64,000 nt of DNA from Hypanus sabinus. Lineage: Eukaryota. A program made the translations under genes and the position numbers. The notes below the pieces were generated by a model that saw only the letters and a list, made by a program, of their open reading frames with translations, was not told the DNA's origin and did not search any database. Positions 1-64,000 of this stretch are shown one piece after another. The number at the start of each line of letters is the position of its first letter. Position 1 is the first letter of the stretch. The stretch covers positions 19,096,001-19,160,000 of the forward strand of contig NC_082722.1 in assembly GCF_030144855.1 (NCBI RefSeq), written 5' to 3'.

Positions 1-11729: not shown

Positions 11730-12030
11730 TTCTCATTCTACCATAATCCGCAAGTGTCCTGATTCTCCACAGGTGTTAATGATCCTCGAGATGAGTATGC
11801 CATTTGGAACGACTTTCAACTGCTGAGAGAGCTGACATGAAAGGAGGGTCGGGGAGATCAAACACGAGGAAATCTGCAGATGCTGAAAATCCAAAGCAAC
11901 ACACACACAAAATGCTGGTGGAACACAGCAGGCCATGTCCAAGGGTCTTGGCCTGAAACGTCAACAGTGTTTCTTCCTATAGATGCTGCCTGGCCTGCTG
12001 CGTTCCACCAGCATTTTGCGTGTGTTGCTT
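11730..12030. mobile_element. Penelope-like element terminus with inverted-repeat junction
   Basis: Contains gaaatctgcagatgctg and the inverted arms 11897-11935 and 11991-12027. The same terminal sequence flanks the RT/GIY-YIG element at 14.3-16.1 kb. Confidence 0.7.
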
Positions 12031-12349
12031 GAGTTGATTAAGCTAGGTACAGATTCTGAATGGCCGTAAGCAGAAGGGCAAAGGCTACCAGTTCCTGAAT
12101 CTAACAAATAAAGTAGAGAGATAATGGGGACCATTAGAAGAGAGGTGAATGGCAGATGGATCTAAGGCCAGATGGGGGACGGGGAAGGCTTTGGTTAAAT
12201 ATGTGTGTCGTGGAAGGATGGAACCACTAGGTAGCAAAGTTTTTCGAAAGTGTCGCTTCTTCAAATGTGGTTAAGATAGACTGCTTGACGTTGAATACAA
12301 GGATAATATCTCATTACCTGCATCAAGTAGAAAATTGGTGAAAAAGGCA

Positions 12350-13340
12350 TAAAGATTTATCAAATATAAAACTTTTAAATGTATAATGGTAATGATGCCT
12401 GGCAATAATTCAACTAAACTAAAGTATTTTGTGAAGATTTTCGTTTGTATTCAATGCCTGAGGCTTCTTGCATAAGTGTGCAACGATAATCTACCAGCAT
12501 TGATGGATTCCAGCTGCCTTGATACCATTTTTTTCATGACCGCAGTCTCCTTGTGAATCCTTTCACCATGCTCGTTATGAACAGCACCAAGATCTTCGTA
12601 GAAGTCTAAATGGGAATGCAGAAAATGAATTCTTACTGACATGCTGCATTCATGCTTTTGTATGTTTGATGTATGTTGTCAATCAGCTGCTCGTAGTTTG
12701 ATGCTCTGTAGCTGCCAATTAGTTTTTCATTGACATCCTTGAATACCTTCCAAGGGATTTTCTCCGGTTCCACTAGACGCTCTTCGAATGGGCTGCCATT
12801 GACGACCTGTCTGATATGCGGCCCAACAGAAAATGCCGTCCTAAATTTTGGAATCTGGTTTTCTGGGAAACATCTCTCCCAAATATTGAAAGCATCCTCG
12901 GGATTTCTTGTCCCTGGAGACAGTAGGTTTCATCTGTCTAGTCTTGAACCCAGTAATTCTGCTTTTGCCTTTGTGTGAGAGTTGACAGTAATAGGTGGAT
13001 CCAGGTGTGGAAGTGATTACCATCAGTCTCCTGAATAACTATGATCTTCCCACTGCAAATCCACATATATTCTCGATGTTTAATCAGACTAAATTCTTCG
13101 CTCACGTTCATGGCAATCCAATCAGAATCCGAGATTCTGCTTTCCTTTTCATCTGCAACTCATTTCGGTATCAATCAGCTTTACTTCGTCACTATTCGGT
13201 TGCTTTCTAAAATTCTCCAGCAACCTACTGATATGATTTAGGCCATCGAATCTAAAATGCTGGAACAATGAAGAGGATCATATTTCAAATCTCATTCTGA
13301 CAGCGCGTAAAATTGCGTTCAGCTTATGAACTAACGAATC
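12350..13340 (-). mobile_element. Decayed DNA transposon transposase, probably Chapaev3-like (CMC group)
   Basis: Minus-strand peptide MSVRIHFLHSHLDF..DLGAVHNEHGERIH matches the recalled motif MSLKIHFLHSHLDFFP.NLGAVSDEHGERFHQ. Upstream frameshifted segments read (K)AELLGSRL and LIGSYRASNYEQL. Confidence 0.6.
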
Positions 13341-14289
13341 ATATGAATAATGGTGCCCACGACTGAGGCCTAACTGAAGAATTCATTTGCTTGAGTAATA
13401 ACAGTTTTCTATTATCGGCCTAGCAAGTCGGCCAGTGTTGAAACATCACTGACAAAATACTATGATAATCGAGCAGACTGATGGCTTCTCGATACACAGG
13501 ATGAATCGAATTAGTTATTCGGAAAAGTTAAAAGCTGGAGCTATCAGTTTCGTGATAAACTGTGCTTCTCCGATGTGGCAGTTTTCTCGTGATCTTGTTC
13601 GTCCCAACCTAAGCACCTCAGGATCAAACGCCGCCGTTCTATTTACCAAGAGAGTTCTACTCCATGATCGTGACCGCAGTTTACATGCCACCATCGTGCA
13701 ACTGAGATACTGCATAATGCCATCGCCAAATGGGCAGCTATCCATCTCGACGCGTTTCAGAACATAATCTGGGAATTCAGTAAGGCTTGTTTGAAGAAAT
13801 CTCTGCCCACTTACCCACAGCATATAACTTGTAGCACCAGAAGACCTAACACACTACTAGACCAATGTATACACAGATAAGAGATGGCTACTCTTCCATG
13901 TCCAAAAGGCACATCTAATTAATTGGATACCCTTCTCCTACCTGCATAGAGACAAATGCAAATGATCAAGGATTCAGAGATTAGGACAACAAAGAGGTGG
14001 TCGCGGGAGTCAGAGGAGCGCCACGGGATTGCTTCGAGTCGGTGGACGGGACTGTATTCAAGGTCTCGTCTGTGAAACTGACTGAATACTTCACGGACGT
14101 GAAAAAATAGAAACAGTAGCAGACAAGTGAGTCATTAACATCTGAATCTGCTGAGGTAAGTTCACAGGCAATCAAGACTGGCGACCAATCAAGTTATAAA
14201 AGGTCCATAAAGGCATGTGACCGGCGAAGTGCAATTCCCGATTAAGCTTGAATGAATGACGGATTCCGGACAGTTGACACCCGATTGAA

Positions 14290-16110
14290 TGCTATCAGAG
14301 TACAATCAAACCAGAAAATCTGCAGATCCTGGAAATCTGAAGCCTCACGCGCAATATGTTTCAGGAACTCAGCAAGCCAGGCAGCATTTATGGAACAGAA
14401 TAGATAGTCGACTTCTTGGGTCTGGATCCTTCATCAAAACTGGAAGGGAAAGACAGAATAAGAGGGAGTGGAAGAACCTTGGTTCAGATCTTTCATTCCT
14501 ACATCGATGTGTCTTCACACGCGCTCGAACTCATCAATGAATTTAAATTCTCTGGCCCAGATCGTTGCATTTTCACTATGGATGTCCAGTTTCTGTACAC
14601 TTCTATTCACCATCAGGATGGTCATAATGCCGTGCACTCCTTCCTGAACGACAGACCCAAATAGTTGCACTGTCCTCTGACTAGCAAATCTGGAACTCGT
14701 CTTCAACAATTTCTCCTTTGGATCTTCTGACTTCCTTCAAACCTAAGGTGCAGCAGTGTGCAATCGCATGAGACCTAGATATGTCTGATCTTTCGTTGGA
14801 CATGTGAAACAGACATTTTCCAAATATTACACTAGCATTGCTCTCCAACTCTTCCAAAATTATATTGTCGACTGCTTTAGTGTTGCTTCCTGCACCCATA
14901 CAAGGCTCGTCAATTTCATCAACGTTGCCTTCAACATCCACCCTGGCCTCAAATCTATTTGTTCTATTTCTGAAATATGTCTCCCCTTTCTCGACAGCTG
15001 TCTCAATCGTTGAAGACAGTCGAACTGCTGAAATATTTTATAAGCCCATTGACTCTCACAGCCAACTGAACTATACCTCTTCCCACACAGTCACTTGTAA
15101 AAACGCCATTCAGTTTTCTCAGTTTCTCCATCTGCTCTCGTGATGAAGCTTTCCATTCCAGAACTATTGAGATGTGCTCCTTCTTCAAGGAAAAGAACTT
15201 TCTTTCCTCAAACATCAACAGTTCCCACACCCACAACTCTTCTGTTCGCGCCATCCTCTTGCCCTTATGTACACATGCAGTACCTCTGCATCCAGCACAT
15301 CATTTCCCACAGGATCCCACCACCATGCATAACTTTCCCTACTCCCCTGTCCACATTACGCTCTCCACCGGGCGACCCTATGCAACTAGTTTGCTTGTGC
15401 AAACCAACTGATCACTCTTCGAGCACTTAGTATTCCAAGCAGAACAAGTGCCACATTTGCCCCATACACCTCCTCCCCTACAACCATTCAGAGCTCCAAA
15501 CAGTGAGGCGACATTTCAACTGCGATTCTATTGTGGTTACCTACTGTATCCGGTGCCCCCAGGCGTGGCTTCCTGTTTTTCTGTGAGACCCGACGTACAT
15601 TGGGAGAACGCTTCATCGAGTACCGTCTCTCCGTGAAAGTGAAATTTCCCGTTGGCCACCATTTCAAATCTACATCTCATTCCCATTCCGACATGTCAGA
15701 CCATGACCTCCTCTTCTGCCACGATTACGGCACACTCAGGTTGGAAACGCAACACCATTTATTCCCTCGGGATAGACTCCAACCTGATGGGATCAACTTC
15801 AAGTAATTCCTCCTCTCCCCCTTCTAGTTTCCCATTTCTAGTTTCAGTCTCTCACTTTACCTGCCCATCACCTCCTTCTGGTGATCCTTCTCCTTGCCTT
15901 TCTTCCGTCTTTTCCTACCGGGTTCCTCCTTCTCCAAACATTCCGTACTTTCAACAATCAACATCCCAGCTCTTCACTTCTCCTCTCCATGTCTCCGGGT
16001 TCCACTATCACCTACCACTTTGAACGTCGAATGTTTACACTTTTTCACAGATGTTCTATGCCCTGCTGAGTTGCTCCAAAATGATGTGTGTGTTGCTTTC
16101 AATCAAGCAA
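14290..16110 (+). mobile_element. Penelope-like retroelement (RT and GIY-YIG endonuclease), decayed
   Basis: FTMDVQFLYTSI (PLE RT), KNAIQFSQF, then GIY-YIG remnants (YCIRC, ETRRTLGERFIEY, VGHHF), with PLE-type termini at both ends. Confidence 0.85.
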
Positions 16111-16269
16111 CATAGGTAACGAAAGGTAATATAGATGAGCTAAATGTCTTCTATGCTTGCCGTGATTATAAAAACATGAAGGAACCATCACGAACTCTCA
16201 CAGCCTCCGATGATTCTATAAATTCAGGTTCTGAGATGACTTGACACAACGATGAACTCACGGAAAGCA

Positions 16270-18500
16270 TCCGGCCCAGTTGGGATACCTGCCGAGAACT
16301 AAAGAACTGTGCTGCTCAATCTAAAACGCTCTCCTACTTTAAGCAGGCTCCGATGATACAGATGATAACGAAGAACGTGGTAACGTGCTATGCCCCTTTC
16401 GCACTTCGATCCAGCGTGCCAACGTGTTTTGAGAGATTGGTTAATGTAACATATAAACTGTGGCATAATGCACAAAATGGATCCGCTCAACTTTGCCTAC
16501 CGTTAAAACAGATCCTCAGCAGGTGCTATTTCATTGTCCCTTCAATTATCCTGGAATATCTGGATACATTAGGATGCTCTTTATCGACTCATTTCGGAAT
16601 ACAATACAATCGTCTCCTCAAAACTAATCAATAAGCTTGAAGATTTTATTACACAAAGGTTGGCGGTGTTGTGGATAGTGTGGAGTGCTGTCAGAGATTA
16701 CAGCAGAACATCGATAGGGTACCAAACTGGGCTGGGAAGTGGCAGATGGAGATCAACCCAGATATGTCTGAAGTGGTGCATTTTGGTAGGTCAAATATGA
16801 TGGCGGATTATAATGTTAAATGTAAGACTCCTGGCAATGTGGAGTATCAGCGCGATCTTGGAGTCCTAGTCCATAGGATACTCAAAGCTGCTGCACAGGT
16901 TGACTCTGTGGTTAAGAAGGCATACGGCGCATTTGCTTTCATCAACCGTAGCCTTGGGTTTAAGAGCCGAGAGGTAATGTTACAACTTTAATGAACCTTG
17001 GTCAGAACCCATTTGGAATACTGTGCTCAGTTCTAGTTGCCTCACTGCAGAAAGAATATGGAAACTATGGAAAGGGTTCAGAGGAAATTTACAAGGATGT
17101 TGCCTGGATTGGGGAATATGCCTTCTGAGAATAGGTTGAGTGAACTTGGCAGTTTTTCCTGGGAGCGACGGAGGATGAGAGGTGACCTGATAGAGGTGTA
17201 TAAGATGATGAGAGGCATTCATCGTGTGGATAGCCAGAAGTTTTTTTTTTCCCCAGGGCTAAAATGGCTAACACGAGTGAGCAGTTTTCAGATGCTTGGA
17301 AGTACTTACAGAGGAGATGTCAGGGGTAAGTTTTTACGCAGAGAGTGGTGAGTATGTGGAATGGGCTGCCGGCGGCAGTGGTGGAGGTGAATACAGTAGG
17401 GTCTTTTGAGGAGCACATGGATAGATACATGGAGCTTAGAAAATTAGAGGGCTATTGTTAAGCCAAGGTAATTGTTAACGTAACTACATGTTCAACACCG
17501 CTTTGTGGGCCGAAAGTCCTGTATTGTGCTGTAGGTTTTCTATGTTTGTATGTTTAGCTTCAACGTCCCCATGCACAATAGATTCAGCGATTTCATCACT
17601 TGTAGGCTGAAATGATTACAGACTGTCAAAAACATCTCTTCCACAAGCCCCATCAGCAAAGCTGTATGATCACCATTCTGTTCTGATCGATTTACCCCTA
17701 TAACTGTGTGGCTAAGCATAGCTCCAAAGCATATGTAAGTCTACTGTGGACACCACTGTCGTGGGCCGAATCAAAGGTGGGGTCCAATTGGTATATAGGA
17801 TATGGATTGAAAATCTGACTACGTGGTTCCGCAGTAAAAAAAAACACTCTTGTTCAATGTCAGCAAGAGCAACGAGCAGATTATGCATTTCAGGACGAAG
17901 TAACCGGATGTCCACGGACCAGTCCATATCGGGGGATCAGAGCTAGAGAGGATTAGCCACTTTTAATTACTCAATGTTATCATTTCAGTGGACTTGTCCT
18001 GGTTATGATGATAGTGTGGCAGCAAATCTACTTTCTTCGGAGTTTGCGAATAAACGGTGTGACAGCTACAGCTTTGGGTAACTGCTGTAGATATGCAGTG
18101 GAGATTAGTTTGAAACACCTATGCCCTGGAACGGAAATACTTTCAAAATGTATCGGATACGGCCCAGCGCAACACCGATAAAGTCCGCGTCGGCACTGAG
18201 CACATCTACATGCAGATATATCGCAGACAGCAGCCACCATCATCCAGGAACCCCGCCAGCCGGCTCATGCTTTCTTTTCGATACTGCGCTCAGAAAAAAA
18301 GGTACAGGAGAATCTGGAATCATACCACCAGGTTCAGGACAAGTTATCATACCTCAGCAATCAGGCTTCTGAACCAGAGGGATTAACTGCGCCGAATTTC
18401 ACATTCCCCATCACTGAACCGTTCAAACAACCTATGTACTCATTTTCAAGGACTCTGCGTTTCATGTTCTCGATTGTTATGGCTTATATATTATCATTAT
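16270..18500 (+). mobile_element. Rex1/Babar-like LINE relic interrupted by a CR1
   Basis: LKNCAAQ and PTCFERLV segments before 16640, then DCVAKHSS..DTTVVGRI and FGMS segments after 17580. Confidence 0.65.
16650..17555 (+). mobile_element. 5'-truncated CR1 LINE
   Basis: KWQMEINPDMSEVVHFGR, EYCAQF, ERRRMRGDLIEVYK and the tail gtgctgtaggttttctatgtt. Confidence 0.9.
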
Positions 18501-19559
18501 CATTACTACAATTTGTCATATTTATTTCTCAGCTCAAGCTGGTGAAAACTGAGGTATGGCCGTAGCCAAACACACTCAGTTCTCTATTGTTAGGATTATT
18601 ATGACTTTTCCAGTGACGTTTAGTATTGTGGTTTCTGAAGACCTACATAATTTTTCCTGTATACATCTAATTGTTTGATGATACTGTGTGACGACCTTGG
18701 GATGATATCATTTGTAGATATTACTATTGGGACAGTATATTCGGTTCATATTCCATAGTCTTTCAATTTCCCTTTTCAATCTAGCATATTTCTGTTTTTT
18801 TTTTCAGTTATTGGCTTCTGTATGTTCTGTCAGCTTTGAATGGTTATATCTATTAAGGAAGTTGTCCTTGCTTATTCATCCTGAATTCTATCCGAACAGA
18901 TATTATGGATTGTCCTATCTCTGATACATTGGTCTCTGCCACTCTGCGCACTGTTCTATGATGTTACACAGTGTGATGGTCGAGTCAACACAGCCTCTTT
19001 TTCTCCTGAAGTCTCCTTGCTCTGTCCTCAAGCATACATCTCCAACATCTGAATCTGAACTTACACAACAGCCTGATAAAACTTTGGCTATATTCTCTGT
19101 AATAAAGGATCAGGTGTAATATCATCCGTGTTATTCTGACTCTAAAACTGGGCCAAGCTTGCACTTATAATAAGATATGTTTTATTTTATGAAGTTGTAT
19201 TTTAAAGCAAGATTTTCGTGAATAGTGTTTGCTATTTCATTGTGCCTGTGCAAATAATCAGAATGAGTTAAACTGCTGCAAGATCGTGTAATTTGTTTGA
19301 TTGTTTATGTTTTTTTACTTGAAATGCTCTGCAATTATTATCTTGAATGTGTTGGTTTTTAATATATTTTTTCTAATTTCTACTGTGTTAACCACCAGGC
19401 CCTGCATGTTATATGAACATGAATGGTGAAAATTGCGGGTCTATGACACGTGTATATCCGGATGCTTGATTCGCAGAAGGCTACTATGAAGCTGCGTCAC
19501 AATAGTTACAAAAGTTAACTTATGCGATCTCTGGAAAGCAGACTGTAAACAAACAGTGC

Positions 19560-20530
19560 AATTGCAGATATAAATAAGTAGCAATAAATAATGAGTATGA
19601 AATAACAATATAGAAGACCCCTTAAATGAGCGTAGCTATGCCCTTTGTTGAAGAGCATGATGTTTGAGCAGTAGGAACTGTTCTTGAACCAGGTGGTGTG
19701 AGTCCTGAGGCACCTGTACCTTCATCCTAATGGCAGCAGTGAGAAGAGAGCATGGCTGAGTGGTGAAAATCTTTGCTGGTGGATGCTGCTTTTCGGTGGC
19801 AAAGTTTCATGTAGATGTTCTCAATGGTCAGGATAGTTTTACTTTGCCGTGCTGGACCGAATCCACTACTTTTGTAGGACTTTCCGTTGAAAGGCATTAG
19901 TGTTCTCTAACCAGGCTGGAATACAGCCAATCAGCACACTTTCCACCACATATCAATAACAGTTTGCTATGGTTTTCGATAACATGTCGAACCTCCTTAG
20001 GAAGTAAAGGTGCTCTTGTGTTTCCTTCGCTATAATATTTATATAATGAGTCTAGGGCAGATCCTCTGAGATAGCAACTGACCCTTTCCAGCTCCGATAC
20101 TCCGTTGTTTACCTGCTCTGGATCTCTAATTTCCATTTCCTGAAATCAACGATCTGTTTCCTGGTCTTATTGACATTGAATGAGAGGTTGTTTTTATTAC
20201 ATCACTCATCCAGGCTTGCAATATCCGTCTTGTATGCTGATTCATCATCCCTTTTGATACAGCCTACACCAGTAGTGTCGTCAGCAAACTTGTATGTGTT
20301 GTTGGAGCTCTACTTAGCTACACGGATATAGGTATAAAGCAAGTGAAGAAGGGGGCTAAGTACGCAAATCTTCGGTGCGCCTGTGCTGATTGACACTGGA
20401 AAGGAGATGCTTTTGTCATCCGAACTAACCCCAATGCTGGTGTCTACAATAAGGAAATCCTGGATCCAATTCATCTTCACGGCCAGTTTTCAGAGTTTAC
20501 AGTTTGGTTTACTGGGGATGATTGTGCTAA
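19560..20530 (-). mobile_element. Rex1/Babar-like RT fragment
   Basis: Reverse complement encodes KFADDTTGV, N(V)NKTRKQIVDFRK and YLKDP segments. Confidence 0.7.
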
Positions 20531-21480
20531 ATGCCGAGCTGTATTATAAATCTTCGGAAAATAAATATAAAGAAGGGTGTTAAGACGGTAAAAGAATAGA
20601 TTACGTCTGGTGGACCAAGCACAGTATTAGTGTGCTAATTCACAGTATTGCTCTCTTATTGCTGCTGTCATCAGGAAGCAAATACAGAAGCCTTAGATCC
20701 CAGACCACCAGATTTAGGACTAATGATTATCTTCAAACATCAGGCTTCTGAAACATCGTGGAAACTTTCACTCTTCTCAATTGAGCTGATTCAACAAACG
20801 ATGGACTTGTTTTCAATTGCCTCACAACACATGTTTTAGTATATTATCTTAACCTAATTATTTATTATTAATACAATATTTTGTTTTCCTTTCCACATTG
20901 GTTGTTCGTCAGTCTTTGTATTCAGTTTTTTACTGAGTTGATTGCATTTATTTGTTGCGCTGCGAATGCCCGCATGAAAATGAGTCTCGGGGTAATAAAT
21001 GGTGACGTATACATACTTTGATAATAAGTTTACTTTGATCGCTCGTCTTTACTTTAAGCAATGGTGCAAATACATTGGAAACAGTTCTGCGTGAAGGTAA
21101 ATAAGAATGATCAGTAGATGGGCATGTTGGCCCGGCTACATTTGTATCCGCTGAAGTTTAGAAAATGAATAGTGGTATCGAGTGATAGGTATTTGATCGT
21201 CAGGACTCTAAAAAGTGAAGCTATGAAAGGGTTATATGCCCATGTGAGGAAAAATAAATTACTTCCAGTTTCTCGAGTCTTTGGATCCCTCTTCCTGAAA
21301 CAAAACACTGAAAGCCATATTTTTAGTTTTCTTTTAAGGTAGACAATAAAATCTGCTCAAGAAGCAAGCAGTTGAAAGTTACGGTGAGTGGGTGGGGTGG
21401 AGATCTGATGTTACCGTCAGTCAGATAAGTCACAGTTTTATTGACTGGCAAAACATGTTTTACTTGCCAAGTGCTCTATT

Positions 21481-21826
21481 TGTCATGGTCCCTTCTGGCA
21501 ATCCCCCACCGGGCTATTTACCTCACGAATTGGGCGTCAATCCCCTTGTTTAGTTTCCTATCATTCCCAGGTGCCACTAACTACACACCTGCTTTCCATC
21601 AGCAAATTAAGGATAAAAGCCTCGTGATCACAACACGGAGCTGCCAGTTCGTTGCATGTCTCCGGTGTGAGTAACCTTGTTTCATAGTTTTTAGGACTGC
21701 CAGTTCTAAGTCTAGCATCGCTGCTGGATGTCGATTCCACGCTCGCTACGTCAAGAACGCCTCCCGACTGTGCTTCCGCGCTCGTGTTCTGCAGTTGGGT
21801 TTATCTGCCGTCTCGCTGGTGTAACA
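21481..21826 (+). repeat. 5' LTR of the chromovirus
   Basis: Aligns by eye with 31919-31993 plus 32815-33072 at roughly 85% identity. Confidence 0.92.
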
Positions 21827-24800
21827 GAATTAACTGGCCATAATGAACCCAGCGGCACGGATCCCGTACAACAGGCCCTCGCCAATCAGGGCTACCTACT
21901 GGGTGCCCATGGCCAACTACTTAGGGAAGTCACGGAAAAACCTTCCAACGCTGTCCACGAATGTACGGAAGGTCAGTGAGCAGGCGGATCAAGTTTCGTC
22001 TTCCCTTTCTCTGTTCTCTCCAAGAATCCGGACGACCAAAACCGCAGCTCTCCAAATGGCGTCACCCCTGTGACCAGCAGCACGGTCTTCTCGAAAGCCA
22101 TACATCCCCGAGCCCGAACCTAGACTGGGGACCTAGGGAGGTGCCGGGCCTTCCTGTTACAATGCTCTCTGGTCTTTGAGCTACCATGTACCTGCACTTC
22201 AGGTAAATCCAAGATTGCGTACATCATGGGGCTCTTACGGGGGTGGGGGGGGGTGCTTGGCTTGGGCAACCGCTATATGGCATAATTGACCAGAGCTTTG
22301 TTCCTCCTTCCCCTCCTTTTTTGCTGGAATGAGGAAGGTCTTCGAACAACTCATGAGTGGTAAGAACGCAACCAAACGCTTGCTGACTCTTAGTCCGGGT
22401 TCGCGAAGCGTAGCAATGTATTACAACGAATTCCGGACTTTAGCCGCAGACTCAGGGTGGAATGGCGAGGCGATATGACAGGTGATTCGACAGGGCCTCA
22501 TGGACAAGATAAAGGATAGACTGGGCAACGAGGACACAGACCCTCATCACTCTCTGATCTCGCTAACCACCAGATTAGATAATCAACCTCAAGAGCGGGT
22601 GAGAGAAATAACTTGTCGCCCCGCTGCACGGGGAAGCCCACGGTCCACCTGATCAGTCCCAGCCAGCCTCCCTTCCCCTGCTGTTCCAAGTGTAGCTGCT
22701 GCTCCGAACAACCTCACCACCCTGGGGGAGGAACCGATGCAGCTGGGACGGAACCGGCTCTTCCCGGCAGAACGACTTCGCAGGTGGAGATCTGGGGATT
22801 GTTTCTATTGTAGCCAGCCAGGACGTTTCCCGGATTTCTGCTCTCAGCGGCCAAAAGGGAGGGCGCAGTGGAAAAGGAGGATACCTGGTTAGCCGGACGA
22901 TACTCCCTTCAGTCCCCCAGACTCGGATACAGATCTCGGCTACCGCAAATTACCAACGACAGTCTCCGTCGCTATCCGCTATGGTGGATTCCGGTGCCGA
23001 GGGCAACCTGCTGGACAAAGACATAGCCTCCCAGACTGGAATACCTCGCGAGCCACTAACTACCCCTCTGATGGTCCGGGTCTTGGACAGAATACTGCTG
23101 GCTTCGGGTGACCAACTGTACGCAATCCCTGACCTTGATTCTATCTGGCAACCATCGGGAGAAGGTGCGATTCGGTCTCATTCGTTCACCTCAGGCCCCG
23201 GAAGTTCTCGGGTATCCATGGCTGACCCAACACAATCCCCACATCGATTGGTCTACTGGGAGGATAGCCAAATGGAGCCGGCCTTGCCACGCCAACTGTC
23301 TGCGATCAGCCCCATCTCCCAGGGAAGCTACCGCGGCTCTGCCTGCCCCGGAACCCCTCGAATTGTTCCCAATCCCCACAGAATACCATGACTTGAGATA
23401 GCTATTCAGAAAACAATGGGCCCTTACCCTGTCTCCGCCCATAAGCTTGTGCCATCGACCTTCTCCCGGGGCCTCGCTACTCACCAATCGCTTTTTTTAA
23501 CCTATCCCGTCAGGAGAGAGAGGCCATGGAGAAGTACATCATCAAATCGCTCGCGGCGGGCATTATCAGACCATCATCTTCCCCAGTAGGCGCCGGTTTC
23601 TTCTTTGTGGAAAATAAGGACGGGTCGCTTCGTCCTTGTATTGATTACAGAGCCTAAACAGCATAAGAGTTAAGAATAAGTACCCTTTACCTCTCATTAT
23701 TTCGGCTTTTGAACCACTGCATGAAGCCAACATTTTCTCAAAGCTGGGCTTTCGGAATGCTTACCATGTAGACAGGGTGAGGCAGGGGACCAGTGGAAGA
23801 CGGCTTTTAATAAACCTCTGGGCCACTTTGAATATTTGACATGCCGTTTGGTCTCACCAATGCTCCTGCCGTTTTCCAAACCCTCATTAATGACGTTCAT
23901 CGTTTCGTATTCGTTTACCTCGATGATATCCTGATATTTAATAGCACCCCCCCCCCCCGCCCCACGAACACGTTCACCATGTCCGTCAAGTTCTCCAGAG
24001 ACTGCGGGAAAACCAATTATTTGTGAAGGTGGAGAAATGTGAGTTCCACATTCCTTCGGTCAGCTTCCTGGGTTCTATCATCGAGAGCAGGCAGGTTAGA
24101 TCAGACCCTGAGAAGATCCAGGAAGTGGAAGAATGGCCTAGGACCATGACCTGCAAACAACTTCAAAGATTCCTGGGGTCTGCAAACTTCTACCGCCGAT
24201 CCATCAGATATTACTGTCGACTGGCGGCCCATCTTACCCTGCTTACCTCGCCTACTACCCCCTTCTTTTGGGGCTCCGAAGCTGACTCGGCGTTCACCGA
24301 CCTGAAGAGACGTTCACCACTGCTCCTATCCTGGTCCATCCGGACCCAGGCCCTCAATTTATTTTCGAGGTGGACGCCTCTAATTCCGGGATATGAGCAG
24401 TCCTGACCCAACGATGAAGTACAGAGGAAAGCTTCACCCCTGCGCCTTCTATTCTCGCCGACTGTCCCCCGCCGAGCGGAATTACGACGTGGGGAATCGG
24501 GAAATCCTGGCGGTCAATCTAGCATTGGAAGAATGGGGGCACTGGCTGGAGGGGGCAGAACAACCGTTTGCGGCACGGACTGATCATGAAAACCTAGTGT
24601 ATATTCAGACTGCCAGCCGTTTGAACTCCCGCCAGGCCCGTTGGGCGTTATTTTTTGGACGGTTCAAGTTTTCCCTCACATACTGTCCAGGGTCCATGAA
24701 CGGGAAGCCGGACGCGCTTTCCCACCAATATGACTCCAGGGAGGAAACTTCCAGCCCATGAACTATCTTCCCACCATCCTCCGTGGTCGCCACACTCACT

Positions 24801-25611
24801 TGGGAGATCGAGTCCAAAGTAAAAGAAGCCTAACAGGATGACCCCGAACTTAGCAATGGACCCGGCGATGGCCTGTATGTGCCTGTTTCCGTCTGGTCTC
24901 AAGTTCTCCAATGGGAGCACAGGTCTCGGTTTACATGCTACCCCGGGAGTGATCGGACCCTAGCGCTCCTGAAAAAGCATTTTTGATGACCGTCCATGGA
25001 GGCGAATACCCCTTCCTATGCCTCGGCATGTTCCATCTGCGCCCGGGGGAAAGCCTCTCATCGGCTGCATGCGGGTTTACTTCGCACTCTACCTGTCCCT
25101 TATCTTCCCTGGTCGCACATCGCCCTGGACTTCGTCACTGGTCTACCTCCTTCACAGGGTAACACCACCGTACTCACCGTGGTAGACCGGTTCTCCAAGG
25201 CGGTGCACTTCGTAGCCCTCCCTAAACTCCCTTCCTCTCAAGAAACCGCAAATCTCCTCGTCCACCACGTCTTCCGCCTCGATGTAATCTCAACAGACAT
25301 AGTCTCCAATCGCGGTCCCCAGTTTATCTCACAGGTATGGAAAGCCTTCAGGCAAGCCGTAGGTGCATCGGTCAGCCTGTCATCCGCCTTCCACCCCCAG
25401 ACGAATTGGCTGACGGAACGAGTCAACCTGCGTTGCATAACGGCAAACAACCCGACTACCTGGAGCGTCCACCTCCCGTGGGTTGAATACACCCTCAACT
25501 CTCTGGTGAGCTCTGCCATTGGAAGTTCTCTATTCGAGTGTTCCCTAGGGTATCAACCCCCCTCTGTTCCCCGTGCAAAAGGAGGAGATTGCAGTACTGT
25601 CGGTCCAAGAC

Positions 25612-28600
25612 GTGGAAAGTGGCCAGTGAGTGAGTGAGCCAGTGAAGGAGTGGAGATTTGAGGCTTTGACTCGAGAGATTCTGGCAGTTTTGGCAGTTGG
25701 ATTGTGCAATCAAGTCATTCAAGATCGGAATAGCTCAGCAGAAAGATGTTGGTTAGGCAATCAAGATTTGAATAGCTCTCACTCAGCAAAAAAGCAGCTG
25801 ATTGGGCAATCGAGGTCAGGTGACCAAGCAGTTTGAACAGCTCAAACACATAAATAGAGGGGTACCTCAAGCGGAGCCACCTGCGGAGAGCGACCAGTGA
25901 TTGAATGGGCCAGTGAAGGAGTGGAGATTTGAAGCTTGGACTTGAGAGGCTTCGACGAGAAGAGGCGGAGGACGAGTTTGTTCCCAGTTAGTCTTTACAA
26001 TGCCCCCTGAGACGGTGATCTGCCTCTCCTGTGAGATATGGCAGTCTTGGGTGAACTCCCCTCTTCCACAGTGTCGCATCTGTCAGAAGTGCATGCGGCT
26101 CCAGATCTGCAAGACCATGTGAGGAAGCTGGAGCAGCAGCTGGATGACCTTCGACTCATAAGGGAAAATGAGACAGACATAGATGAGAGCTACAGGGAGG
26201 TAGTCACACCTATGCTGCCGGAAGCAGGTCGTTGGGTGACAGTCAGAGGGGGAAAGCGAAGGTGAGTAGACAGGTCGTGCAGAGCATCAGAGGAGCCATT
26301 CCCCTGAATGATAAGTATACCGTCCTGGATACTGTTAGTGTGGACGACCGACCAGGTATGAGCCACAGTGGCAGGGCCTCTGGCACTGAGTCTGACCCTG
26401 TGGTAAAGAAGGATGGGACGGAGAAGAGGAGGACTGTCGTCATTGGAGACCCAATATTCAGGGGAGCAGACAGGAGATTATATGGACGTGAGAAGGACAC
26501 CCGCATGGTTTGCTGCCTCCCGAGTGCCAGGGTCCGGGATGTCTCTGACCGGCTGCATTACATCCTGTTACGAGAGGAAAAGCATCCAGAAGTCGTGAAA
26601 CATGTTGGTACAAACGACATAGGCAGGAAGAGGGATGTGGTCCTGATGTGCGAGTTTCGGGAACTAGGCAGAAGGCTGAAGAACAGGATCTCAAGGGAGG
26701 CGTTCTCAGGTTTGCTGCCAGTGCTACGTAATAGTGATGGTAAGAATTGGAGGAGATGGCAGTTGAATGCGTGGCTGAGGAGTTGGTGCATGTGGCAGGC
26801 ATTTAGATTTTTGGATCACTGGGATCTCTTCTGGGGAAGGTGGGACCTGGATAGATTGGATGGGTTGCACTTGAACACGGGGGTAAGCAATATCCTTGCT
26901 GGTAAGTTTGCTAGCATGGCTCAGGAGGGTTTGGACCTGGAGCAATAGAGCAGTGAAAGAAATGCATTGAGTAAATCCAGATCTAACCTATAGAGAGGCT
27001 TTCGGGAAAGAGAAGCAGAATTAAGGGTTTAAAGGTAGTAAGGTAGAAGGGCTAAAGTGTGTGTACTTCAATGCAAGAAGCATCAGGAACAAAGGTGAGG
27101 AACTGAGAGCTTGGATACATACATGGAATTATGATGTAGTGGCCATTACGGAGAGTTGGCTGGCACCAAGGCAGGAATGGATTCTCAATATTCCTGGAAT
27201 TCAGTGCTTTAAAAGGGATAGAGAGGGGGAAGGGGAGGAGGGTTGGCATTACTGGTCAGGGATACTATTACAGCTACAGAATGGGCGGGTAACGTAGCAG
27301 GATTTTCTTTTGAGTCAGTATGGGTGGGAGTCAGGAACAGGAAGGGAGCAGTTACTCTATTGGGAGTATTCTATAGGCCCCCACGTAGCAGCAGAGATAC
27401 TGAGGAGCAGATTTGGAGGCAGATTTTGCAAAGGTGCAAAAATAACATGGCTGTTATCATGGGTGATTTTAACTTCCCTAATATTGATTGGCACTGGATT
27501 AGTTCCAAGGGTTTAGATGGGGCAGGGTTTGTTAAGTGTGTCCAGGATGGATTCCTGTCACAGTTTGTTGACAGACCGACTAAGGGAAATGCCATACTAG
27601 ATCTAGTATTACACAACGAACCGGGTCAATTCACAGATCTGTCAGTGGTTGAGCATCTGGGAGACAGTGATCACATCTCCCTGGCTTTTAGCATTACCAT
27701 GGAAAAGGATAGAATCAGAACGGACAGGAAGATTTTTAACTGGGGAAGGGCAAATTATGATGCTATAAGGCTAGAACTTGCGGGTGTTAATTGGGATGAT
27801 GTTTTTGCAGGGAAATGTACTATGGACGGATGGTTGATGTTTAAGGATCTCTTGCAGGATGTTAGGGATAAATTTGTGCGGTGAGGAAGATAATGAATGG
27901 TAGGGTCAAGAAACCATGGGTGAAAAGTGAGGTGGAAAATCTAGTGAAGTGGAAGAAGTCAGCATACATGAGGTTTGGGATGAAAGGTCTATTGAGGAAT
28001 ATATGGTAGCAAGAAAAGGAGCTTAAGAAGAGGCTGAGAAGAGCAAGAAGGGGTCATGAGAAGGCTTTTGAGAGTATAGTAAAGAAAACCCCCAGGCATT
28101 CTTTAATTATGTGAAGAACAAAAGGATGGCAGGAGTGAACGCAGGACAGATTAGAGATAAAAGTGGGAAGATTTGCCTGGAGGCTGTGGAAGAGAGCGAG
28201 GTCCTCAATGAATACTTCTTTTCGGTATTCACCACTGAGAGGGAACTTGATGACGGAGAGGACAAAATGAGTGAGGTTGATGTTCTGGAGCATGTTGATA
28301 TTAAGGGAGAGGAGGTGTTGGAGTTGTTAAAATACATTAAGACAGCTAAGTCCCCGGGGCCTCATGGAATATTCCCCAGGCTGCTCCACAAGGAGAGGGA
28401 AGAGATTGCTGAGCCTCTGGATAGGATCTTTATGTCCTCGTTGATCACCGGAATGGTAGGAACCGGAGGATTGGAAGGAGGCGAATGTTGTCTCCTTGTT
28501 CAAAAAAGGTAGTAGGGATAGTCCGAGTAATTATAGACCAGTGGGGCTTACGTCTGAGGTGGGAAAGCTTTTGGAAAAGATTCTTAGAGATAGGATCTGT

Positions 28601-31336
28601 GGGCATTTAGAAAACCATGGTCTGATCAGGGACTGTCAGCATGGCTTTGTGAAGGGCTGATCGTGTCTAACAAGCCTGATAGAGTTCTTTGAGGAGGTGA
28701 CCAGGCATATAGATGAGGACAGTGCAGTGGATGTGATCTACATGGATTTTAGTAAGGCATTGGACAAGGTTCCACACGGTAGGCTTATTCAGAAAGGCAG
28801 AAGGCATGGGATCCAGGGGGATTTGGCCAGGTGGATTCAGAATTGGCTTGCCTGCGGAAGGCAGAGGGTTGTGGTGGAGGGATTACATTCAGATTGGAGG
28901 GTTGTGGCTTGTGGTGTCCCACAAGGATCTGTTCTGGGACCTCTACTTTTCGTGATGTTTATTAACGACCTGGATGTGGGGGGTCGAAGGGTGGTTTGGC
29001 AAGTTTGCAGAGGACACAAAGGTTGGTGGTGTTGTAGATAGTGTAGAGGATTGTGGAAAATTGCAGAGAGACATTGATAGGATGCAGAATTGGGCTGAGA
29101 AGTGGCAGATGGAGTTCAACCCGGAGAAGTGTGAGGTGGTACACTTTGGAAGGACAAACTCCAAGGCACAGTACAAAGAAAGTGGCAGGGTACTTGGTAG
29201 TGTGGAGGAGTAGAGGGATCTGGGGTACATGTCCGCAGATCCCTGAAAGTTGCCTCACAGGTAGATAGGGTATTTAAGAAAATTTATGGGGTGTTAGCTT
29301 TCATAAGTCGAAGGATAGAGCTTAAGAGACGCGATGCAATGATGTAGCTCTATAAAAATTTAGTTCGGCCACACTTGGAGTACTCTGTACAGTTCTGGTC
29401 GCATCACTATAGGAAGGATGTGGAAGTATTGGAAGTGGTACAGAGGTGATTTACCAGGATGCTGCCTGATTTAGAGAATATGGATTATGATCAGAGATTA
29501 AGGGAGCTTGGGCTTTACCCTTTGGAGAGAAGGAGGATGAGAGGAGACATGATAGAGGTGTACAAGATATTAAGAAGAATAGACAGAGTGGACAGTTAGC
29601 GCCTCTTCCCCAGGGTACCACTGCTCAGTACAAGGGGACATGGCTTTACGGTAAGGGGAGGTAAGTTCAAGGGGGATAGTAAAGCAAGGTTTTTCACTCA
29701 GAGCTTGGTTGGTACGTGGAATGCACTGCCTGAGTCGGTGGTGGAGGCAGATGCACTAGTGAAGTTTAAGAGACTACTAGACAGGTATATGTGGTAATTT
29801 AAGGTGGGGGGCTATATGGGAGGCAGGGTTTGAGGGTCCGCACAAAATTGTGGGCCAATGGGCGTGAAATGTGATGTGCTATTCTTTTTTTATTTCTCAC
29901 TATTTATTCTACATGCTCACAAAACAGGAGTAGCTCAAAAAGAATAACAAGTCCAATAATCAACACAATTAGTAGAACAGCATGAAAAAAAGCATTGTTC
30001 CTCAAACGTAGAAACCTCCGAGTCTGGATTATTTCTTCAAAGGCAAAATGAAACTGATGGAAAATGAAAGGTAAGGTTACAATCATCTCAAGCTGAACAG
30101 AAGTCAGGACTTAGTAGTGGTGTTTCTCTTTCTTCAGGAACACCTCTTTTTTGTGTATTTGAAGACAACCGTCGTTTTAAGATAGCAGATGCCAATTCGA
30201 CAATTGTGGTTAGAGCCAAGCCACTCAGAATACATTTGTTATTTGCCTTTAATTCTTTTAATGCTTCAATGATATCATTCCTGTTTGCTTCAGGGTGCGA
30301 TTCCAAGAGAATCTTCATTAGTTTGTTGAAACTACTCAAATTAGCAGAATTTGAGGGAATGAATGTTCCTATTGTTGTAGGGGTGTCTTGTAGACACCGC
30401 ATCTGTTTATACGTCCGTCTGCTCATCTTATGTGAAGCTGCATAATGAATCTTTATTAATTCAGAATAACAGTCCCATTGACTGTCTGCTTTGAATTTAT
30501 TATTCCTTGTAGCATGGTCAAGCATCAGGTGGTGTTCCTTCAGTAGGGGCTGTGTGTGATTTTTAAGTACAGATAACATGTGGTTTCCTGAGATTTTTAC
30601 CATATGGACTTTAATGTGCACTCTATGATATTCCCTTCCTTTCATTTCATCCACTGCTAACTTGGCAAATTCTGGAGAGTCAATTTTCAGAACTGCACAC
30701 CTGTAATTATTGCTGGAGAATTCACAATGTGGATATTGAACAGAGCATTTTTGGAGATTTGGGTTTCCCAGAATTTGAGGTAGACACTGGCAATGCAACT
30801 GCGTGATCCTCTGCTTTAGAAGAGCTTAAAGATAACTATGAGAGCATAAGGAAGAAAGTGCTAGAAGGCAAATCTTTGGACAGTCTCTCTTTGCTATCTG
30901 TTGAGTTAAGGAGTCTTCCATATGCTACATTTGTTCCGGCAATGTTGGGAGAGAAATCATCCTCTTCTCAGGATCAAAGCTGTTTGAATTATAGAAATGA
31001 AGTGGCTTTGTCTGAAGAACTACCTTGTGAAGACCTAACTAGAAAAAATTGTGGAGATGATAAAAAGCCTGGAGAGCAACCCGACGAACTACGTTGTGAT
31101 CGTAATCAACATAAGTCAGATAAAGCCGACAGTGTTTGTGAAGAGACAGTAAATCAAGCCAAGGACCTTGAAGTAATTAGTGACTGGTTTTATGCAGAAG
31201 AGAATTTTGTTTCCCCTGGTGACTCTGAACCAACAGACGGGAAGGTGAATGATCAAGGTGGAGCTGTAGCATCAATGGGTGAACCAAGAAGCAATGAATG
31301 TGTTGAAGTGCTGTACTATTCTATGTGTACTATTCT
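25612..31336 (+). mobile_element. Full-length CR1 LINE (5' UTR, ORF1 with Cys motif and SGNH esterase, ORF2 APE and RT), decayed; its tail is interrupted by the RBM44 retrocopy
   Basis: ORF1 CLSC..CQKC, VVIGD, HVGTNDIG, DGLHLN; ORF2 [51 protein letters not shown]. The sequence aagac is present at both junctions (25607-25611 and 31337-31341). Confidence 0.93.
29886..31307 (-). pseudogene. RBM44: RBM44-like processed pseudogene with 5' inversion
   Basis: Minus segment 29886-30800 encodes an RRM half (NYRCAVL..AKLAVDEMKG..IKVHMVK) and the C-terminal helical region (TFIPSN..SFNKLMKILLESHPEANRNDIIEALKEL..LSGLALTTIVELASAIL), then stop 30088, AATAAA (29908-29903) and an A7 tail. Plus segment 30801-31307 encodes the upstream region (ALEELKDNYESIRKKVLEGKSL..LSVE..DWFYAEE). 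Flanked by a 15-bp TSD with 13/15 identity. Identity rests on recalled similarity to vertebrate RBM44. Confidence 0.85.
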
Positions 31337-31993
31337 AAGACCATATCGATCGGTGCCTTATGGTTTGGGAGGAGACATGCACGGCACTACTCAGATCAAC
31401 AAAACTCTATAAGAACGCGGCTGACCGACACCGGACTCCAGTACCTGAGTTCCAACCAGGGCAGATAGTGTGGCTTGCATCCAATGACATCCCGCTCAAG
31501 AGCGATTATAGGAAACTCGCCTCTCGGTTCCTGGGACCATTCAAGGTCGAAAGTGTTATCAATCCTGACTGATTCAGGCGGTGCGCCTGAAGCTGCCAAC
31601 ATCAATACGCATCCACCCGACTTTTCAATTTTCCCAGTAAAAGCCAGTTTCCGTCAGCCTCTTGTGCCTCCCGGTTGAGACTCCCCACCTGAGCGTATCA
31701 TCGACAACCATCTGGCATGCACCGTTCGAAGACTACTCGATGTGCGCAGTAGGGGCAGGGCTTTCCATTTCCTGGTAGTTTAGGAAGAGTGTGGTCCAGA
31801 AGAGAGTTCCTGGGCCGCCGGTCCTTCATCCCAGACCCTTCCCTCATCCAGGATTTTTATCCAGTCCATCTAACCAGGCCTGGAGGATCGCCGGGAGGCG
31901 CCCGTTGAGGAGGGCTACTGTCATGGTCCCCTCCGGCTATTTACCTCAGGAATTGGGCCTCAGTCCCCACGTTTAGTTACCAATTATTCCCGG

Positions 31994-32810
31994 TGTTACG
32001 CCTGTGCCCAACTCTGAGGAGCCGAAGGGTCCAAAGTAGCTCCCTCCTTTTTGAGAATCGCAAGATCGCTATTAATTCAGGTCAGGAGATCCAGGGAATG
32101 AGAGAGAGACGTTTGTAATGTCCTGGCCCTCAGCGATACAAAGCCACGGAAAACGGCCATGGTCTCTTGGAGACGGAATTGTGTATTGAGTATTGTACTT
32201 CATGGAAGCCCTCAGGGAATGATCAGAGGGGGTTGGTTGAGGAATTGCATCATCCCGACCTGATTGACATCTGAGACCCTGTGAGTCAGGATAAAAGACG
32301 GTCTGGGGAACAGCCGTCTAGACGCTCCAGAAGAAACGCTAGAAATCCCGTAATAGCGTAATAGCGACAGCCGGTGGAAAGCCCACGTGCGTCTTATTCC
32401 ATTTGCCTCGGAATTGGTGGGCCTTACCTCGGAAGAACGGCTTGAGCTAAAATAAAGGAGAAATCAGCCCCAACGCTTCTCGAAGGATTGACATCATAAA
32501 AGGAATGGGCAAGTTTTAAACTCTCTCTCTTGACTCCAACCAAAGGCTGCAGCCTACATGAACTTGAGTGACTTTTATATTTCCATCGGACAATACATTA
32601 TCCCCTAGACAACAACAGAGCTATTTCTTAGTGATTATTATTATACCCCCGCTTTTAGACTTAGTAGTGACGACGTATATTATCTGTATGTTTGCATTGA
32701 TATTAATTTTGTGTATTTTTATCAATAAATACTGTTAAAATAGTACCATCAGACTTCAACGGACCTCTCTATCTTTGCTGGTAAGTGACCTAGTTACGGG
32801 GTACGTAACA
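31994..32810 (+). mobile_element. Solo LTR (817 bp) of a second LTR family inserted in the chromovirus 3' LTR
   Basis: Perfect 7-bp TIR tgttacg/cgtaaca, 4-bp TSD ccgg (31990-31993 and 32811-32814), and an internal aataaa. Removing it restores a sequence colinear with the 5' LTR. Confidence 0.9.
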
Positions 32811-34199
32811 CCGGGTGCCACTAACTACACACACCTGCTTTCCATCAGCAAATTCAGGATACAAACCCTGTGATCACAGCAAGGAGCTGCCAGTTCGTTG
32901 GTCGACTCCGGTGTGAGTAACCTTGTTTCATAGTTTTCAGAACTGCCAGTTCTAAATCTAGCATCGCTCCTGGATACCGATTCCACGCTCGCTACGTCAA
33001 GACCGCCTCCTGACTCTGCCTCTGCGCCTGTGTTCTGCACTTGGGTTTGTCTGCCGTCTCGCTCGTGTAACAATACTTTTCCTCCAACTCGAATGTACAT
33101 ATGTTGTTTTCCTTGTAATCTGTACAGTTAAAGTTCCAGATGTATCTTTGAAATCTCCCTCTTATTGGAAGGTAAAGTCTCTTCTCATTTGAGCCACCTC
33201 CAGCATCTCACTGCAGCAGGCACATTGAGCAGCTCCAAAAGTCAAAGCCAAAACTGCATGTTATTCTATTGGCGGCATTGTTCTAATAGTTAGACATATA
33301 CTCATTGACTATCTTATAATGTACACCAGTATAACTGCTCGTTAATGCAGATATCCAGTCGGACACATACGAGGCAGCAAAGCAATGCGTAAAAGCATGC
33401 AGGCATGGCCGAAAAGAACAGTTGTTATTCGGACCAAACGGCAGAATTGGGAAGAAATGCGATCTTAATGATTTTGGCAGAGGAATTAATGTGGTGCCAG
33501 AGGAGATAATTTGATATCTCGGAAACTGTTGATCGGCTGAAATCTTCATGTACAACAGTCTCTAAAGATTAAAGAGAATGGTGCGAAAAAAAAACACGAA
33601 AAAGCATCAAGTGAGTGACACCCTGTGAGCAAAAACTCATTGTTAATGAGAGAGATCTGGAGTCTGACTCGACTGGTTCAATCTGACAGGAAGGTGACAG
33701 TTAACACGTATTACAACAATGGTGCGCAGAAGAGTATCTCTGAAAGATCACAAATATACACAAATACACTCAGTGACACTTTATTGGATACATCATGTAC
33801 AATAAATTTGTCAATGCGATTATCGTGTCTCCGGATGTGAATTCATTTTCGCTACTGACAGCAGTTATCTAAATTTTAGGCAGACTTCACCGGAGGAACG
33901 CATTTCCTACGCATGCTACTGAGTTAGTCATTGTTCAGCTGGTACCTAACAATGATGGGTATGAATAACAACTTCACTTTCCATTCCGAGATTAGGAATC
34001 GTGGTCCTTGAATTTATTTTCAGAACACGTGGACAATTTATTATTAATTATGGAACCAGGAATGCCACTGAATTTTCCCGTTCCATTATAGCATGTGTCA
34101 ATTATTCAAGGACAGTGCATGTTTCTCACATTTTGGTTGTCTCGATTTTGTTCTTTAGTTTGTGCTACCGTAGTGCAGTTCGTAGCAAAACTGTACTAA

Positions 34200-35150
34200 C
34201 GGCGACTCCATTATTTGCACCTTCGGAAGCAGCGCTGTTTCTATCCTTTTTACCCTTTATCAGGGGACACTGACCTGGAGTTACACGTGGACTTCGGTTT
34301 TCTGCGGAAATGGGACTCGCTCTCAGGGCCTCACAAGCGGCCGCTTTTAGATATGCCAAGGACGCGGTCCGGAAGAGTAGCATGCCGTCAAGGTACCGGA
34401 TTTTCGTGGATTTGGAGACGAGCTAATGCAAAGCCGGGCCGCTGCCTGAAGGGGATACAAGGAAGATTGAAAGCAGCGAGCAGGCTGCTGGCTGTGTGCC
34501 CAGAGATCCGTGTTCTTTGGGCAGAGAGCTGGGAAAAAGTAAGGCAACAGACTTTGAAAACAAAGAATCAGCAAATTGTCTTGTTATGTCTCCCCTTTCG
34601 CTGCGAAACGTGGACATCAATNNNNNNNNNNNNNNNNNNNNNNNNNNNNNNNNNNNNNNNNNNNNNNNNNNNNNNNNNNNNNNNNNNNNNNNNNNNNNNN
34701 NNNNNNNNNNNNNNNNNNNNNNNNNNNNNNNNNNNNNNNNNNNNNNNNNNNNNNNNNNNNNNNNNNNNNNNNNNNNNNNNNNNNNNNNNNNNNNNNNNNN
34801 NNNNNNNNNNNNNNNNNNNNNNNNNNNNNNNNNNNAAAACCGGCCGAACGAGTGGTCTTTGGGAAACTACACGTCTGTCTTTATTGATGCTTTGCTGCAC
34901 GCTTGCATGTTCGACTGGGGATGCAGATGATTCTTTTTTGCTGTTGTGTGGAGGGTGGTCGTTCCTTTTCTACTGCTATGCGTGGGAGGGGTAAGCTGGG
35001 CGAGGGGGGCGGTTTGGGTTTCTAACTTTTAACTGTCATTCATTCTTTGGGGCACTGCACTGTATTCGTGAATATTTGTGTAGGAAAAGAATTTCAAGAT
35101 GTATATTGCATATATTTCCCTGATCTTAAATATCAACTTAAAACCTATTG
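34200..35150 (+). mobile_element. Probable non-autonomous retroelement spanning the gap
   Basis: GC-rich head and an L2/Rex-type 3' tail (aagaatttcaagatgtatattgcatatatttccctgatcttaaa). Confidence 0.35.
34622..34836. other. Assembly gap (215 N)
   Basis: Run of n characters. Confidence 1.
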
Positions 35151-38100
35151 GAATAAAATGAAGGTTTAGATACATCTGGAAAAGTATTTTTCAAATATAG
35201 CTCCTTAACTAAGTGGTTACTTTAAAATTTGAATTAATTGCTGTTTTTTATCATCATTATCAGAGAAGTTAAGTGAAGAAAACGTCGCGATATTTAGACA
35301 ACATGAAACAACAATAACGATCAGATTTGAAATGATGTAAATGAAAGAAACAGAATTTCGATTTTCTTCATGAGTAAGCTGGCAGTTTTGTTCGCAATTT
35401 CAACACTAAAAGCAGTCGATTATTCGTTGGGTAGAGGCATTTTTGCCAAACGGTCGGCTGAAGGAAGGTGTAAAGGTCACTGCAAAACTCACCATTGTCT
35501 CTCCCAAACCCCACTGCGCTTAAATCAAACCAACAACATATTGGACCTATATTTAGTCATAGCTCTCGTTGCGGAAGTTTGCTTCGATTGTCAGCTTCTC
35601 GTCTTCTTTAAAACATGTCCATCTGCGTACGTTGCACGTTGCTGTTTTTGAATAAACGAAAATGTATCTTTGATACTGAGAAGGTGGAGAGCGGGTTGTA
35701 GATTAGGTTGTGTGAATAATTGTAAGTAAAATCTGGGAAATAAATTTCGATCAAAAAGCTGCCACCCCATACATTGAAGACTGAAAGGTGGACCTTCTTA
35801 CCTGGGTCTCAGTGTCGTCCTGACTTGCAGTAACTTCGGTCATTCTGGGAATAACCTGAAGGTGAGGTACTCTTGCAACTTTGGAGGCATTATCTGCCTA
35901 TAAAATTATTTGTGACGCTATTTATGGATTGAGTAGATTTAGATTTTCCCATTTTCTTTCATTTTGAATTTAAAACTTAGTTTCAGTGCAATCATCAACC
36001 ATTGTCAAACAAAGACTCTGAAAGTAAAACAAAGATAATGTTGACTGTGCAGAAAGGTAAAATGGGTGAACGGCTGAAACCTGTTTTTTTCTAATGTGTA
36101 GATTCGCAAGCGTTATAGTTAGTGAAATTTCGTAAAAAGCATAGGATTTACGTTTCTTTTCACAATGTGAGGTATTTTTAAATCAAACATACCTAGCAGT
36201 AAACGAACATCTGCAGAAAATCCCACAATAATATGCACGCTCCACATTCTTGCTCAGTCACTTCAAACTGAGTCATTTGCATTTCCGCCAAACGTTGAAA
36301 GCAGATTCCAGAGGAAAATTAAAATGTTCATTGCAAATATTTCGCAAATAATATATAATGCAGCCAGAATGGCTTCTTTCTGTTCAGCTAAGTTCTAAGA
36401 TTCTTTAGAATTAACATGTTATTTGCTTCGCTTATTGCAGTACTTCTGCTTCTAATTCAACAATTTTAGAAACTAAAGAAACCGTTTCATCTCAACAAAT
36501 TGGTTTGATTCTCACGTCCTCTCAAAGAATTACGCTTACACTTGAAGGAAAGGGGGTAGCGGGAGAATCCATGAGCCTACCGATGAATATTGAGTCATGA
36601 CGAAAATCGATTTTTTTTACCCAAAGTAAGATCGCCTGAAGTGCATTATGAACGTGTACAGCAGTACCTATTATTCTGTTATTGTGTTTTATGTATTACA
36701 TCCACCTTCGTCTTTTGTGAATTATATTCCCTGTCACCTAAAGTGTGCATTTTACGGTCTGAGTTACATTGTGCTTTCAGCTACGTCGGAGGTACTAGTT
36801 CCAAAATCTACCTCAATCTGTTTACTTACTTTGTGCATACAGTCGATTGTGAAGATAACCATATGACTCACTACCATGATTCGACCTTCAACGTAGTATC
36901 ACTGAAAGGATTTCTTCATACCTGAGTAGGTATTGTGTGAATAGCCATATAGGGTACCATATAGTGAGAGTGAGAATCAATTTGGAATATAATTACTTCG
37001 CTTCTGTTCGTCATAATGAGGCAATAATACCTACCGAGCATTTAGTCGGAGGAAATTATTTCCTTCACATTGATCATTGGACAGCGATAATTAAAAATGT
37101 TCTTTTCCTAATTTCAATTCAAATTCACAATATTATAAAAGACGTGAATTTTATTTATACAGTCCCTAGTCATGATGTGGAACACAACATATTTCTACGT
37201 TTGTTGTTAATATTGGGTTAGGTGCCAGATAATCCGATCGAGGGAGAAGCTTTGAAGTTGAATTATGTATTATTTAAATCAAAGTTAATTCTGTGACTTA
37301 TTTATTTTGTAAGATAAAACACACGGGAACATCTGGCTTCGAATCAATAAATGCATTTCAGATATAAACAACTTTTAGTTAAACGTTTCTGCAGAATTCC
37401 ATTACTCAACTTGCATGCTTAACATTATTGTTTGAAGTAAACCCAATACAATCCGGTTCTACAACTCACTCATATCATTTAATCGCTAAAGGAACATCAG
37501 CCTGATATTTGAAGAAACCTAAACAGTGCAATGTTTTCTTGAACCTAAATTTTCTCTTTTGTCTCCACCTTCATTTTTGCATTGTTCTAATCACTTTATT
37601 TTTCATTTTTCTCTCTCTGTTTTTCAAATATTTCCAGATAATTTCTGTTCTGCTTGTTTCTCTCCTGTTCCCTTGTGAACTCTGGAGAACCGCCTGAATA
37701 CTGCGAGTATCCAAGGTGATATTCCCTGTTGGCAATTTATTTCTTCCTCATATCTCCAAAGAAGCAATGCCTCTGAATAAAAAATACAGGCATTTGATAC
37801 AGCATGCATTATCTTTCAGCCTCTCTATTAGAGAACTGGAAATCATTTTTCTTCAGCAGTGATCAGAAAACTATTTAGTTGCCTTTTTTGATATTTGCTA
37901 AAAGACGAAGAATTTGGAACGATAGCTCTGTGGAAATGCTCAGTATTTGAAGGAAGATAGAAAATAAGTAACCACCCTCGTGAGCTTATGTAATGAAAAA
38001 GCGATTGTTTTTATTTGTGAAGCAAAGTATTTTGATTATTAACCCTACTTTAAAAGCTTACATACAGGCTGATATGACAAAAAATGTGACGAATTTGCTG

Positions 38101-38269
38101 ACCTTTTAAAATCTGTTAAAAATCTGCAGTTGTGAAATAATAAGCATAACATTTGAAGATGTTGTGGAAGATAATTTGACAACTAAAACTAAAGGGCGTT
38201 GGCTGAACACAAAACATTAAGTAAATGGCGGGACAGTACTTTCTAAAAACGATCCATTTGGCAATAAAA

Positions 38270-38400
38270 TGGAGACAAGAGACTTCCGACGCTGGAACAT
38301 GGAGAAACACAATAAGCCCTGGCGCAACTCAGCAAGTCAGGCAGCATCATGGGAGGGAAATAGACAGTCGACGGATGGGGCCGAGGCTCTTCATCTGCAC
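38270..38400 (-). mobile_element. Penelope-like terminus fragment
   Basis: Reverse complement gives gatgaagagcctcggcccc..gtcgactgtctatttccctcccatgatgctgcctgacttgctgag. Confidence 0.6.
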
Positions 38401-39459
38401 TTCATTGTCAGGCCAGGAAATTAGATAGTGGGAAAAATCGAAATTAAACATTCTAATCTTCATCCTTCGTCTTCTCCTTTCCGTCTTTCTAACTGTTGGA
38501 AGTTTAAAATAATTCGTACAAAATTTATTTTTTATTATTTAAATAATTTATATTTGCATATACTTGCTGGGAGAGGGCTCACTACATTATCAACACAAGT
38601 TGAAAAACACAGAAGAAAAGTAAATGCAGAAGGTATCGGAAATAACCATTAGTTTGACACCTTTGGTGAAGAGAAACGTCTGCTGGGAAGCTTTCACGAT
38701 GCAATAAACCCGAAAAAGATCTTAATCCGCCATTTTCTACAGTTGCATCCTGAGTTCCGTTGGACTCTAAATTTGCAAAATCTAAGGCATTTGTGTCCTT
38801 CCACACGCAACTCACGCCCTCGAGATACTACAGCTCATTTTCTGCCTTGTTTCTTTCCACTTGTCAGTCATAAATATAATGAAACTTCGTGGTCCTGGAA
38901 CAAAATCCAAATGGTCGCCAATTAGCCCATTATTACCATATTAATACTTTTATTTCTGAATCTCATCTCTCGAATACTCACGTTCGAACCATTTCAACAT
39001 TAAACGCAAAAAAATGATCTTCAATTCTGATTTTGTTAATCGACTTTGCTGTGGAACATTTCGGATACGCTTTGACAATGCGGTATTAAATAAATGCACC
39101 ATGATAAAATGTCAGTGTTCACAATTTCAATATAGTTTTTTTTTTACTGAGATTGCGAAGGTTTCCTCCGTATTTAAGGTGAAATACTAGAGAACTTTTA
39201 TCCATGTTCCAGATCTCTATTCTTGTCAGTACACATTTGACAACACGGTACAACACACTTAATTCGCCAGTCAGTATTCTGATAACTTAAACGGACAGAG
39301 AATACCATGCATGTATAAAAAATTCTTGTCTAGTCTTTTTGTTTAAGATTTGTGCTTACATTCAAGCAAAGCAATTTGTCCAATCTCAGTATCTTATCAT
39401 ATCCTTAGCTGATATCACCTAAGTTCCGAGAGGCAATATTTCTCCTGGCGTTGACTTTG

Positions 39460-39600
39460 TCTATTCGAGTTCTGAAGAACGGTCTTGGTCTGAAACGTCG
39501 GCTGTTTATTCATTTCATAGATGCTGCCTGAAGTGCTGAGTTCCTTCAGCATTTGGCGTACTGTAGCTCTGGACTTCCGGCATCAGCAGAATATTTTGTG
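39460..39600 (+). mobile_element. Penelope-like terminus fragment
   Basis: ctgaagaacggtcttggtctgaaacgtcggctg..atagatgctgcctgaagtgctgagttccttcagcatt. Confidence 0.65.
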
Positions 39601-41793
39601 TTTATAAATGTTATCCTACTTAGGATCACAAATTGCAAATATTCGATGTTATCAGAAAATATTGGAAAATTTTAAACAGGTATTTAACTGATATAAAAAG
39701 TTGATATACATTTGTTGTTTTTGAATGACATATCGTGAGTAAAGAAACACATACTTTCAGAAATAGCTTTACAAGTAATTTACTTAAATTAACTTTCTTA
39801 CTTTTCAAATAAGCGTTAAACGCGATAACGTGAGTATCTGCAACTTACTCGCCTGAGGTGGTGAGGCTTCTGACCACACGGAGTTTCCATTATGTCAGCA
39901 GCTAACTGTGAGTGCAGTCACTTCGCTGTGTGTGCTCTCGTTCAGCAAAAACATCTGCACCGGGATCATCTTGTCATTGCAAAGCAAGAAAAGTTCACTT
40001 TTGAGGATTAGAAATCGTGTTTCACGTGCAAAATAGGTGCCTCTTTCGACAAATAATTTACATTTTCATCGAGTCAGAACAAAGGAAAACACAAGTACAC
40101 ATAAACGCAATATTACACAATAGGTTCTACACGTGCGGCATGAACATTTATTTTGATATATTTTTAAATTCGTTACCATATTTTGATGGGGCACAGCAAA
40201 AAAGTATTTCAAGCACGTTCTGATTCTGAGCACTTCACATAATATGACAAAACACATGTTAAATGTTAACAATGTTGAACACACAGAAAATTTAGGTTAC
40301 CAAAAAGAGTACAAAAGAGAAGAAAACAAGAAATTCCGGAGTTAAGGTTCGGCATTGTTCGCCGTGGAAAAGAGGCGATCATTGGGAGTTGGAGAATGGA
40401 GTATACCACAAATTAGCCGAGGTATACTTCCAGCTCTGATAAAAAGGAGGTAAAATCTAGAGGCACAAAAGCACAGAGTGGTTTGAAAGGATGGATGACA
40501 ATTATAAAATCCATGTTTTCTTTCACTAAATGGCAGAGTGGTTCGGTGAGTGCGTGGTTTTCTGATAAACAAGTCGCATAAACAAATCATAACCAGACAC
40601 GCAGAATTCTTGTAATTATTCTTCCATATTGACACGCATATATAGTCCCCCAGTTATGTCCTCTCGGCCAGGAGTGCACGAATCAGCACAAAGACAGACA
40701 TTTCCTCTGCATCTACTCGGACTGCAATACTCTGTTCGAAACTGTTCAATCTGTTTGCCTTCCCAGCACAATAACCAGGAATGTCGACCAATCATCTCAC
40801 ATTTTCAGTGACAGTATTCCGAAAATTTTTGAATTGTAAAGACATTTTCCGTGCTCGGACACAGCAGTTCCCCAAATCTAGATTTCTGTAACAATACCAG
40901 CACTATACTAAGGCAGGCATTGCTGAATGTACCCTTAACACTCATCTTGCATTAACTTACTTTCCTCCAAGACTGTGTTGTGTAGTACGTGGCATGTCCT
41001 CGTGATCTATCGTCCAGGGCTCAGGACCTACCTTTATTCTGGAACCCCTGTGCTTCAAATTTATAATCGCCAAACTCAGGCAAAGTATTATTTTTATTAT
41101 TATTTCGAGTTGGTAAAGTCAAGCAAGCTAATTTCTCAACTGTTAGCAAAATTCAAACTGGAGCTTAGAATTGTGGCTTTCTGGAGATTTCTATAAATAT
41201 TGCTGTGTAGACCTGATTGTTTAATGATTTTACGTTATGAATTTGGGATGATATCAGTTACAACTACAAATCTCTACAGATATCACTATTTGGACAAGGT
41301 ACACCCTTTTCATGTTCCACAGTCTTTCAATTTTCTCTTTTAATTTCAGGTGATTTTCACTCATCAGTTTCTTATATTCTGTGTCTTTGGACTGGCTATA
41401 TCTAGTAAGTAGGTTCTTTTTGCCTGTTTATCCTCTAATATTTATATGCGAAATGTTATTATAAATTGCCCCATCTGCAATAATGGATTAATTGTATTGT
41501 GATTATTTGTGAGACTCTAACTCTCAAACTGAACCAGACACACGTTTATCACAAGGAAAGGTTCCACTACTGAGTTTAATATATTAAGCAAGATTTTGGT
41601 AAAGAATGCTTGCCACTTAATTGTGCCTGTCTGAGTAATCGGATTGACTTCAACTGTGGCAAGGTCCTGTAATGAGTTAGATAGTTTCTGGCTTCCCTTG
41701 GCCTTTCTGCATGCATCATCTTACAATTTTCATTGGTTTTTAATCTGTATTTTTGATCATTTTTTGAGTGAACCACCTGGTCCTGTCTGCCAC

Positions 41794-42518
41794 TGTTATG
41801 GTTCAATCTGGAGCACGCAATCCTGGTCTTGATCCGGTCCGCGGAGTCTGGACTCCGGGTCTCGTAGCCGTTCTCCTTTCACCATTAAGCCAAAATGGGA
41901 TCATCTTGGCTTAAGGAGGCGCACCTGATGCCTATCAGCTGGCAGGTGTACATAAGGGGCTCTGCCAGTGAGTCGAGTTGGGCGTCGTTCTGTTTTGTTT
42001 TGTTTGTCTTGTACTCGCTGGTCCCTCTGTTCGGTCTGGTTCGCCTTGTTCGCGCTGTTCGCCTGTCTATCAGGTTTAGACCAGGTGGTCCTGTTTGCGC
42101 TGGTCGCCCGGTTTCATTCTGTTAGTCCTGTTCGCCCCGCCTTGGAGTACCCACCGTTAATCATCTAGTTCTGTGAGTCAGTCTCAGAGTCACCCAGGAT
42201 CGAGCTCCCTTCCTATCCCTTGCCTCCGTCGGGTAAACCCGGCCGGACTGCCGTTGCCCGGCGGGGAACTCCGCTCTTTCCTACCCCTCGCATCCGACGG
42301 GTTGTGCCCTGCAATCTGCCCAGGCCCTTCTGTTCCTGCCTGGGAGGCCGGACGCTGTCCAGGAGTTATACGGCCTGCCCAGGGGGCTATCCTCCCAGAA
42401 TTCCTTGTCCCACAGACCCATCCTTTAGCCTAGTCAAGATCCGGCCTTGCCAGGAACTCCAAGATCACCATGAACGTCACGTCCCTCACGCGCACCACGG
42501 TCTAACCATCTTAAAACA
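41794..42518 (+). mobile_element. Probable solo Gypsy LTR
   Basis: Starts tgttatgg, has gcgcacctg and a TATA-like cataa, a pyrimidine-rich body, and ends ..aaca. No TSD could be confirmed. Confidence 0.6.
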
Positions 42519-45500
42519 TAGAACATAGAATAGTATAGCACATTACGGGCCCTTCGGTCCACAATGTTGTGCCGACCCTCAAACCCTGCCTCCCATATAA
42601 CCCCCCACCTTAAATTCCTCCATATATCTGTCTACTAGTCTCTTAAACTTCACTAGTGTATTTGCCTCCACCACTGACTCAGGCAGTGCATTCCACGCAA
42701 CAACCACTTTCTGAGTGCAAAACCTTCCTCTAATATCCCCCTCGAACTTCTCTCCCCTTACCTTAAAGCCATGTCCTCTTGTACTGAGCAGTGTTGTTCT
42801 GGGGAAGAGACGCTGGCTGTCCATTCTGTCTATACCTCTTAATATCGTGTACATCTCTATCCTCTCATTCTCCTTATCTCCAAAGTGTAAAGCCCTAGCT
42901 CCCTTCATCTCTGATCATAATCCATACTCTCTAAACCAAGCAGCATCCTGGTAAATCTTCTCTGTACCCTTTCCAATGTTTCCACATCCTTCCTATAATG
43001 AAGCGACCAGAACTGGACACAGTACTCCAAGTGTGACGTAACTAGAGTTTTATAGAGCAGCGTCATTACACCGCGTCTCTTAAGCTCTATCCCTTGTCTT
43101 ATGAAAGCTAACACCCCATCAGCTTTCTTAACTACCCTATCAACCTGTGAGGCAACTTTCAGGGATCTATGGACATGTGCCCCCGGATCCTTCTGCTCCT
43201 CCACACTACCAAGTATCCCGCCATTTACTCTGTCCTGTGCCTTGGAGATTGTCTTTCCAAAGTGTGTCACATCACACTTATCCGGGTTGAACTCCATCTG
43301 CCACTTCTCAGCCCACTTCTGCATCCTATCAATGTCTCTTTGTGTCGTCTGCAAAATTGTCAACCCTTCTAGCGCCACATCCAGGTCGTTAATAAAAATT
43401 ACGAAAAGTAGAGGTCCCAGAACAGATCCTTGTGGGACACCACTAGTCACAGCCTCCAAATCTGAATGTACTCCTTCCACCATTACCCTCTTACTTCTGC
43501 AGGCAAGCCAATTCTCAAGTGGCCAAACTTCCATGGATCCCATGCCTTATGACTTTCTGAATAAGCCTACCGTGTGGAATCTTGTCAAATCCCTCACTAA
43601 AATCCATGCAGATCACATCCACTGCACTACCCTCATCTATATGCCTGGTCACCTTCTCAAATAACTCTATCAGGCTTGTTACGCACGAACATGCCATGTT
43701 CACAGAGCCATGCTGACTGTCCCTGATCAGACCACGATTCTCTGAATGCCCATAGATCCTATCTCTAAGAATTTTTTCCAACAGCTTTCCCACCACAGAC
43801 GTAAGGCTCACTGGTCTATAATTACCTGGACTATCCCTACTACCTCTTCTGAACAAGGGGACAACATTTGCCACTCTCCAATGCTCCGGTACCATTCCCG
43901 TGGCAACGAGGACATAAAGATTCTAGCCAGAGGTTCAGCAATCTCTTCCCTTTACTCATGGAGCAGCCTGGAGAATATTCTGTCAAGCCCTGTGGACTTA
44001 TCCGTCCTAATGAATTTTAACAACACCGACACCTCCTCTCCCTTAATATCAACATGCTCCAGAACATCAACCTCACTCATATTTTCCTCACCGTCATCAA
44101 GTTCCCTTTGAATGGTGAATATCGAAGAGAAGTATTCATTGAGGACCTCGCTCACTTCCATAGCCTCCAGGCACATCTTCCCACTTTTATCTCTAATCGG
44201 TCCTACCTTCATTCCTGTCATCCTTTTATTCTTCACATAATTGAAGAATGCCTTGGGGATTTCTTATACACGACTCGCCAAGGCCTTCTCATGACCCCTA
44301 CTCGCTTTTCTCAGCACATTCGTAAGCTCCTTTCTTGCTACCCAATATTCCTGAATAGGCCCATCTGATCCTTGCTTCCTAAACCTCATGTATGCTGCCT
44401 TCTTCCACCTAACTAGATTTTTCTCTTCACTTGCCACCCATGGATCCTTCACCCTATCGTTTTTTTATCTTCCTCACCGGAATAAATTTATCCCTAACAT
44501 CCTCTAAGAGATCCTTAAACATAGACCACATGTTCACAGTACATTTCCCTGCAAAAACAACATCCCATTTCACACCCGCAAGTTCCAGCCTTATAGCCTC
44601 ATAATTTGCCCTTCCCCAATTAGAAAATGTCCTGTCTTCTCTCATTCTATTCCTTTCTATAGTAATGCTAAAGTCCAAGGAGCGGTGATCACTGTCCCCC
44701 AGATGCTCAGCCACTGACAGATTAGTGACATGACCCGGTTCGTTGCCTAAAACTAGATGTAGTATGGCATTCCCCTTAGTCGGCCTCTCAACATACTGTG
44801 ACAGGAATCCATGCTGGACACAGTTAAGAAACTCTGCCCCATCTAAACCCTTGGAACTAATCAAGTGCCAATCAATATTAGGGAAGTTAAAGTCACCCAC
44901 GATAAGAACCCTGTTATATTTGCACCTTTCCAAAATCTGCCTCCCAATCTGCTCTTCTGTATCTCTGCTGCTACCTGGGAGCCTATAGAATACCCCAAGT
45001 TGAGTATTTGTTCCCTTCCTGTTCCTGACTTCCACCCATACTGACCCAAAAGAGTATCCTGCTACGTTACACACCCTTTCTGCAGCTGTAATAGTATCCC
45101 TGACCAGTAATGCCACCCCTACTCCCCTTTCCGCCTTTCTCTATCCCTTTTAATGCACTGAAATCCAGGAATATTGAGAATCCATTCCTGTCCTGGTGTC
45201 AGGCAAGTCTCCGTAATGGCCACTGCATCATAATTCCATGTATGTATCCAAGCTCTCAGTTCCTCACCTTTGTTCCTGATTCTTCTTGCATTGAAGTACA
45301 CACACTTTAGCCCTTCTACCTTTCTACCTTTACACCCTTTATTCTGCTGTTCTTTCCTCAAAGTCTCTCTATATGTTAGATCTGGCTTTACTCCATGCAC
45401 TTCTTTCACTGCTCTATCGCTCTGGGTCCCATTCCCCTTGCAAATTAGTTTAAACCCTCCCGAACCATTCTAGCAAATCTACCAGCAAGGATATTGCTGC

Positions 45501-45640
45501 CCCTCGAGTTCAGGTGCAACCCATCCAAACTGTACATGTCCTACCTTGTCCAGAAGAGATCCCAATAGTCCAAAAATCTAAAACCCTGCCCCGTGCACCA
45601 ACTCCTCAGCCACGCATCTTGTTCTATCCCTTAGTTGTTG
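42515..45640 (-). mobile_element. Near-full-length CR1 LINE (end of ORF1, APE, RT, tail), decayed
   Basis: Minus ORFs with [33 protein letters not shown] and KWQMEFNPDKC, and a (ctatgtt) tail at about 42520. Confidence 0.93.
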
Positions 45641-47234
45641 ATGTCCTGTCCCTAGTACTTCAGTGGCTGCGTCCTGAATTTGAGACCAGTCTCATGTCCC
45701 CTGGTGACAGCCGGAATGAAGCACTTTGTTTTGAGAGTCTCCAACTCTGAGCCAGGCATTCGAAGCTTTAATCTGTTCAGACACTGGGGATGTCTTCCAA
45801 AGACGGTCATATTCTTCCATTGGTTAAGTTGTTTCTTCCAGAGTGATAATTTCTTCATTTATCTGTTTTGTGCTTTAATTTCATTTTAGTGGTAGGTCCT
45901 TCTTATCAGAATTGCATGTGCTCACCTGGAGTGTTGAATCCTGTTTCAATAGATGAAAAAATATCCTTAGAATTTTTTCTGAATGTTGTACAAAGTTTAG
46001 TTATATATGTTATTCCTCTTCCCCCTTCTCTCCTAAGTAGCATTAATCTAAGCGTGTTCAAATGTACATTGTGTTTTCTAAAATTTATAATTTCAATTTT
46101 TACTTTTCTTTCTAAATTTTCCAGATGGGCTTCGATCCAAGATATTACGCCAGAAGAATACGTTAATGGGTATTATAATTACTATTATTCGTATTATATA
46201 ATTACCATAGGTGCCAACGCATGCGAGTAGCCAGATATCCTGCGCTGAGTGATCAGCGATTGTTCCTACGAACAATTCACGTTGCTATTGCAGTGCGACG
46301 CGGCTTTTCTACCGACTACTCAATTTTATTTCCCGTAAGCATCCGATCTTTATGGAACATTCATTGAAATCGTTGCTTGTACATCGCAGGGAAGCATGCA
46401 TGAGTTTACTGTTGCTGGTACTGCTTTTCAAACCTAGTATCAGTTCATTATGCACAGCTATCTTCCATAAGTTAAGTACTCTCTTTCAAGTAGCTCATTT
46501 GCACGAGGATAGCTTATCTGCATATTTTCACGTACTAGATGCGCCTTTTAAGCAAACTCCCACTTATCTGAGGAATAGCAATTTTGGTATCCGCTATATT
46601 AAGCTAAAATTCACAGCGGTAAGTATAGTACTCAAGAAAACGTAAACTAATAACTAACAAAAAATATTTAAAATTAAAGGTAACTGTCCAATACTTATTA
46701 ACATTGACGGGGTAGTCCACATTAACTTTGAACAGTATTTTTATATCAACAGATAGACAGATACGTAAATCATCTGAAGTTTAATTTAAGGGATATAATA
46801 CCGGAAATATATTTTCACACGAGAGTAACAGTTTATAGAAGACTCATCAAGTTAGATAATATGAAATCAAAAAACAAATGTGCCGTGGAATAGCATTGGA
46901 CTTTATTTCTGAGATTGGTAATTTTCCTGCTCATATTTTCCCTCGTATTGCTCGATAGGAAGTGTGGATTACACAGCTAATCTGTTTTCAAAGTTTTTTC
47001 TGTGCCCTCCCCCGCCCCCAGATATGTAGGAGTCATTTATAAATATTAGGCAATTCGTTGGCGTAAAGCATGTGACATCCTATTTTATCTTTTGCACCAT
47101 TTTAAAGGTAGAAGAAGGCTTTGCTGAGACAGGCAACATTGTTTAACTTTGTTCTCTATTTATTTTATTTGCTAGATGAGTCAGCATCGAAGAGACTCCA
47201 CCCGTCCAATGAGCAGCCGAGCCAGCAACCCACG

Positions 47235-47460
47235 TACTTAAATCCACTCTAATCACAGGAGAATTTACAATGATGGATTAACCTACGAACCGGTTCGTCT
47301 TCAGACTGTCGGAGGAAACCGGAGAGCCTGGAGGAGTCTCACGTGGTTCACGGGGAGAAAGTGCAAATTCCTTAAAAATTGCGCCAGAATTGAACCCCAA
47401 ACTCTAGAATGCCCTGCAATGTGAGAGCATCGCGCTAACCGTAATGCTACCGTGGCCTTT
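47235..47460 (-). mobile_element. tRNA-derived SINE (V-SINE/HE1-like)
   Basis: Minus strand has an A-box-like cggtagcattacggttagc and a B-box gggttcaattc; the body ggaggaaaccggag..cacggggagaa is typical of V-SINEs. Confidence 0.7.
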
Positions 47461-47919
47461 TTAACAATTTCATTTCAGTTATATTTTCACGTGATCTGTG
47501 ACTTACAACATGGCGGGTGGTAGTCACCGGATTTTCTCTCTGCTGCAATTTAGGGAATTTCAAGAGGGTGTTTTACAGAGATTGATCATAAATTGCGTAC
47601 TGTATAAGCCATTCTGCCTCTCAAATTGAATTAAACTGTGATTTATCATTGGAGAAATTAGAAATGGCGTGCACCATATCCTTCTGCTTGAGAAATACTG
47701 TTAAAACTTGGCGGCAATAGCTTTAAAAGATTTGGTCACATCGATGATAATAGCATCCCAATTCTTTCTATTCGCTACCCATTTAATTAGTGATTATGAT
47801 GCCTTACCTAAAATTTTAAATTACCGATGTAGCCTGTTGGATGTATGTTCACGGCTGACGCTTATCAGCTGTTGGTCAGGCCGCATTTGTAATATTGTGA
47901 GTTGCTTTGTTCGGTGTGG

Positions 47920-48900
47920 AAGGAAAGATGTCCTGAACTTGGAAGGAGTCCACAGCAGCTTCACGAAAATGTTCCCAAAAATAAAAGGATTAACAGCGAG
48001 GGGCGTTGTGTATCAATGTGCCTGTAGTAGATGGAGTTCATAAGATCATAAAACCACAAGACATAGGAGATGAATTTACCATTTGGCCCATAGAGCCTGC
48101 TCTGTCATTTCACCAAGGATCATCCAATTTTCCTCTGAGTTCCAATACTCTGCCTCCTCCCCGTAACCCTTCATGACCTGACCAACGAAGAAATCCATCA
48201 ACCTTTGCATTAAATATACATAAAAAAACGTTGCATTCACAGCTACCTGTGGTCAATATTTACCCAGATTAACCACTCTCTGGCTGAATACATTTTTGCT
48301 CATCTCCATTCTAAAAGAACGTTCCTCTATTTTCAGGTTGTGTCCTCTCGTTGCACACTCTCCCGTCATGGGAGACATCCTGTCCATATTCGCTCTATTA
48401 AAACCCTTCACTATCTGAGAGATTTCAATAAAGTTACCCCTCATTCTTCTGAATTCTAGTTAATGTAGGGCCAGAGCCATCAAACTCCCTTGATATGAGG
48501 GGAGAGGTGGGGTGAGTGGTAGGACGGGGTGATGGCATCAGTGACTTCAATGAAACATACGAGATGCTGAGAAGCCCATGGAGAGTAGACGTGGAGAGGT
48601 ATTTCCATTTTGTAGCAAAGCCTAGGATCAAAGGTTACACAAGGGATATTCTTTGCAATTAACAAGTTTCTCTTTCCGTAAGAGGGTGCTGAATCTGTGG
48701 AATTCGCTGTCAGAGAAGGCTGCGGGGGCCAAGGTTTTGGACGTATTTAAGGCAGAGATTGAAATATCCTTGACTGTTACAGCTTTTAAAGGTTACGAGT
48801 AGAAGATGGGAGAATGAGGTTGAAAAATAACAAACTGGATTCAACGGCCGAGCAGAATGGATGAGCTAATTTTCCTAATTCTGCTCCTGTTCTCATAGTC
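47920..48900. mobile_element. Cluster of CR1 3' fragments in both orientations
   Basis: Plus fragment at about 47920-48040, minus 3' end at about 48040-48470, and plus 3' end at about 48540-48900. Confidence 0.7.
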
Positions 48901-49789
48901 TTATGGTCACTGCAGAACTCTTGAAGTGTTATTAAACTAATTAAACTTTCTCATAAAAAGTGTCTGAAGGGATTATAGTGAGACGTAAAAATTTTGTTAG
49001 ATCAATAGTCAACGACCAGAGTTTTGTTTTTCATTTGTAAACTGCTCAAAATGGAATGTAATCAAGATGAATCACTTCTTTTTTCCTTCGTATTTCAGAA
49101 TTACTGTCCCTGAAGGCAGTTAAACTAATCAAGCTCAAAAGCATTCATATATAACAACAAATGAAGTCTACCTATCAATTAATTTACTATTTATTTATTT
49201 TAGTTTTAATTGTATTATATTCCAGATTAGTTATCGTTCAATATTTTTCTGCAGTTTTCACTGACTATTATATTTCGTAGTTCTATCTGATTGCCTGCAA
49301 GGAAATGAATCTCAAGTTTGTATATGTTGATATACACATACTTTGAAAATAAAGTTACTTCCAACTTCGAACTTCTGACCTTTTAATTGAGGGTATACGC
49401 CTCACGGTGGTTATTGTTTAGGGCGTCACTCTTGGCCTCAGTAAGATAAGGTAATCTTCTTTCAATACCACCAGACCAGAGAGCAACGGCTTGTACATTT
49501 CCTGTCACCGAGCTTTATTTAGTGAATCGAATCTTGCAATTTGGTTCAGGTTCTCGATGGCGTTTCATTCCAGCAGATTGACATGGGATTCTGAACAACA
49601 TAGATATCCTCAGTTAACTGCTTCTTATTTCGCACGGATGGAAACAGTGAACACGTATTTCATCTATGAGGAACTGGGGTGATAACAGCAAATATGATCC
49701 CCTATAAGCTCAATATTTTACATGAAATTTGGAAACTGATTATTTTTCAAGCAATCAAACATTTCACACTATATCCCCCTCCCCCGGGG

Positions 49790-50640
49790 AATTCATGAAC
49801 AAATCTAAAATGGGAACTAAGCGCCTCGGTAGTCCCTCTCCAGGACGTATCTTACAGCATTCCGCTGGGTGTCAGGCATCCGAATTAAGCTACAGGACAT
49901 CTCAAAGTGGAGGCCACAGGACACTCAAACAAAATCCACTTGTGGATTATCAACAACGGTAGCTTATCATAAAAAGGGGACCACCTTTAAGGGAACCACC
50001 AACCAGGCAAGTGTCAACACACTGGTAGTTTCCACAAGGTTACCCCAAACACACAATGTGATAGCCACTTATCAAGTTCCATGACATATGATATAAGTAC
50101 AACACCGATTTGCCACAGTGGTGCCTTTATTCAGTGAACTAACACACCCAGACAAAGGGTAAACACACACGTGGTACTCACAAAGGTTTTCCCCTCATCA
50201 GAGAACCTACTCCTGTGGATTAACTACGTGACAATCACACTTCCCTAGCCGAATGAAAACAAACTCACCCTCACGGGCTTCTTGCATAGAGAGTCCAAAT
50301 AGTGATCTCTTTGTCACTTGGATTCTTCTGTTTCAAACCTTCCTCTCCTCTCCTCTCCTCCCTTCCTGCAAACGTGTTCTAGTTGCAGAAAACTTGTGAG
50401 ACTCATTACTCAATACTCAGGATCGATCTCAACTCACCCCTTTTGGGATACTGAAAGTTTAAACTAGCGACCGGCTCACTAGTGTGTTCCATTGACCGAA
50501 TCCATCTTGAAATTAACTGTGTCTGTCAGTGTGTACTTGTACATTCAAAATCAGCTGCAGGAAAAATGTAAACAAGCTGCAGAGAAGCCATAACATCGAC
50601 TGTCCATTAAATAACTCCACCTCTCTTCGCCTTAGCAACT
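49790..50640 (-). mobile_element. Possible LTR-derived sequence
   Basis: Non-coding, with purine-tract-like motifs at about 49780 and 49840; termini not resolved. Confidence 0.3.
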
Positions 50641-51154
50641 CAGAAGCAGGCAGTGTTCTTGCATAAGTCCAAACACACTGTGGTCAGTAGAAATCCAATA
50701 GAGTAAAAGTTTAGTCTCATTCTTCCGGCGTTTTAAAGTGCCAGACCACAGAAGAAAAATGAACCCTAGGGGTACATAACACATGGTATACATTGTTGAA
50801 TGCGTTCTGCAATAATATTTAAAAGAAATTTTTAAATTAATTTGTAATGCATATTTAAACAGCTTCGTTCCATAAAGCACCATAAAATTGTATGAAAATC
50901 AATCTTTTTCTTTGCTAAATGTAACGCATCTGCTGTTCAGTTACCCCTTTTAAATGTAAATGATTTTCCCCTATTCATTTTCCTCTTTACGTGCTTTCAC
51001 TGTATTTCTATTGATGCCTTGAGGACAAATAAAAAAAAATCACAACATATTTTGTAAAACAATCATACAAACTGATTATCTAGCTCTCAAATAAAGTCAG
51101 AATGTAATGCCTTTGATGTTAATTGAACTTTTTTCTAAGTAAGACAGTTTGAAG

Positions 51155-51155
<1 letters not shown>

Positions 51156-51220
<65 letters not shown>
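51156..51220. repeat. (TATC)16 microsatellite
   Basis: Perfect tetranucleotide run. Confidence 0.99.
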
Positions 51221-51221
<1 letters not shown>

Positions 51222-52689
51222 AAGGCTATCAGATATACCAGCTGCCATCCACATTAGGCTATTGAAATGTCATATCTTTCTTGGTGAGGTTTATTTTTCT
51301 GACGTCGAGCACCATTATTCCACTGCTTCTCTTTTTATGCATGATATTGTTTAAAAATGGAATCAATTAGTAAAATAGAGAGCATTTTACCATTTACTCC
51401 CTTGTATATTCGTTCTGCAAAAATTATCAACTTGCCTAAAATTGCCAATTAACCATGAGTACACATGAGTATTAGCATAATCGTACGATGATTTACAGGA
51501 GCAAAGGATTAAATATGCAATTCGCACACACGTATACATACACACATAAATAAATCAACAAGAATTGGATGTCTTCTGATCCTGACTGCAAAAATTCCAA
51601 GGTGATAAATGACACCAATTTCAATTTAATGAGTTTAAATGAAATTTACGAAGGAAAGAAATCACATTAAGGCACATTTATTTCCAAGAAGTCTGTTTAT
51701 TAAGGTAAAACGATTATGTCAGCATTTGTGCTAACATGAATAGTGTAGACTAACGGACAGTCATCAATACAATAAAAGAACTCAAACCGAGTGTGAACAA
51801 ATAAATTTGAGACCATGCAATACGTAACGAGATTTTAAGGATTGTAATCAAGCATTAGATGAAAAATTACAAACGGGGCTTTTCAAGAAGATGTGGTGAG
51901 GAAAATGTAGCCATAGAAAAGCATCTCATGTATGGTGTACTGTAGGTAGCTGAAACATGCTGTACTGTAAAGAGTTGAACATGATGACATTAAATACATA
52001 GGAAAAACAAATTAAAAAAGAATGAATGGACACTTTGTACTGGATACAGCTACACGGATTAGAGTAGTTGAACTTTTAAGATATTTTGCTAGATTGTGAT
52101 TGATTTTCGTGCCTGTTATTAATACCCCTTGATTGGATGCTTGTTCGAAATAGGCTGATCTCAGAATTGTAATGTTTTCTGATTTGTCATGGTCTTTAAT
52201 AGGGGATTACCTCCAAGTAATACAATATCACCCCATATGCAGTCCTCTTTGTCTGAATATAGGAATAGTTCTAGGCAGAGTAAATACATTTTCATAACGT
52301 GCTGTAGATTTACATCTTAATATCTTAAGTACTTTGGAGGTAACATTTTATTAATTTTCCTCAAGTGATTTCAGATTCACCCGATCCAATGATGTTTGGG
52401 AAGATAGACCACTCACCTGTGAATCAAAGAACAGAAGTTCAAAGTTAAAAAAAAAATATAAAAGTACATTTATGGTACGTGGGATTCATTGTCCGGCGGG
52501 CAAACTCAATAAATCCATAGATAATAAAATTAACATGATCAATGAAAGACTGCAGCAAAGTGGACGTACAACCAAAGTGCAAAAAAGACAACGAACTGAG
52601 CAAATACAAAAAGAAAGTAATAATAAGAAAATAAATAATAAATATCGAGAACATGAGAGTGTAACGAGGGAGCAGTTGACACCCTTATT

Positions 52690-54988
52690 AGACACAAGGG
52701 AAGCCTGAAGGGGGAAAGTGCTATACGTCGTGCATCCAATGTATTCGGAGGAATACGCTGTCTACTAGAGTTGTCTATCAGACGCTGCCGCTATCCTATT
52801 CACAATGAACTGGGCCATTTGATTTAGTGTGCATTGAATTCCTCTCCATAGAGCCTGATTGCAGTAATACTGCGATTGTCTTGTTCGTCACCGTCTAATA
52901 CACCTGATACGCTGAAGCCTTGTCCAGTAAGGATCAGACAGTATCTACAGTTGCCAAAATGATATGCAATAAATATATTATTCATTATGATCACGGAAGT
53001 GACCAGGGAAGGGATTTTGAGAGGCGGGTCATATACGAGTTACTCTGAATGCTTGGAGTTCAGAGGTCAAAGGGTACTCCATGTCACTCTCAAGTTGATC
53101 CTCAGCATGAAAGACTCAACAGGACATTGCTAAACTTGCTTGGGACCCTTGATGACGACAGAAAGGGAAAATATTGGACATCAACATATTGACATCTGCT
53201 GCATTGCTACAGCTGCACACAGAATGAAATCACTGCGTACTGGCCATACAAGTTGATATTCAGGCACGAAGCGAGGTCACCTGTAGACGGTTGGTTTGGA
53301 ACCGTCAGGAAGGTCTTGGCGCACAAAATGTATCTCAAGTATGTGTCTGACGTGAGGATAGAAAAGTAAAAAGCCTATGCGCTAGTAGCAGTTTCTGCTA
53401 CCGATCAAAAGCAGGGAAAGTAGAAGAGATATGGTCAAAGGATCTTGTCCTCGGTTGACGCCTGGAGAATGAGCTCTAATAATAAATTTAGGACTACAAG
53501 GGAAGCATAAGTTTGCCAACTGCTGAGTTTCTATGCCGTATGTAATGGAAAGACAGATGTCAAATTTGCCAGGTTGCGAATGGTCATGTCAATCTTCTCT
53601 ATTAGAAAAATCTTTTACCTCAAGGGCAGGAAGAGAATGTTAGCCCAGAGTCTGACATGGACCCTACGCTTCGTAGAAATCTCTCCGCAGCAGGAGAACA
53701 GAAAGACAACAAACTGACTATAGTGTGATTACAGTCGAAATTCATTAGAATGTTGTGTTACTAATAATGGATTGATAACTTCTTAAGGCTTATATCGTCA
53801 TGAGGACATGACTATTTTTGGTCGGGGAGAATGTAATGCCCTGGTTAAGTACATGTTCTATTCGATTCCTACTGCTATGCTATTAGGTATCTTAATTTTC
53901 AGCACATTTTCTGCAAGACGCAGTGCGCTCCGTTAGTTAAGCGTTTTAGACCAGTATTTTGGTTTCTGCTTGGATAAGGAGCAGTTTGCACCTTAGGAAC
54001 GTTGTGTCAGCCAATCGGGGTTGTCTCAGTAACACTCTGACCAGTGGGATGCCATAGAACATTCGAGGGAGCTGGACGGGATCAGATACTTCTGAGGCAC
54101 AATGGTTTGATTTTCTGTTTCTTTTGCAGGTGTTGGAAGAGGAAGGAGGTGTAGAGACGAGCACAAACGAAGACGCCAGCAGAATCCCCCCCGAAGAGCA
54201 GACCCTGTTGTAAGAAGTGCTTTGTGCAGACCAATGGTTTCAAGGAGGAAATGTAAATATTCCTGAGTTAGTCAGTTCATAAATAGCGATCTTCCAGGGA
54301 AGTCCGAACAGTAGCTGCGGACATGGGTTCATCGCCCTGAGTACTTACAGTAAATCATCCGACTATCCAGAAATGAGCTTCAACGTAGATATGCAGACTT
54401 TGACTGGATTAACTGTAATGGTCCTTTTTTTCTTTTATTGACTGTTTTTTAACCCAAGCAACCTATTCATATTCAATACCTTCACAGTAGGGTCCGGGTC
54501 AATTTTGACGCGGCCCAAGAATCCCCCCATAAGAAGTGTGCGTACCAAATTTTGAAGCAAAGATATTTATAGAATGTATAAATAGCCTGTCTGACATTAA
54601 TAAATGGGTGATTAATCCTTAATTAATGTTTCGGAGATCTATAATCCATTTCAATAGAAACTGGTCAAATTTGACCCGGAAGACCCTCAATGTACAAAAA
54701 TTTGCAGCACTTGTACAAAAGTATGAATTTTTTAAATATTTTAATTTTTTCGCATATTGGATCACTTTAGAAAAAGTCACAAAATTTCGGCTAAAAATGA
54801 CATTTAGGGTGTTTTCACTGCTGTCAAATGTCAAAACGGGTCAAATTTGACCCGACCAGTATGTAACGGTTAAAATTGAAATATCTGTCAATATACTTCG
54901 AAATATAATTTTAAGCCGATGTAAGATCTGTTATTTCCTGGTAAACGATAACTGTGCATGAGGCAGTAATGATACAACATTGGTTACA
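52690..54988 (+). mobile_element. Gypsy integrase relic with 3' LTR (53832-54988)
   Basis: GPFDLVCIEFLSIEPD, (H)SDQGRDFE and ERLNRTLLNLLGTL; PPT ggtcggggagaa followed by an LTR tgtaa..ttaca. Confidence 0.75.
54478..54872. mobile_element. MITE-like DNA element (piggyBac-like) nested in the LTR
   Basis: Imperfect TIRs with gggtcaa(a/t)tttgac at about 54495 and 54838, an internal copy at about 54662, and the right end at ggTTAA. Confidence 0.5.
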
Positions 54989-55619
54989 TTTTTCGCCTCC
55001 TGAATGGAACAATCCAACTTTCCATTTTAGTTGAACTGGGATTATACCGACTCTAGACGTGTTTTGATTATTGAATGTGGCCTTCTCACCGTTACCCATG
55101 CAAAACTGGGTCGTTAGCCAGGTTCAGTTAACAAACCTGGCATCAGTGAGAGTGTAACACTAGAAATCACATTTCACAAAATTTCCGCAATCGGGCTTTA
55201 GTCAAATTGTAAAGATAGGAAAACGTTGTGCTTCCAGGAACAAAGGAAGCAAGCAATACAATACCCGAGAGCCATTTTTATTTCCGAAAAATTGTTGCTG
55301 AATTTTCACTTGACGGCAATACACTCCACAGTCTGCGAAACTAACATTCAGGAGGGTAAATGTGCCCTTGCTACTCTTTACACTGAACTACTATTTTCTG
55401 CTGACTGATTCTAAAACTGTCCCCCTCTAACGAAACTTCAGCAATATTCTGTAGAATTGGAAATCTGCAGAATATGGATTCAATGTTACCGATTAAGAAG
55501 TTTAAGATCGGATTGATTGTTCCACTTTGGCGGAAGTTGCTTTTACGGTTGACAAAGCATAAATGAGAATGATGAAAACAGTTGAATACACCGGACAACA
55601 AATCTGCAGGCTAAGTTGA

Positions 55620-56935
55620 AATTGCAGGGGCCCTAGCAGATATACTTAAATTGTCTGTATCTACGGGTGAGGTGCCGGAGGATTGGAGGATAGCTTTTGT
55701 TGTTCTGCTGTTTAAAAAAAAACTCTAAACTTAGTCCGGATAATTTTTCGAGGAGTTTACAAGAAAAGTGGATGAAGGGAAGGCTGCGGATGTTCTCTAC
55801 ATGGGCTTCAGTAAGGCCTTTGACAAAGTCCCGCATGGGAGGTTAATTAGGAAGATTCATTCGCTAGGTATACATTCTGAGGTAGTAAATTGGATTGGAC
55901 ATTGGTTCAATGGAAGAAGCCAGAGAGTGGTCGTGGAGGATTGTTTCTCTGAACGCAGGCCTCTGACTAGTGGTGTGCCGAATGGATCAGTGTTGGGTCC
56001 ATTGTTATTTGACATCTATGTCAATGATCTGGTTGATAATGTGTTAATTGGATCAGCAAATTTGCTGATGATACAAACATTGGAGGTGTAGTGGACAGTG
56101 AGGAAGTTTCTCAAAGCTTGCAGAGGGATTTGCACCAGCTGGAAAAACGCGCTGAAAAATGGCAGATGGAGTTTAACACAGACAAGTGTGAGGTATTACA
56201 CATTGGAAAAAAAAACAAGGTAGAACGTACAAGGTAAATGGTAGGGCACTGAGGAGTGCAGTAGAAGAGGGGGATCTGGGAATACTGATTAAAAAGTCCC
56301 TATATATGGCATCATAGATAGATAGGATAGTAAAGAGAGCTTTTGGTACATTGGCCTTTATAAATCAAACTATTGAATATAAGAGTTGGAATGTTATAGT
56401 GCGGTTGTAAAAGGCATTGATGAGGCCGAATTTGGAGTATTATGTGTAGTTTTGGTCTCCAAATTACAGGAAGGATATTAATGAGGTTGAAAGCGTGTAG
56501 AGAAGAGTTACAAGGATGTTGCCGGGACCTGAGAAACTGAGTTTCAGAGAAAGGCTGAATAGGATAGAACTTTATTCACTGGAACGTGAAGAATGACGGT
56601 AGATTTGATAGAGGTATATAAAATTATGATGGGTATTGATTGAGTGAATGCCAGCAGGATTTTTCCACTGATGTTATGGGTGAAAAAAGAATCCCGAGGT
56701 CATGGGTTAAAGGTGAAGGTGGGAAAGTTTAAAGGGAACATTGTGGGGTGGAGGGCTTCGGCACACTTTTAACATTTAAGAAAAAAATGGACAGGTACGT
56801 GGATGAGAGTTGTATGGAGCGATATGGTGCAGGTGCAGGTCAGTGGGACGAGGCGGAAAAATGGTTCGGCAAAGCCAAGAAAGGCCAAAAGACCTGTTTC
56901 TGTGCTGTAATTATCTATGGTTCTAAGTGGGAAGA
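55620..56935 (+). mobile_element. 5'-truncated CR1 LINE
   Basis: [33 protein letters not shown] and a 3' tail gtgctgtaattatctatgg. Confidence 0.9.
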
Positions 56936-57149
56936 AGAATGAAGAAATGACAATATGAGAATTGGATATGTGTTACGTCCTCAGTTGCACAGTGTAACTA
57001 ATGTATAATATTATAACATCGGGTTAGCTCCAAAAACTTGGCATAATAGTTATGTGTTTATGGTCGAAATATAGCAATAAATGTCGTTCACCGAACTGCT
57101 ATATCTGTACGTTTCCCAAAATAAAACGAAATCAGGCGTTTTATGTTTA

Positions 57150-57800
57150 ATGGAATCTGTAACATGTTTCACTGAATCCCAAACCTACGCAGGAAAGCGC
57201 ACTGAGACTTTTTCGTGATAAAGTCGTCACTTCAGCGTAGCCCCTTAATGAGAAACCACAACCCAATTACATTACCCTTCACAGCGCCACCCCACCTACA
57301 ACACCGCAATCACACTCGGTTTGGAGGAGAAACATCTTACATTCCGTCGGGGTAGGCTGCAACCTAATGGCATGAACAATGACTTCTCCAACTTCCCGTA
57401 ATGACCTCCTTCAACATTCCTGATCCGCAGTTCTCTCTGTCGCCTTTTCTCCTTACCTGCCTATCACCTCCCGCCCGTGCGCCTCCGCCTTTTCTTTTTC
57501 CCATGGCTTTCCATACTCTCCTACCAGATTCTCTATTGTCCAGCCCCGTATTTCTTTCAATAATCAACTCTCCAGCCCATTAGCTCACCCCAAATCCCGC
57601 GTTCTCCTTTCATCTTGTGGTTTTACCTCCCCTCCTCTCAATGTCTTATTTGACTCCTTATCTTTTTCCCCCAGTTCTGATGAAGGATCTCGGCACGAAA
57701 CGTCGATTGTTCTATTTTCTATCGGTGCTGCCTGACCTGCCGATTTCCTTCAGTATTTTCCGTGTGTTGCGTTTCCTCTGTTTTAGCCGTTCTCGGTTCA
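57150..57800 (+). mobile_element. Penelope-like 3' fragment with hammerhead-like motif
   Basis: LEEKHLTFRRGRLQPNGMNNDFSNF (PLE C-terminus), a pyrimidine-rich tract and the terminus at 57672-57780. Confidence 0.8.
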
Positions 57801-57844
57801 CTACTTTCGAATAACGTGTTATTTCTTCGGAAGTTTGAACGGGG

Positions 57845-60610
57845 CACGACTGCGCAAGCGCGTGAATGTCGGCCCGTCAGGCAGCGAGAGAATTTAAAAA
57901 GCGAGCTGATGAACGCAGTAGCGGGAAATTGAGTAGAGAGATACAGAGTAGGAAGTGTAGGATAGATTAGAGGGCTCGTATAAGGAGGCTTTTTGATGGA
58001 ATTGAGGAATGGGAAAAGTGTAGTGACACTTATAAGAATGTATTAAAGACCACGTATTGGAGAGGGAGAATTGGAGTAGCAAATTTGTAAGGAGGTGGCA
58101 GATATTTGTAGTAAGCACAAGTTTGTGGTTGTGGGAGATTTGAATTTTCCACACATAGACTGGGAAGCTCATACTGCAGAAGGGCTGGATGATTTGAAGT
58201 TTGTAAAATGTGTGCAGGATAGTTTTTTGCAGCATTACATAGAGGTACCAACTAGAGAAGGGGTAGTGTTGGATCTCCTGTTAGGGAATGAGAGAGTCAG
58301 GTTACGGAAGTAGGTGTTGAGGAGCACTTCGGGTCCAGTGATCATAATGTCATTAGTTTCAATATGATTATGGAGAAGGATAGGACTGGATCCTGGGTTG
58401 AGATTTTTGATTGGAGAAAGGCTAACTTTGAGGAGATGCAAAAGGATTTAGAACCAGTGGATTAGTACCATTTGTTTTATGGCAAGGATGAAATAGAGAA
58501 ATGGAGGTCATTAAAATGTAAAATTTTGAGGGTACAGAATCTTTATTTTCTTGATAGGTTGAAAAGAAAGGATAAAAGTTTGACAGAGCCATGGTTTTCA
58601 AGGGATATTGGAAACTTGGTTCGGAAAAAGAGAGATATCTATAATAAATAAAGGCAGCATGGAGTAAATGAGGTGCTTGAGGAATATAAAGAATGTAAAA
58701 AGAATCTTAAGAAATAAATTAGAAAAGCTAAAAGAAGATACGAAATTGCTTTGGTAAATAAGGTAAAAATAAATCCAAAGTGTTTCTACAGTTATATTAA
58801 TAGCAAAAGGATAGTGAGGGATAAAACTGGTCCCTTCGAGAATCAGAGTGGACAGCTAACTGTGGAGTCAGAAGAGATGGCGGATGTTTTTGAACGACTT
58901 CTTTTCTTTGGTATTCACTAAGAAGAAGGATATTGCATTGTGTAAGGTAAGGAATACAAGTAAGGAAGTCATGGAAAGCATGATGATTAAAGAGGAGGAT
59001 GTACTGGCACTTTCAAGGAATGTTAAAGTGGTTAAATCTCGATGTCCTAACAGGATATTCCCTAGAGTTTTGAGGGAAGTTAGTGTAGAGATAGCAGGGT
59101 CTCTGACAGAAATATTTCAAATGTCATCAGAAACGGGAATGGTGCCGGAGGACTGGCTTATTGCTCATGTTGTTCTATTGTTTGAAAAGGGTTCTAAGAG
59201 TAAACATAGCAATTATAGGTCTGTAGGTTTGACGTCAGTGGTGGGTAAATTAATAGAAAGTATTCTGGGAGATGGTATATAAAAATTATCTGAACACACA
59301 GGGTCTGATTAGGAACATTCAGCATGGATTTGTGCGTGGAAGGTCATGTCTGTTAAATCTTATTGAAAGCTTTGAAGAGGTTACTAGGAAAGTTGATGAA
59401 GATAAAGCAGTAGATGTTGTCTATATGGACTTCAGTAAAGCCTTTGACAAGGTTCCATACGGAAGTTTAGTAGGAAGGTTCGATCGTTAGGTATTAATAT
59501 TGAAGTAGTAAAATGGTTTCAACAGTGGCTGGATGGGAGATGCCAGAGAGTAGAGGTGGATAATTGTTTGTCAGGTTGGAGGCCGGTGACTAGTGGTGTG
59601 CTTCGGGGATCTGTATTGGGTCCAGTGTTGTTTGTCATTTACATTAATTATCTGGATGATGGTGTGGTAAATTGGATTAGTAAGTATGCAGATGTTACTA
59701 AGATTGCTGACGTTGTGGATACTGAAGTAGGTTTTCAGAGCTTGCAGAGTGATTTGGGCCAGTTAGAAGAATGGGCTGAAAGATGACAAATGGAGTTTAA
59801 TGCTGATAAGTGTGAGGTGCTACATTTTGGTAGGAGTAATCTAAATAGGACATACATGGTAAATGGCAGGGCATTGAAGAATGTCGTGGAACAGAGTGAT
59901 CTAGGAATAATGGTGCATAGTTCCTTGAAGGTGGAATCTCATGTGGATAGGGTGGTGAAGAATGCTTTTGGTATGCTGCCCTTTATAAATCAGAGCATTG
60001 ATTATAGACATTGGGCTGTAATGTTGTACAAGGGATTGGTAATGCAAAATTTGGAGTATTGTGTACAGTTCTGGTCTCCGAATTATAGGAAAGATGTCAA
60101 CCAAGTAGAGTGAGTACAGAGAAGATTTACTAGAATGTTACCTGGGTTTCAGCACCTAAGTTACAGATGAAGGTTGAACAAGTTAAGTCTTTATTCTTTG
60201 GAGCGTAGAAGATTGAGGGGGGATTTGACAGAGGTATTTAAAATTATGAGGGGGATAGATAGAGTTGACGTGGATAGGCTTTTTCCATTGAGAGTAGGGG
60301 TGATTCAAATAAGAGGACATGAGTTGAGTGTTAATGGACAAAAGTTTAAGGGTAACACGTGGGGGAACTTCTTTACTCAGACAGTGGTACCTGTGTGGAA
60401 CGAGCTTCCAGTAGAAGTGGTAGAGGTAGGTTCGATATTGTCATTTAACTTAAGATTGGATAGGTATATGGACCGGAAATGAATGGAGGGTTATGGTCTG
60501 AGTGCACGTCAGTGGGACGAGGTGAGAGTACGTTTTCGGCACCGACTAGAAGGGCCGAGATGTCCTGTTTCCGTGCTGTAATTGTTATATTGTTATATGG
60601 TTATATGTGT
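57845..60610 (+). mobile_element. CR1 LINE with 5' UTR, internal deletion, APE and RT, and tail
   Basis: GC-rich 5' end, GDLNFPHIDW, DFSKAFDKVP, EYCVQFWSP, LRGDLTEVFK and a (gttatat) tail. Confidence 0.9.
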
Positions 60611-60689
60611 TGAAGGACGTTATTAGCCTTTAATCGTTTTGTGGTCCGACAGTACAGTAAAATACCCATTATGCCCGTGCTCCCCAAAT

Positions 60690-62035
60690 TCCATCAGTAT
60701 ATGGACTTTGCAACGAGGAGGGAAACGCTTTGGACCTGGTTTACACATACATCCCCGACACGTACCGGGCAGAGCCTCGCCCCCACCTCGGTTACTCAGA
60801 CGACATCTCTGTTATACTAATCCCAGCATACAGACTGCTCGTCAGGCGCTCCAGACCACTTCAGAAGCAAGTGAAAACATGGCCAGCAGGAGTCATTTCT
60901 GCTCTTCAAGACTGCTTTGAGCACACTGACTGTTACATGTTCAGGAAGGCTGCAACCGATGGAGACTCCACCAACGTAGAGGGATAAATAACATCAGTGA
61001 CCAGCTACATCAGCAAGTGCATTGATGGTGTTACTCTGTCCAAGTCAAGCACTATACGCGCTAACCAGAAGCTATGCACCGCGGAGGTGGGCATGCTGCT
61101 GAGGACCCGCGACTCCGGCTTCAGAGTAGGCGACAAGGCTTCCCAAACAACAGCAAGGGCCAAACTGTCCCGAGCCATCAGAGTGGAAAAGCGTGCACAC
61201 GCTCAGCGAATCCACAGCCACTTCCAGGACAGCGACAACACGCGGCACATGTGGAAGGATATTCAGGGCATCACCAATTACAGGACAACTTCAACTGACT
61301 GTGCGGTTGATGCCTCCCTCAAAGATGCGCTGAATAACTTCTACGCCAGTTTAGAGGTGGAAAACGGCATGGCGGCGAGGAAGTCCACTCCTCCTACAAA
61401 AGACTAGCTGCTGTGTCTCACCGTGGCCGATATGAGAAAAACCCAGGGAAGGCCACAAGACTAGACAACATTCCTGGTAGAGTTCTCAGAGGATGGGCAG
61501 ACCAGCTAGCAGATGTTCTCACTGACATCTTCAATATCTCCCTGAGCTGCGCCACCGTTCCAGCGTGCTTCAAGGCAGTCACCATCGTCCCCGTGCCGCC
61601 GAAGTCTTCACTGCCCTGCCTAAATTAATACCGTCCCGCTGCGCTCACATCCATCATCATGAAGTGCTTCGAGAGGAAAAGACACCAAAGCATTCAGGCT
61701 CTCACGACCAGACTATGTAACAGGTTATTCCCCTAAGCTATCAGACTTCTCAATACCCAGAACCTGGCCTGACACCTACCCCTATTGTCCTGTTTATTAT
61801 CTATTGTAATACCTGCACTGTTTTGTGCATTTTATCCAGTCCTGGGCAGATGTGTATTCTAGTGTAGTTGCTGTGTGTTTTTTTTTTCTCTGTGTTTTTT
61901 TTTTTAAATAGTTCAGACTAGTTTTTGTAATGTCTCTTGTAACACCATAGTCCTGATAAACGTTGTCTCATTTTTATTATGTACTGTACCAGCAGTAATG
62001 GTCGAAATGAGAATAAAAGTGACTTGACTTGATCA
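60690..62035 (+). mobile_element. Rex1/Babar-like LINE, internally deleted
   Basis: [51 protein letters not shown], then a jump to the 3' end with an aataaaagtgacttgacttga tail. Confidence 0.8.
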
Positions 62036-63139
62036 ATTATAATTTAATTTATTTCTACTTGCGTGGATATGGTCTACATCGCTCCATTTTGTGTCTGCTC
62101 ATATCAATACTCGAATGCCTTTAACGGCTGTTATCATATCAGTATTCTCTGGTAGTGCGTTCAAGCCGCCGACCATTCTCTGTTTAAAATAAATGCTGCG
62201 TAAAGCTCACTTAATTTTTCCTCTTTTATCTCAAGGCTACGCCCTCCCGTTACTGGCACTAATATGCACGAGCTATACTGACAGACAGAATGACAAGGCT
62301 AACATTAATATGGAATCCCGGTTGACTAAAGTATTAAGACACTGGTCAGGAGATAAAGTCCTGTATCATCTGTAGCGAACGAGTTCGAGTGAGCTCCTTC
62401 AGAACTATATGAGATATTGTGGTACACTCGAGAGAAATCATGACAGCTCAAAGATGGCATGAAATATCTTGCAATGATATATTAAAGGGAAAAGAACAAA
62501 TAGTGACTCTGAAGAAGCAGCGTGATCATCTATGTGTGAAACAACTGGCGATGTCTGAGGTGAAGGTTATTATTTCCCCTTTGTATAACTCTGCTGAAAA
62601 TCATGGCAGAGCTAAAATTACAGGGATTAATTATACCTTCATTGAAATTCGCAACGTCCAGTATGGCAGACAAATGTAGAAAACTAGTTTGCATGGGAAA
62701 CAGGGTGAGCCAGCCAATGAACACGAGGGCAGCGAATTGGCTTTGTATAATATAAGAAGGTGATTGTGGAGATTTGCTATTCAAGAATGAAGGCCTTCAA
62801 CTACAGATGTTCTGAAGAGGGCGCTTTAGGTCTCAGCACTCTTTGTCATGTAGTTCTGAAACACTTAAGAGGATAATATTGCTAACAACATTAAGAACTT
62901 CGGGGAGGCAAATAAATTACTGATACAATGGAAAGTGAAAGCTAACCAAGAGAATGAACTGGGAAAGTGCTCCTTCAAGTGCAGCTAGAATTTAACCTGG
63001 ACAATGGCGTATTGTTGCATTTTGGTTGAATAAAATAAAACTGGACTTACACAGTAAATTGCCCTGGTGGTTGTAGAACACAATCACTGAGGGCAAGTGG
63101 CGATAAACGTGAACAGAAAGGTAAAGAAGGTTGGAAACG

Positions 63140-63570
63140 TCAAGATGAGGCCACACGCAGGTTAATGAAGCAATACCTTATCTCCCGCCTGGGCAGACTC
63201 CTACCTGCCGGCATGAACATTCAACTCACAGACCTCAGTTGATATCCCTGCCCCCGCTTACCCCATCCCTATCTATAATTTTAGTCTGGTTCTTTCTCTT
63301 TCCCTTTCTCTCTTTTCTCCCCCCCAACTATAACCTCCTATCTTTCATTCTCTTTTATTTCCCATGTCTCCACCTTCCCCTAGACCATTTCCCTTCAGCC
63401 TATCACTTCCCAGCTCTCTACTTCATCCCTCCCCCCACGTCTTATCCCCCTCGACCATCGCATGTTACTTCACACTTGATGAAGGGTTTCGCCCGAAACG
63501 TCGTCACTACCTCCTCCCATAGATGCTGTCTGGCCTGCTGAGTTCTGCCAGCATTTTGTGCTTTTAAGGT
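63140..63570 (+). mobile_element. Penelope-like 3' fragment with hammerhead-like motif
   Basis: ..HLISRLGRLLPAGMNI, a pyrimidine tract, ttgatgaagggtttcgcccgaaacgtc and atagatgctgtctggcctgctgag. Confidence 0.8.
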
Positions 63571-64000
63571 AAAGAAGGTGCTTGTCTCACTTGAAACAAC
63601 AGTTGAGGTAGTGCGTGCAGGTTCTGGGATGTCATGTTATACTATACACGTCATTAGCGAAACACTAAGAGTTTTGTGCATTAATAATCGCCCAGCTATC
63701 GGAAAGGGATGGCAGTCCTTAACACAGTGCAGAAAGGATTCACGAGTATGTTTTATTGTCAACAAAATTTTAACTGTACGGAGAGGGTGCATTATTCTTC
63801 CTTGAGTACAAGAGGTTGAGCGATGAATTATACAGGAATTTTAAACGACGTGGGGCGTTTGCAGACCTAGGTTACAGTGTTGTACACAGAATAGGTTAAT
63901 CGAAAATAAGAATACATCAATTCAAGGCGTGAGAGAAAATATGTTAAGTGGGTCTAGGGAATGTTTTTGAACAAATATATAGGAGCTTGGAAATTGTAAA

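Follow-up and report, generated by a model that had tools for sequence, protein, structure and literature searches.

A half-inverted processed RBM44 retrocopy in the stingray Hypanus sabinus with the geometry of L1-type twin priming

In humans, 5' inversions are found in 13% of processed pseudogenes and in ~20% of L1 insertions (PMC12016303), and twin priming, the process to which they are referred, goes back to Ostertag and Kazazian (2001, as cited in PMC12016303). The two cDNA ends lie at most 20 bp apart in 46% of the human inversions and more than 20 bp apart in the other 54% (PMC12016303), and junction microhomology occurs in ~95% of 5'-inverted L1 copies (Kojima 2010, PMC2912911). For L1, the use of poly(A) is described as "relaxed"; CR1 and L2, by contrast, depend on 3' ends of their own (PMC3747384). 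In cartilaginous fishes, 14,081 retrocopies have been annotated in VGP genomes (bioRxiv 10.64898/2026.06.26.734816). A limited literature search for twin-priming inversions in fishes, sharks, or reptiles returned no study outside mammals, which is not proof of absence.

We analyzed a 64,000-nucleotide stretch of the Hypanus sabinus genome (NC_082722.1, positions 19,096,001 to 19,160,000; here called the window), in which positions 29871 to 31322 are a processed retrocopy of RBM44, half inverted and without introns (Table 1). RBM44 is a germ-cell gene. The original prediction had recognized RBM44-derived sequence on both strands, and tblastn agreed, with ray RBM44 proteins matching the two segments on opposite strands. 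The closest protein was the RBM44-like protein of Hypanus sabinus itself, at 85 to 87% amino acid identity. Searched against the entire window, this protein placed amino acids 561 to 761 at 30708-31310 on the plus strand and amino acids 808 to 995 at 30711-30148 on the minus strand; tblastn with it found no further RBM44 pieces in the 64-kb window beyond these two segments. The retrocopy is a dead pseudogene: it is 5' truncated and half inverted, half of the RRM is gone, and an in-frame stop (TGA at 30804-30806) interrupts the plus-strand segment. The parent's own stop codon has been lost from the minus-strand segment. At ~8% divergence from the mRNA of relatives, the copy is old. A 236-aa open reading frame at 30798..30088 was considered as a retrogene and rejected, its first 29 codons being the antisense of the plus-strand segment; in Pfam, only a TTC3_9th-like C-terminal helix scored for it, weakly.

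Table 1. Features of the retrocopy and its insertion site (window positions; TSD, target-site duplication)
Feature	Position	Strand	Details
Host CR1-like LINE body	25612..29870	+	Tail resumes at 31323-31336, past the insert
Left TSD copy	29871..29885		15 bp, gtgatgtgctattct, from the host LINE tail
Poly(A) tail	29886..29891	-	A6, or A7 counting the last T of the duplication
RBM44 3' UTR	29892..30147	-	AATAAA at 29908-29903
Non-inverted cDNA (presumed poly(A) primed)	30148..30711	-	Hypanus RBM44-like aa 808-995, 85% identity
Inversion junction	30708..30711		4 bases that fit the ends of both segments
Inverted cDNA (presumed internally primed)	30708..31310 (end 31304-31310)	+	Hypanus RBM44-like aa 561-759/761, 87% identity
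Right TSD copy	31308..31322		15 bp, gtgctgtactattct

The absence of introns was assessed with exon maps drawn from the Pristis and Callorhinchus loci. Nine exon joints of the parent fall within the two uninterrupted segments. The plus-strand segment contains the 3' part of exon 4, exons 5 to 9, and the first 5 to 11 nt of exon 10, with exon joints at 30764/5, 30944/5, ~30994, 31088/9, ~31157, and 31299/300; the minus-strand segment contains the last 11 nt of exon 11 and exons 12 to 14, with joints at ~30700/30701, 30426/30427, and ~30281. None of these joints carries an intron in the retrocopy. That the parent gene should have introns in this interval was a check attached to the original prediction, and there are nine in RBM44 of both Pristis and Callorhinchus, those of Pristis measuring 785 to 7593 nt. 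The Hypanus sabinus RBM44-like gene spans 76 kb. Genomic contigs from a related ray (organism H) terminate at exon boundaries (30427-30703, 30765-30940, and 31157-31301), so the parent gene has introns there as well; at the same exon joints where these genomic contigs break, RNA contigs read through.

At its other extreme, the retrocopy ends at the polyadenylation site of the mRNA with an A tail, though the tail is short (6 to 7 nt). The AATAAA signal is followed after 11 nt by the A run, much as had been described beforehand: on the plus strand, the run at 29885-29891 has 6 T's past the repeat, or 7 with the repeat's last T. Similarity to parent-gene genomic DNA (X15 rec13) stops at 29902 and similarity to an mRNA contig (X19 rec21) at 29915, both in the cleavage region.

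The junction between the two segments required revision. It had been placed at 30800/30801, with the breakpoints said to abut almost exactly and to give a continuous joined reading (ECVE-VALPVSTSN...). This position was wrong by ~90 nt. Positions 30708 to 30800 read YCWRIHNVDIEQSIFGDLGFPEFEVDTGNATA, compared to HCWRIHNVDIEQSIFGDLGFPGFEVDTDNATA in the Hypanus protein, and are thus part of the plus-strand segment; the joined reading is the antisense of that segment, starts one base off, and stops after 25 codons. The segments do not abut either. In RNA contigs from two related organisms, both segments lie in a single mRNA: one contig (X19 rec21) matches the plus strand at 30765-31304, continues with 143 nt absent from the window, and then matches the minus strand from 30712 to 29915, and the other (X25 rec28) has the same arrangement with 148 nt between the segments. 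For both contigs, the reported joints are of the "opposite strands" type (30712/30707 to 31304). Because these RNA contigs run through both segments with 143 to 148 nt in between, the segments are neighbors in one mRNA, as had been anticipated, without being contiguous in it. The missing stretch amounts to ~46 to 48 codons and encodes the first half of the RRM. An exon-skipping isoform lacking exons 10 and 11 was rejected as the source of the missing piece, as both exons are still represented at the ends of the segments, exon 10 by 5 to 11 nt and exon 11 by 11 nt.

The bases shared by the two segments at the inversion junction are tatt, and the original was probably catt: a single C>T change at 30708 accounts for both an H>Y difference on the plus strand and a D>N difference on the minus strand. 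The loose end of X25 at 30709 reads …TGTCGACAGC and then ATTGCTGG. These 4 nt may represent microhomology between the 3' ends of two cDNAs. At the opposite end of the inverted piece, the last 3 nt (GTG, 31308-31310) belong equally to the right duplication copy. At 31300-31310, a contig from another organism (organism A) reads GTGTTCACGTG and Pristis RBM44 reads GTGTTCATGTG; RBM44 sequence therefore appears to continue into the duplication's GTG. The sequences of relatives (the Pristis exon, the organism-A contig, and the RNA loose end) thus point to microhomologies of 3 nt (GTG) at the 5' joint and 4 nt (CATT) at the inversion joint.

A single pair of target-site duplications flanks the whole insert. 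The two copies are identical at 13 of 15 positions, as originally reported, and no other pair as good was found among the 62,044 pairs at the same spacing in the window. In a paralogous LINE tail (42527-42541, minus strand), the 15-mer is present once, and the empty site, rebuilt by deleting the insert plus one repeat copy, aligns to this paralogue without gaps. The host LINE tail is itself repetitive, with a third similar unit at 31323-31336, which makes the argument from the duplication slightly weaker. "Skip" joints leading from 29836-29863 to 31307-31309 were examined as possible empty sites and discarded; they are paralogous LINE tails with letters of their own in between.

The insertion site of the retrocopy lies within the 3' tail of a CR1-like LINE that is nested in turn in a gypsy integrase gene. 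The LINE carries tandem 5' monomers of 271 nt and has an esterase-like domain in its ORF1, together with an AP endonuclease and a reverse transcriptase; its tail is a non-poly(A) repeat, and its own duplication is only 5 bp long (AAGAC at 25607-25611 and 31337-31341). Farther along, the window contains an N stretch (assembly gap) near 34700-34900.

The arrangement of these parts is what bears on mechanism. The inverted piece, which comes from farther upstream in the RNA that also gave the other piece, lies at the non-poly(A) end of the insert. Its mRNA-3' end (to 31310) adjoins the duplication copy away from the poly(A) (31308-31322), and since twin priming requires precisely this, twin priming is supported. 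We consider it probable that the retrocopy was made by the twin-priming variant of L1-type retroposition, i.e., by TPRT of a spliced RBM44 mRNA. Of the initial interpretation, the processed retrocopy, the poly(A), the 15-bp duplication, and a twin-priming-type 5' inversion have thus stood, and the place of the junction and the abutment have not.

We hypothesize that the insertion took the following course. A spliced, polyadenylated RBM44 mRNA would have been reverse transcribed at a staggered break in the 3' tail of the resident CR1-like LINE. The plus strand would have been nicked between 31322 and 31323 (…TATTCT/ATGTG), and its T-rich end, seen today as the 3' end of the left duplication copy (…TATTCT), would have primed first-strand synthesis on the poly(A) tail, yielding the non-inverted cDNA (from 30711 down to 29892). 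A second cut, 15 nt away on the other strand, would have provided a 3' end (…CAC) that may have annealed to GUG within exon 10 of this mRNA; synthesis from this second primer back to mid exon 4 would have produced the inverted part (from 31310 back to 30708). The two cDNAs would then have paired over 4 nt at their 3' ends (CATT/AATG) and been sealed, with loss of the ~143 nt of mRNA between the priming domains, leaving the 15-bp duplication on both sides. On this course of events, the parent mRNA is expected to read GTGTTCATGTG at the duplication joint, CAGCATTGC at the 5' end of the inverted piece, and AATGATTACAGG at the 5' end of the non-inverted piece. Some features fit less well with a twin-priming origin of the L1 type. 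The poly(A) run is just 6 to 7 nt, the ~143-nt gap between the cDNA domains exceeds that of roughly half of human cases, and the presumed nick (TTCT/AT) is T rich and only approximates the L1 consensus TTTT/AA.

The enzyme probably came from an L1-like LINE that uses poly(A), and not from the CR1-like host. We found no L1-clade element in the window, where every open reading frame of 180 aa or more is of CR1-like or gypsy type. The same double priming could have been carried out on a poly(A) mRNA in trans by an enzyme outside the L1 clade, either CR1-like, from another LINE, or from Penelope. The dominance of CR1-like LINEs in the window, with no L1 seen there, speaks for such an enzyme, as does the location of the insert in a CR1 tail, where it falls on a boundary between units (ATTCT/ATG), and a preprint associates CR1 or Tx1 with sustained retroduplication outside mammals, on the basis of correlation only (bioRxiv 10.64898/2026.06.26.734816). 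However, the strand that would have been nicked carries the CR1 tail in sense orientation, and its 3' end can pair with poly(A) but not with a CR1 RNA tail. The host element's own duplication is 5 bp long rather than 15 bp, and its end is a repeat other than poly(A), in contrast to the poly(A) of the retrocopy. Moreover, CR1 and L2 are "stringent" and need their own 3' end (PMC3747384), and the RBM44 mRNA is without such an end. We therefore regard an enzyme from outside the L1 clade as unlikely. The narrower proposal, that the mRNA was mobilized by an abundant "stringent" LINE such as the CR1-like family into whose tail the insert went, seems to us distinctly unlikely. If it were true, poly(A) mRNAs would on occasion serve such LINEs as templates in trans, with twin priming, and this could explain the many retrocopies of cartilaginous fishes.

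Formally, the same end state could have been reached without a second priming event, if the 5' 600 nt of an un-inverted, 5'-truncated retrocopy had later been inverted at the DNA level, together with a deletion of ~143 nt. The outcome would be identical to that of twin priming, microhomologies of 3 to 4 nt are also compatible with end-joining repair, and an old copy, ~8% diverged from relatives' mRNA, has had time for rearrangement. Such an inversion must nonetheless have had one breakpoint precisely where the insert meets the duplication (31307-31310) while leaving the duplication untouched, a boundary that twin priming gives for free, and both breakpoints and the deletion must have stayed within a 1.4-kb insert. 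We judge a later inversion of this kind to be very unlikely.

An assembly artifact, in which mis-joined reads simulated the inversion, is highly improbable. No read or contig in the analysis spans 30708-30711. Against a mis-join stand the clean 4-nt microhomology at that joint, the precise meeting of the inverted piece's outer end with the duplication, and the matching duplication pair around the whole, which a mis-join would not give. The organism-A contig, from a different organism, independently spans 30943-31368 at 95.5% identity, running from the inverted piece through the duplication and the LINE tail into the gypsy flank; mis-assembly is thereby excluded for the right-hand junction only. 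Organism A, accordingly, seems to have this insertion too. Finally, two independent RBM44 retrocopies inserted side by side in opposite orientations are scarcely credible, as nothing more than the presence of two orientations favors them, whereas the plus-strand piece has no poly(A) or duplication to itself, one mRNA contains both pieces as consecutive parts, and a single duplication pair flanks both.

With twin priming by an L1-like machinery as the favored origin, the retrocopy is a base-resolved, nonmammalian example of the L1-type signature on a cellular mRNA. It adds to the evidence that LINE machinery using poly(A), and integrating much as in mammals, has been active in the germ line of rays, and it offers an internal contrast within the same 6 kb, where the CR1-like host made a duplication of only 5 bp. 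Alone, the locus changes little: cartilaginous-fish retrocopies have been cataloged by the thousand, and twin priming is textbook material. It serves mainly as a single data point on which LINE makes retrocopies in rays.

Compared to 5'-inverted pseudogenes and L1 copies of mammals, the locus has the same single pair of ~15-bp duplications with poly(A) at one end, the same inversion of the upstream RNA part at the other end with loss of RNA between the cDNA domains, and probable microhomology at the 5' and inversion joints, here deduced from the sequences of relatives. Unlike the mammalian cases, it lies in a stingray, its A tail is 6 to 7 nt compared to a human median of 27 to 39, its gap of ~143 nt is on the large side, and its probable nick is TTCT/AT rather than TTTT/AA. 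Like ordinary cartilaginous-fish retrocopies, it is an intronless, promoterless, decayed copy of a germ line-expressed gene; unlike them, it carries a 5' inversion, and both of its joints are resolved to the base.

Window positions 29871-31322 carry RBM44-derived sequence on both strands, with a direct repeat at each boundary. When the minus-strand ORF served as the query in a library-wide protein search, it retrieved RBM44 C-termini, with the top matches from rays; the protein closest to the insert was the RNA-binding protein 44-like protein of Hypanus sabinus (P0107), which had no match in the whole 64-kb window beyond the two RBM44 segments. The original prediction set the breakpoint at 30800/30801, and this proved wrong. 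Because the plus-strand reading of 30708-30800, YCWRIHNVDIEQSIFGDLGFPEFEVDTGNATA, corresponds to that of Hypanus RBM44-like (HCWRIHNVDIEQSIFGDLGFPGFEVDTDNATA), these positions are part of the plus segment, and the strand switches at 30708-30711. The peptide that had been read continuously over the join (VALPVSTSN…) is plus-segment antisense and meets a stop after 25 codons.

RBM44 exons were mapped in the Callorhinchus and Pristis loci (L001 and L002), whose intron positions are concordant, and were then projected on the window. Six exon joints fall inside the plus segment and three inside the minus segment, all of them uninterrupted, whereas the introns at the corresponding joints in Pristis measure 785-7593 nt; the Hypanus RBM44-like gene spans 76 kb. 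Genomic contigs of organism H, one of the organisms with aligned contigs, are limited to single exons (30427-30703, 30765-30940, 31157-31301, and 29902-30143), in contrast with RNA contigs, which are continuous over all joints. Intron loss, and with it the reading as a retrocopy, was thus upheld. The mRNA 3' end is normal (AATAAA at 29908-29903, 11 nt, and then A6-7), and similarity to parental genomic DNA ends at 29902.

RBM44 segments and exon joints in the window
Feature	Position	Strand or segment	Basis
Inverted piece	30708-31310	+	P0107 aa 561-761, 87%
Non-inverted piece	30711-30148	-	P0107 aa 808-995, 85%
Exon joint 4/5	30764/5	+ segment	Projected RBM44 exon maps
Exon joint 5/6	30944/5	+ segment	Projected RBM44 exon maps
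Exon joint 6/7	near 30994	+ segment	Projected RBM44 exon maps
Exon joint 7/8	31088/9	+ segment	Projected RBM44 exon maps
Exon joint 8/9	near 31157	+ segment	Projected RBM44 exon maps
Exon joint 9/10	31299/300	+ segment	Projected RBM44 exon maps
Exon joint 11/12	30700/1	- segment	Projected RBM44 exon maps
Exon joint 12/13	30426/7	- segment	Projected RBM44 exon maps
Exon joint 13/14	near 30281	- segment	Projected RBM44 exon maps

The two segments are neighbors within one RNA contig from a related organism (X19 rec21, 1482 nt), as predicted, but they do not abut as had been supposed. Bases 3-542 of this contig align at 30765-31304 (plus strand) and bases 686-1482 at 30712-29915 (minus strand), and the 143 nt between the blocks are missing from the window; in X25 rec28, from a second related organism, the blocks are placed likewise, and the stretch missing between them is 148 nt. 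The absent stretch comprises the greater part of exons 10 and 11 and codes for the first half of the RRM (RRM_1 at 775-841 in P0107). An exon-skipped isoform was ruled out as its source, since remnants of both exons are kept: GTGTT directly after the end of exon 9 at 31299, and AAT-(G>A)AT-TAC-AG at 30711-30701, ahead of exon 12.

The insertion site is the 3' tail of a LINE. The boundary repeats (29871-29885 and 31308-31322) are identical at 13 of 15 positions, the sole pair that good among the 62,044 same-spacing 15-mer pairs in the window, and the 15-mer is present once in a paralogous LINE tail (42490-42640, minus strand), to which the site aligns without gaps when the insert and one repeat copy are deleted. 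These results support the proposed target-site duplication of ~15 bp. The tail is repetitive, and a similar 14-mer at 31323-31336 directly adjoins the right copy, which leaves a little room for blunt insertion between two pre-existing LINE-tail units, without true duplication; the length agreement with the paralogous tail speaks against this. The paralogous tail, used as the empty-site reference, shares the 20-mer GGGAGGCAGGGTTTGAGGGT exactly and belongs to a second copy of the host LINE family (42490-46000, minus strand; RT, 42905-43543; endonuclease, 44454-45116).

The host CR1-like LINE (25612-31336) encodes an AP endonuclease and an RT as well as an ORF1 that includes an esterase-like domain, and it terminates in a repeat other than poly(A). 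ORF1 (26232-26948) matched GDSL-like lipase/esterase PF13472 with an E value of 3.8e-07, just under Pfam's cut-off; ORF1 of this esterase type is known from CR1/L2-like LINEs. The element is seemingly full-length, starting with two 271-nt tandem monomers (25614-25677 versus 25885-25948, 86% identity). Its own duplication is only 5 bp (AAGAC, 25607-25611 and 31337-31341). Deletion of the LINE and one AAGAC copy closes a Ty3/gypsy integrase frame perfectly (…VLSVQD-HIDRCLMVW…; …VLSVQD followed by HIDRCLMVWEETCTALL…); therefore, the nesting order is gypsy, LINE, and then RBM44 retrocopy. Unspecified bases (N; an assembly gap or masking) lie at about 34700-34900.

We infer that an L1-like enzyme was the source of the RBM44 copy. 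LINEs of the CR1 and L2 types are considered to require their own 3' ends, and L1 uses poly(A) (PMC3747384). The first nick would lie on the plus strand at TATTCT/ATGTG, where the T-rich nick end could anneal to poly(A), though not to sense-strand CR1 tail RNA. No L1 is visible in the 64-kb window, and a non-L1 enzyme is an unlikely alternative to the L1-like one.

When the insert is followed in the sense direction of the poly(A)-primed part, one duplication copy comes first, then the upstream piece, inverted so that its mRNA-3' end (exon 10) adjoins that copy, then the joint, the downstream piece, the A tail, and the other duplication copy. Both order and orientation match the twin-priming arrangement described in PMC12016303 (citing Ostertag and Kazazian 2001), in agreement with the original prediction; inversion at the DNA level after insertion is somewhat less probable still than a non-L1 enzyme. 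At the outer joint, a 426-nt organism A contig covers 30943-31368 without gaps. Mis-assembly is very improbable, and two separate insertions, given segments that are neighbors in one RNA contig, even more so. At 31300-31310, the organism A contig reads GTGTTCACGTG and Pristis RBM44 reads GTGTTCATGTG; therefore, the mRNA-derived part extends into the GTG that opens the duplication. The relatives' sequences thus suggest a 3-nt microhomology (GTG), which would suit priming on GUG of the mRNA by a second-strand 3' end, …CAC. Bases 30708-30711, the four at the inner joint, are compatible with either segment: CATT for the plus piece follows from the RNA loose end, …TGTCGACAGC and then ATTGCTGG; parental N-D-Y-R yields AATG on the opposite strand; and a single C>T at 30708 accounts for both amino-acid differences. 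Comparison with relatives here points to a 4-nt microhomology.

Divergence of the copy is about 8% relative to the RNA contigs from organisms H and I and 4.5% relative to the organism A contig with the same insertion. These values point to an old copy, probably common to related species or else a diverged duplicate. The organism A contig (contig 6 of run X1) shares the junction of retrocopy, duplication, and flank, with 95.5% identity, which argues for an insertion older than a species split or a segmental duplication. There is an in-frame TGA at 30804-30806, the parental stop is lost, half of the RRM is absent, and half of the copy is inverted; judged by its sequence, the copy is a dead pseudogene. 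The RNA runs yielded no contig with the arrangement of the retrocopy.

The mouse RBM44 protein belongs to the intercellular bridges of male germ cells (PMC3045441), an expression site that would fit germline retrocopying. Retrocopies are common in cartilaginous fishes, with 14,081 annotated (bioRxiv 10.64898/2026.06.26.734816). Of human processed pseudogenes, 13% carry a 5' inversion, as do about 20% of human L1 insertions; among inverted L1, more than half show gaps or overlaps of >20 bp (PMC12016303). Microhomology is found in about 95% of 5'-inverted L1 (PMC2912911), and the joint microhomologies suggested here by the relatives' sequences would follow that rule. The RBM44 copy is a well-resolved case of an already known type of event.
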